DNA of 63,660 nt, the filler included, from Klebsormidium nitens (taxonomy: Eukaryota > Plantae > Klebsormidiophyceae), in NCBI GenBank assembly GCA_000708835.1. It is 8 parts of 8 records of this genome, joined end to end, with 100 filler letters (N's around TTAATTAATTAA, not from the genome) between each part and the next. Parts side by side here need not be neighbours in the genome. Positions count along the whole stretch, not along the records: positions 26,866 to 35,009 come from DF238256.1; 7 more parts are not named here. One strand, given 5' to 3'. Below the pieces are notes generated by a model, which did not search any database, was not told where the DNA came from, and saw nothing but the letters and a program-made list of their open reading frames with translations. This document shows positions 1-63,660 of the stretch, one piece after another (positions within the stretch are counted from its first letter, which is position 1; each line of letters starts with the position of its first letter). The translations under genes were made by a program, and so were the position numbers.

Positions 1-1270
1 TTCCAAAGCAAGTTCTTTCGTGGTTGTTGCCATTCCTTGTGGTCTGAACCAGTCGAAGAGCGCTGGGGCCCCACATTGTGTTGCCCTCGCCAAAGTGGAG
101 CGTGAGAACCGGAGGGCAACAAGATAACGAAGGCCTGTGCCCTATGACCCAAGTAAGATAGCAACAAGACTGCGTTCGGGAGGCCCCGTCTTCAAGATTT
201 GCGAGGCCTTTATTGCACGCCACGTTGCCTCTGCGCGCATGTGCTGAGGCAACTATTGGCCAAGGCAGCGCCGTTGTTGCCCAAGCAGGTACCCACCGCG
301 GGCCTGTTGCCTTGTACCCTGTGTTGCCCCCGGTATTAGCGGTGTTGCCCCTTTCCAAGGTACCCGGTCCCCGGCACCTTACTCTCCCAAGAGTTCCAGT
401 TGTGTGTTGCCCGGGTCTGGCACAGTTTCTGACACAACGCTTTTCACTTCCAGTCGAAGATAGTGTAATGTTGCCTCAGCCTTGTGTTGTCCTTTTTGCT
501 CCCGGTTGTACAATGACCGAGACAGTGACGTCACTCCCCCAGGCCCAGGGCACCCCCAACATGTTTCCGAGTGGGGGCATGCCCATACATGTGCTTCTGG
601 GCCAAGGTTTACCCCGGCAACATGAGTTGGAATGGCAACAAAGGCTACCGTGCACAGAGGGCAACAGGGCAACATAGGGGTACCGAATGTACTCTTGCAA
701 AACCCCCCGGGGACCCCCCAAATATTTTTTTCTTAGTTTTGTATTTTGCTTTAGGTCGATTGACACCTCCTTTTCAAGTTTCCGGTCAAAAGGTTCACTT
801 TTGGGTGTTGTTGCCACGCGTTTCCATTGAGTGTTCAAGAATGGCAACAAAAGGCAACACCCGCCGACAAAGGGTTAAATTGGATTAGGTTGTGTCCCAA
901 GCCGCGCCCTTCTTTTAGGCCAGTACGGGAATTTATGGGGCGACGTCGGTACCTAGATACGCGCCGAAATATCCCGGTACAACCTGGGTCATACTTTACT
1001 GAAGTCGGTCCACCGCCGGTCTCCTGCAAGTTTTCGGTTGTTTTCGAAACTGCCGGCCGGAGGTTTATCGAAGTAAGGTGAGTCCGGAGATCATGCTGAT
1101 CTCCCCCTGCATCCCCCTGGTGTGGACTAGGCTCCCAGTCGGCCTTCCACCCTCCGGAGTAACTCGCCGAGTAGTTAACCCGCCCAGACACTTTTTGCCC
1201 ACAGTGGGAGCCGCTCCCACCGTGGTTCCCGGGACCTTCCGGTCCCACATTTTGTTGTAAGTACGGGACT

Positions 1271-1610
1271 TGTGACGTCGGCGTGACGTCAGCACGGTCC
1301 ATACTTCCAACACTTAGCTGGAGTAATTGCGTCTCTGCAAACTTGCTCGTAAGCTATGCAACGTCTCATAAGCTATGCGATAACAAGCAAATCATGCAAT
1401 ATGCTATGCAACCGATGCTCTGCTATGCCGATGCCATACAGCGTGACAGCTGTCGTGATGCTACGTGTCGTGTCAGTAAAACCTCGGGTCCTGTAACCAT
1501 GCGCAATCTAACGTGCTCAAAATAAAAAACTATCGCGGCTAATCCGTCACAATCAATCCTGGCATGGTCGTGTAGTCGTCGTCATGCAGAAAACGTAGGA
1601 ATTCATGGTA
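1271..1610 (-). repeat. Putative 3' LTR of the DNMT-bearing Gypsy element
   Basis: Starts right after the polypurine tract and ends in ...GTCACA on the minus strand. The start reads TACCAT rather than TG, and no second copy is in the window. Confidence 0.35.
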
Positions 1611-1717
1611 CTCCTCCCCAGCTTGGCGAAGTCGTCCCGACGTAGCCTCTTGAAGTTCTAAGAGTAGCCTTTATAAATAAGGCAGTCGTAGTAGTCGTCT
1701 AGTCGTCGTCGTCGTTG

Positions 1718-1853
1718 CCACCTCGGACAGAAACTAGGTGCCCTTTGGCATGCGCTTCACTGGTGGGATCAAGCAGTGCATGTGCCAGCCCTCGTCGCAG
1801 TTGTCGCACAGCAGCATCTTTGCTGCGCCAATCGTCTTGTGGCAGACTTGGCA
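1718..1853 (-). pseudogene. PHD finger at the C-terminus of the Gypsy integrase
   Basis: Translates as CQVCHKTIGAAKMLLCDNCDEGWHMHCLIPPVKRMPKGT*, then (W)FCPR after a +1 shift. This is C4-H-C3 spacing with the GWHxxCLxPP signature. Confidence 0.85.
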
Positions 1854-2034
1854 AGCCTGGTCCCGGTTTGCCTCGGTGAACACAGGGTCCTGCCAGAGGT
1901 CGATGTTTGGGTTGTGGCACGAAGCTCAATTCTCGACGTGCTCAATAATCGTCTTGTCGTCACGGCCCTCTAAAATGAGTCGGCCCGTTCCCTTCAGCTC
2001 CTTTACGCGCAGAATCAAGCGGCCGACTTTGGGT

Positions 2035-2960
2035 TCAGGGAGTCAACGGGCTGCGGCGTAGGTAAACCAAATCGACAACTTCATATTGACGCAGTTTCGG
2101 TTTGGAGTCTCCTGACCGGGTGTGCGCGTAGCGCAGGATGTCCCGGTGCTTAGCGATGGTGAGTTTGTCGAACGCCATGGGTACGATCTTTTGGAACAGC
2201 TCAGCGCGGTCGTGTAAGAATTTTGCGCACAGGATGGGATCGTCAAGATCAATTGGCTCCTGGAATATGTCGCGAATCTTGCTCCAGACAATCGGGTGTT
2301 GGCCAAAGAGCCGGTAGTAGGGTGAGTAATCCTCAGGGACGCCTGTCGGCTCATCCGGCACCCCATGGCAATCCACTGGAGAAAATGGTCCTAGAGCCGC
2401 TTGTTGTCGGAACAGGAGGCCGTTCTTGCGCATCGCCTTCTTGACGATCTGCACTATGCGCTCGACCATTGATTTGCGGGTGGTTACGCGAGACCCAAAT
2501 GTGGTCAATGTACAAGGCAATCATGAGCTCATCGAACTCGCCCTTAAACTCTCGGCCCTGGTCGGTCACGACCTCAGCGGGCGCTCCAAAAGGCGGCTGC
2601 GACGTCCTTGGCCTCCTTGGCCGGAATTGCACGGAGCTCCATCCACTTTGTAAAGTGCTCCACCATCACGACGACGTACCAGTTGCCGTCGTCGGACTTT
2701 TGTGGCAACTTGCACAGGTCTACGCCCCATCGATAGAACATGCCCATGATAGGCAGAGGCTTGGGCTCAGGGTCCTTGACGTCGAACGTCGCCTTGAACC
2801 GATTGCAGACGGTGCAGGCAGCTACCTCGTGCTCGACCTGACCGTACATTCCGACCCACCAGTAAGTGGGGCTCAGCAATGAGTAGGTCTTCAGGACGCC
2901 ATAATGGCCGACATCCTGATGCACACGGCAAATCAGGTTCGCGCGCAGCTCTAGACGCGG
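2035..2960 (-). pseudogene. Retroviral-type integrase (frameshifted)
   Basis: HHCC zinc finger and DDE core motifs (WGVDL, VVTDQGREF, NGR.ERIVQ) spread over three ORFs. Confidence 0.92.
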
Positions 2961-3365
2961 AACAATCTTTGTCGCGCCGTCAACGAGGCGTTTTCACAGG
3001 ATGGCGACCTTCAGCTGATAGCTCTGGGCTCGGTGCCAGATGCGATCCTTCTGCTCTGGTGTCGCGCCGTTTTTGCTCGCGCCGTCTTCGGCTGCCTCCC
3101 GCAGCGGTCCACGATCGCAAGTGCCTGCGCGTCTGCAGGGCTTTCTGCTCGCGGCTGTGCAGGGCATTAGACCTACGAGTCTGCAGGGCTTTCTTCCGGC
3201 GCGTCTGCCAAGCTTCTCTCTGGTGCCTGAATGTCGTCAAGGCTTAGTAGGCGCGTCAGCTCCTGGTCCTCTGGCTCGCTCAATGTGCCGGCCAGGATGG
3301 CAAGGCAAGCCGAGATAGCAGGTAAGTCCAGACCAACGTAGTCCATTCGAGCATCTGTCAAGTCA

Positions 3366-4124
3366 TCATCCTTTGGAAGCAGGTTCCTTGTGCCCATCCA
3401 GGTTTTTGACTCCACTGCGGTGCACAATCGTCAGATCATATTCCTGCAGGATGTTCGCCCAGCAGGCATGCATGCCCGTCAGCTTGGTGTTCGTCATCAG
3501 CCACTGCAACAGCTCGTGGTCTGTGATCAGCGTGAACTGCCTCCCATACACGCGGAAGTAGCAAACTCCCAGACGGCAGCTAAGCACTGTCCATGGTAGC
3601 CGGAGAAGTTTCGCTGCATTCAATTGTTGCTGCGTGACGCGTATGCGACCACGTACTCGTTCCCTTCCTCGTCACGCTACGCGAGAACAGCGCAAAGCCG
3701 AGTGCTACTCCAGTTGGTGTGCAGCTCAAAGGGTCTGGTGAAGTCGGGGCGCCGCAAGACGGGCGCTTCAGTCAGCTTGAGTTCGAGCAGCTGAAAGCCT
3801 TCTGCTCGTCAGTATCCCCAGATAACGCCGTTCTGAAGCAAATGGTTTAGAGGGGCGGCGATGCACGCATAGTTTTGGACGTATCTCCGGTAGTAACTGC
3901 AGGTGCCTAAGAAGGCTCGCAGCTCAGAGATGTCCCAAGGCGGAACCATCCGTACGATGGCTTCCACCTTCACGTCCTGCGGCGCTCTCTCGCCAGGAAC
4001 GACAAAAGTGGCCCAGATAGGGCAGTGTGCGAACGGCCAGCATCTTCTTTGGGTTAAACTTAACTCGCTTTGTGCGCAGATGTATCAGGTGCTTGTCGAC
4101 CGACTTGCTGTGAATGATCATGTC
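3366..4124 (-). pseudogene. RT C-terminal part and RNase H of the Gypsy pol
   Basis: DMIIHSKSVDKHLIHL..KFNPKK..PYLGH, QDVKVEAI, ELRAFLGTCSYYRRY, PFELHT, YVVAYASR, LITDHELLQWL. Confidence 0.9.
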
Positions 4125-5348
4125 AGGCCATATGGCATCGTTGTTGTGAAAAATCGCAAACGTGACTGTATTGAATATTCCCGTGAAGTTGAAGGAGTCT
4201 ATAACATTGAATGGAAAATAGCGACCAAGGTGCCGGTTGCGCAATGCGATCAAGGCTATGTGTTGTAAGCCTCTATAACTCGAACACAAGGGTAATACTA
4301 GTTGTAGCAAAAAGCAAGGGGAAGTGTTGTTTATTGGCTAACTAGCATACGCTTGTGTTGCGCCCAAAGCGAGGCGGAGTTGAGCTCAAAAGGCGTTGAG
4401 TTTTCGTATTGTTGTGGCTGCGAAACCGTAGCGGAATTACGGCGGATTTGCGGCCGAATTGCGGCGGAATTTGGTGTTACCGGATTTAGACCGTCGATGG
4501 GAGTTTCGATGGCCAGATTAGAGTTGGAGTTGAGGAGTACGATTTTAACCTTCGATATAATGAGTCGACGGCCGGGATTTGGCCCGCCGAAATTATGAAC
4601 CAAATTAGCCCACAACGAACTCCGAATTTACAACCTATAAAACTCGGGCGAAAGTTGGCGTGCGATTTGACTTTCCGTGCGTTGCTAGAACCTTCGCTAA
4701 ATCTTCCTACTAGTGATACGAGCTAGAGCAGCAGAGCGCCAACCAGGACTTGTGCCAAGGACGAAGGGCAGTGAATTCAAGTCTTTGAGAACCGCCAAGG
4801 ACGACGGGCGAGGTTGATGAACTAATGTGAGCGCAAACTTACGAGGAGGCGGCGGCGGTTCCGACAACGACAGTAGCAACACAGAGTATTAGTAGAGTGT
4901 ATTGCTTGTGTTGTGAATTGCTTGGTTTGGCAAGTGAATTTGTTTGAGGCGCACCGATTCGCCTATTACACAAGCTTGTTTTGCCTCTCTCGATTCGTTC
5001 CATCCTCTCATCTCATCCAATTTGCTAGTGCCATAACAGAATTTCCGCATGGTGCCTGGGGTGTTTGCACATGTGTATTGAATGCCGTATATGAGATTGG
5101 CCGTGAATGCTTTAAATGCTATGCTTCCACTTGTGATGCCGGGACGCTGCTGTCGATCCGCGTCCTCTCTTATGGTATCATGCACATCAAGATAAATGCG
5201 CTACCATAAAGCTTGAAATGTATGAGAATTTACTTGTGCCGAAGTGTTTAACTTTTGATTGGCCGCAATCGATTAACAGCAATAGGAGTATTACCACCTA
5301 TATGCTCGTGCGATGTTCTCTTATAGCGTGGTTGTGCTATCCGACAGC

Positions 5349-5962
5349 CACGTCGTCGATGTGACAGCGGCAGAACTTGCGCAGCGCACTCAGTGTAGTG
5401 TCCAACAGCCTGTGAAAGAAGGCAAGGTCGTTTTTCAGCCCGAAGGGCATGACAACCCACTCGTAGAGACCGTCGTAGCCCCAGAACGCTGTTTTGCAGA
5501 TGTCCTCTTCTGCAATGGCCACCTAGTGGTAACCCTCGCAGGTCGTCGAATTTCTTCTCAGAAGTCGGCAGCTGGTCACGTATTGGTCTGGGATGCTGAC
5601 CTTGTTCAGTCTTCGATAGTCACCGCATGGTCGCTTGAACGCGTGGCTTCAACGTCCAATTGCCGTGCTCATTTTTGTTTGGAAGCATGGTTGTAGGCGA
5701 GGACCATGGGGACACTGAACGGCGAATAAAGCCGCACTTCAGACGCTTTTCGACTTGGTTCTTCAGAATGTCTTTTCTCGGCGTAAGCGAGCCGGTATTG
5801 GTGTTTGAAAACCGGGATATCATCCGTAACCGGAATCTTCAACTTCATCCCGGCGACTGTGGACATTTCGGACATATCGACTGCTTGCACGTCACGAAAA
5901 CCGTCCATCAAGTCCTGAAGAGCTTGCTTCTGCTCAGGCGTAAGGTCTGCTCGCCCGCCCAA
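5349..5962 (-). pseudogene. RT N-terminal and catalytic part of the Gypsy pol
   Basis: PVFKHQYRL, GFIRRSVSPWSSP, KTAFW..GLYEWVVMPFGLKN, CHIDDV. Confidence 0.92.
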
Positions 5963-6329
5963 GCCCCAGTCGAGCTTCTCAAACTCTCCGCGGACGGCAG
6001 TAGGTCCGAGAGGTCCGCGGAAACGGGGTCTGGCTCTGGTTTGCCGGGGTCTGTCTGCAGTATGCCAATCTAGCCTCTCCCCCCCCCAGCCGCTGCCGGC
6101 GGTCGACTCGAAGCCGTGTCAAGCGGCTGTCTCTGAGGTGGAAGTACAAGTTTCCGAAACTTGCGCTGCTGGAGAAGACCCGGGTGATGCGTCGCCACCA
6201 AGCCGGGCTCTCCTGAAGCATAAGGTGCCATTAGGGCCGACCACCCGCTGGCGGTGGGCCGCATCAACCGTCAATTCAAGGAAATTGCGAACTGATAGTA
6301 GCACTTGATGCTGCTGACCAGGTAAGGTC

Positions 6330-7420
6330 AAGGCATGCATGTCCATCGTGCTTTCCAGCAAGCGCCGGCGGTCCGACTTGGAAATTGGTAGCCCAGCCAG
6401 AGTGGTCTTCGCCCAAAATCCCATTGCGCGCTCGCGCTCGAGGGCGGTTGGCTTTTATTGCCCGCCATTGGCGGCCAAAACCATGGGGTGCTGTCCGACG
6501 CGGTAAGGTGGGATTCCACGCGCAGAGACGAAAGTGGAGAGAGAGCCCGAGATGGCTGTCCTATCTCATTCACGCGGTGTCGACCTGGCGCACTAGAGTG
6601 CTTGGCTCTTTGAGCGGTCTTGCTAAGTTCCAGAATGTCCTGAACTCGGCGAAAATCGGGGCGTTGCTTGAAGCGCTTCTCAACCATCTCAGTAATGAGC
6701 GGGCAGGGGACTAGGTTGATCCATTAGCGACGGTTGCAGTGGGCGAGCGAGCCCGCAACAACTGCGTCAAACGCAAAGCTTGGTTTAAGTACCCCCTTGA
6801 CGACGTCGTAAACTCGTCGCGAACGTCTGCCTGCGAGTGATTGCTGGCGTCGACGTTCTCAAACAGGTAGGCGCAAGGTCCATGGACCTTGGTTACAGTG
6901 TGCACTACCCGAATGGCCTCCCAAAACAGCTTGGTGCGTGGGTTGCGCAAACCTTTGGCCTTGCTGGCCGCTCTCAAAAATCCCTGACACGGAAATTCAT
7001 AATCAAGTCAAGCTTCTTCAAGCCTTCGATATGGCCTCGTGTCACATTTTAAATGTTGTCAAGAAGGGCGCCTTGGACGTTTGAGAATGCCTCAGGGCTC
7101 AGCCGGCCGAGGTACATCTCCTGAAGTTTCCCCATCGGAATCGGCTACCTTCTGTGACTTCTTGTCTAGCTCGCAAGCGTAGACCTTTCGAAAATTTAGG
7201 CCACTGCGCACCAGCGCTTCTATGGTGGCCGTCAAGCCGCTAAATAGCTCAATGATTACCAGTCCCGGTCCAGCCACCTCCAGGAGGGCCCGTTTGTCGA
7301 TCAGGCTCTGGTCCGAGGGTCGGATGTGCTGGAACGCGGGGTTCCTGATAGGCCTCGGTGGGGCAGCCGGCATAGCCAGCGCGCGCACACTACGGTCGAA
7401 GATATCTGTCGTGACTGTCA
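6330..7420 (-). pseudogene. C5-cytosine DNA methyltransferase domain inside the retrotransposon pol (DNMT3-like, disrupted)
   Basis: Motifs in canonical order: I (IIELFSGL), II (VYACELD), IV (FPCQGF; PCQ codons at 6992-6984), GLRNPRTKLFWE, VI (YLFENV), VIII-like (SLAHCNRR*WIN), X-like (ERERAMGF..RRRLLESTMD). Confidence 0.88.
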
Positions 7421-7721
7421 TTGTTCGGTGTTGTACTGATCAAGTCGGCGTCGAGCTGTCTCAGCTTCCAAACGCGAGATCGGTGTTTTGATGTGCAAGG
7501 GCATAACTGCCCCAAGTTAGCCGCGAAGCACTGGTGTATAAGCATGCAGCGGGGAGCGGCCGTACTCAATCGGAAATTCACATTGAAGGTAGGCGAAGTT
7601 GCGCTCACGGTCTGTGTTCGGGTCCACATAATACTTCACCCGCTGCTTGCGGAGGTTCGAGATGATACGGTCCCATGACACTCATCCCGATCGGTGTGTC
7701 AGGCAGATCGTGGGAAGCGAT

Positions 7722-8236
7722 TGTTGAGATTAAGGAGTCTTTGGTCTTAATCTCTGTTGAGATTAAGGAGTATTTGTCTTGATTACGCCCTAATATCCTA
7801 TACCATTGTAGTGTGGTGGGTCCATTGTGTGATGCATAAGTTTGGTCTTAATGATGCCAAGATTAAGGTCTTAATGTGGATGAGATTAGACCGGATGAGG
7901 CCGAGATTAAGGTCTTAATGTGAGATTAAGGACTTGATGTTAATGTGCTGTAAGATTGACATCTGAAGGTGGTTAAGATTAAGATCAATCGAGATTAAGA
8001 CAACCAACGTAAAGAGCACGTAGAGTAAGATCAGATTAAGACCAGATTAAGATGAAAGCATACGAGACCATCGAGATTAAGGACAGATTAAGAGAGAGTC
8101 GTGTGGATCGTCCGCTGGCAATTGTTGGAGTAGTTGAAGCTAGGCCGTCCATTTGAAGAAGGGACCACCTAGGTTAATTAAGGACTCCACATAAGCTAGA
8201 GTAGACCTAGCTACGTGATTGAACTTGATTTGAACT
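7722..8236 (+). mobile_element. LTR family A copy (TGTTGAG...), interrupted by LTR family B
   Basis: Colinear with the reverse complement of the complete solo LTR at 40701-41341; rich in GAGATTAAG; identity stops at 8236. Confidence 0.8.
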
Positions 8237-8407
8237 TGTTAGAATCCGGTGATTATGGTCAGCCGGATTACTCCGTGATTAGGGTTCGGACCGAGTTAGG
8301 GTTTGAACTAGTGAGCGCCGGCGTGCGTGCACAGCGGTTAGGCGGTTAACCTTGGAGGTTAGGCGGTTGAGAGGGCCGCCGATATGGAGCCGTAGATGAG
8401 GATATCG
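8237..8407 (+). mobile_element. LTR family B copy (TGTTAGAATCCGG...), runs into a gap
   Basis: Near-identical to the reverse complement of 38328-38568 and similar to 45040-45267; TG start. Confidence 0.7.
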
Positions 8408-8853
8408 NNNNNNNNNNNNNNNNNNNNNNNNNNNNNNNNNNNNNNNNNNNNTTAATTAATTAANNNNNNNNNNNNNNNNNNNNNNNNNNNNNNNNNNNNN
8501 NNNNNNNGAGTTATGATGCCACTGGCGGCCAGTGGTGGGAGGTTTGAGAAGCGCACGGCGGCCGCGCGCCCAATTGGTGTCTGGTAACGGCTACTGTATG
8601 GATCACTGTCCCAATCCGTTACCGAGCACTTGTCCACTGGGGACTCCATACAACATGAACATGAATTGTGCAGCGCCGACGGCGAGAGGTGTCCAGATGT
8701 CAACTTCAAGCCCATGCATTAGGCGACAAAGCATATTGGGGTAGCGTTGGGCTAGGCGGAGGACGCTCTCTTTGAGCTGAGAAAGTGTGTTAGCGCACAC
8801 GGTTTCAAGAGCGAGCGTAGGCAAGCTGCATTGGAAGTCCAGAAGCAGGCACC

Positions 8854-9859
8854 ATGTATTTGATGTATTACACCAACGAGAAGGGCGAGAAGGTTTACAC
8901 GCTGCAGGTAAGTCCTTTCAACAGATTCTGAGTGACTCCCCTGCTCCTGTTTGGTGCTGAGAAAGAGCCACCAGTACTTGTTCTACATGAAAGACCAGCG
9001 AGGTGTTCGTGCAGCGAAATGGTGCGGACCGAGGTCTGAGGACAAGCGATGGGAAACGTTGGGTCCATGTTTGAGATCAGCAATGATTACATTCACAGGT
9101 CATGTGCGGGCCCTTGCGTTGCTGCCATAGCGTTTTCAGGAGATTCTTCACAGCGCCCCCCTTGGCACTGCTGGCACACTGCTGGGTATACCCATCTGCT
9201 GACTGTGGGTGGTAGGGAGTGTTGGCAGAGAGTTTGCCTCGCCAACCCAAAGAAGTAAAGTAAGACGTTTTTGGCCGCCTGCTGGCTGCACTAGGAGACC
9301 GCTATCCTTTCTGTGCTAGTGGGTTCGTTCAGGGCATTGCTCACCGTGCGCCGGGGATCGTTGACTGATTGAGCGCTGTGGTTTTGGAGAGGGTAGCCTG
9401 GTTTGTCAGTCAGATATGTGATCTCAACAGCCTGTCCGGAACAGAGATTTATCCATGTCTTTACAGGACGTGCTTCGTTTCAGAGTGCATCGTGTGCTCA
9501 TAATGCCGCTTCGCTTTTTGCAGAAGACAGCCCCCGATGGCGAAGCCACGCACTCAGCGCACCCAGGTATGTTGACCTTTAGTATGGTGCGGCTGAGAAA
9601 ATGTTGTCGCCCCTCATACCACCTGCCAGGTCTATGCTACTTTCTGAAGACTGACTGGATCAAAGTGCTCTGAGCTGTTATTGACGCTGGAAGGAGGCTT
9701 CAGAGAGCCACTCCGACCCGGACGATCTGCATTCTGATGTCCAGTCATTCTGTTCGTGCAGCGCGCTTCTCTCCAGATGACAAGTTCTCAAAGCACCGGA
9801 TAATCTGCAAGCGGAGGTTTGGTCTTTTGCCCACACAGCAGCCTCCACATGAGTACTGA
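8854..9859 (+). CDS. NOP10: H/ACA snoRNP subunit NOP10, 3 exons (8854-8907, 9524-9566, 9762-9859), 64 aa
   Basis: Spliced product [64 protein letters not shown]; GT-AG introns in consistent phase; matches the NOP10 [12 protein letters not shown] signature and length. Confidence 0.96.
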
Positions 9860-11042
9860 CCACATGGATCCGTTTTAAAAGTCTTGAGCACGTCAACTAG
9901 TAAAGTCCTCAGTCAATGAAGTGTAGTTTATAAGCATTGCAGAAACTTGTATAGGATTGAATCGTAGATTATGTGGACTGCAGATATGAGTTCGAGTTGA
10001 TATTTCGCCTGTTTGAAAGATTTGCGAGTTTGCATGTGACGTTCGCCATTCGCTCGTGACATTCGTCTAGACGTCTGCCATTCTAGCACATGGTTAGTAG
10101 CTCCAACCTGGTCCGGCTTGCACGGAGCTTATTTGAGAATGATGACTGGGAGTACTCCGTGTATGAGAGAAGGGTGGCCGCCCCTTTCCTTTATGATTCT
10201 TAAGAGCTTCCATGTTGTCGGATGGTTGACTCTCGGTTTACATTTTCATGAGAAGGCTGTGACCACTTAAGTGAGTACTAACGAGATGCACGTGACACAC
10301 TGTACTTGTACGTGTGCGAGCTATAGGACTGGCATCCAGTTGTGATGCACGATAATTGACTTGGTACAGTGCCGCGCCGCCACGACCTAGCTGACGGCCG
10401 CATGTGAACTTATGCATTTTCGCGTGGCAATAATGGAATATCAAAAAACCAGGCGGCGGCACTGTATGCATGGCGGCCATGCGTACATGTGTGTGCTGGC
10501 CCCTGATGTGTACACACATCCCGCGTCTTGAGTCTGCGTCTTGAGTCCGCGTCTTGAAGGTCCTTCGAACCAAGAAAGATCTGCCAATGAATCAGTTGGC
10601 CTATCAGATCGAGTAGCCAGCCATGCAAAGGTACTCTAGTGACTCCGAGCTTATAGATTGATGCAATCACTAAACAATTAGGTCGCGGTCCGACGATGAG
10701 TCTAACTAGGAAGGTTTTGTAGTATCATCAGGAGCTTTTCGGATGGTCACTAAGTTCTTTGCATAATTCAATACGCTGAGCTGGACACGGCTCACCCGCA
10801 CATCAGTGAGCAAAAGGTTCTCACTTTCCCAATAGACAACAATCCTACGGCCATGAAGCAACATCTTGTTTGCAGGCTCTTTGCATGTTACTTCATGGCA
10901 ATGCGCGGTTGAGTTCTGCGGGAGTCACCACTTCAGCCGGAACTTAGCGACTTGAACAGATCTACAATGACTATTGAGGACTGTCCCGCAAGCGTCACAT
11001 AGTCCGGCATGTGTCTCAACGTGCCAGGCCGATGACGTTCTA

Positions 11043-13255
11043 TCAACCCACATAATACATCGGGTTTGGCAGCTTGAAGGTTCTGGTCCCAGAAGCTGGC
11101 CCCTGGAGGTCGCTCCATTGGTCGCCCATGCCCCCATGTATCCGGAAACCCCGCAACACCAGCTCCTGTCGGTGTCGCGATTTGTAGAGAGCTGCCGGAT
11201 CGTGGATCTCTTCGGGCGTCCTATTTCAAAGAGAGAAGCACACCGGTCTGCGAATGTAGAACAAGATTCTTCTTGTGGCAACCAGTATGGGACCAAGGAG
11301 CCATTTGCTTACCTTCGAAGTCGGGTTTGAATCTAGTGACGTGTTGGCCGCCTGGACTCGGACCAATCCTTCTATCGTGCTGCTCGCGATTATCTTTAAG
11401 CCAGTCAGGCCCTGCCAGTCCTTCTCATGAAGGCTTAATTTAAGAGATAGCTCGAACCGCGCTTCTTCTATTTATGTTCGATGGCATCAGCTGTTGCAAG
11501 ATCGGAGAGATCATGATCGGCGCACACTTTGAGATGGACTCGTGAACTCATCCTCTCGACAGGCCCACCTGAGAGTCAGGCTTTGCCAGCCGCTGTAGCC
11601 CACGGCCAGAAGGTTTTCGATGGTGACGTTGCGCTGGGACTCGTCCCTCCCGGTGATGAACGCTATCTGCACGTGATCCGATGAATACGGTTCAACATCT
11701 GAAAGCGACAGATTTCTGGACGTTGCGTCGCAGCAATGCCTCTTGTTTTGGATTGGCACCTAAGAGGGACTTGCTCGATCAGTGCACAAGATTCCAAACT
11801 TCAGTCGGGGGGATCCCTGCCGAAGTCCTCTAGCTCCGCTTTCAGCTACACCCTTTTCGCACACGACTACGGCCTCCAAACACACACGCCCAAAGCGAAC
11901 CGCTCGTGACGTCAGCAACCCTCCTGCGATGGAGCACGGTCTCGCCTCACCTGCCAGCCCGCGCTCCTCATCTCGTGGAAGAGCGCGAGGGTGGGGGCGA
12001 GGGCCTTGGCGGTGCCTTCCAGGACCCAGCGGTCCCACACAGCCTGGACTGCGTCCGTCCACTCGTCTTCCCTGCGGGGCCTCAAATGCTGACGTCATGC
12101 GTCACGTCATGCGGACGTCAAATGCTGACGTCCCACTTCGGACGATCATCTGCGATGTCGGCTGACCTCGCCCAGCTTGAAGAAGCCTCTCCGAAACCCC
12201 TCAAATGCTGGCGTCACACACTTTGGAATCTAGCTGCGATGTCGGACTGAGCTAGCCCAGCTTGAAAAGGCCGCCTCGAAACTTCCTCAGATTGCAAGTC
12301 CGCAGATTATTTAGAGACCAACGCAATAGACTGCTCGAAGCAGGTCGTCCTGTTGTGCCAAACCGCTTCAGAAGAGCTTCTTCATCGGGCTTTAGGACTT
12401 GACCCGTTTCAATCTTATCTCCAATCCTCGGAGGGGTTGCAGCATTCTGGTACTTCGTGGGACTTTGGTTTTGAAAGAAGCTGCTCCTTTTTCGTACTTC
12501 ATCTGACGACATCGTCAAGAGCATTCCTCAGAGTTTTCGAAGCAGCCATGAAAGACTACCTCAAAAGATAGTGAGCCCAACTCACCCCCAGTGTGTGTAC
12601 ATCCTCTCAAAGAATGGGACGTTCGAAAGCGATGTCTCGTCGATGTCCAGCATCCAGAGATCCAGCCCGTCCGACGCTGGCGGTCCGAGAGTGTTGACGT
12701 AAGCTCGAACAGTCTCTACAACTGCCGCAAAGTCGGCCGCGTACTGCCCGTTCTCAGTGTAGTCTTTCACAAAGGAGCCGCACCCGGCTGGCACGACCCA
12801 GTCATTGAGGTTCCCAACTGCAGCAAGAAATGACTCAAGAGATTGCGTTGCACGGTCGATCATGAGGCAATCAGGCCTCTCTATTGGTGTGTCGGATAAG
12901 GCGACAGAGCTTTGAGGACATGTACGGGGGTGCAGGAACTACCTATTTCTGTGAGTCTTCAATATATTCAGACCGCAAAGACTCACGTCAAACAAGACAA
13001 CTTGGGTCTGTGAGTGCCCCATAACTGCAACTCCGTAGGTTAGAGACAGTCGCCTAAATTGAATGCGTCCTCACCTTCGATGTTTAGAAAGAAGCTTTTG
13101 CAGTCCTTGATCTGCGCACCATGGTTTTTATAATGGGCGAAGCACCATATCAGGGCGCCGCAGGCCAGGAGAAGCGTGCTCAGAAAAAAGGTAGCAGTGT
13201 AGAAAATAGTCCTCGACGGGACGGTCTTGATCCGAGCATCCCAGGAATCTGACAT
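11043..13255 (-). CDS. HAD superfamily class IIIB (plant VSP/APS1-type) acid phosphatase, 5 exons (13255-13075, 12817-12586, 12071-11951, 11666-11569, 11220-11043), about 269 aa
   Basis: N-terminal hydrophobic anchor; WMLDIDETSLSN (DxD motif), FITGR, LYKS..R..L..GFRI, GDQWSDL, FKLPNPMYY; all intron phases join without a frameshift. Confidence 0.93.
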
Positions 13256-13722
13256 GGATGCAGCTTAGTCAACAAATTTTACTTGGCAAGTGCCTTTTCC
13301 TGGAAAGTTAGGCAATCTGCAGAACTGTTTTGCATCAACAAAAAGCATTTGAACCGTCATTGCTGATTGACATGGAAATGTGGAAGGCTATATTCTATGG
13401 TCTTCAAGATGAGTTGAGAAGAGATCGAACAACGTGAGACCTGCGTTTATGCACAGGAGATGAACATCTTCAAGATCTAAGCTCATGCATGAACTTACTG
13501 CATCTTGATGGCGCCCCAGTTGGCAACTCACCCAAAAACGATTCCCATTTTGTCAGATGAAGCTCGCCCGCACGTGCGGGCTTAATCAACGCCTCCGAGT
13601 CCACTTCAGGAACAGAAGCATCCGCCATTCTACAGGCTATCTGCCCTGTTTAGGAGAAGCTCCCCAGCGTTTGCCCTTTCAGCTCAATCTATCGTTGCGT
13701 GCGTTGAGATCGCTCGTTGAGC

Positions 13723-13822
13723 GGGTTCAGGGGCAACGAATGTAACTCAGGAAGGACTGGCAAACTGTGATGGGGTTCAGGGGCAACAAATGTAACTCAG
13801 GAAGGAGTGGCAAATTGCGATG
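13723..13822. repeat. Tandem duplication, 2 x 50 bp
   Basis: GGGTTCAGGGGCAAC(G/A)AATGTAACTCAGGAAGGA(C/G)TGGCAAA.. occurs twice head to tail. Confidence 0.85.
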
Positions 13823-15339
13823 AAAATTTCCAAGAAATAAAGGGAAAGTCAAAGGCAGAGGGGCAGCTACCGTAGTGGTGCTTTGCGCCAATGCCCCGCC
13901 CTTTGGCAAAAACTTTTCTCTTGGCTCTGAGGGCACCTAATGTTCCTGCTTTGGATAGGGAAGTAAACGCCTTACCTGACCTGAAGCTCAATTGTTGACA
14001 GCTTACAGCATCAGCTCACTGGAAAAAAGGCCGGCCTAAATTAGCAAAGGTGATCTATGGGCCAACACTCAAACAAAATCAAAACCTTTAGATATGCCTG
14101 GGCTTGAGGCTTTCCTGAAGTTTCAATTGAAGCAATTCAAAGTGAGCTGGAAGAATGGTAAGCGAATCAAAAACCTGAGTTCCATAACAGCAGCTTCAAA
14201 GTGAAGCCTGAGGACAGTAGCAGCAAACAGACAGATTGGCATGTTAAGTTCATACACTTGCGAATCAGAGGACTCACAGCAGAGTAGGTTCGAATGAAGA
14301 AGGAAAAGTAAGGCAGTGCTGAACCACCAGATTCACAGCATTGGCCTTGGAATGACAGGCACAACAGGAAGGGCTTGGCTCTAGATCCAACCACCAGCTC
14401 AATTGCTAGCGAAGGTACCTCGAAAGTCACGAAGGAGAACAGATACATAGCCTTCGCTTAGACTTCACCAAACCAGATTGCCACTTTTCAGTTCTCATTG
14501 AAAACGACAATGAAAAGGGTGGTGCGATATGGATTGACCTCGAAAAGCAACGAATACTCGATACAGAGGGCGACATTGCGGTATGTATCGGCGAGAGGAA
14601 CGCACCCTTCTTTTCACAAGGCAGCTATGTAATGAAGTAAGTTAGCTGAGCAAGCTTCTTGCCCTGTGCTTGTAGAAGCAAGAAAGAGCTGAGCCCTATG
14701 TAAACTCCGCTGTCCGCTTGCCTTTGCAGCTGCCCATGCAGCCGGAAGTTTATCCAAGCAGACTCTCTTTGACACTTGAAATGCATATTAGAACCTCATA
14801 CAGAAGGAGAATCGGTCTAACAGTGCCAATCGCAAGGACCATCCGAGTCTGGGCGCCCACTCATTGTTCCGGTGTCCGCCGCGCGGGATGCAAGCGGATG
14901 CCAATGCCCACTCAATTGCCACTCAATAATAATATTAATTGCTCAGCCGGAGCAGGCAGATAGCTGCAATTGCAATGCCAATGGCGGAGACGCCAGTCTC
15001 TGCTCTAGCTTGAAATTGGATATTTCGCCTCAGCCTCAGGAGAATGTGAGGTTCTGACTGATCGCAGAGCTGTCCGACTAAGTCTACAGGTCTTCGAGCA
15101 GAGAGCCTGAGCAGTCAGGAGAGCATTCTTCTTGCGGGGGCCCTTTTGTGCGATCACAAATGGTCGTTACGAAGGTCACCAAAATCTGCTGACGGTGGAG
15201 TTTTTCTCTGACAGGATAATCCTTCCAGCCTTGAATCAACGAAACATCTTTGGCTTGAGTTCTGGTTCTCACATTCTCCGACCGTAAAAGCTTGGGGCCG
15301 TAGCCTCTTCAAACCAGGTCACGAGTCCCGCACATTAGA

Positions 15340-18300
15340 ATGGATCAGAGGATGGGCTATGGCGCGGGCCAGGGCGGCCCCGACAGAGGTGACGCATTCC
15401 GGCGGCCGGATCTGCAACAAACCCCACACACTATGCACTCGTCCGCCTTAGGAGCCTACGGTCTTCCTGCAAGCCCCTACGCACAGCACCTGCAGGCCTT
15501 TAACCCAGGGTTTGGCCTCTCCCCCGAGGGCTTAACCCAGGCCTTCCGCGGGCAGCTCAGCCCGAGCTCTCTACCCCACACTCCTGGCTTCGCCACACCC
15601 GACGCATATTTCCGTGATAGGGAGCAACTAGCGCATCTGCAGGCATTCGGCCATCTGAGCGGCGGGAATGCGGCTCAGCAATTTACGCCTGCGCGGGAGG
15701 GGTTGTTTGCAAACCCTGGGCAAACCCAGCCGCCCCCCCGGCAAGGGGACTCTGGATACGGCCCCCCAAACTCTTCAATGGAAGCTGAGATGTTGCGCCA
15801 GTTGCAGCAGGGCCTTTCAAATGCAGAGGGCATGTCGACACACGCGCCCGTGCCGGCCTCTCAAAACCAAGGCGGAGCTCGACCCCCACGAGAGCCAACG
15901 CCGCACCGAGAACAGGCGTTAAACAACACGCCGCAGACGGACCAGAATCGAGATCATGCACCGGCGGGGGAGGAGAACGGGGACGAGGGAGATGGCGAGG
16001 GGTCCGATGGGACGGAGGACGACTTTTACTACAAGAAAGAGAACGGGGGGGTGACGGAGCTGGCGCAGGTGGGGGAGGACCAGGTGGAGCTGCCGATCGA
16101 GCTGTTTGACCTGCCGTCGCTGAACCGGATACTGAGCATCCAGACGTGGAACCAGCACCTGAACGACGAGGAGCGGCTGCACCTGCTCAAGTTCTTGCCG
16201 CAGCTGCCGGACGTACACCTGCAGGTCAGGGCGTGTCCAAATGTGTCCAGACATGTCCGATGATGTCTGAAGACGTTGATTCTGGCGCGCTCCGCTTTTA
16301 CTAGGGTGGCCGGCGTTATACGGAGCGAATCTGGAGGGCTGCTGCTTGTCTTTGAAAAGCATGGTCTATGCCTGAAAAACTTTTCCGGATTTTGCGTGCT
16401 AGTTTTGCTTGGGCTTTGCGTTTGGAGTGGTGCAGACTTGGTGGTGGCTCTTAGTCTGATGCTTGAAGAGAAAGACAAGAATCCGTTTGTTTGTGTGGCT
16501 TCTGAGTTTCCCTCTTTGGAGCCTTGTATTTTCTCCCTTGCAATGTGTCAGGTTGCAGGATGTTACAATCGGGTTGTTGCTCCCAAGACTCTGCTACAAT
16601 CCGAAAGTTTTGCCAGAAGTCTTTGTCGTTTCTGCTCGTACAGTCTCCCGGCATATCCCCTGCGGGAACCACTGGTGATATTCTCCTACTCATCCACCTC
16701 AATTGTTTTCGTCCTGATGCCAGGAAAATGGGTTTCGCGGAAGCTGTCTTACCTTTTGTTCTTCTCAAACGAATTTTTAACGAGTCGCTGCACCTCATCC
16801 TAGTAAGCACGAAGCTCTAAAGTGAGTTCTAACACTTTTAGCTTCCCGCTTGCACAGGATACCCTGGACAAGCTGCTGAAGGGCGCCAACTTCAACTTCG
16901 ACAGCCCGATGCAAGAGCTTTGGGAGCGATTACAAGGAGGCGAGTGCAGCCCGCGCGTGGCGCGCTACGCGGAGGGGTTGCTGTATCTGCAGAAAAAGGA
17001 GCACACCCACAGGTCCGGATTATGAGGCTCAAGTTGCAGAAAGATTGGGATGTTTCTGCGAAGGCCTTCTGAAGACTGATTTTGATGCGCTTCTGAAGAC
17101 TAATTCCGGATAGTTGTTCAACCGATTTAGCGACTAGAGTAATTCTCGCTGAACAATTTCGAATTGCATCGGGTTTTTAAAGAAAGGGCCATCTTGAAGC
17201 TTGCTTGAAGCATCCTCTCTTTCTGACAGTTTTCCTTTTGACACGGTTGTCTACGAAACGGCCATGTCGAAGCTTGCTCGGAGTTCAATATGTTGACCCA
17301 GAGTTTTTGCGTTCACAGCCAGGTATTAGATGTGAATGTTCATCAAGTAATCTCTGGTGATCTTCTTGGAGCCCTTGCTTCCTGAACAGGCTACTCGGGC
17401 AGCGAGCTGTTTCTGACCTGCCTGGACAAAGCTACAGCGATCGGATTTCGCCTGTCCTCTTCTGGGATTGCTGTGCTAGACGCAAATGCTGTTGAACGAC
17501 TTTTGCCAGGTGTTAAACAACCACTCATCTCTCCTCGCTTTCATCCGCTCTTGAAGCGCAACTTCTCCCCTTCGTGTACCTACTTTCCAGCTTCAAAGCT
17601 GGATATCCCTCCTCAATGTCAAGTATCCAGACCATATTCCGCTGGTACGTTTCTTCCACAAACTTCGAAACTGACTTGTTTGATTATGCTCGTCCTCACG
17701 CTTGAAACGCTTTGTTCTTTGCAGGCTGCGAGAGTACCACAACAGCATGGTCAATAACCTGGTGCAAATGCGCTCCCTCTGGCAGCAGTTTCCCACTGCA
17801 GAGCTCCCCGAACGACTCGCAATGTGGGAGCGCTTCTCTCGCAACGAACCGTTGAACAAAACGGCGCCCCTGAAACCGCTTCCGCCTTCGTTAGAGCCTT
17901 CCACGGCTCAGGTTGATGGGGTCATTAAAAATGAAAGCGAGAGCGCAGAACCGGGAGAGAATGGTCTGGAGCAGGAACGACCAAAGAAGAAAGCTGCGAA
18001 GAAGAGCGTCGAGGGCGGCAAGAAAAGCGAGGAGGCGGGGGCGAAAACGAGTGCTGAAAAGAAGGGGGTAAAGGCGGAGTCCGAAAAGAAGGGGGACAAA
18101 GCAAGCCCGGAAAAGAAGGGGGGAAAGAGTAAGAAAGCGGTCGAGGATGCGCCAGCGGGAGGGGATGCGGAAATGGGTCACCAGGAAAAGGCGGTTAAGA
18201 AGGTTAAGCGGAAACAGCCGCCTAAAGAAGAGCCCGCCCCCGCCCCTAAAAAGGCGAAGCTCGATCTGGAAAAGGACCCCGAAGCAGAACCCTCGTCTCA

Positions 18301-21300
18301 AACCGAACCCCCGACTCAAATTGACGGCGAGTCTCAGTCATTCGAGCCTCTTCGCATTTTGGCCGCTGTTCGGGGGGCTCTTCTAGACAGTTCTTCGCCC
18401 GCTCTTTCGACGTCCGAAGTCGAGGCAGCTGTGCGGGAAACCCCGGGGGATCCCTCCGTGCTGTCCGCCCCGGGGTTTACGGAAATCGTACGGGCGGCGC
18501 TGCGGGCCCTGTCAACGAAGCCGGTCGATTTGAGGACGAAGAAAGCGCTGGCGAAGTTCGACAGGGAAACGAAAACATGGGCCTGGACAGGGCCCCGGCC
18601 GCTGGCGGACGAAGATCTAGGCGCGGCGGAAACGGGCGCAGGGGCGTGGCGCATCGAGCCCGAGTTTCAGAAACAGGTCGCGGACAACTTTGTGGCGCGG
18701 CTGAAGCAGCCGAAGAAAGAGCCCGTTTCTGAAGTGGCCGGAAACGCCGAAGCGGAAGAAGCACCGGCGCCGAGCGAAAGCGAGAAAGCGGAGCCGGCGG
18801 GGGGGTCCGGAAGAGGGGAGGAAGAGGAGGGGGGAAAGAAGCAGGTTAAGCGGCGGGTTAAGAAGGAAGAAGGGCAGGAGAAGGAAAAGGGGGGAGCAGG
18901 GAAGGGAGCGGTCGTGGCCCCTCCTCTGAAGTCGACGGCAGAGCAACTAGAAAGGTTCCAGAAGGAGGAGTGGATGCGATACATGGCGCCGGAAAAAGCG
19001 TTTAGGTGAGCGTCTGTTAAGAGAAAGCAGCATTGGTGGGACCCGCTCCGCAGGAAGCGCACTTACATCAGGAAAGAGCGAAAGGCGTTTGGCGAGCTTA
19101 GTAATGAGTCGGCATCTGAACCGTTGGCACAGCGGCCAGGTTTTTCTGTTTGGATCGATGCACTTGCTTGGCTGACATCCTAGTTCACATTGAGCAGGCT
19201 ATCGCATACCAGTAAGGTGTGCTTAGAACCTGAGAGCTCTCAATTGCTACACGATAGAACCCACTTTTTCCCGAATAGGAAAGACCACCTTTGATCAGAT
19301 AGTCAGACCGGATCCTTCCCTAACCACTTGACTTGAGGAATCCTATATCATTCGTTTCATTCCCTGAGCTGACCTGTGTTATGCCATCAAGCAGGCGCAC
19401 AAAGCACTACTAAAGCACACGAACTTCTACCTAATCCCGATCCTGACTGCTCTCTAACCCGGATCCTGACTCCCCCTGATTTCGATCCTGACTTCTCCCA
19501 AATCCGATCCTGACTGCCCCCTAACCCCGATCCTGACTTCTCCCTAACCCCGATCCTGACTTCTCCTAACCCCGATCCTGACCCCTTTCCAGGTACACAG
19601 CCGCCGACGGCGGCCTGTCAATGGTCGCCGGAATCCGCGGCGCCGGAAAAGGAAAGTCCAAAGGCAAAGCCCGCGAGCACTTTATGCTCAAAAGCGACCG
19701 GCCTCCGGAGGTCACGATCCTGTGCCTCGTGCGCGACGCGGCCGCGCGCTTTCATGACGGCGTGGGCACGCGTGCTGACGTGTGCAGCCTCATCCGAGAG
19801 AGCCGGTACATCAACGATGACGTACCGGAGAACCAGCTGAACAACGTGAGACGTCTGCCGATCCTAAGGTCTTCGAGACTGCCGACTTTAGGGTTCGCCT
19901 TTGTCTGCGGGCCGAAATTCGATCGAGGCTCTCCTCTGATTAGCCACCAGTTGGGCCAAAGTCATAGAGGAAAAGGGGGAGAAATGCTTCATCGTGTCCA
20001 CATATTTGGCTCTTAGTAATACAATTGAATCAGTTGCCTTTTCGTTGCATTGATGGGCTGTCTGTATTAAGTCCAGAGCTTACTCGAAGCTTTGCCTTTT
20101 CCGAGAATATCAAGAGCGAGACAGCCGCCACAATTCACCGGCTGTGTATACGCAAAAAACGGGTTCCACGACACTGTCGCGACGGGCGGACCGTTCAGAC
20201 TGCGCCTTTAGCTTGACAGTAGAGGATTGCAATTCGGTTGTGCAGAACAGCCGGCTCGCCAGGAACCAAGAGCGTGCATAAGGGGGACTGAATGTTCTTG
20301 TATGTTTTTCGAGGACACTGGATTCAGTTCTTGAACGCTTTTCAAGCAGAAACGTACCTGCTGACGCTCGTAGTCTGGAAATCATTGACCGCTGTTACTC
20401 TGAAAAGACCGTCAGCCGCGCGATGAATGGTCGCTCCGGTTCCAACAAGCCGACGGGTGCACGGAAGCAGAGCAAGGGGCCCTCGTCCGTCTCCCAACCG
20501 CTCCCGTGGCGTCCCTAGTAAGCAGCTGACGTCACTGCTGACGTCATCCTCTTGCGCAGATCGTGAGCGGCGCGATGGACCGGCTGCACTACGAGGCGGA
20601 CCCGTGCATCCGGTTCGACTCGGAGCGCAAGGTGTGGATCTACCTGCACCGCGACCGCGCCGAGGCGGACTTCCAGCAGGACGGCACCAAGAACACGCGC
20701 AAGTGGGCCGCCAAGCGCAAGAAGCCGGGCGACGACCAGGTAAACCGGTCTTTGGTGTTCCTTCTGTATGGGGAACTTCATTTTGGGCGATCTGACAGTT
20801 TCAACTGCGCTTTTGTCCGCATGAAAGGCCGTCGGTGCGTTGAAAGGAAGCGGGCCGCCAAGCGCCAGAAGCCGGGCGGCGACCAGGTAATTCGGCCATC
20901 TGACTGCCTTTGTCTTTTCTTTTCTCTTCGTTTCTTTTACTTTTTTACGAGGATAACGGGGGTACGAAGGTGGGGCAACAGCCGGCTTAGCGTCCTTCTA
21001 GTTGAGGACTATCGTGTGTTGGCGCTTGACAACTCCGTTTGCACGTTTCGCCCCTGGAAACGCCTGTTCGTCTTTTCAAAAGAAGTGGTGCCCCAAGCGC
21101 GAGAGGCAATCAGGTGTTACCCCAAGCTCGCGATTTCTGATCTTCTCAACCAACCCATCCCGAGAAGCAGGAGCCTAGCAACGACAGAGAAGGCTGCTAC
21201 TCCACTTTTGACCACAAGTAGGCTGCCGCTCCACTTGTCACATTCGCCGGTCCTTCTTATACGGCGTCGTCTTTTCGTCGGTTGCTTGGAAACAGCACGT

Positions 21301-22316
21301 CCATCATTGGCGCACCTTTAGGGCCGGCCTTGAAGAGGAGATTTCCTTTGCAGTGCGTCCTCTCCGCTTTTTGCTACTTCGGATCTGCTTTGCAGTCGTA
21401 CTGATCGACGCTCGCGATTCTCTGATGGCACTCTCCGCTGTCCGCTTGAGGACTTTCATTCTTCTTACCCGCGTATTGTCTTGCTTGATCCGAGGCCTAG
21501 TAGACGAAATGGCAGACTTGTTAAGAATCGCCGCGACATGGTCTGGTAGGACTCTGGCACCTCAAACCTGTTCTAAACACAGAAGGTTCAGGGGCATAGC
21601 TTCTAGAATCTTACTGATTACTCAGCTGCACCGGTGAGCGATTTTTTCCTTGAGTACTCCATAAACTTGCCGCCTTAAGCAAATCGGCTAGCTCACAGTG
21701 GTTACAAAGAAGAGGCTTATTCTGAAAGCTAAAGAAAACTGTCTCGACGTTGACTCAGACTTAGAACAACCAACACGTTGGACTTCTGCAGGAGGGGGAC
21801 GAGGACGAGGGGGATCCCCCGGAGGAGGCGGAAGAGAAGCCCAAGCCGAAGAAGCGGGCCAAGAAGGAGCCGACCCCGGGGGACGGCCCCGACCCGCCGA
21901 AAGAAAAGAAGAAGCGCAAATCCAAGGCGCAGCAAAAGGCGGAGGAGGCGGCGGCGGCGGAGCCTGCTGAGGAAAGGATGACGTCAGCAAAGGCGGAGGA
22001 GAGCGACTCGGAGGACCAGGTGCTGGCGGCGGGGTTGGGGCAGCGGGCGCGGTCGGTCTCGGAGAAACCGGCGGGGCGCGGCGAGAGCGAGGTGGACGGG
22101 CCGCCGATTGTGTACACCGGGGGGGTGAACGGGGGGGCGGAGTATGGGGGGGCGGTGGTTATGCAGCCGGTCGGGTATGTGAACGATAACGCGCCGTTGG
22201 AGTATCCGGGGAGTCAGCCGCGAAGGCTGATTGATTTGCAGGAGGTCGCGATGGATGAGGATGAGAACGAGGATGAGGAGGATGAGGAGGAGACGGATGA
22301 TGAAGGGACGCCGTAA
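15340..22316 (+). CDS. NFRKB: NFRKB (INO80 complex subunit), 6 exons (15340-16224, 16858-17012, 17725-19005, 19593-19845, 20560-20739, 21792-22316)
   Basis: DEUBAD-like ELFDLPSL..ILSIQTWNQHLNDEERLHLLKFLP; C-terminal winged-helix motifs RPPEVTILCLVRDAAARF..GTRADVCSLIRESRYI and VSGAMDRLHYEADPCIRFDSERKVWIYLHRDR; GT-AG junctions in phase. Confidence 0.92.
19430..19586. repeat. Intronic minisatellite, about 7 x 21-22 bp (CCGATCCTGACTTCTCCCTAAC-like)
   Basis: Degenerate tandem units directly upstream of the NFRKB exon 4 acceptor. Confidence 0.85.
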
Positions 22317-25300
22317 CCGGAGAGATGGTGCGCTTTTGGAGAGGCTGACGGAGTTGTTCTCGCGAGAGAGATATCAGTGAACGAAGATGCATGCGACTGA
22401 CAACATATGGTGATGCGCACGTATGCGCAAAGAGGGGTCAGCAAAATCTGCGGCACTGATACGTATTCATCCTACAAAGATTGTCACTGAATTGGGTCCA
22501 TTAATGATCCCACATCTATTTTGAGACACAGGCAGCTTTGGCAAGATGCTGCGCACCTGGTTCTCAGCCTACTGACTAGTCAAAGAACGCAAGCCAGCTA
22601 GCTGCGACATGGCATGACATCCGTGGCCCCACTCGATAGACAACATATGGTGCTAATCTCACTGCGCGGCTGACAGTCCGATCGACGCCGCGCCGGGCCT
22701 GGCATAATGATACTTTAACCTACTTGAGTGCATGCGGTTGGATCGACGTGGCATATTATGCAATCTGCATCTCCTTGCATCTTGCATGGCAGCCGTGGTG
22801 TCGGTTTGTTATGATACTCAAGCTATAGTGTCTGTAAGAATATTGATTGATCATGCAGAATATTTAGAAATTATTCTGTATACTCCAGCTAGAATTCCAT
22901 CCGTCGATATTCAAGGATCACAGCACGCGGTGAGCTAGAACAGCACTCGCGCGGGGGCTACTTATGTTTATACCGATCGGTCACCGCGATCGCTTCACTG
23001 ATGGCATGGCACACATCTGCAATTTGACGCTCACTTCCAGCCAGAGTCTGCCTGCAATCCAAGTCATCTGGTCATTCGGCGAGCGGCGAATAGCAGAATC
23101 AAATTGATACTTAACGACTGTACAATGCATGCCAATCTTTCAAAAACTGACGCTTCAGAAATAGTAAGATAGCCAGCCTGTGACGGGTGGGTTTAGTTTA
23201 GGGGTTAGGGCCGGTGACTTCGGGTGCGGAGCGGGTGATTTTGTGGGTCAGATTTTTAGTGTTAGTGTTAAAGCTTACTATCTTTGAGCTTAATATTCCT
23301 CAGTGAAGTGTCGCAACATCGATCTTTCCCCAAAGTCCAGAGCCCATATGAGAGCGGGCAACAACAATCCGTTAAACAATCAAAGAGCCTGCCGGTCAAC
23401 CATACTGGCACAACTCCGAATGTACGTGTCTACTTGATCTTCGTTTTTCGAGCTATCTTACAAGTCATGTTGTAATCCCAAACCTCGCAGTGGCATTGTT
23501 TCCTGGCTGTTGTGTGTTCTTTATACAAGTTCTGAACGGGCTCTTGATTTGACTCGGTCAAACGGTCTTCCTTCAAAGCAATGATTGACTTCTGTCTTTA
23601 AAACTATCCTTGCCTTTCGACAGGTACCTTGCATGTGCTGCGAATACAAAGCCCAAACCAAACACAATCAATCTTTACAGCTATAGTATGGGCGGCTTGA
23701 GCTTTCTAAGCAACTTGAGCCGACTTCATTACAGGCAGTCCCGACTTTTCCCAAGCTTGGAAACCCCCTCCAACGTCCGTTACATTCGTGAACTCCTGAA
23801 GAATCAGAGCCAATTGTAAACAGAGAGTGCAGAGAAACACACGTCCTAAGCTCGAAACACGCATGTTGCACATATGTGAGAAGTCTCCCGGCCAGAAGAA
23901 TCTACACGGGGCAATCAAGAGAGATCCTGAGATATCAATCAAGGGACAGGCTCTGTGAGACGGGCCTACTCATGGAACCGAGCGCCGACTGGAGAGGCAC
24001 TGCATGATCGTCCAACACTAAACATACCTCTCGCAAAAGCTCCGTAGTTGCTAGCATGGAACGCTTTCCACTCAAGCAGCCCTGAAAAGTGGAAATGAGA
24101 AAGTCAGCATCAGAAGATGGTGGCATCTTAAGCCCAGGTTACAGCCTCGCGCCCAAGATTCATCTCGCAATTATCTCAGCAGATTCTCCTGTACAGGNNN
24201 NNNNNNNNNNNNNNNNNNNNNNNNNNNNNNNNNNNNNNNNNTTAATTAATTAANNNNNNNNNNNNNNNNNNNNNNNNNNNNNNNNNNNNNNNNNNNNCTC
24301 AAACTGAGGGGTATGGCTGGTCTCGCTCAAAGTGCTCACGATTATCTACTGTGTTTGTTATCCGTATGTCCGGTCTCGCTCGCATTCTTCTGTTATTCCA
24401 TGGATGATTGGTGCCTCCGTTAGTATCTCGTGAGCCTCATGTCATGCTCACTTACCTGATGTGTAAGATGGTCCCGACAGCCCTCATACCTTTGATTCAT
24501 CTGGCATCGCCCAATGCACTCTGAAAAGCAGATTCAGATTGCACTGTGTACAGCCACTGTTGCTTGCTTGGCTATCTACTGCACACCAGTATCCAATGTT
24601 CTGCCTTAAACAGATCTTCAAGATATGAGTCGAAATGCAGAGATGATGTGCGGCGGATGCAAAGGGTGAAGGGGGGGGGGGCATTGTCCATGAGTTCGCT
24701 CGTGGTCACCTATCGTGCAACAAGGCTTCCGAAAACTATGTCATGCCATCTACTCATTCATCCATGACCATAGGGTTCAACTTGACCTTCCGTCTGGCTC
24801 GTGTCCATACTCATATGTGACAAACGTCCTTTGCGCAAAAGGGGGGAGAAATGCTCAGCAGACACAGCGAAAGCATTTCATGTTAAAGCTCTGGAACAAA
24901 TGTTCGATTTGCTCGTACAAAGTTCTGATGAAGAGCACACTCATGTTTGCAGCTTTTTCAATTCTTGGCCTCTCAAACAGGCTCAAGAAGCTACTAGAAG
25001 GATATAAGGAGGACGCTCCTCGAACGCAGAGCATGATGAAGCAATATCAGTGTTGCAGTATTAGTAAAGGTGGTATTCCCTGACAATGTTCAGATGTTTG
25101 CTTTATGACATCACATGACTTGCATGTTGGAGAGTTCCACAAACAAACGAGAATGAAAATATGTGGAGATAAGCAAACAGAGTGTTGTAAAAATCTAACG
25201 ATAAGTATGCCTGGTCAACTATGTGTGCTCAAGTATGCCTGGTCTAGCTTTCAACGTAACTAACAAAAGATATCTAATACTTCTCGGTATTCCAAATGGA

Positions 25301-25389
25301 GTCTTAGCGTATCGCCTAAAGTTCTTTGCCACACATCGAGTACTGCCCCATGTACAAACCATGTCAGAATGTCCACTCTGCTTGGCAAT

Positions 25390-25730
25390 TCAGCCACAGA
25401 CAAAGGTGCTTCGAACTGTGTCATCAGGGATATACGCGAGCGTGACCTGCGCCCTGCTTGCTACCTTGCTGACTTGTTCGTTGAACACCTCAAGCTGCAG
25501 GTGAGACTTCATGTAGTTGCAGTCTCCACAAGCTGCCTTGGTGTTGAGAAGAGTGTAGCCCTGCTTGTTGTCGATCCTGTCAACCCCGTTGGTATGCACA
25601 CCCTCGATGTTCTTCTTCCCGCAGATGTAGCACGGCTGTTGGACGATGTCTTTGAACTGGTCGACAGAGAGCTCGAAGGGACGCCTGCGCTCTTTGGCGA
25701 CCGCTCTGTACACTGCAAACTGCCCTGCCC
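25390..25730 (-). CDS. HNH-like zinc-binding endonuclease domain (giant-virus/phage type); 5' end unresolved
   Basis: YRAVAKERRRPFELSVDQF..PCYICG..NGVDRIDNKQGYT..NTKAACGDCNYMKS: CxxC / DRxDNxxGY / CxxCNxMK pattern. Confidence 0.75.
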
Positions 25731-25770
25731 GGTGGTGGTTCCCAAACAGCTCAGGCGGTTGCGGTTGCAG

Positions 25771-26765
25771 GATTGCGGAAGCGCGAGCAGGAGCAGGCTC
25801 GCCGCAGGGAGGAGGCCAAGAAGGCTGAGGCAGCAGGGAAGCGGACCTGCAGCCGGCATGGCAGCGTGACCCGTGGGTGCTGGGTAGTGCTCCCCAACGG
25901 CTACGAAGGCACCACCTGCCAACCCTGCATCAAGCTGCGCGAGGAGTACAGGGCGTACAAGCAGGCGCAGCGCGAGAAGGAGAGGGAGCCAGAGAAACCG
26001 GAGGACGAGAGTGCGGAAGGTAACTCTTCCGATTCTGTGATCCTGTTGCATGACAATGCGTGCAACCTACATCTTCAGAGGGGCACTGAGCCTGTCCCTC
26101 CTAGGTGGAGGCACGCCAATAGCAGCACGAGTGATCGAAGGTGACCAGGAAAGCTATGGGAGAATCACCCACGCTTCTTGGCCTGATGCCCTTGTGACTT
26201 CTGTTCGTTGCTCGGTGGCTGGAGGTATCTTGGGTGGTACTATTGCAGCAGCGTTGCTAGCATTGGAAAGCCTGTGAGCTGAGCTAGAAGCATGCTGATC
26301 TTAGCTGAACCTTGGAAAGTTTGTTGTATGCCATAACAGCTCGGGATGCAGAGATACAATCAGGCTATCCTGTTGCGAACTTGAACCACTGGAACTGGAA
26401 ACGTTTGAGCTACTGGAAACGTTTGAGCTGCTGGACACATTGGAGCTGCTAGAAACGTTTGAACTGCTGGAAACGTTTGAACTGCTGGAAACGTTGGAAC
26501 CAGTGGACACGTTAGAGTTTGAGGAGGACATCTTGAGTGATACTTTATGAGAGATATATTTTCTGCTTTTGCACGAATGATTCATGCACTGCTCTCTCCT
26601 GTTTGCAGAGGGGGAGACAGTGCACAACCCCGAGGAGGCTGAGGACGGGGAGATCGTGGACGAGGAAGAGGCCGCACCGGTCGCAAGAAAGCCCGGCACG
26701 TGCCTGGCTATCGTGCGGGCGTCCGGTGCGCCCTGCCCCAACAAGGCAGCTGACAACTCCCAGTA
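25771..26765 (+). CDS. Partial spliced gene of unknown function, charged and Cys-containing (exons about 25771-26019 and 26608 to the gap)
   Basis: Acceptor TTGCAG and donor GTAACT flank LRKREQEQARR..CSRHG..TCQPCIKL..; second exon EGETVHNPEE..TCLAIVRASGAPCPNKA follows a TTTGCAG acceptor. Confidence 0.5.
26380..26520. repeat. 18-bp tandem repeat, about 6-7 units; SSSSNV on the minus strand
   Basis: Units CTGGAAACGTTTGA(G/A)CT(A/G).. in tandem. Confidence 0.85.
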
Positions 26766-27329
26766 NNNNNNNNNNNNNNNNNNNNNNNNNNNNNNNNNNN
26801 NNNNNNNNNTTAATTAATTAANNNNNNNNNNNNNNNNNNNNNNNNNNNNNNNNNNNNNNNNNNNNACCCTCCAAATGGGACATCGATTTGAGTTGAGGGG
26901 CCAGTTTTGGCTTAGGGATTTGGGCCGTAAGCTTCTTGACCCGCAATTGACGGGAAAACGACAAAATCTGTGTTGTTGAGGGGGGTCAGCCTTACTTAAG
27001 GACAACATCGAACCCAGTGTACCACCCGGTTTACCTATAGGAACATGTTTTGGGTACCGCGGTATTCAGGAACAAACCTGCTGACACCCGTTGCGCTCCC
27101 GTCGTTTTTTTGGTCAACACTTGCAATCAAGGTGCCAGATGTCCAAATTCACAAGGTATCTTTCCAGAGTTCCAGACCATTAGAGCGCATTTCGCAATTA
27201 ATCAAGCGCCAACGCAGTGAAGGGTGCTGCAAACAGGGTGGAGCAGCAAGCAAGCAAGCAAGCAAGCAGAGGGCATTGCAAACAGAGTGGAGTAAGCAGT
27301 GCAACATCAAAAAGGGGACTGCTTCTGAG

Positions 27330-28480
27330 GGGACTGCTTAGGAAGAAGCGGCAAGCTCAGCTGGGGTTTGAGGCTGCCCGCTTGTTTTTGCGCGACGCTT
27401 GGTTTCTTGGTGCACCTGGATTGAGCACATGTGGCAGAGGGGTCTTGAGGCACCACTTAAGGTACAACACCCGGCAGCACTTCAAATGGTCTGAGCTGCT
27501 GGTTGTATATATATATTTTGCTGCTTCTTTGCGGCTGGCTCTTGGCTTTGAGCAACGCTTAGTTTTTTTGTGCTCTATGAGGCACCACGTAGGAAAAATC
27601 GTTGTTTTGAAGACCTGGCTGATCAACCTACAACCTGCAGCTCAAGGCTTGAAAGCTTTTGTGCAATGCTCAGGGTTTGTTTTTCTTTCTTTCAGGTTTT
27701 TGGTTTCTCTGGCGCATACCCGCTTTTGCAGACTGGAAGAAGCGGCAGCATGTCTGGGTCTTGAGGCACTACTTAGGAAGAAGCTGTAGCACTCGAGGTT
27801 CTTGAGGCACTACTTAGGAAGAAGCTGTAGCACTCTGAGGGGGTCTGGAGGCACTACTTAGGAAGAAGTGGCAAACTCTGAGCTGTTGGTTACATAGGGT
27901 TTGTTTTTTTGGAAGTTGCGGTTTTGTAGTCCCTCGACTGCAGGGCTTTTTGAGGCATCAAAATCTTGGAACCTTTTGCTTTTGTGTGTTTCTTTACACA
28001 TGCTCGGGGTTTGCTTGTTCCTGTAGGTAGGAAGAAGCGGCCAGCACTTCCAAAGGGTCTGAGCAAGCAAAAGGTGGGGGGGGGAGTTGGTTGCATAAAA
28101 CTTCTGGCCAGGGGCTTGCTTTTTATTCAGGTTTTGGTTTCCTTGGCGCATACCCAGGGTCTGGACGGTTTAGCAGGCTGGAAGAAGCGGCAGCACCTCC
28201 GGGGTCTGAGCTGTTGGTTGCATAGGGTTTGCAGAGGGCTATTTTTGGAGGCATCAAATTCTTGGAACCTTTTGCTTTTGTGCAATGCTCGGGGTCTGGG
28301 TTGTTTTTACACATGCTCAGGGTTTGCTTCTTTTCTGTAGGTAGGCGAAGCGGCCAGCACTTCTGAGGCACCACGCGGCAGCACTTCCAAAGGGTCTGAG
28401 CAAGCAAAAGGTGAGGGAGTACTGAGCTTTTGGTTGCATACAACTTCTCGCCCAGGGGTTTGCTCTTTTGCTGCTTTGAA
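27330..28480. repeat. Degenerate tandem repeat array upstream of the KDZ transposase (possible subterminal repeats)
   Basis: Recurring GAAGAAGCGGCAGCA, GAGGCACTACTTAGGAAGAAG (3 close copies at about 27760-27870) and TCTGAGCAAGCAAAAGGTG blocks. Confidence 0.8.
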
Positions 28481-28595
28481 GCATTGACACTCAAGGTTTG
28501 TGCGACGTGCTGAGGGATGATAAGGCAAACCTGAAACAAGCTCAACCATCTGTTTCTTCACGGGTCTGAGAAGTTGCACACACTTTTGGTGCAGG

Positions 28596-31500
28596 ATGAA
28601 GGGTTGGGAGACTGGCGTAACACCCACGGCTGACAACCCTGTCGACCTCGCCTTGTTGAAGAAGGTTGACCTGTCGACCGTCGTCCAGAAGTGCCACTGC
28701 TGTGGCAACGAGCCTTGGAGACGAAAGCCGCCCCCACCTGAACCCCCCAACCCTGACCACATCCCCATAACTGTCAGCCGCACCCCTGGATCAGGCCTGT
28801 TTATCTGCATGGAGTGCACCCCACAGAATACCAGTTCTGGGCGACCCAAATGCCAACCTGGCAGCGACAAGCCCATTCCATACCGCCGCGTCTGGTGCAT
28901 CCCCTGCATTAAGAACATCGACGGAGCTTTAAAGAGCACCTTCAAGCAGGACGGCTCATGGGAGCAGATCCGGTCCAAGTGCTGGCACTGTACCTTATCC
29001 AAGGGCAACTGTCACCCCAAGTGTCCCCAGACTGTGCGCAGCAAGAAGCGGACGGCGGAAGCCCCTCCCACGGCCCCCAAGAAACAACGGACCGTGCTGC
29101 TGGCCCCTCCCCTCCCAACTTGCACACAGATCCAGCGGGACACTGACGTCCAGAAGTTGGCCACAGAGATCCTGAAACAAAACCTCTTCAGCCCCCATCC
29201 TCAAGCCTTTGTCTACTTCATCCCCGATTTCAAGTGTAAGAACGGGACGTTCAAGCTGATCGTACCCAAGGTGACTAACCCCCCAAAGTTCCCCAAACCG
29301 GTGAGCATGTGCCGCCCGAACCAAACCGACGGCGACGGGGTCCTGCGTTGCCCCACGTGTACCGGGGAATGCATCCACATCCAAGTGCTGAAGCGCGTCC
29401 TGGAGCTGACAAAAGCAGGGCGATGCACGCCCCCCACCACCCCCGAGATGCAGTTCGGCCACGCGGGACCCCTGAAGCTCTCCAACGGGCTGACGGAGTT
29501 CTGGGCCGTTGTGGCGGGGAACGAGAAGTGGGTCATGGGGGCAAAGAGAGGCGAGGGCTGGGTCTGCCAGGCGTGTCCAAGCAATCCAAAATGCGGGCAC
29601 ATCTCCAAAGTGACCGGCGAACCTGGCGAGGAGCTAAAACTCTCCAAACGCTACGATCGAGATTCGGCCATCGAGTGGCAAGACATCCCCCTAGAGACCC
29701 CAGTCCCTCCCAAGCCTGACGACTTGAACGTCGACGTGTGCGACGAGTGTCGCCAGAAGTACTCGCACACGAGGGCGATCGGGGAACACCAGTTTGACGG
29801 CTGCTCCCACAAGGGAAAGACGGTCCACGTCTGCACTCCTTCCTGTCAACAATACCCATGCTCCGAACCTCACAAGGCTACACGGGAGCCTCTGATTGGA
29901 GCGGATAACGTCGCCACCTGGCAAAGAGACAAGCTGCTGCGGAAGGCCGCGGAGGGGTATTTTAGCCAGTCACCACCGGTGTTAGAGGAAGCACCCTGTG
30001 GTTTCAACTGGCGGAGACGCACGGTCACTGCAACCATCTACAACGACACGGACTCAGTCGAGGTTGACCTCTGCGTGTGGCACTGTACGAGACTGGGTTT
30101 TAACAAGTGCTGCTCCCTCCAACCCATCCTGAAAGGGTTATACTTTCAGGCGCCCTCACCCGCTCGTTTCAGTCACCTAGTCCTCGTCCGAGCGGTGGCT
30201 GACATGGTCTACAAAGGCGCCACCTTCCAGGGGATCGAGCACGTAGCCAAGCTGGAGGCTAACTGGATGATGGGTGAGTAACTTGTGGTCCTACACTCCA
30301 TCAATGGCAAATTCCTTGTATTGAAATTGGAGTTGAATATGCACGAACTTGTTACTCGATGTGCTTTTCTGATTCTATCAATTCTCTTTGCAGGTGAGAA
30401 GCCGGGGCTGACGCGCCAAGTTCTACAGGGGTACATCCGTCATCTTCTCGCCCGCGAGCCCCGTCCCGCACTCCCCCAGCAACCTTCCTCCAACCCCTGG
30501 ACCCCTGCCATCAGAGAGCTGTTGCGAGAGCGGCCCGACCTCGCCTGCGAGCCCGCCGACCCTAAAGCTCTTGTCGGCCGGACCTTCTGGAAGCTGTTCC
30601 CGGAGGATCAGCAATGGTGGCGTGGGCGTGTCATAGGCCACATGCTGCACACCAGTGCTTTTGAGCTGTGGCCCATGTACCAGGTGGGCCATCTCAATGA
30701 GTCGGTTTGGCAAATGCTCTAGATAGAAGCAGCCATCTGTGCATGTCACCGGATAGCTAAATGCCTACGAAAGTTGCTGACACTTACTCGGTTTCATTGC
30801 AGGTGGTGTACCCTTCGACCCCGTTGAAGGAGAGCGGCAAAGAAGATCCAAACAAGCACGAGAAGATGACGTGGCGGGACCTGCAGCACCGACTGAACCC
30901 GCCCGAGGTTGGGCGCTCACTGATCTGTAACCATCATCACTCTCTTGATTGGATTATACACATGCTGTGATCGAAGTGAAGGAGGGCACCTTAACTGCTG
31001 TTTGAGCTTTTTGCACGCGCCTTACAGGTGCCGTTTGTGGGGGATGACTTTGATCGGGAGTACTGGGGGCCTCACAAACGGAGCTGGTCCCCACCAGGCT
31101 GGGAGGACGAGCCCCCCCCCGCTCCTCAGCCGCCCCAGCTCTCCACCAGCACTGCCCAGCCTTCCTCCCCCGCTCCTGAGCCACCCCAGCCCTCCACCAG
31201 CACTGCCCAGCAGCCCTGGCCGGTTTGCCCCGACTATAAGGCGTATCCAGAGGCCCTCTACATCGACTGCAGAGAGGCGCACATGCGGCACCGCTTCAAA
31301 GACCCTGTCTCAGGACAACCTGTCAACCTCTTGCCCATCACCTACCCCTTTCCCAACCGAGTTGTAACGCCAAACGTCCATCTAGAGGGGGCAAAGCTAA
31401 AGAACACCTTCAAGGGTGCTCCGAAGGTTGTGAAGCAGTCCAAAGTACGCGGTGTCTTGAAGCGGTGGAGTGGTCATGCGCCCGTCACAAAGCGGTACGT

Positions 31501-33744
31501 GGGGAGGACGGTCCAGATCATCCGCACACCCCAGCCTGCCCCTCTAGACGAGGCTGATGTGGAGGTTAGTTCTAGCCCAATTATATTGACTGACTTTGCT
31601 TTCAACGATCTGCATACCGCGTCGTTCTATGAAAGTCTGCCAATGTGCTGCAATTTCTTTCACTCCCATGGAGCTTCATCTCTAGACTGCTGCAACATAT
31701 AAAACCAACCAGGAGCACCGATACCGCGAATTGTGAGAGTTTTAACGCGGGCTCATCGTGCTTTTGTGCAGGTACTGAAGAGGCTCCCATACTGCGTCCG
31801 GGCGTTGATCGAGTATGTCCACAAACCGGGCGAGGTGCCACCCACATGCCCCAACCCTGCCTACGCGTCACTGTTCTACCACCTTGGCTACATCCACAGC
31901 GACACAAACCTCCTCGGCTACGACGCTCAGGACGTCATAGTGCGACTTCTGGTGACTCTCAAGTTATCTGGAGGCCAGAAGTCCATCGAGATCAGTGTCG
32001 AGTCTGATACAATCCTCCACGTCAACGCACCATCCCTGCGACACATCCTTATGAGCTCAATGGCTCCTAAGCAGGCGACGAAGGGTTTCGACCTGAGCGA
32101 CCCGTCCAAGAAGCGGCGAGGCACGGGATATAAAGTGTTGGTCCAGACTCTCAAAGTCCTTGCCCCGCTCCTCCAGCACCTCCTTCATCTGTCCTTTGCA
32201 AACAAGGACTACAACACCTCTTCTCAAGCGTCGGCGATGCTCTGTGAAGCTTTGGGGGTGCCGGTGGGGTATATCTGGTTGGAACCCTTCGCCGCCGGAG
32301 GCTCTGGTGAGGTTTTGGGAGGGCACCCTGTGACCGCAGACAAGGCGCTGAGTCTAATCGGGAAGATCAAGGAGCTGATGTCCGGCCCGTGCCGGGGTAC
32401 TTCAGAGGGGGTCCTAGCCGGGGAGGCCTACGTGGTGAATCAGCACAGGCTGAGCTCCAGCAATGTCTACCACCATGTGTTCCGGGACGTCCCCCAGTTC
32501 GCAGGGCTCGATGCAGCTGACGGCATGTGCCTCGGGGGTGAAAATTGGGACAAGTGCCTCACGGAGGAAGGACGTATTTGCATCCTGCAAGAACAAGGGA
32601 TGAAACTCGACGTGAGGATTCCCCAATCTACCTTTGTAGTGAGAATCTAATTCGGACCCCAAGAAGTGAGGAAGGCATGTATCTGTGTGCAATCGGCAAT
32701 CGACAGGAAGGTTGCAAGAGATTCGCAGTGTCATTCACCTCAAATTGTGTTTATCCTCCTGACGGATGCTTTGGCATCGTGCAGGAGGCCGAGGAGAAGG
32801 TGGCGATCATGTGGGAAGCAAAGAAGAAGGCAGCAAAGGCGGCTGAGGAGAAGAAGGTGATTATTACATGCACTGTATGCCAAAGGAAAGCACTATTATC
32901 AGGAAACATGAGGATGCTTCTGTCGCCTGCCTTCTGTGTGGTTGTCAGCCAGGCAGACTCATGGAACAGATCGCTTTTTACAGAAACCGCCCAAACCCGC
33001 GACGGACGAGACCGCTGGGATCATGGTCGTCACGTGCAAGCATCGCTTCGTGTACTACTATCACGTACTTCTCCGCCACGAGTCTCTACGCGACGTCTTC
33101 ACCTTCCTCGTCACTCGCTTCGAGCACCGTCCTCCACGTTTCATCATCTACGACAATGCGTGCGAGTTGTCGCGCTACTGTGAAGGGGTGAGTTTGCACT
33201 TGGTTGGCTTTTTTCGGAACAACGATACATGTTGAGCCTACATTATGCTGGTGTCTGGCAGGTTTGAGTGAGGCATGTTTCTGATTGGACATCTTGTGCA
33301 TTTGCAGCGCTGGCCGGAGTTCTTCGCCGAGACCACGTTCCTGACGGACCGCTTTCACGGAGTCAATCACCTGTGCTCCATCGAATTCAAGTACCACAAG
33401 CAACGCCTGCAGGGGCGTGAGGAATTTCCGGGGCCAGATCAAGATTCAGTGTCCGAGCTGATCAACAGGCTCATGTCGCGATTCGACAAGACGGAGCAAA
33501 GGGCGAACATCAACACGGGGATGCTGGTTTACGACTACTATATCCAGGTTCACAACACAGACCTCTTGGCGAACTGGCCAAAGATGCGGCAGTCGCAGGT
33601 ACGTCTGAACAACATGTTAGTTTTCCCACCCCCCACTGCAATTTGATATAGGGGATTGATGAACCCTTGCCCTGCCACGACATCACTTCAAACCATCATG
33701 ACGTTCTTATCGCCTTTGTGCAGGGCACCAACATCCAGGGATGA
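28596..33744 (+). mobile_element. Multi-exon KDZ (Kyakuja-Dileera-Zisupton)-type transposase with SWIM-like/CxC zinc fingers and a Tudor-like domain
   Basis: Approximate exons 28596-30273, 30394-30683, 30803-30907, 31028-~31500, ~31772-~32600, ~32787-32858, ~32957-33187, 33308-33598, 33724-33744. C-terminal core TAGIMVVTCKHRFVYYYHVLLRHESLRDVFTFLVTRF..PRFIIYDNACELSRYC / RWPEFF..FLTDRFHGVNHLC..SE; N-terminal CPTC..CIH and CQAC..CGH motifs. Confidence 0.82.
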
Positions 33745-33798
33745 CCTACGATTTCCTACATTGCGGGTGCATACCAGGTGAGATCTTTCTCTGTCCTT

Positions 33799-34257
33799 CT
33801 AAGCGGCGACAACATCGCCTGTATTCTTTCCGTACCACGTGAGAATCTCCGTGTCTCTCGCGACCGTTTTAATCAGTTCCATATAGATCCTGCACTTGTG
33901 TTGCCTCCAACGGGCGTTCTGCTGACGCTCGGTGTCTGCCGCGTTCGCGAAACGGGGGACACTGGACGTCCGCGAGTCCGCACCATCGATCACATGCACG
34001 ATTCTGCCACGTTGCTTGACATCGAACATGTATCCCTTGTCTCCTTTCTTTTCCTCAGCCTCTTTGTCTGTGAGCAGCCTGCCGACGAATTCTCCGATTA
34101 TATACCCCTTTTTCAAACGCCGGTTGCTGTAGAGCCCGCTGCCTTTCACACCTTTGCTCGCCAAGAACCTGCTCCTTTTCACCTTCACATCATGGTCAGA
34201 GTAGCGTTCCGTCACGCCGTGTCGTGTTCGATTACTTGCCTCTTCAAACTTTCCCAT
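33799..34257 (-). CDS. Stand-alone SET-domain (PR/SET-like) putative protein-lysine methyltransferase, about 152 aa; a possible acceptor at about 34279 could add an upstream exon
   Basis: GSGLYSNRRLKKGYIIGEFVG..GYMFDV..IDG..RFANAADTERQQNA..IYMELIKTVARDTEILTWYG: SET motifs I, III and IV with the terminal Tyr kept; uninterrupted ORF. Confidence 0.87.
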   Translation of the reverse strand: MGKFEEASNRTRHGVTERYSDHDVKVKRSRFLASKGVKGSGLYSNRRLKKGYIIGEFVGRLLTDKEAEEKKGDKGYMFDVKQRGRIVHVIDGADSRTSSVPRFANAADTERQQNARWRQHKCRIYMELIKTVARDTEILTWYGKNTGDVVAA

Positions 34258-36415
34258 ACAATAACATGATTTTTTCTTCCTGGAATTGCAGGTGGTGTAC
34301 AGTATCAAGTAGTATAGGAATTGGCGTGTATTGACCAATAAACAATTGACTTGCAGTGACATATGACTTGAATGCATTCAACCACAAAACCACAAAAGGC
34401 TTTGCATCCAGACATGTCAATCCAGCGCGTATCATATTTCAAGCATGCGGGAACCGTTTGCTGTATCTTGTGTTTTCCACATCATATAGACGACTGGTGA
34501 GACATGACCAGCATCATCAGTAGAATTCCTCGTTGTTCCGGCTGGGTCTTGCGATGTCATAGTGAGCATGTGATTACGGCAGTGAATGCGCATGATCTCT
34601 CTGCAATCTATGGCGCTATGAAGAGCATACACGTACTACTCGGCAGATTCCCTCAGTGTGATGAGGACTTTCAAATTGCCACAGTCGCTATTCTTAGAGG
34701 GTTCAGAGCGATCGGTAGTGCAGTCCCCGAATTTCAAGATCTCAATAACGTGTACTGTCAAACACTGTCAAACATTGTCCTCGGTCAGCTGCCAAGGTCA
34801 TGATTCGACTGGATGAACCAGCAAGCTAATTTGGAGACACCTCCACATGCGCATGTGAGAGTCCAGCAACTGATCATCGACGTCTCATTGGAAATATTCT
34901 GGTTGTGGCGTGTCGAACAGTTGCCTGACCTTGAGGACTGCTGTTTACAATTACGAGTGGCATGGCAGTTTGTGAGGGTTGGAAGCTGCTAGGCGGTTGG
35001 ATGGAGGAANNNNNNNNNNNNNNNNNNNNNNNNNNNNNNNNNNNNNNNNNNNNTTAATTAATTAANNNNNNNNNNNNNNNNNNNNNNNNNNNNNNNNNNN
35101 NNNNNNNNNCCCTGAAACGTGACATCATAATCTCGACACGTTGAAAAACCCTAAACCCTAACATGCGATTTCAAAATTTTTTGCAGATTCTGAAAGCGCG
35201 TAAAAAATGTGACACAAATCCATCACAGCAATAGCACCAATAAAAATAAATCAAATCTTGCGAGTTTTGCACCAAAAATGTGATCTTATTTCATACATGC
35301 ATGCATCAATACTAATCGTCACAATACCTTCTTCGTTTGGAGGCCTCCGTTTGGAGGCAGTGATCAAAACACGATGCATGCTACTTAATTCATAAAAAAA
35401 TGGATAGATTTAAAAGGAAAAATTGCATGGAAAATGAACATGCGAATCTAAATTTGATATCGATCGAACTTAATTTGATATCGAATTTATATCTATTTTT
35501 TTTTTGTTCATTGCATGTCCGACAATGAACCACTTTTTTAGGGTTTTAGGGATTTAGGGTTGAGACGGTCTTTGTCGGATCTTAGGGTTTTGAACACATC
35601 ATTATATTTGCGTGGAAGTACATACGCTTTGATGTACGTACAGATCATGTACCGGCCGCTACATGAAACCAAGTGATTTTTTAAATTTCTTAATTGTACT
35701 GTAATCAATGACCGTATTCTAACCACATTATCTTCGGGTCAAAGGAGCCAGGCTGAAGCAGTAGGAGGGTAGGTCTATCATTTGACCGGAGATCGTCGGA
35801 ACAATTGACCGGAGGAGTCGGGAGAGTTCTGTCGATCGTCCGGACGGAAGTTTAATTACTGAGTCAGAATCTAAAAGCGGCGAAATTGTTCGTAATATCT
35901 TCGGCGAGTCTGCGACGGAAAATCATAGGCAGAAAAATAACAATACTTTGTCAATTTTTTGCGGGCAATAAGATAAATGGAACACCTAACCCTTCCGGTC
36001 TTGACCAGAGGGTAATCAGGGCTGCCTGAGGCCGGGAGGCTTAGATGTTCAAGTTCCATCGATCTTATTGCCCTCAAAAAAATGACCAAGTATTGTTATT
36101 TTTCCGGCTGTTATTTTTCGCCGCAGACTCGCCGAAGATAACGAGCAATCTCGTCGGTTTTAAATTTCGATTCAGTAATTCAACTTCCGACCGGACGCGC
36201 AACAGACCGGAGATTGACCGGAGGTTGACCGGTCGAATGACAGACGGACCCTCCAATCGTCCGGAGGGCCCCAACCTCATATAACTGGCATGTGTAAGAC
36301 AGGCTTCGATCCCGCGACGTGGCACAAAAATCATATCGAACATTCAGAATATCTATATGGATCTGCAAAGATATATGCTTGGCAATGAAAAGCAGCAGTG
36401 TACGCTTCTGTAGTA

Positions 36416-37551
36416 TACGAGATATCTACGATGCTATTTTTGAGCCTCGTGAATTGGGGGATTTACCGTCGATCGGTCGGACCGCCGTCCCGCAATAATC
36501 CCACGGTTCACCCCGTGAGTAATTTGAAAAGTTCACCGGAACCTCGAGGGGCTCGTCCCGGGACCACCGGGGGTCGGCACGTCCAAGATTTGGAGGATCC
36601 CCATGTTTTCCCAGGGTAATAGTATGGGGATTTGCCTGATATATACACCATCTTTCCGTCCTATAAAATGGATTTTGAAGAACTATATACCTGTGGAAGT
36701 TCACAGGCGTGTTCCATAGGGTGTCCTGAGCCTACTTACAAGGTGCCACCAAAAGTTGATCCCCGGAAGTGCTGCTTCATGGGGCTTTTGGAAGGCTCCT
36801 CCATTTTGAAGGCGCCCCATGAAAATTACACAAAGCTCCTCCTCCATATCCAAATTTCAAATATAGAAGCACCGTTAGGTAGGTTTGCCCAGTGGAGGAG
36901 CGACTACTTGTAAAAGCTGAGGTCGGGTGCCCGGTGTCACTACCGTCACTGTACGGTACTGGTTCCTTACGGCCGGTAGAAACCGAAGGCTTACCAGTAG
37001 AACCATTTCCTACCAGTAAAAACAAGTACTACCGTACTAGGTAGTAACAACCTACGGTGGGTAGCGACCTATCTACCTACCGTAGCTGTAGTAGTAGGTA
37101 GGTACTACAGTAGTACAGTCTACGATAGAAGTACCGTACCGTAGGTACTACTAGGTAGCCCTGACGCAGCCTCCCTCTACGTACTTGAATTGGGTACCGG
37201 CGTACCGTGCAATGCCATTTTCGTCCCGGCAGTGGGTACCGGACCCCAGTCCTAACCGAAAGCCTCAGCAGACTTGCATGTACTTGCATCGCTGCGCGCC
37301 AGGCACCCGGAATATTTCCGTTGAGCACTAAATTGAACCACTACTATCGAAATCGAAAGCCGAGGTTTGCGGCCATACTTTGACGCCCCTCGAGACGCTC
37401 TTGCAGTCCCACGACGGTGCCGCGATAATCCCCATGCAAAAAATCTACTTTTTGGGATCGTGCGGGGGCGGCCCCGGGACGGACCCGGTACCGAACCTCG
37501 GAAATTGCCGCAATTCACGAGGCTCAAATTTAGCACCATAGATATCTCGTG
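36416..37551. mobile_element. Non-autonomous element with terminal inverted repeats (MITE/foldback-like)
   Basis: 36416-36468 (..GAGATATCTAC..TTTGAGCCTCGTGAATT..) is an imperfect inverted match to 37499-37551; no convincing ORF inside. Confidence 0.6.
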
Positions 37552-38327
37552 TAATACCTTACAACTTGGCTACTAATGGAGCGGCACAGCCTATGCGGGC
37601 CGGTACCCGGGTTCTTTCGCTTCTGTGCCGACCGCTTGCATGTAACGCTTACATGTGACAAGCTTTGACTCTTGAGCAGCCCAACCCGCAGGCGAACTGA
37701 AGGACGGGTACGCACGAATTCGGCTAATTGGTTTAAACACCGCCTCCCTGGAATACCTATTGCCACTGCATGATTAAGTTGGGTAATTTTACCGGCGTCG
37801 ATGGCGGAGTAACAGTGGCGGCGGTATCGCGATACTGTGATTGCCGCACGTTCGTTTCGTCCGCCCATCAAGGCTTGATTCAATGATTCCTGAGCGGCAG
37901 TGCGCCGCGCAGCAAAAATGCAAAGCCTAGTCTGAGGTCATTGAGGCTAATCTGAAATTGAAGGTGCCACGCCGCGCAGTCAATCAGCCTAGCCTCGCGC
38001 GGTGAAAGTCGCGGGGAGGAAACTGACGCAAATTATTGCGGGAAGTCACATAACGTCGCGCAGAGCATAGCAATTGCATACTTTAGCTTCTTAAACACAA
38101 GCTTACGTTCAGGACTTTAGTATTGAAATCATTGTTTTGTTAGTAAGAGAGTCATTGTGTGACGATTCGAGTCTATGAATCTTCATATCGAACTCGTCCT
38201 AGTATATTGTCCGCGCGCGTATGGCGTNNNNNNNNNNNNNNNNNNNNNNNNNNNNNNNNNNNNNNNNNNNNTTAATTAATTAANNNNNNNNNNNNNNNNN
38301 NNNNNNNNNNNNNNNNNNNNNNNNNNN

Positions 38328-38568
38328 GGCTCACAGCCTAAGTCACACACTACTAGGCTCACTAGCCTAGATCACACTCACACTCAATCATAGCCATCGA
38401 TATCCTCATCTACGGCTCCATATCGGCGGGCCTCTCAACCGCCTAACCTCCAAGGTTAACCGCCTAACCGCTGTGCACGCACGCCGGCGCTCACTAGTTC
38501 AAACCCTAACTCGGTCCGAACCCTAATCACGGAGTAATCCGGCTGACCATAATCACCGGATTCTAACA
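38328..38568 (-). mobile_element. LTR family B copy, runs into a gap
   Basis: Reverse complement of 8237-8407 and beyond; ends ..CCGGATTCTAACA. Confidence 0.72.
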
Positions 38569-38589
38569 GCCAGCCTCGTGACGGAAATC

Positions 38590-41490
38590 AAACCGAGTCG
38601 CAAATTGGTGATAATGGCCGAGACGGGCTCCAAGAAGACCACGAAGATCTCGCAGATCATCCGCGACAACTGGCTGTCGAAATGAGAATCCGGGACGGGC
38701 CTGACAATCGTCGTGACCTTTCTGCTGAGGGCGGCCGTGAAGTGGGCTGCAAACTTTGTGGCGGAGGAGAGGCGAGCAAAGTGGAGGAACGACGTGGGGT
38801 ACGTGATTTACCACGACAGAGAAGTAACGAAAGACACAAAGATCGTCTTCATGACGGAGGGGTCCCTCGTAAAACAGCTACCCAGGAAGGACTCACCTGG
38901 GGCGCCCGGAACTTTAGCCTGCAAAGACGGTCAGAAACTATGTGAACATTGCATCAAGCACCCGGACCTGCCACAGAAGCAGCCTCGGGTTCTTACAAAG
39001 CACCGGAGCGGCTGTGAGTATCTCGGAATGCGCTGCAGCCCAAGAGTTGTTACGTCCAGGACCCTTTGAAGCTCTTGAAGCCCAAAGGCCCAAGCAGGAG
39101 ACCCAGAGAAGCCAGAATGCACAAGCCCAACAGACCAGCAACCCAGTAGAGCGATTGCAGGAATCCAGAAACGCCAAACCCAGAACCCACAATGCAGCAA
39201 CTCATGAGATCCGGGGACATCGCAAACCGGATATCAAAGCGGCATTGACAACTCACTTGTAAAGTCCCGCCTGCGTCAGCTGGGCACTCTCGGCCGACCC
39301 AGACCACCGGAAATGCACGAGCGGTAAACAGCTGATCAAACACCTGTGCCCCTTTCTCTATCTGGATAGCATGAAAAACCTTGTCCTGAAACCTTGAAAG
39401 ACCGACAACACCGCTGCCGCAACTCTGAAATGCTACTTGCTTGAGCAAGTGAAGCAGCTTGAGAAGAGAAGGGAGTATGATGATGTCATAGCCAGAAATG
39501 CAGGATTGAGAGATTTGCCCGCGAGAATGGAGAACGTTTGATCAATCTTGAGAATGGAAAAAACAATGAAGCCCTTTCCAAACAAGTACCACTGCAATGC
39601 TGATAGTGCAGACAAACATTCGTAGCTTACCTTTGGGGTCCAGGTCTACAACCTTGTTAGACTCCATCTGATGAAGCAGTGAAAACGCAGACTCTGTTGG
39701 CTCAAACGCACGCAATGCCGTTCCCAAAGAACGCCCGGGCCCCCCGGCCCTAAAAACTTTGCTGGAAACAAAGGTCAGCTTGCTCGCAGCAGAACCCTAA
39801 TCAAAACTCCCGCTTCTTCTTAATGCCGCCCGGCCCATAAGAGCATTGCAGCAAATTCGAGCTGCAGCAGCGTGACGGTAGGCTATGTAGACCTCTGGCC
39901 TAATCACATCAAGGAGTTGATACTGGTCGGAATTCACTATATAAGTATAGTGACTGCCCGAAATTGTCATCGTAGTATACCTTTTTTGGCCCAATGCAGT
40001 GGTAGTACTGTCGGCCGTTACATTGGCATCAGAGGTTGTGACGTCAGCATGATTCGATAGGCGTTGGTGCCGTCATGATCGACGAGGTGCACCAACGGTG
40101 CGCCAGTACAGACGTTCTTCTCGTTGTCGTGAAGCTGCTCACGGCCCGTCGCCCAGATCCGGGCGTCTGCGTGACAAGCGCGACCCTCCCTAACCCAGAA
40201 GAGTTCCGAAGGCACATGAGCGGCGTCGTCTTTCCCCCTATCTCCGGTCGCCCCCATAGCGTCGACATCGTCTACGAAGAAGGACCCTCGATGTACGACA
40301 GATCCGACGTCGTCTTAGTCACGCAGCGTGTGCACCGTGTGCAACCAACTGGCAGCTTGGGCATCCTAGTGTTTGTGACGGGCGCGACGAGTGTGAGCTT
40401 GTAAAGCAGCAGCTAGAGTCGGCGGCGGTGTCAGAGCGCTTACCGCCAATCAAGGTTTACACCCTGAATTCCAGCACACCGGAAGAGGAAAGGAACCAGG
40501 CGCTCAACGAAGACCCTAAGGTGGGAAGAAAGATCGTCGTCGCAACTAACGCGGCTGAGACGTTCTCACGGTTGCGCACATTGGGAGTGTCGTCGACCCG
40601 GGTTTTGCAAAGGAAAAGCGGTTCTACCCCCAACACGAGTCGGAGTCTTTGTGGACGGTGAGGATCGACAAGTCTTCGGCCACTGAGAGAGTGAGGCGGG
40701 TGTTGAAAGAAAGCGTCTTGAAGCGCCTTTCAAGTGCACAACTACTAGGAATGAGTGTCCATCACAATTCAAGAGTCCAAATCAAGTCCAATCACGTAGC
40801 TAGGTCTACTCTAGCTTATGTGGAGTCCTTAATTAGCCTAGGTGGTCCCTTCTTCAAATCGACGGCCTAGCTCCAACTACTCCAACAACTACCATCGGAC
40901 GATCCACACGACTCCCTCTTAATATGTCCTTAATCTCAATGGTCTCGTATGCGTTCACCTTAATCTGATCTTAATCTGATCTTAATCTACGTGCTCTTTA
41001 CGTTGGTTGTCTTAATCTCGATTGATCTTAACTTTAACCACCTTTAGACGTCAATCTTACAGCACATTAAGATCAATCTCGCTTACATCAAGTCCTAAAT
41101 CTCGCAAGCATTAAGACCTGAATCTCGGCCTTATCCAGTCTTAATCTCATCCACATTAAAACTTTAATCTCGGCCTCATTAAGACCAAACCTATGCATCA
41201 CACACTAACCCACCACATTACAATGGTATAGGATATTAAGGGCGTAATCAAGACAGATACTCTTTAATCTCAACAGAGGTTAAGACCAAAGACTTCTTAA
41301 TCCTAACAGAGATTAAGACCAAAAACTCCTTGATCTCAACAGCGGGCTGGCCATACGCGCCTCGGTACGTGCTACAGGCTGTGCAGCGAGGCCGTTTACG
41401 AGGAGATGCCGCCGACGGCCAACCCGCAGAGCAAGCGCACGGATTTCGCACTGGTGGCGCTCGACGTCACGATGATGGGGTGGAGCCGCG
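38590..41490 (+). pseudogene. DEAH-box RNA helicase (Prp16/22/43-HrpA family) pseudogene, apparently intronless, broken by insertions at about 38890-40060 and 40701-41341
   Basis: Motif I-like AETGSKKTT, VGYVIY..TKIVFMTEG, II MIDEVHQR, III SATL, ISGRPHSVDIVY, ILVFVTG, V RKIVVATNAAET, DPGFAK, VI ER/RAGHTR.GTCYRL, then TDFALVALD. Confidence 0.88.
40701..41341 (-). mobile_element. Solo LTR (family A), 641 bp
   Basis: Ends TGTTGA...TCAACA (perfect 6-bp inverted termini); 5-bp target-site duplication GCGGG at 40696-40700 and 41342-41346; removing it restores the helicase motif VI frame. Confidence 0.93.
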
Positions 41491-44069
41491 CATGTGAGCC
41501 TCAAGTAAACCTTTGCCGGCGCTGGTGTGCGGCCTGATGTGTGGAAGGCCTTGTTCGTGCCTTGTTGACTCGTTCGCCCCAGTGTCGCTCGCCGTTAGGG
41601 ATTATGTTCGTCTCTGGTGCCAAGTCCGACGAAGCTCAGCGCTCATCAAACCGTTTGTCCTCGCTTAGTTACGCAGCTTCTAGAGTGGTCGTTCGCTGAA
41701 GTCGGCGCCGCTCGAGTCTTGCAACGTGCGCTGTGGATGAACTCATTCTGGCCTTGATGTCTGCTCCTGATGTTGCGTTCTCAGTGGCAGCATGCGTGTT
41801 TTGCTGCCGTCGACTTCGTCAATAGTTTCCCCTTCCTGAACCCGCCTGACGACGGCGCCCATGATACGCATTTCGAAAGCTTCAAGCCATCGCCGCGACA
41901 TGCAACGGTGGTGCAGTTTCGCGGCGTGGCCGGCGCATGGCGGCCCTCCTACTGAGCCCCGAGGATGGCGCAATGTTCTTTGCCGCGATCGACGGGGGCT
42001 GTCAGTTCTCAACGAGGAATCCCCCCCCTATACCCATCTGGACGGGCATTGCCCGAGTGAGGTGGGCACCTGTCTGCTCCAAGCCGATCCGATAGAGTAA
42101 GTACAATGGTAGAATCGGTCCTTCTGATGTAAAAGTTGTAGCAACCCTTTTGCAGTGTAGTGCGGGTCCAATCAAACCCTGTTCGCGCAATCGCGGAAAG
42201 CTTCCTCTCCAATGAGATGGCTCGACGCTCATGAAAGCGCCCACCCGTACTTCCCATCGAGCAGGTGCATTGGATTCGTTACCAGCTCCAGGCGACTTTC
42301 CCTGTACCTGTTTCTTCTTTTTCTTTTGAGCAATCAAGTGTGACGGTTGGCTAGCTTAAGCGAAGCGCTGGCGGGATAACTTCACCCGTTACTAGCAGCC
42401 ATGTGCCGAAACCATGGATGTAGGCATTCTTGGACGAAGGCGCGAGCTCTGTAAAAGTGTTGTCTTTCAACTGAAGTCAGTTCTGCTTGCTGGTTGGAAC
42501 TTGACTTCAAGGATGCCCGCAAGTTGAACCAAGTCTTGTTCCTCGCTCGCATTCAGTGAAGACCTGAATCATGAAGGGGCAGTCTCGAGCGCACTCGAGG
42601 TCTGGTCCAATCATATCCAAGTCCCCCGTCCAGCTATTGAGGAGCCTACTGAGGACTGCATAGTAGAGCACAGTGCGATACGCCAAGCAATCCTGATCAT
42701 GACAGCGATTGACAGTGACTACCGAACTGTTTCGGACTGAACTGAACAATACATTATCATTGCCCTACCATACACCTTAGCCGGTGGCGTAATTACAATC
42801 AATTATGTCACATCAATACCGGCCACATAGGCCGACACGTCGACAAACTGGCAAATCCGAAGGATAACACTTGTGTGATTGTGCGGTTAGATTTAACCAT
42901 AGCCCAATCGTCACATCAAGAGTCGCTCGTTCGTCCCCATCCCTATCCTCTTTCTTGTTTATTGCACAGGTCCGGCTTCGCTCGAACACAACGTTTATGC
43001 ATTATGTCGAGACATGCTTTCGTGCGTCCCTCTTCAGGGATTTCATCAAGCAAGTGACGCAAGGAAGAGCCGACGAATGGTGTTCGGAGTGCGGACTGCG
43101 TGCAAAGGCGCGCTGGCGTGCTCATGACACGTACGAATAGCTCGCGGGCATGCATAGGAGGTCAGTGCTCGATTGCGCCAGGACCGCATCGAATGTGTAC
43201 GCAAAGCTCTGGTTCCGTGGGTTGGCTGTAGACTAGGCTTCCGCTCTTCTCAAGTGCTGCTTCCACTCAGCGCTACCCTCCCAGTTCCGTTCAACTTCCG
43301 TTCGCGTGTGAACGATCTAGAGACACGCCCTTTGATAGGACTTGTCCCTTCTACGTTTGACGTCAGTCTATGATTCGAATGCCTGCTAGATGGCCGCCTG
43401 CAAAACGAGCGTCAACCTCCTACTTCTTCGATAGCGCTTCCACTGACTCGATCGCAAGGAAAAAGACCGAAGGCTGAGCAGCGGTGCTCCTCATCCCCTG
43501 CTCACTTTCTCGCTACTCAATAACTCATCAAGTGGGTAGTCCGGGTTGCAAGCTGTGTTGACGACCTCACTCCGTTGCTACGTACGTAAGGGCCATTTGC
43601 CAGGGCTACGTACTCAACAAGCCTTTCGCAAGCCCGACGGCGATTACCTTACCTGCTTCAGTGAACGGGAGGCGGATATAGATAAGAGGAGCGTGCTTGC
43701 CAACGGCGAACCGCTCTGCGTCGTTAGCCGTCGCCTGTCCGAGACCCGGCCAAGGAAGCTGGAGCTGCAAGAATACGTCGTGATTGATCGGGGCTGGTTA
43801 CCCGCGCCTGCTCGGCACTTTTCAATTTTTTGGCGGAGGACTGGGTTTGACCGCTTATGGACGTGTATAGCGGGGGCGGAGTGAGTCAAGAGTCACTGTG
43901 AGGAAGTCGAACACGTTCGGCTCGGCGGTGCTAGGGGTGGCGACTTCGACTTACAGCCGCAGGTAGGTCGTAGAATCCGCACATACATGCAGCTAGAAGG
44001 TCTGGTCCAAATTGGCCACTGTTTGGAAATTTGGGCCCACAGCCGTGCTGGCGAACCCACGAACCTCGG

Positions 44070-44320
44070 CCTAGAGCCGCATGTAAACAGAAATATCGGC
44101 AGAGAGCCGCACGTAGTCGGGATTTCGGCTCTAGAGCCGCCTGTAGCCAGGGACTTCGGCCCTAGAGCCGCCTGTAATTAGGAACTTCGGCCGAGAGCCG
44201 CCGTAGCCAGTAACTTCGGCCAAGAGCCGCATGTAGCCAGCAACTTCGGCCGAGAGCCGACATAGCGAGTATGTGCTTAAGCAGTCGACGAATAAAAATT
44301 TCGGCCCAGAGCCGCGATAC
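44070..44320. repeat. About 30-bp tandem array, about 8 units (AGAGCCGC..GTAGCCAG..ACTTCGGC)
   Basis: Direct inspection of the repeated AGAGCCG / TTCGGC anchors. Confidence 0.85.
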
Positions 44321-45039
44321 TAAGGAAGCATTGACGTAGAGTTCTGCTCAAAGTTGCACGATGCTCTGCATGACGAGATGGTGCAACCGCGGCGGCGGGA
44401 TTCAAGTCACTAGCTAGTGTATATACTCCGAAAATACTAATGGGGCAAATAGGAAGAGGATGCTCTTAGTCGTGGTCCATCATTTTTGCAGTGTGTTTGT
44501 GTGCACGTGCTCATTCGATCTACGTTTCCGTATACGTTCTCTACGGCCGTTCAAATTTTTTACATAACGATTTAAAACAACAGGATGCTGCTTCCAGGCA
44601 ACACACGAGGGGATCCAAGCACCACTAAACCGGTCCGCTGACCACGGTCCGCACCATTAGATGGTCACTTATTTCCGTACACACTTAGGCACCTGGGCCC
44701 AGATACAAGCAACTTTGGAGTTCGGGGTTCATCAAAAAAACGTTTCTATTCTACTGACCGAGCAGTTACAAGCGATAAAGCAGCTTGTCACTGCACAGGA
44801 TTATGGCTACATGCTACCCTGTCATGGCATAAATTACTCGGAAAGCAATTATTGGGCCGACAATAAGGTTGATACGCGGGCCGCGTTTGGATAGCGAGAC
44901 AATACACCTGTTAGTTCGTCAAGGCAGACTCCGATTGTATATGAGGCTCGGACCGCTGCAAGCTCGACTTAATATCGAGACCGTGCGTGGCATGTGAACA
45001 ACCCGGAGCATGAACCATGCATGCATCCGGGTGTGGGTG

Positions 45040-45267
45040 TGTTAAGATTCGGTGGTTATAGTCAGCCGAATTACTGTGATTAGGTTTCGGCCCGAGTTAG
45101 GGTTTGAACTAGTGAACGCCGACGTGCGTGTACGGCGGTTGGACGGTTAAACCGTTAGGCGGTTTGGAGGTTAGGCGGTTGAGAGCGGCCGTTAGTGTTA
45201 GCCGTAGATGAGGATATCGAAAGCTGAAATTGAGTGTGACTGTGAGCTAGGCTAGTGAGCCTAGTAT
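45040..45267 (+). mobile_element. Diverged LTR family B copy, runs into a gap
   Basis: TGTTAAGATTCGG.. start; shares GAGTTAGGGTTTGAACTAGTGA and CCGTAGATGAGGATATCG with 8237-8407; preceded by a G-rich tract. Confidence 0.68.
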
Positions 45268-48200
45268 ANNNNNNNNNNNNNNNNNNNNNNNNNNNNNNNN
45301 NNNNNNNNNNNNTTAATTAATTAANNNNNNNNNNNNNNNNNNNNNNNNNNNNNNNNNNNNNNNNNNNNCCAAGGAGGAGGAACTTGATCGATAACATAAT
45401 CAGAGAAGCATGAAGTAGAGAAGAAGGCGCCTTTGAGAGGCGCTCGTGCCACTGTGCTGTTTGCTACATGTGATTGTCTGCCAGATGCATTGATACAATC
45501 TAACACGCTGTGGGTACGGAAGTTTCCAGCAGCTCTGGAGGTTCTTCGCGTATGTGGGTCATCTTGAATATACTTTTGGGTGGGCTTTTTTTTCCGCGAC
45601 GGAATCGAGCTGTCCGTCGCTCTCTTTGAACATATTCGATTAAGGGACGACAGAGGATCAGGGTTCCAGGTTTTGGGTAACCGGTAGGTTGCAGAAACTT
45701 AGACACCCTTCAAAAACGCTGGTAAAGGCTTGAGGGCGATCAAGCTGGTATGGAATCTGTTGCTCGGATTATGCTAGGTTGCTAGTTGTCTGCTCGCAGT
45801 ATACAGGGATTGCGCCGCCGCGGGCTGGTAGTCTGATCATACAGGGATAGGGCTGAACGGGAACTCTACATTTGAGACCCCTAGACTTGATCATGTACGT
45901 ATTGAAGTATGTAACGTGGCGGTCAAAACCGCCTTGTATGGTTGTCTGGATCACCGAAGGATCACTCGGACGACAATAGAGCACTTGGAAAGACAATCAG
46001 CGAGCAGAATATACGTCATCTGTTCGTTTAATTAAAAAGGCGCTGATCGGAGAGCGTATATTCAAGTTGTCTGACAGCTTTGTCCGAACTTTGAGGCTCA
46101 AGAGTGCAAGTGTTGTATGTTTTTCAAAATGACGTCAGTGCGCATGACGTGGCCATGCAGCGAATCGAGAATGCATGGCCACCTTGACTTCCAGCAGCGA
46201 GCTAGCGTGCGACCCATGAAACTGGTGATCGGTCACCAGAGTTAATTTAGGTCGGCGCAAGTATCCGAACCTAGGTCTGGATTTATTCGCCGCGGAATCA
46301 CAGCTTAGTTTCACTCATACATGGTTGAACATACCTCGTGCAGCGAAAGCATGTGCTTGGCTGATGGGCCATAGAGCATTGGGAGATCGAGTCGATCTCC
46401 CCCTCATGATCACCGCTGCTTGAGTCCTTGATGTGGTGCATGCGTCTCTTAATTCGTTCGGACCAATTAACGTCACGTCAATGCGTGGGACAATTCGTAC
46501 GGCCACGTGCAACATTAGAGCATTAGTAAGCATAACGTACGCCATTGATCTCCGTAATTTGTTCCATTTGAAACTTGAGCAAAAAGTCTGACCCAGTGGC
46601 GTTGTTCCAAAGAATAGATCCGTTGTTTGGGACAAAGCCAGACTGAACCAAAGGAAACGACTTCAAGTGAGTCGTGATGAGTGTAGGTTGGATCCGATCA
46701 TGTCGGAATGCGCTAGATTCGCCCCGATCAACGGCCAGTGTGCCAAAAGGCGAAGAACAAGGGCCGATCTGGCGTCAGAAATTGATTGGAACAAATGACG
46801 CTGAGGAGCTTTGTAGGGAGTAGGAACACTTTCAAGCGCGTTGTTTTTCTTTGACGTACGTTCATATCACGCTTGAATCTTCATTTCGTAGAGTCCCCAC
46901 ACTTCAGCAAAAAAGGTATCCCGGCCAAGATTTGGACTGGAGGACTGCTGATTGGCTATGCTTCTGTTCGAAGTTGTATATCAACTTGTGCATGGGAACA
47001 CCCCGGGAACACTTACCAGGATCAAGCGGCCGGGAGATCAGAAAATTGAGATCGAGCGTGGCTGCACACAAACGAGGCGAAAATGGTCGGATTAACGCAA
47101 ACGGCCGGGTCCAAATCGGCAGCAGGATAAACAGGTTTGCATTTTCTCGAGAAAAATCAGCCATTGCGACATCAATGATCGGCCGCCAATATCTGCAATC
47201 TTGCCCGCTTGCGATCAGCAGTCTGCTTACTTTATGTATCCTGCATGGAGTATCGTAGGCTTTGTACGAAATTAATGGCAGCAGCTGAGTGGGCTATAAG
47301 TAACGGGTCCGCCAACATGATGGCCGCCGCCCGGGGCCGCGGCTGGCCGGCCGCGGGCCCGGCGTAAGTTGGATTGGCGCGGCCGCGCCTGCGTGTGCCG
47401 CGTGCCGCGCGCGCTCAGAGCTCGGCCCAGCTCGCCATCTCTCACTGTCAGCTGATGCATGGGCCTCAGCAAAATACGGTAGGCTGCAGTCGTTGGAACG
47501 CTGCAACCACCCAGCGCTATCTTTAGTCCACTTTTGCATTGACAAGCTCAGAGGTCAGATGAATGGCTGCTGGGTAGGCTCATTTAACAATCCCTGAATT
47601 GGAAATGAAGCTTGGAAGCCGGGGCTGTGGTCTGTTCCCTCTTTCCATGTTTGGAGACTTTCGTACTGAGCGCAATCAGGAGCGTTTCTGAGAGCCAGCT
47701 GCAAACCACGATCATGCGATGTCTAAGGCAGCACGTGGACCAGCTTCTTGAGTGTTTGGCTGCTTGGGGAAATATATCTTTTATTCCCCCGCATTTGCGA
47801 CCACTTATCACCACCAGACGTCATCTAGCTAACTCAACCACAGGTTCACTCACTCAGAAGTCTGGCGCCGAGTTGCAGTCGTTTGCCGCAATCCCTGGAA
47901 GCAGCCTTCTTAGATGCCCCCAACAAAATTCCTTCCAGAGAGTGGTCAGCCAGAGGGGACTTCAAAGGTATGTCCTTCAAGAGAAAACCCAAAGGCCATT
48001 ATCCTGTTGAAAGTTTTCAGGTTACAATGTGATCTTACCAACTGGAGAACTGGTCCACATATGCAGCAGATGGTCACTGAAGAAGAGTGTGATACAATAC
48101 GAACTCCATTGCACGGTTTGAACACGACGAAAGTCCTGCCTCCGATTTGCTTTCCTCAAATGTTGAGCCCCTTGTGTGACAAAACAAAGGCGTTGCAAAT

Positions 48201-48366
48201 AAGCCTTCCAGTACCTGTGAGAGAAGAAGAAGTGGTATTTGCCCCAATGGATACCACCGTACTGCTCGAGTAGATTGGAAGTCCTCCCTCACAATGTGCT
48301 CTGAAAGGATTCAGTGAAGAGGCTGATTGAAAGAGGTGTTGCATATGCAATTTTTTGTTGTGACAG

Positions 48367-51300
48367 ATTTGCTGCATACAGTAGCGAAAACTTCTCCATA
48401 GCGTCGCCTACCCTTCCAAGAGCTGTTTTGGACCTTTTTGCACCGGAGAGAATATTCCAAGATGGTGAGTGCTGGCAGTTTCTTTGATGTGGTTTCAACA
48501 AAGCTCTGACAGTCAAGTCAGCCGCCTTTACTCTGAAAGAAACATGATTGTTGCTACCTGGTGATGCCTGGAAGTTGCCTTTCTCTGTTAATCATTCGCC
48601 ACGTCGTTTTCCCAATGATCACAGATGAATTGCATCTTATGGCATATTTGTTGTTAAGGTAAGCCACGATCACCTCTAAAGGAAAGACTTGGCTTGTGCC
48701 TTAACATCTGTGGAAGGTCATCAGGTGAGCATCAACAGCCTCGGACTTTTCAACATATGATTGACATGTACAATGTGCTCAATGATAGAAGTGATTGGGG
48801 CAACAATTCTGACTTGTACTGCATTCCTATGGTTATTCGTGGAATTGCGATTTTGACACATCGTTGTGACTGCAGGTACTGGACATGTGTGGCTGAACAA
48901 GCCAGACAGCATCAAGGACTATGAGAGTCCCTGGACAGTATTGGGTGTTGATATCTTGGAGGATCTGCAGGACGGTCGCAAGCGGAGTCTGTCTCTGCTG
49001 CTGCATAGGCTGAAGGCAATCCAGCAGAGGTGAGGACAATCTTTTCAATCTCGAAAGTTAGCTTCTTAATTGCAGTCTGCTCTCGCAGCTTGCTGATAGG
49101 CAGACGTGGCCATTTCCGAAGGCGCTCATCGGCTTCCAGCTCCTCTGATTGCAAAATTGTCAAAAGGCAGGGCTTTTGGTGGTAAGACTCTTCAGATCAG
49201 ACACAGTCCAGTTGCATTCAACAGTGATGGTGAGGAAACCTTATTTTGTAGAATGATCATCAATCCATTCGAAGCAGATGTTCTTTGAATTTGAGCAAGC
49301 ATTGATATGACAGATATACTGGCCTGGCTAGAAAACAAACTTGGGAAGTTCGAGCATCACGCTGGCAACAGAGCCAGTGTCTCGAACAACATACACACAC
49401 TGCTTGCAAGAAGCACAAATCAGACACAAGAGAACCGGATCGAGGGAGCTGTCCGCCCCCATACTCTTGCAGTCGGGACTTTCCGCTCCCTTTGGTCGTT
49501 TCTCAAGCAGAGCATCACTAGTTGCCTGGCAGCTTGGCAGTCTGAAAACCCCAAGAGCTGAGGGCCCTGCGAAAATTTAAGTTACTGAATAGCCACAACA
49601 AGCTCAAAATAAAAACTTCCTCGGACGGGTGTAGTTAGAGAGGGGTTTCGGGTGGGCAAGGGTGTGGAGCAGGTGACTTCTCGAGTTTAGGACTATTCTA
49701 TTGACTTCGTTCTAATCAAAATGTAGCAGAACTCTTGTTCAATACGGCAGAGCACGAAACCGTTCATTTCTCTGTTGCAGGGTACCCCAGGTGAATGTGA
49801 TTGCTGTACAGCAGGCGCCTCAGGCGGACGTCCAAGCCTTCAGCGACCACCTCGTCCGAAGAATCCTGCAGCACTACGTCACCTTCCCCGTCCTCGTCTT
49901 CTATGATGCAATAAACAAGGTGAGGCTGTGGTGACGGTCGCGCAGCTGCTGAGACCTGACGCAAAGTTCATATACTGAAGCTCGCAAGAAGGGGAAGAAG
50001 GAGAAGAAGGATGTTAGCAGAACTTGCAAGATAATCGGTGTTCTTAGTCGTCCCACCTGCCTCGTTAGTGTGATATGAGGGAGGAGCCCGAAGCGACCAC
50101 CTACCTGTAAGAGCTTTGTCCCATCAAGCATCGAAAGCGTGGACACTTGCTCTATTCAGGATCAAAACAGGTAGGTTCGACGAACGTTGGGGAACGTCCA
50201 AAGGATGACATGGCGAAAGCATATCTTTTGCTTTCGCCCGAACGTTTTCTAAGCCGCTCCTTGGCGAACAGTCTCGGGGACAAAGCTGTGTTCGGATGCA
50301 TCTGAACTTCTGCACCTCCGAAAGGACTCGGTCTCGCTCCTTAAAACGGTTGCCCTAGGCATGCAAGCTGGGGGCATCAGCTTCAAGTTGAGATACCCGC
50401 CAGGTTGGAGTAAGTCAGTGCCGGAAGGACGGGTGGGGTTGGTCTGGGGGTTTAGGGGTGGGGACGGGCGCCGAGCGCGTAGGTTTCGAGGTAGGGTTTA
50501 GTCAAAGGAACCCTCCCGGTTCCCGTTGCATATCTTAACCTGGTTCAGCATAACCCGAATTGGCAACTGCTGTGCAGGCTGCCTTGTTCGAGGGCGCGGG
50601 ATGGAGCCCCATCTCGTGTCTGGTGCTGGACCAGGCCTTTGCGACAGTCGCTGCGTACTCTTTGGAGGACCTCCGGAACGGCAGAGCCGGCAAACGTGAG
50701 CTTGCCAACTTTGTTCCTGAAGACGACTTTCAGCCACCTTTTGCGCAGGAGAGGCAAGCAGAGTTCTTCCTCCCCAACACGAACTATTGGTCTTACAAAG
50801 CGCGGTGGAAAGAAGAGGAGATACTGACGGTAACACTGGCGCTGAAACGTGAGAGACTGCGGACGCAACCCGGTGTTCACAAGCTCCTGGTACAAGCTCG
50901 ACACAGTGTTTGACCTTTATCAAGCAAGGTGCAAAATGAAACAGCCCTGCGTTTGCAGTGCTGCGGGAGCGGCTCACGAAAGCCAAGCTCGCGCGGATCA
51001 GCAGCGGGGGCCAAACGGAGGAGGCATCCGTGCGGAGGTCTCCCGCGGCGATGATTGGCCGGGGGCCCGACGAGGCGGAGGACTGGCCCAACCTGCTGCT
51101 GTCCTTCCCTTGTGAGTCTCTTCGACCGTCAAACGGCGTACGACCCACACTTATCAGCGTGGTGGTGCAATCTCAGCTTGAAGGTTACATCTCATTATCT
51201 TGTTCTTCTCACATGAGCAGATCTAAGTGTACATCAGATGAGAGACCCTTCGCTGTGTGGGTCATTCGGCTTCCCGTTTATCGGCTGTCTCCGCCGTGCC

Positions 51301-54300
51301 GTCTTATCTCCTACTCCGTTCTTCAGCTTGGGTCAGTTGACTCTTTCAAGCTATAAGGTGTGCACTAGAACGTGTCCTTTCAATCAGCAAAAAAAACAAG
51401 TGGGAACGATTGACTACGGATGCTCCCTTTACCGCACGTCAGTGAGTCCAAATCGGATGAGCCCAAACACATCCGTTCCCATCTTTTGCAGCGCACATCA
51501 CGTCCGATCGCGCTAACTCGCGCCTCTTCGTCTCTAACGCGCTCAATCACCAAGTTTTGATCCTGGACCCAGACGGCACGATCCTCGACGTGGTGAGAAA
51601 TTCGATTTTGAGGTTGAGCATGTAGGGCTTTGGAGCGTTAAGAGTACTGCAACTGCGCATGTTTTGATTGTGCATCAATGCTCTGCGGTCAGCAATTCCA
51701 TGCTGCTCTGTCCGTGCGTCTCGCAAGTTCATTTGGTTGTATATTTACAATTTTCATTAAAGAAGCCTGAGTACAGGCACAGAGGGGACATACAGATACG
51801 GCTGTTGCGCTCCTGGCTTTTGGTGGCTTCCTGTATAGGTATCTTGCTCTCGCCAGACCGCTCGCGAAACGCTACTCCAGAAGCAGCCTCTCGATGGTTT
51901 CTCGCAGGCAGACCCTCTCTCTGAATGAAAGGACTCTTCCTGCAGATTGGCCTGTCGCGGACGGGGGGCTTCCAGGACGGTCCGTTCGAAACAGCGCAGC
52001 TGCGCCGCCCCGGGGCGATGCTCTACGAGCGGGAGACGGAGACTCTTCTCATTGCTGACGTCGAGGTACCCAGTCCCGACACTCTCTAGCCACTGATTAC
52101 AAAGATGTCGGTGTCAATCTACAACTGTCAACTGTCAGCTCTTTTTCTCAGGGTTGTCTCTTTGTAGGTCGCTGCGAAAACTGCTATTTCATGTCAACCC
52201 CTGCAGAATCACGCCCTCCGCCGCGCCGACCTGCGCGAGCGCACGCTCACCACCGTATTTCCCAAGCCCCCGGAAGAAGAGTCCGTCGTTGAGTCGCTCT
52301 GGAGCCGGCTAGTCCCGGCTTTCTTGCGGCGACCGCCCCCTCCCCCGAGCACATTTTCCGAGCCGCGCCCGTCGGCGGCGGACGAGGAGGCCGAGAGCGG
52401 GCGGCCGTGGTTCCCGTGGCACATCGCGATGATCGAGGAGGGCGTGCTTGCAGTAGCCAGTGCGGGGTAAGTCCCTTCAGGATTGCAATCGTTGAACTTC
52501 AGGAGTATCATAAGCTTGCGAGTTGGAACCCTAGGTGAGTCCTTGATTGCTTTTTCAGAGGGTGGTCAAAGCTAAGGGCTAGAAAGCTAGCAGGTGACTA
52601 TCCCGGTTCCAAGAAGAGGTCCACAAAATGGTCGTTATGTTCCGGACTGACCAAATTCTGTCTGCTTCTCTGGATGTGTGCCGCATAACCCTGTGAGCAG
52701 ATTGTCTTTGCTGTTTTTCTTTCTTCTTCTGCCTTTGTCTCTTAGGTTTTCCCCCGTTTATCAATCATCAACCACAGGAGGGCTAAGGCTTCCTCGCCGA
52801 GCTCAAACATGAGGAGGTCTGTTTGAGCAAGTTGCTCAGCTTTTCCCCCGGAACCTGCCTGCTCAGCTTTCCCCCCGTGTTTTGCCAGTATCATGCTGGC
52901 CTTTGGCACGCCATTGATCATGCACGATCCAAGAAGCATTGCTCATGGACAGCTTACGTCGTCCGGCATGCTCTAAATCCAGTAATGTCTTGCAGAAATA
53001 TTTGCACACGTTCGACAAGCGGAGGTACGAGCGTGACGTCATGCTCCCGTGCAGGTATGGCCAGGCCTGGACGGTGAATCTGGAGGAGGGCACCTCGGAA
53101 ACGTGGATGGACGGGGGGGCGCCAAGTAAGGCCCATGTCCGCCACCTGTTCTGTTCAGCTGCTACTTTTCTGCTGTGCACAGAAACTTGAGAAGACCCGC
53201 AAGCAGCGAAACCCGAGAAGACTAACGTAGAGCTGTCCCTATTTGATTTTGGCAGAGCCGCTCACAACAGTATGACATCGTACGACCAAATTCGCTTCCT
53301 TCAGCCGCATCGATATGACAGGAATTGTCTGCTCTTGTAATTGGTGGCAACACACGGCTTCCGGAATCTGCTCTTCACGGCCACTACAGAGAGGATAGTT
53401 CGAAGCGGCCCCAACCTCGTGCAGATTTCAAGAGGCCCATATTGGGGATCCATTTTATTCCCCTCCAGGACTGGCCCAAGCTTTTCTGAAGCTCGTTGCC
53501 CTCCCTTCTAATATCTGCCCATGGTAACCCTCGTACATATACTGCTGACAGCCTATGGGAGCTTGAGATCTGCGTTTGCCTGTTCTACCTGGTCTTTTGT
53601 TGGATGAGCTGATGGCGCTCAACGAGAGAACCAGGAACGGAAAACAAAGAAATTTATGGATTCCATCAAGAAGCACGTATGTGCGCGATGTACGTATGTA
53701 TCCGGGACCAACAGGTACGTCAATGATCCTAAGTACGTCTTTTGACGCGCTAAGCTTGCCCCTTCAGACACTATCCAATTAGCCGTTCTTGATATGAAGA
53801 ACTAAGAACGAACGAGTGGTCAGGCAAGTAGCTTTTTATTTCGCGCTAAGGACGCTTTGTCTTGTCTAACCGTGCAGACACGATCCGCGCGGCAATCTTG
53901 TCCCTCCACGCGACCGCCCACCGCGCCACGTCTCTCGAAGCCGACCTCCTGCCCGCGCCCGCATTCGGACACTCCCAAATATCGACGGACACGCCCAGCT
54001 CGGACGTCCGCGACCTCTACTTCTTCGTCGACGGCAGCCGGGTTATGGGCATGCGGGTTAGCAGTAACCAAGGGGGAGGGAAGGTCCGGGCGCAGGTCTT
54101 CGCGGGGAGCACGGAAAGCCTGCCGGGTTACAATAACGGGCCGAGGTTGCGGGCGATGTTTCACGAGCCGGCAGGAGTCACGGAGCTGGGGGGGAGTTTG
54201 TACATAGCGGACACGAGTGAGTCTGCGTGAGAATGGTCGAAAGAAGCGCTTCGTTCGTTGATTTGGCTTCTGAAATCTCACTTTTTCTAGCAAGCCACCC

Positions 54301-57054
54301 GGAAGGGATCCCGACTGTTCTCATATCAATAAGCCAGCGCGAAAGAAGGCCATTGTGCATGACTGCAGGACCTTTCGGTTCTTGGTTGGACAGGTATTTG
54401 AGAGGCTGTTTACTGCTTTTTTGGGGCTCTGGTGTCGTTCTGTCTTGAAGAGGAATATGATTATGCTTGTGGGATACTCAAATTGAATCTGATTGGCACA
54501 TCCCGAACACCCTTTACTTTGTGTTTTCATTCTTAGAGAAGTACAAGGTCCAATTCTGTAGGTCTGAGTCTCCGTGTGCTCTCTCCTGCATATACCCAGA
54601 TGCACTGCACGTCTCCGTCTGTGCTACAGAACGTACGACTCGTTGGTCTTGAAAATCTTCAACTGAGGCGACTAGACAATCTGGGAATGCCAAACCTTTA
54701 CGTCTGTCTTGCTTTTCGCCGCAGATAACCATCGCATCGCCCGTCTTGACCTGAGCACGGGTGACGTGTCAACTCTAAAGCTGAAAGGCTTCCAAAAACT
54801 CGGGATCCCGCCTCAGTGGCGGCCGCCTGCCGAACCGCCGCTCAGCGCAGAGTTGCCGCAGGAGTTGCCGCAGGATAGCACTGCTGACGTCATTGAGACT
54901 GGATCAGGTGAGGCGTGTATACCCAGTGCAATTTGGCGAAGCCTTGCTTGAGGGATCTGTCCGTATAGGCAGCGCTGGTGTTGCTGGTAGTTTCTGGCGA
55001 AATGTCCAGGCGGCAGCTCTGAGTTCCTTCGTCTTGCACCCTTCAGTTGCTCTGCAGTATGCGGCACCTTCTGGCTTTCACAGGGGCTGCACGGTAGATG
55101 CGCGTGCCTGCATCACCTGCAAAGCAGATGGATCACCTAGAAGTTCTGAAACATACACACAACGCAAAAGCTGATTTGTATATGCTCTGAAAGTGGACCC
55201 GCACTCACGGTTACCTTCGTGACCATACGAACCGTGGTTTCGCCTTTTCTGATCGAGTCGGAAAGACTTCGTGCGAAATGATAACCATCCCAGTGCCGCC
55301 GATTTCTATGTGCACAGAAGGTTTTCTCGTAGAGGCACTCTTCAGGAACACTGCAACCTTTGATGTTCATTCACCTGCCTTCATCTATTTCAAAGAGTTG
55401 ATCAGTTTTGCATCTTACAATAACCAAGTCTTTTCGGTGTAGCAAAAAGGCTGCTTACACCAATCCCGCCCGTTTACGCTTTTGCAGTGCAGGTCCTGTT
55501 TGTTCGAAAGCTTGGCTTGGTAACCGAATCTTGCGCCTGACTCGGTCGCTGCTCCGCTCAGTCGGCTTTCATTCCGCTTAAGACCTCAGCCGCTCCGCCC
55601 GACTATTTCACCTCTTAACCATTACGCTCCGCCTCTCTTTCGCAGGTAGACACACGGTTCTGCTCGAAGTCATCCCCCCGAAAGGCACGCGCTTCGCATC
55701 GCCAGCCAGCGATTGGCCCGTCGTCCGGCAGGCACGTGGCACCGCCGTCGAGTTGTCCGTCATGGGGGGGGAGCTCGAGCACAAACAGGTGAGCTCATCG
55801 GTCCCGGCTTGCTTTCCCAGTGATACCTGGACAGCCACGAGATTGTTTTGCGTCGAATGGCAGAGCTTTCCCGCCTGGAAGCTTATTGCTATCAATCAAA
55901 AGTGGCCGTCAGGGCACTGGTCTCTGCTGGAGTTCACGAAGAATCGCGGCTGGAAGGTTTGCGCCAAAGGGCGGAGCGTTCGCACCCGGAAGCTTATTTC
56001 GATTGGTCAGAAGGAGCGGCGGAGTTCCGAGGCAACCAATCTGCCGACCATTCACTCTGGCGGACGGTCGGAATGCTGTTCAATTGCAGTGACACTCGCT
56101 TGTCAGTTGTCTGCTGCTGGCCTTTCTCTTTGAGACAAAGCATGTCCCTTCCGTCGACTTCAATCTCCAGCATTCGCAAGCTCTAAAAAGCTTTCAGTCA
56201 GCGTATCAGCCCTATTGGAAGTGCTCACCCACGGAATCCGCTGCCAAATGTAGGTGACGGAAGCGCAAAAGTGGGCGGAGCACTTTGAAGACCCCACGTG
56301 GGAAAGCGGCGAGGCGGCTGAGGGAACGGAAAGCAGCAAAGGGCGGGAGGTTGCAGAGGAGACGACGCCGGCGGGCGATGGGGAGCTGATGTGTCGCCTT
56401 GATCTGAGCCCGGGGACATCAGTGGTGAGCGCCGCCCTGATTCATCGTAACGCCTCCTCTTTCAAGTTTGTGCGGAAGATCCTCTGATCCTGGGCTCTCT
56501 CGAATATTTATTACAAAAGTTTCACATTCTTCAAGCGTGGGCAAACTGCCGGATTTGATGTCCTGCCAACCCCTCTGCTTGTTTAGGCGGTTCTCTAAAA
56601 TACATTATCAAAGGAAAGGACATTGTTTGAATGTTACCGTCGCTCAAGTACGAGAAATGTCGCGAGCGACACGGAGTCGACCAATCGTTTACTGCTAGCG
56701 ACAAGGTAGTACATAAAACAGCCGATTGGTTATTGTCGGGTCAAGCCATGCCCACATATCCACGTCCATGTTCCTATGGGAGGGGCTTGCTGATTGTGAG
56801 GCTGAGGGGCACTACCACGTGTCAGCTAAACGGGGCATGAAGTTGTTAACTCAAGCCGAATCATGTGTCTTTTGCAGCTGGTCGTCAGCGGAGTAGTCCC
56901 TCTGGAAATAGACAGCGGTCGAGACTACCATCCTTTGCTGGCCCCACAGCCCGATCTGGTAGTCCTCAAATCGTTACAGAAACGGATCAGATTCAGAACG
57001 TCGTCCGAGAAAGAGCAGACCCAGGCGCCTTTACGAGTTACCGTGGAATGTTGA
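48367..57054 (+). CDS. NHL-repeat / thioredoxin-like domain protein resembling plant EMB1974 (NHLRC2-related); many exons; 5' end not resolved and probably further upstream
   Basis: Exons read GHVWLNK..LKAIQQR (48876-49029), YPQVNVI..YVTFPVLV (49781-49919), DWPNLLLSFP, SRLFVSNALNHQVLILDPDGTILDV, GGFQDGPFETAQLRRP..IADVE/NHALRRADL, GYNNGPRLRAMFHEPAG..LYIADT/NHRIARLDL, VVRQARG, AQKWAEHF; last exon ends ..RVTVEC* at 57054. Confidence 0.8.
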
Positions 57055-58019
57055 GATCATTGCAGTATGTAAGAGGACTGTACGGCGCTCGCGCCCTAGC
57101 TGCTCCCACCAACAGCATGCATGTGTTGGTACTCACAGAAACAACGATCATCGAAAGATCGCGACTATGTCTTTGTGGTGCATGCACGACTGTTCTCAAG
57201 CAGCTATGCAAGTCGATACTTGGCGCGCACGTTTCCTTCTGAGAAAGTCTGTACTATAGCACACCTCTAATCAGTCACGCGTTTGGCCTTAATATAAGAT
57301 CGTAACTACCTGTTGCTGTTAGTGTACATCAGTTAAGCACAGGTGCAAATATCGTGTTCTGGTCTTTGCGAACTTAGTGTACGTCCATGCATGCAGTGCC
57401 AACTTGGTAGCTATCAGTATGTAAGAAAGAGAAGCTGCAGCATGCGCATGCGCATGCGCATGAATGAATACTAGTAGAACTGGGTGTCGGTAGGGGCTAG
57501 CGAAGGTAAGAACGTGCCGTTGATGCAAAAGCGTGCGAGCACTGCAAACACTTGCACACATTCAGTCAGGCCGCGCATCAGCGAGGATTATGCTTGCAAG
57601 CATATATCGGCCAAACTCCGGCTTATCGCGAACCGTCCGATAACAGCACATCATCTTAACCTGATTGACAAGCGAACTGAAGCTCCAGGCAGGATTTCCT
57701 AGATTGAGCAAGAGATCATGACGCTTGCCCGCTCATATAATGGCTTGTATATACGGAAAGTACATTGTCGGAGGAGATTAGCCACCGTCCAGATCAGCAT
57801 CACCAAGGAAGTTGGAAAGGAAGCGCAGTCTTCACCTCGCTCCTTAGTGGTTGTGCTTCCGGACGTTTTCCGAGTTCGAGATGCCGCACGACACACGACT
57901 GTTCACGTCCATGCTGGTTCTTTTTAGCAAACCTACACGTTACCTTAGCTAGCAAGGCCAAAACAGAAGAAAGTCTCCAAACCCATGATGATTTCTTCCG
58001 GTAAGGCCCAGAGGGAAAA

Positions 58020-58055
58020 GATCAACGATCAACGATCAACGATCAACGATCAACC
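58020..58055. repeat. Microsatellite (GATCAAC)x5
   Basis: Perfect 7-bp tandem units. Confidence 0.9.
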
Positions 58056-58094
58056 GGTCACCCATTTCGGGGGCAGATCCGCGAGCCAAACTCA

Positions 58095-58400
58095 CCGTAG
58101 GCATTCAGCCCGGGCGCCGGCCCTGTGACGAGGGGGGGTCGTCTTCAGGAAACAGCACCCGGGTGCGGTGCCGGCAATCGTCGCGTTTGGAGTGGCGTAC
58201 GTAAAGGCCACGCAATCGCTTACGGCGTTACACAGGACAACGCGGTTTTTGACAGGGTTAGCCCGGAACCCGCGAGTTAAGGCACCCGCGCACTCTGGGC
58301 TGACCCCGAACTGAATCCTACGGCCAGAAAGATATTGGGAGGTCAAGTTGGATTGGCTGTTTGCGATGTCGCTCGCGGGGAATCGGGTGTAACCCCCGTT
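58095..58400 (-). CDS. Possible PAN/Apple-like exon(s) of an unresolved gene
   Basis: GYTRFPASDI..LCNAVSDCVAFTY..GCCFLKT resembles the PAN pattern C..C.AFTY..C.LK; donor GTGAGT near 58095; no gene model built. Confidence 0.3.
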
Positions 58401-61400
58401 GGTGGTGTCTGCGTGAAGTGAAGAAGCTGAATAAGATGCCGGGTTAATGGTGACCTCAAATCTGGCCTGGTTTTCTCTTAGCTTCGTTCTGGTGAAGAGA
58501 CATCGTGCTGATTGCTGCCGTAAATGCGTTAGCACCACAACGATTTCGGATCAGAGTAGCAACGCTGTCACCAGGGCCAACGTCGCTGGAGAAGGGGTCA
58601 ATCGTTTGGGCCGATCTCTGTTTGGGTCTAGTTCATTCAACTTGGCGCTTCTACTTGTGAACTGGGTGGCCCAAATTTTTAAAAAGTACGTTTGGAGAGC
58701 TCTTGATCTTCATCTGCCTTCAAAACATGACAGATAAACAGACGACCCTTCGAGGGTGAAAATCCTGAAGCGCCCTAAAGAGCTACATTTTGAGGTCAAA
58801 CGCGGTACTGCCACGTGTTCCTCAATGTCTCTACATTCCCAGGAACAGAGGAAATCAGTGATTGAATCTTCACCCAACACTTCTACTCACACGAGTGAAA
58901 GATTAGATTTCCTTCGCGCACCGCAGACTCAGCTTTGACATTCTCAGCGCATGATCACACGAACTGAAAGTGGAAGAGACCTTTGGTTATGACTCAACCC
59001 CTCGATATACTGAGGCTTCTACCCCGCCTCTAATTTGCAGAGATGCAGATTGATCGTACCTGCCCTTCCGCTAGCCCCGCACACGGGCGGAATCGGAACT
59101 GCAGAGACAGAAAAGGCGGCCCTTCTGAGAAAAGTTTGTGGAATGTAGTCCTGTCGTTTTCGTGGCAATCGAGATGGAAATAAGAACTCATTTCTTAGGC
59201 CTCGATTATCATATGATCTTTCGACGGAAGAAAAATATGAAGCAAGCGACGCCGAAACAACGAAGTGCAAGTAGGCCCGCTGTGATCTAGAAACACGTGA
59301 AACAGCGATTTGTCCGTTTTGTTAACTGCAGCCTTAGGATGAGTAGATCAGTCGCGTTGAGACAAAAGCAAACAGCGGGCCACGTCCCAGTACTGCCTCA
59401 GTTTGAATTTTCGTGCTATAATCCCAGGAGATTGGATAAGCTTTTGGTGGGGTGAGCGCCCCCCATTACATCCGTTAATCTGAGTAAGGTTTTGTAACAT
59501 TTTCGAAACATTGAAAAATCCAACACACCCCCCTTTTGCTAGAGATTTCCGTGGCAAAGGAGGGTGGGGTTCTATCTACGCAAAATGGGGTGCCTATCTG
59601 TTTTCGAACCGTAACAAAACTGCGTGTTTCAAAAATAAAAGGCTATGCAAAACGGGGCTTTGCTTTCGGTTGGTTGGCCGGGTGAGCGGATAGAGGGCGC
59701 TGTGGGCTCTCAAGTTCTGGGCTGGCGAGCAGCACATGTTCCATGCCAACGGAAGGGTTTGGATGAATTGGGCAATACATTTGTGAAGGCCTCTTCTTGA
59801 GAACCCGCTTTAGTTTCGCAGAGAAAGTTAGCATTAAAGAATTTCATTGACTGCAGCTATATGCCGTTGAGGAGTCGACTCACTTGATCGTCCAGCTTCT
59901 AGGCCTCTTTTAGGGTTCTAGAGTTCTAGGGTTTTAGGGTTTTAGGGTAAAACTGCTTAAACCGGCGGGTTGTGCGAAAGGCGCTGTCCCAGGTTCTTAC
60001 CAGCAAAGGCGGCTGGAACGCCCCCCAAGATGCCCTAGATCACAACGAGTACCAGAAGGGTGGTTGAACGGCGGGCGTCCCCCAGAGCCGTAAACAGAGC
60101 TGCCGCCATATCCGAGCGGAGAAGGCAGGTTCGGAACAATCACTCTTCAGGCGCTGGAAAGTTGATTTTGGAGAGAAGCAAAAGCTCGTCTTGAGAGGCT
60201 TTAGATCAAAAGAGCACCTTATGCACTCCGGCAGCGGAAGCTTGCTCGTTTCGTGTGTTCTTCAGATCAGAGAATTATACCACTTCAAGGTGATCACGCG
60301 GATCTGCGAGCAATAAGAAGAGTGGCGCCAAGTTCTGGAGTGCTGCTTTTTCTTTCTCCAACCTTGCTAAGTGCATTCCCAAAAGGCGCCGGTTTCGACC
60401 GAAGAGAGAAAGAGAAAGACCTCCGTAAAAGGTCATACGAGCTTTTATATACTCGTGCTTTTCGTGCCGTTAATCAAGCACGGTTCACGTCTGGTCAAGT
60501 GACCGAGGGTGGTTGAGGCAAAACCTTGCTGTGTGTATTGATTCCACGGCTCGGCTTTAAGTTTTCTTTTCTAAATAATCTTGCTGCGTTCTGCTGCGTG
60601 CCGCAAACGACAATATCCCTCGTCGCGTCTCTAAACCGTCGAACGTAGCTTAAACTTAAAGCCTCGAGAGACGTACAATAAGGAGTATGCGGCAAAGTTT
60701 TTGAAACACGAGGAGCGGAGCGCATGACGAAAACGTTGGTTTCATGATTCTTGGTTTCCTCAGATTGCTGGACAGGGACCGACGTAAGCTCCAAAGAATC
60801 AGATAGCTAGTGGCTAAACACGTGTTTTGCCGCTTCGGAAGTGCCCAGCTTTCCTCCGTCTCTCCAAGCCGTTAACTAGGCGCTGAAAAGCAACAGCGAG
60901 CTGCAAACTTGACACACTAGGTGTGGGCAATAGCTCGTACAAGGCTATAGCTCTTTTAACGCTCCTTACGGGATTGCACCTCACAAACGCGCGTGCAGGG
61001 CACCTCGGAAAGTATTCTGATCGACAGCCTGGATCGAGCTAGCTGGTTGCCCCATGTTCGCGAGGAGCTCCTAAACCGTACAGCCATGACCGTGATTCCG
61101 ATGATGTACACATACCACTATTTGACGCGTATATATGTGCGTGATATTCTTGTCACATGCACAGTGTACGTTTTATGCAGCTTCACATGAGGACTGCTAA
61201 ATCAAGATCGACTCTGTGTGCATGCATTCGGTTCTCGGATCTGTTTGTTGATATGGAGCTTTTCATTCGCGGAGTCCTGAAGTTTCAAGAGCGTTCGATA
61301 ACCGGTTCCTGGTTTATAGTGATGGTCTTACAAACGCTTGATTCAACGGCTCAGTACACCGAGTACGACGGACAACTTGGCAACCAGGTTCTTATCAGTC

Positions 61401-61619
61401 AAAGAGCTAACGGACCTTAAGAAATCCTATTCGAGGCTACACCACAATCCCACACAGATTAATAGTTCCATTGCCCCGGCTTATTCACGAAACACGCTTT
61501 GCTTCAAGACGGCCCCCCAACTGTCCTTTTTGACTCCCGTCTTAGAAACTCCTCCCCTCGCCTGATCTAACGGAGTTTAAATACACCATTGGATACCGCC
61601 AGGAGGTGTCTAAATGACT

Positions 61620-62050
61620 GCTTTCACGAGGTAGCTAGGGTGCTTTATTTGAGCCTCGTGAATTCGGGCAATTACCGTCGATCGGTCGCACTGCGGGTCC
61701 CGGGAATATCCCGTACACCCCGTGAGTACTTTCGAAATTTCACGGGGAATTACTGGGGTTCGTCCCGGGGTCACCGGGGGTCCGAACGGGCAATATTCGG
61801 AGGATCCCCAGACTGTCCTGGGATAATATGGGGATTTACCTGATAAATACATCAACTTAATGTCAAGCAATTGAGATTTTGAAGAAATATATACTTGTGG
61901 AAATCTAAAGGCAATCTGCATAGAGTGTCCTGAGCATGATCACAAGGTGCCATCAAAAGTTGATCCCCGAAAGTGGTGTTTCATGGGGCTTTTGTGAAGG
62001 CTCCTCCATTTTGAAGGCGCCCCATGAAAATTACACAAAGCTCCTTCTTA
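61620..62050. repeat. Second copy of the 36416-36845 arm (same repeat family), runs into a gap
   Basis: Shared TTTGAGCCTCGTGAATT and an identical GGCTCCTCCATTTTGAAGGCGCCCCATGAAAATTACACAAAGCTCCT block. Confidence 0.85.
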
Positions 62051-62623
62051 ANNNNNNNNNNNNNNNNNNNNNNNNNNNNNNNNNNNNNNNNNNNNTTAAT
62101 TAATTAANNNNNNNNNNNNNNNNNNNNNNNNNNNNNNNNNNNNNNNNNNNNTCACAAATAATTAGGGGGGGTACCACTTCAAAATGACCTTCCCCTAACT
62201 CTATCAGGTAGAGGGCGGGTGGGCAAGCGAACTTCTGCAAGAATTCTAAGAGGCGAGTTGGAAATGAAAGTTTCCAGCTCGCCAATGCACTATTTATACT
62301 AGTGACTTACAGGCTACGCAGGATTATTAGATTTATTCGAAAGTCTTATCGAACTATTCACCACTATTATCGCACCTGCACCAGGCTATTCGATAATAGT
62401 CTATGAATATTGCGAGCGACTTGGGGGAATAGGCATGGTCCGCCTTGTTAAAGAATTCGTAACAGGGGGGTGCTCGAACAGGCTCGAGACACCCCCTATG
62501 AGGACACAAGGACTAGCCTACCCCCCAAGGACCGGTCGGTCTTAACGCTAGCGGTCTGTACCGGGTGACACTACTAGGCTACAAGTCTTCGGTTGCGCCG
62601 TCTTCAGGGGCCCGGGGCAGGTG

Positions 62624-63560
62624 CTAGTGTTGAGGCTGATCAGGGAACCGCCAAGTCGAAAGCAGGATGTTGTGCGCCATCAGTGCGGCGACCCGGGCAC
62701 GGGCCGGATCGTCGAATTCAAGATACAGCAGGTAAGCCGAGGATTTCCAATCCCCTTGCTCTTTTATTTGGGCCCAGGGGGGCGCCGCATTGAAATGCGA
62801 AGGTGGCGCCGCCCCGGCGAAAGGAATGCCCGGAATACCGGGCGGAGTCAATGCCAATTTGGGCGAGAGACTCCTTGAATTTTCCGACAAATGATTTATG
62901 CGTAAAGGTTGTGGGCTGGCCAGAGTCGCCCGGGAAGGAAAAGGCAAAGTCGCCAGGTTGACCGGGCACGGCCGCAAATAGGCGGCTAAGTGCATTTACC
63001 GGGCACAAGACAGAACCGGGAATGGCCGGCAGAGGGATCCGGAGGGTCCGTTGACCAAATTGGATTGTTTTCGTACGACGGAAGTTAACCCATACTATGG
63101 TCATGTCAGCTGCAAACTCAAAATCACTGCGGCGAACCGGGGATTGTTCATCTACAGGGTTGGTCCCAGATTGGACCGGGCACACATTGGCCTTACGAAA
63201 AAATCCGAAGAATGCGACGAGCATGGCCGCAGTGAAGGCCATATTGCCAGGGTTAAAAAGATCGAGGCGACGAATAATTCGGGTTAAGATATCCGGGGTC
63301 ACCGCCAGTTTGCGGTTAGGGGAAATGTCCCCTTTTGACCTCTTAATGCCCCGCAGAGTACGTTCCAGGTTGAACATGGTTGGCAGTGGGTTTATTAACC
63401 CTGCTTCCAAATGCAAGATTCGGACGCCATTAAGATAGGTTTTGATCGTTCGATAAGAGCAGGTTTCGGCGAGTTTGGTGACATATAAGCAGACAGTAGT
63501 TTCGTCAGGTTGCATGGGGCGAAAATTATATGAGGAGCAAAAGTTGACATAATACCGTAG
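62624..63560 (-). mobile_element. Tyrosine recombinase of a DIRS/Ngaro-type (or Crypton-like) element; one frameshift near 62775; N-terminus disrupted
   Basis: Catalytic set R (FFGFFRKAN), K (RRTKT), HxxR (GHSFRRGGAT), W/Y (QGDWKSSAYLLY, reached after a +1 shift); N-terminal YVNFC..TVCLYV..TIKTYL domain. Confidence 0.9.
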
Positions 63561-63660
63561 TCCAAGGAAATGAATCCGAATAAATAAATAATTATTTGTA
63601 TTCGGAAAGTCAAAAATTCGGATTTCTCATTCGGAAAGTGGACATTCGGAAAGGTTAAAT

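Follow-up and report, generated by a model that had tools for sequence, protein, structure and literature searches.

A distantly KDZ-like transposase gene and a convergent PR/SET methyltransferase gene in Klebsormidium nitens, a pairing that recurs at related loci

Two convergent genes on an 8.1-kb piece

The window, i.e., the whole stretch of DNA that was analysed (63,660 nt, Klebsormidium nitens, assembly GCA_000708835.1), consists of eight joined parts, and the locus described here lies on the 8.1-kb piece at 26,866-35,009, which corresponds to DF238256.1. This piece contains two convergent genes arranged tail-to-tail, a transposase gene on the plus strand (28596-33744) and a SET gene on the minus strand (34257-33799). 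Both are located where an earlier note on this DNA had placed them, with stops at 33744 and 33799; the distance, then given as about 55 bp, corresponds to a 54-nt spacer (33745-33798), so that the 3' UTRs of the two genes must overlap. The same note had seen no inactivating lesion in either gene, and both reading frames are indeed intact, the transposase as a spliced model that depends on the splicing of intron 4 (see below).

Just 5' of the transposase start, a lineage-specific direct-repeat array is found at 27300-28560 (plus strand), in which 41-nt units repeat in tandem at 27735-27873, larger units (about 330-440 bp) are dispersed, and a strong G>C skew is seen. Similar but unrelated arrays lie 5' of homologous transposase genes at three other loci (L005, L003, and L015), and no inverted copies of the 27300-28560 repeats exist downstream in the piece. 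The array may represent subterminal or promoter repeats.

The transposase gene

Splice enumeration and translation yield a model of nine exons and eight GT-AG introns, with 4,191-4,194 coding nt for 1,396-1,397 aa and no internal stop. The exons, all on the plus strand, lie at 28596-30273, 30394-30683, 30803-30907, 31028-~31634, ~31716-32638, 32785-32856, 32984-33187, 33308-33598, and 33724-33744, the stop codon being 33742-33744. A related locus (L007), in which the donor position is identical and a comparable mini-exon exists, backs the last intron (33599-33723, CAG/GTACGT...TTTGTGCAG/G) as well as the terminal exon of 7 codons. The splice signals of intron 4 (about 31635-31712/15) are weak, and a TAA lies in frame within it at 31700-31702, hence the transposase would be truncated if this intron were not spliced. 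Exon-by-exon tblastn identified homologues at L003, L004, L005, L008, and L013-L018; dN/dS relative to L004 is 0.21, and purifying selection acts on the gene.

Exon 1 (28596-30273) encodes a Cys-rich and fast-evolving N-terminal region (33 Cys in 560 aa), without any Pfam match even at E<=1. It is followed by a candidate Tudor-like reader module at 30552-30907 (plus strand), which is split by intron 2 (30684-30802) and has the motif LVGRTFWKLF..WWRGRV..MYQ/VVYP.... Its half-domains give no Pfam match; the best PDB match of the exon profile is the Tudor domain of Arabidopsis PDS5C (7DE9, E 0.036), and the K. nitens homologue of the transposase carries a precomputed "faint" PTM_DIR17_Tudor flag. 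On these weak similarities, a Tudor-like nature of the exon 2-3 module is possible. Further downstream, exon 7 (32984-33187; GIMVVTCKH...PPRFIIYDNACEL) is the most conserved core and the sole stretch to match the Pfam KDZ profile, while exon 8 (33308-33598) bears a family-wide motif, F-L-T-D-x-F-H-x-x-x-H-x-C, that is kept in all lineages, K. nitens included; alone, this exon has no Pfam match.

The transposase had earlier been described as KDZ-type. Exon 7 scores 22.1 bits (E 1.4e-4) against PF18758 (KDZ), an exon of L005 24.1 bits (E 3.4e-5), and P0007 15.4 bits (E 0.016), i.e., all below the cut-off of 26.6 bits, for a domain that is split by intron 7 and whose exons were scored singly. All three matches cover profile positions 64-137 of 217, with no competing family; there is no PF18758 match for the other lineages or the next exon, and no KDZ-associated CxC domain was found. 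By this sub-threshold similarity, the transposase may be a distant relative of the KDZ (Kyakuja/Dileera/Zisupton) group.

The SET gene

The intronless SET gene (33799-34257, minus strand, stop codon 33799-33801) is predicted to encode a SET/PR lysine methyltransferase of 152 aa. The minus-strand ORF extends over 34377-33799; its homologues, all of 152-154 aa, all start at the Met of 34257. In line with the clean single-exon ORF first reported on this strand, the gene is real and intact, and its product scores above threshold with two SET profiles, PF21549 (PRDM2_PR; 59.7 bits, 3e-16, cut-off 27) and PF00856 (42.4 bits, 1e-10, cut-off 22.4). Its best solved-structure matches by sequence are the animal PR/SET domains of PRDM1, 5, 14, 12, and 9, with which it shares an N-x-A-x-x-x-x-x-Q-N stretch and the C-terminal E-(I/L)-L-x-W-Y-G motif, but identity is only 24-30% and, unlike the PRDM proteins, it has no zinc fingers or other domains. 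Foldseek matches of its structural model, whose pLDDT is only 59, are PRDM5 (E 8e-8), PRDM1, LegAS4, PRDM9, and giant-virus SETs.

An alignment of six homologues displays 68 invariant columns, including G39 and G41 of the GxG motif, N105, and Y142 of EILTWYG, and Ala replaces the His of the canonical NH motif. PR domains often have this replacement, and many PRDMs lack activity. With dN/dS values of 0.15-0.25 and 0.08, the SET gene is under purifying selection, even beside a decaying transposase.

Recurrence of the pairing and exchange of the SET module

The earlier note had proposed to check whether SET is convergent to KDZ in other copies. This is true of every SET homologue with a readable flank, in four diverged lineages: the KDZ-like partner is a full gene in L003 and a tail in L001/L002, and it is also present in L007 and L008. 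The stops are 13 nt apart in L001/L003 and at most 44 nt apart in L008, and the coding sequences overlap by 20 nt in L007. Among readable loci, no SET copy lacks a KDZ-like neighbour; two metagenome scans found nothing further, and the annotated K. nitens proteome contains no match to SET. The lineages with SET (B, F, and A) are spread over clade 2 of the KDZ tree, from its base to its tip. The convergent pairing thus recurs in anciently diverged Klebsormidium-like copies, which indicates that the KDZ-like/SET linkage is genuine and does not fit a single-copy SET gene syntenic with host genes. SET is present in 4 of the 9 KDZ-like lineages with a readable downstream flank, and five loci have the KDZ-like gene without it (L005, L013, L014, L015, and L018, the latter from K. 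nitens).

Nucleotide identity between SET copies is 84-94% from the SET stop codon to ~34865, where homology ends in a sharp edge; outside this block, identity is random. The part upstream of the gene (34258-34865; GC 0.44-0.48; 84% identity to L001/L002) is non-coding, all six frames being equally conserved and a plus-strand ORF at 34504-34803 keeping 63% of its residues at ~84% nucleotide identity. Between two lineages with only 28-61% residue identity in their transposases, the 1,067-bp SET module is ~88% identical, and the groupings conflict, with SET joining A to B and the transposase tail joining A to C. These comparisons show that the history of SET is decoupled from that of the adjacent transposase, with a block of ~1.07 kb swapped between transposase lineages.

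A transposon-like family

KDZ-like genes form at least 10 lineages, on contigs with unrelated flanks. Several copies are decayed, such as L003 (nonsense-mutated), L013 (truncated), or L015 (rearranged beside an LTR retroelement), and a multi-copy family with decayed members is expected of a transposon; the repeat arrays 5' of the gene in each lineage also fit such a family. Defined termini (TIRs or CA..TG) and target-site duplications of 7-8 bp are the marks expected of KDZ and other cut-and-paste transposons. None of these was found here, nor does any inverted repeat join the ends of the 8.1-kb piece, which may not extend to either terminus of the element; the copies found include no near-identical one with different flanks. 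Kyakuja elements lack TIRs (PMC12730594), so that their absence is not disqualifying. Of the earlier view of SET as the element's own cargo, the recurrent linkage is upheld, while its position inside the element is inferred.

Giant-virus connections

At the window locus, the accessory cassette consists of SET only. In three lineages and in K. nitens, the adjoining gene further out is a poly(A) polymerase of giant-virus type, an intronless 583-aa ORF in related loci, with a predicted tandem nucleotidyltransferase fold (AF2 pLDDT 88.5). Its top four Foldseek matches are Megavirus/Mimivirus polyadenylate synthases (E 2e-6 to 1.5e-5, prob 1.0, TM only 0.2-0.25). The predicted fold resembles 4P37/4WSE, of the Mimivirus R341 type, and the GG...DxD motif is present, with G319, G320, D321, D335, and D337 unchanged across 17 sequences. 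Relatives at 28-31% identity are found on IMG/VR contigs of 154 kb and 221 kb. Similarly, the nearest outside relative of SET is on a giant-virus MAG contig (36-40% identity, full-length). The BFVD structural neighbours of SET are giant-virus SETs, and those of chloroviruses (vSET), Imitervirales, and Medusavirus are likewise small, single-domain, and intronless. Unlike them, however, the SET described here lies beside an intron-rich transposase in seemingly algal nuclear DNA, and it is nearer by sequence to the PR type (PRDM) than to any solved vSET, with no vSET chain among its PDB matches at E<=0.01.

Possible origins of the locus

We would give an even chance to the window holding one copy of a rare, multi-copy, KDZ-like transposon-like family of Klebsormidium-like streptophyte algae that bears a cassette of giant-virus ancestry. 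Such an element would combine an intron-rich transposase of ~1,400 aa, in which a Cys-rich N-terminal region and possibly a Tudor-like module precede a catalytic core with a distant relationship to KDZ, and an intronless cassette convergent to it and nearly abutting its 3' end. Depending on the locus, the cassette would encode a stand-alone PR/SET methyltransferase, a poly(A) polymerase of the Mimivirus type, or the two together.

As both SET and the poly(A) polymerase seem to derive from giant viruses, endogenous viral DNA has to be taken seriously as an alternative explanation. The two would then be resident genes of an integrated giant virus or virus genome, which the KDZ-like gene entered once in an ancestral virus, and the pairing would reflect synteny of related integrations and not cargo. 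Besides the viral relatives of both proteins, the poly(A) polymerase -> SET order with ~20-bp spacing is virus-like, and contigs bearing KDZ-like copies also contain capsid P8, DUF5767, and D5_N (fragments of capsid P8 and D5 in L013 and L014); the presence of endogenous giant-virus DNA, with NCLDV core genes, in Klebsormidium genomes is known (PMC5294986). However, the KDZ-like gene has eight spliceosomal introns, at least two of them at positions conserved across lineages, whereas its SET and poly(A) polymerase neighbours have none; none was found in 2.9 million viral contigs, and some copies adjoin an LTR retroelement and NLR-like genes. In addition, the poly(A) polymerases of L005 and K. 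nitens are ~70% identical, whereas the KDZ-like genes next to them are only ~27-36% identical and belong to different deep clades, and the A/B SET module and its transposase give conflicting groupings. We thus consider a viral origin of the whole locus possible, but on the unlikely side.

Alternatively, the locus could be a host gene cluster, in which a domesticated, immobile transposase-derived gene and a co-regulated host chromatin SET were copied by segmental duplication and gene conversion. Purifying selection on both genes, the absence of evidence for termini and the sharp-edged 1.07-kb identity block, as ectopic gene conversion would give, are compatible with this, but we judge it decidedly improbable given the many diverged copies within one sample, some nonsense-mutated, truncated, or rearranged, their unrelated flanks, and the lack of a SET match in the annotated K. 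nitens proteome. Finally, chance adjacency of SET and a transposon insertion, conceivable as long as the single copy in the window was considered, is effectively refuted by the related loci, in which the convergent arrangement is repeated in four independent lineages of deep divergence, with spacings between a 20-nt overlap and a distance of 55 nt, and no SET copy was found without a KDZ-like neighbour.

Possible roles of the cassette and known systems

If the locus is indeed a copy of a transposon-like family, SET would be carried within the element and could act as a SAM-dependent histone/protein lysine methyltransferase conditioning chromatin at the element or its targets, in analogy to TET/JBP in fungal KDZ transposons or SET in HarbingerS. 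With their convergent 3' ends overlapping, transposase and SET might be coupled in expression. A bolder version, which we hold to be improbable, is that the KDZ-like transposon took SET and poly(A) polymerase from giant viruses as a chromatin and expression toolkit, that the Tudor-like module reads the lysine-methyl mark made by SET to choose or protect insertion sites, and that the cassette was shuffled between transposon lineages, possibly also between alga and giant viruses.

Accessory genes are rare in DNA transposons, and those described so far mostly alter marks on chromatin or DNA (TET/JBP, VANDAL anti-silencers, and the SET of HarbingerS and Plavaka). Confirmation of the pairing would add to this list a KDZ-like family from the streptophyte lineage that is nearest to the ancestors of land plants and would mean that a histone-writer cassette moves between transposon lineages; it would also tie transposon cargo to endogenous giant-virus genes, providing a system for studying the trade in chromatin tools between mobile elements and viruses. 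Should the viral explanation be true, the locus would amount to a conserved set of neighbouring viral genes with a transposase resident among them, of modest interest.

Fungal KDZ transposons carry TET/JBP dioxygenase genes (Iyer et al. 2014; Kojima 2025, PMC12730594), and their cargo phylogeny is decoupled from that of the transposase, with "passive transmission between lineages" (PMC12730594). The locus resembles them in its large transposase, its separate adjacent gene for a chromatin- or DNA-modifying enzyme and its decoupled cargo history, but here a streptophyte alga is the host, the accessory protein is a protein lysine methyltransferase instead of a DNA dioxygenase, and the Pfam KDZ match is below threshold, with no CxC domain found.

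SET is already known as transposon cargo. HarbingerS carries a SET accessory gene (Kojima & Jurka 2014, as relayed in PMC12730594), and Helitrons with captured SET as well as Plavaka PAG2 (DNA methylase + SET), in the red alga Bostrychia, have been described (bioRxiv 10.1101/2025.02.11.637652). These cases also combine a DNA transposon with a SET accessory gene, once in an alga, but their transposases are PHIS, Helitron, or CMC-type instead of KDZ-like; the SET described here is, in addition, a minimal 152-aa PR-type protein, encoded convergently and at some loci joined by a poly(A) polymerase of giant-virus type. In primates, SETMAR also ties a SET methyltransferase functionally to a DNA transposase (mariner), but as a single fused and domesticated host protein, in contrast to the two convergent genes of a multi-copy family found here.

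The convergent KDZ-like and SET genes

The earlier note described a KDZ-type transposon lying tail-to-tail with a SET-domain gene, and the gene models, together with a distance of 54 nt between the two stop codons (about 55 bp in the note), confirm this arrangement. On the + strand, reading-frame pieces chain from 28596 to 33744. Enumeration of frame-preserving GT-AG introns, with every junction compared with homologous loci on other contigs, yields a nine-exon gene (28596-30273, 30394-30683, 30803-30907, 31028-~31634, ~31716-32638, 32785-32856, 32984-33187, 33308-33598, and 33724-33744), whose spliced translation of 1,396-1,397 aa has no internal stop. Of its eight introns, five measure 119-127 nt and show good GTGAGT/GTACGT...TTGCAG signals, and at least two (introns 7 and 8) are conserved in position in other lineages. 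The weak point of the model is intron 4, which has poor splice signals and an in-frame TAA at 31700. The stop at 33744 given in the note, reached through a 125-nt terminal intron and a last exon of seven codons, is the better model, backed by locus L007, whose homologous codon has a perfect donor and which also has a comparable mini-exon (GTNIQG* versus GATIGP...). Of note, the 119-127-nt introns between 30274 and 33723 (120, 119, 120, 127, 120 and 125 nt among them) form an unusually uniform size class. Exon 4 contains a tandem 51-nt duplication (31113-31211) encoding a Pro/Ser/Thr-rich repeat (PPQ(L/P)STSTAQ); the matching place in locus L008 is taken by an unrelated PQS-repeat. The 8.1-kb piece carrying the pair (26,866-35,009) has no Rfam or tRNA feature.

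Assignment of this gene to the KDZ family (Kyakuja/Dileera/Zisupton; PF18758) is weaker than that of SET, and its product is best called KDZ-like. The Pfam match is limited to the most conserved exon (32984-33187; GIMVVTCKH...PPRFIIYDNACEL), and the scores of this exon (22.1 bits), of locus L005 (24.1) and of the homologous protein P0007 (15.4) are all below the cut-off of 26.6. All three matches cover profile positions 64-137 and no rival family competes for them, so that the gene is a candidate KDZ member, as the note proposed. The Cys-rich exon 1 has no match to a CxC family in Pfam. The next exon after the core, exon 8, contains a motif common to the whole family, F-L-T-D-x-F-H-x3-H-x-C, which we take to resemble FH..GH..C in KDZ proteins of fungi and regard as a lead; exon 8 alone gives no Pfam score. 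Exons 2-3 carry a candidate Tudor-like module, whose best PDB profile match, a weak one, is the H3K4me1-reading Tudor of PDS5C (E 0.036). The Klebsormidium nitens homologue bears a faint Pfam flag, and the Tudor half-domains have no match in Pfam. Speculatively, this module and SET could form a writer-reader pair.

The transposase family is rare, since a full HMMER pass of exon 5 over 1.84 billion representatives retrieved only 14 proteins. Exon 1 found just two relatives in a large protein database. The contigs of the exon 5 relatives define about ten transposase lineages: A (the copy in the window), B (L001/L002/L003), C (L007), D (L005/L006), E (L004), F (L008), G (L013), H (L014), I (L015), and J (L017), with L016 in a lineage left without a name.

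The SET gene and its recurrent linkage

The SET ORF occupies 34377-33799 on the - strand and its product is taken to be 152 aa long, because every homologue starts at the Met at 34257. Its identity is unambiguous: Pfam matches to PRDM2_PR (3e-16) and SET (1e-10) are far over the cut-offs, and its closest solved relatives are the PR domains of PRDM1, 5, 14, 12 and 9. A low-confidence AF2 model (pLDDT 59) matches PRDM5, PRDM1, LegAS4 and PRDM9 in the PDB, and giant-virus SET proteins in BFVD. Outside the family, the only relative is a full-length, 36-40% identical protein on a giant-virus MAG contig. The GxG motif, N105 and the Tyr of EILTWYG are invariant and purifying selection is strong (dN/dS 0.15-0.25 between lineages A and B, 0.08 between C and F), so that SET probably has activity as a PR-type lysine methyltransferase. 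In L003, SET is intact despite two nonsense codons in the adjoining lineage-B transposase tail (L003:644-944, -), which are absent from the 94%-identical L001:10473-10772 (-).

Searches with SET returned four clusters of proteins, spread over about seven contigs, and the convergence that the note proposed to look for in other copies holds at every SET locus with a readable flank. L003 carries a full KDZ-like gene whose stop is 13 nt from that of SET, L001/L002 a convergent transposase tail; the overlap of coding sequences is 20 nt in L007, and L008 has at most 44 nt between them. Lineages with SET (B, F and A) extend over clade 2 of the transposase tree from base to tip. SET is not a single-copy gene. 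Linkage in the other direction is not general: KDZ-like genes without SET exist in L005/L006, L013 (truncated), L014, L015 (rearranged) and L018, a K. nitens locus (DF237299.1).

A poly(A) polymerase-like neighbour and the host

A second accessory gene, a 583-aa ORF, is found at L005:7911-9662 (-), L007:2-319, L008:3527-3676 and L018:5482-7909; like SET, it is intronless. In L007 and L008 it shares the strand of SET and terminates about 20 bp upstream of it; in L005 and K. nitens no SET intervenes, and the ORF converges directly on the KDZ-like gene. The ORF adjoins KDZ-like genes on either side of the deepest split in the transposase tree. Its nucleotidyltransferase motif, GG...DxD, does not vary, and the top four PDB matches of an AF2 model (pLDDT 88.5) are Megavirus/Mimivirus polyadenylate synthases (E 2e-6 to 1.5e-5, with a low global TM-score). 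By its predicted fold, the product is a Mimivirus/Megavirus-type polyadenylate synthase. Relatives with 28-31% identity are encoded on giant-virus contigs of 154 and 221 kb.

Two K. nitens proteins, annotated as hypothetical, are 71-73% identical to the 583-aa ORF. Based on these proteins, on the L018 arrangement, where the ORF is convergent to a distant KDZ-like gene, and on contig content, the family probably resides in a streptophyte alga similar to Klebsormidium. These contigs resemble nuclear DNA of an alga with stretches of decayed giant-virus DNA in between: an LTR retroelement is present in L015, capsid protein P8 and DUF5767 in L013, and a fragment of D5_N along with an NB-ARC/TPR gene in L014. 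Phycodnaviridae-like core genes have already been reported in Klebsormidium (PMC5294986).

Exchange of the SET module

Lineages A and B share 92-96% nucleotide identity in the SET coding sequence and 84% over the 608 bp upstream. At exactly the stop codon of SET (33799), and at ~34865, this identity gives way to random; neutral divergence of this module is ~0.2-0.3 (dS). The A and B transposases share 28-61% of residues and are far apart on the tree. The SET tree groups A with B (92/99 support), whereas the transposase tail tree groups A with C (80/89). From this identity block and these incongruent trees, we infer that a 1.07-kb SET module was recently exchanged between anciently diverged transposase lineages, via recombination or gene conversion. 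The upstream 608 bp are non-coding: conservation is equal in all six frames, and only 63% of residues are retained in the + strand ORF at 34504-34803. This ORF, a candidate for a further gene placed head-to-head with SET, was dismissed, its conservation being no better than that of other frames and Pfam giving nothing. An independently inserted mini-element was also discarded, as the flanks of the 1,067-bp module have neither a TSD nor a known terminal motif. The region upstream of SET (34066-34865) has a GC content of 0.44-0.48, versus 0.52-0.62 in the transposase gene, which is consistent with a separate origin of the module.

Element ends and origin of the cassette

No recognisable termini were found in the 8.1-kb piece, which may reach neither end of an element. 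Inverted repeats were sought inside the piece, from the 34865 boundary to the left flank, and in L003 versus the boundary of L001, with chance-level matches only. Absence of TIRs is not decisive, as Kyakuja elements are TIR-less, with CA..TG ends and 7-bp TSDs (PMC12730594). Lineage-specific direct-repeat arrays lie immediately before the transposase begins (27300-28560 in the window, with equivalents in L005, L003 and L015) and would suit subterminal repeats; inverted copies of their motifs were not found downstream. Metagenome contigs scanned with SET and KDZ core alignments gave no relatives, the collection evidently being without relevant samples, and no near-identical second copy was found. 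That SET is the element's own, as the note had it, is therefore suggested by recurrent linkage, with SET as putative cargo.

Our favoured reading, of about even probability, is a composite KDZ-like element with a giant-virus-derived accessory cassette. SET, probably active, would act as a modifier of histones or of some other protein, either at the element itself or at the sites it targets, and the nearly abutting convergent 3' ends would imply overlapping transcripts, and thereby coupled expression of transposase and SET. The main alternative, less likely, is that the block is plain endogenous DNA of giant viruses whose synteny has been conserved, in which the KDZ-like gene is a long-standing resident. 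Viral contigs gave no match in scans with KDZ alignments, nor in single-protein scans with two L001 flank ORFs. A domesticated host gene cluster is improbable. Chance adjacency is very hard to sustain, as all readable SET flanks show a convergent KDZ-like gene, which argues for a pairing beyond chance.

SET as a transposon accessory gene is not new, given the precedents of HarbingerS (cited in PMC12730594) and of Helitrons and Plavaka PAG2 of a red alga (bioRxiv 10.1101/2025.02.11.637652), and KDZ elements with TET/JBP are well known (PMC12730594). In full-text literature, KDZ plus SET domain matched solely the paper citing HarbingerS. What is unusual here is the affinity of the cassette to giant-virus genes, together with the swap of the module.

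On the 116-kb contig with capsid P8 and DUF5767, a 661-aa ORF (L013:10886-12871, +) starts with a KDZ-like core fragment and then enters an ABC1 atypical-kinase domain (5.5e-49); the transposase copy here is truncated and either abuts a kinase gene or is fused to it. A rearranged KDZ-like copy, in which the second half of exon 5 is inverted relative to the remainder (L015:10001-15887), lies ~7 kb from the LTR retroelement (RT, integrase, PHD) of its 89-kb contig. Finally, an 82-aa intronless histone-fold ORF (L003:8312-8560, +; Pfam Histone 2.9e-17) is found ~3 kb upstream of the lineage-B transposase.
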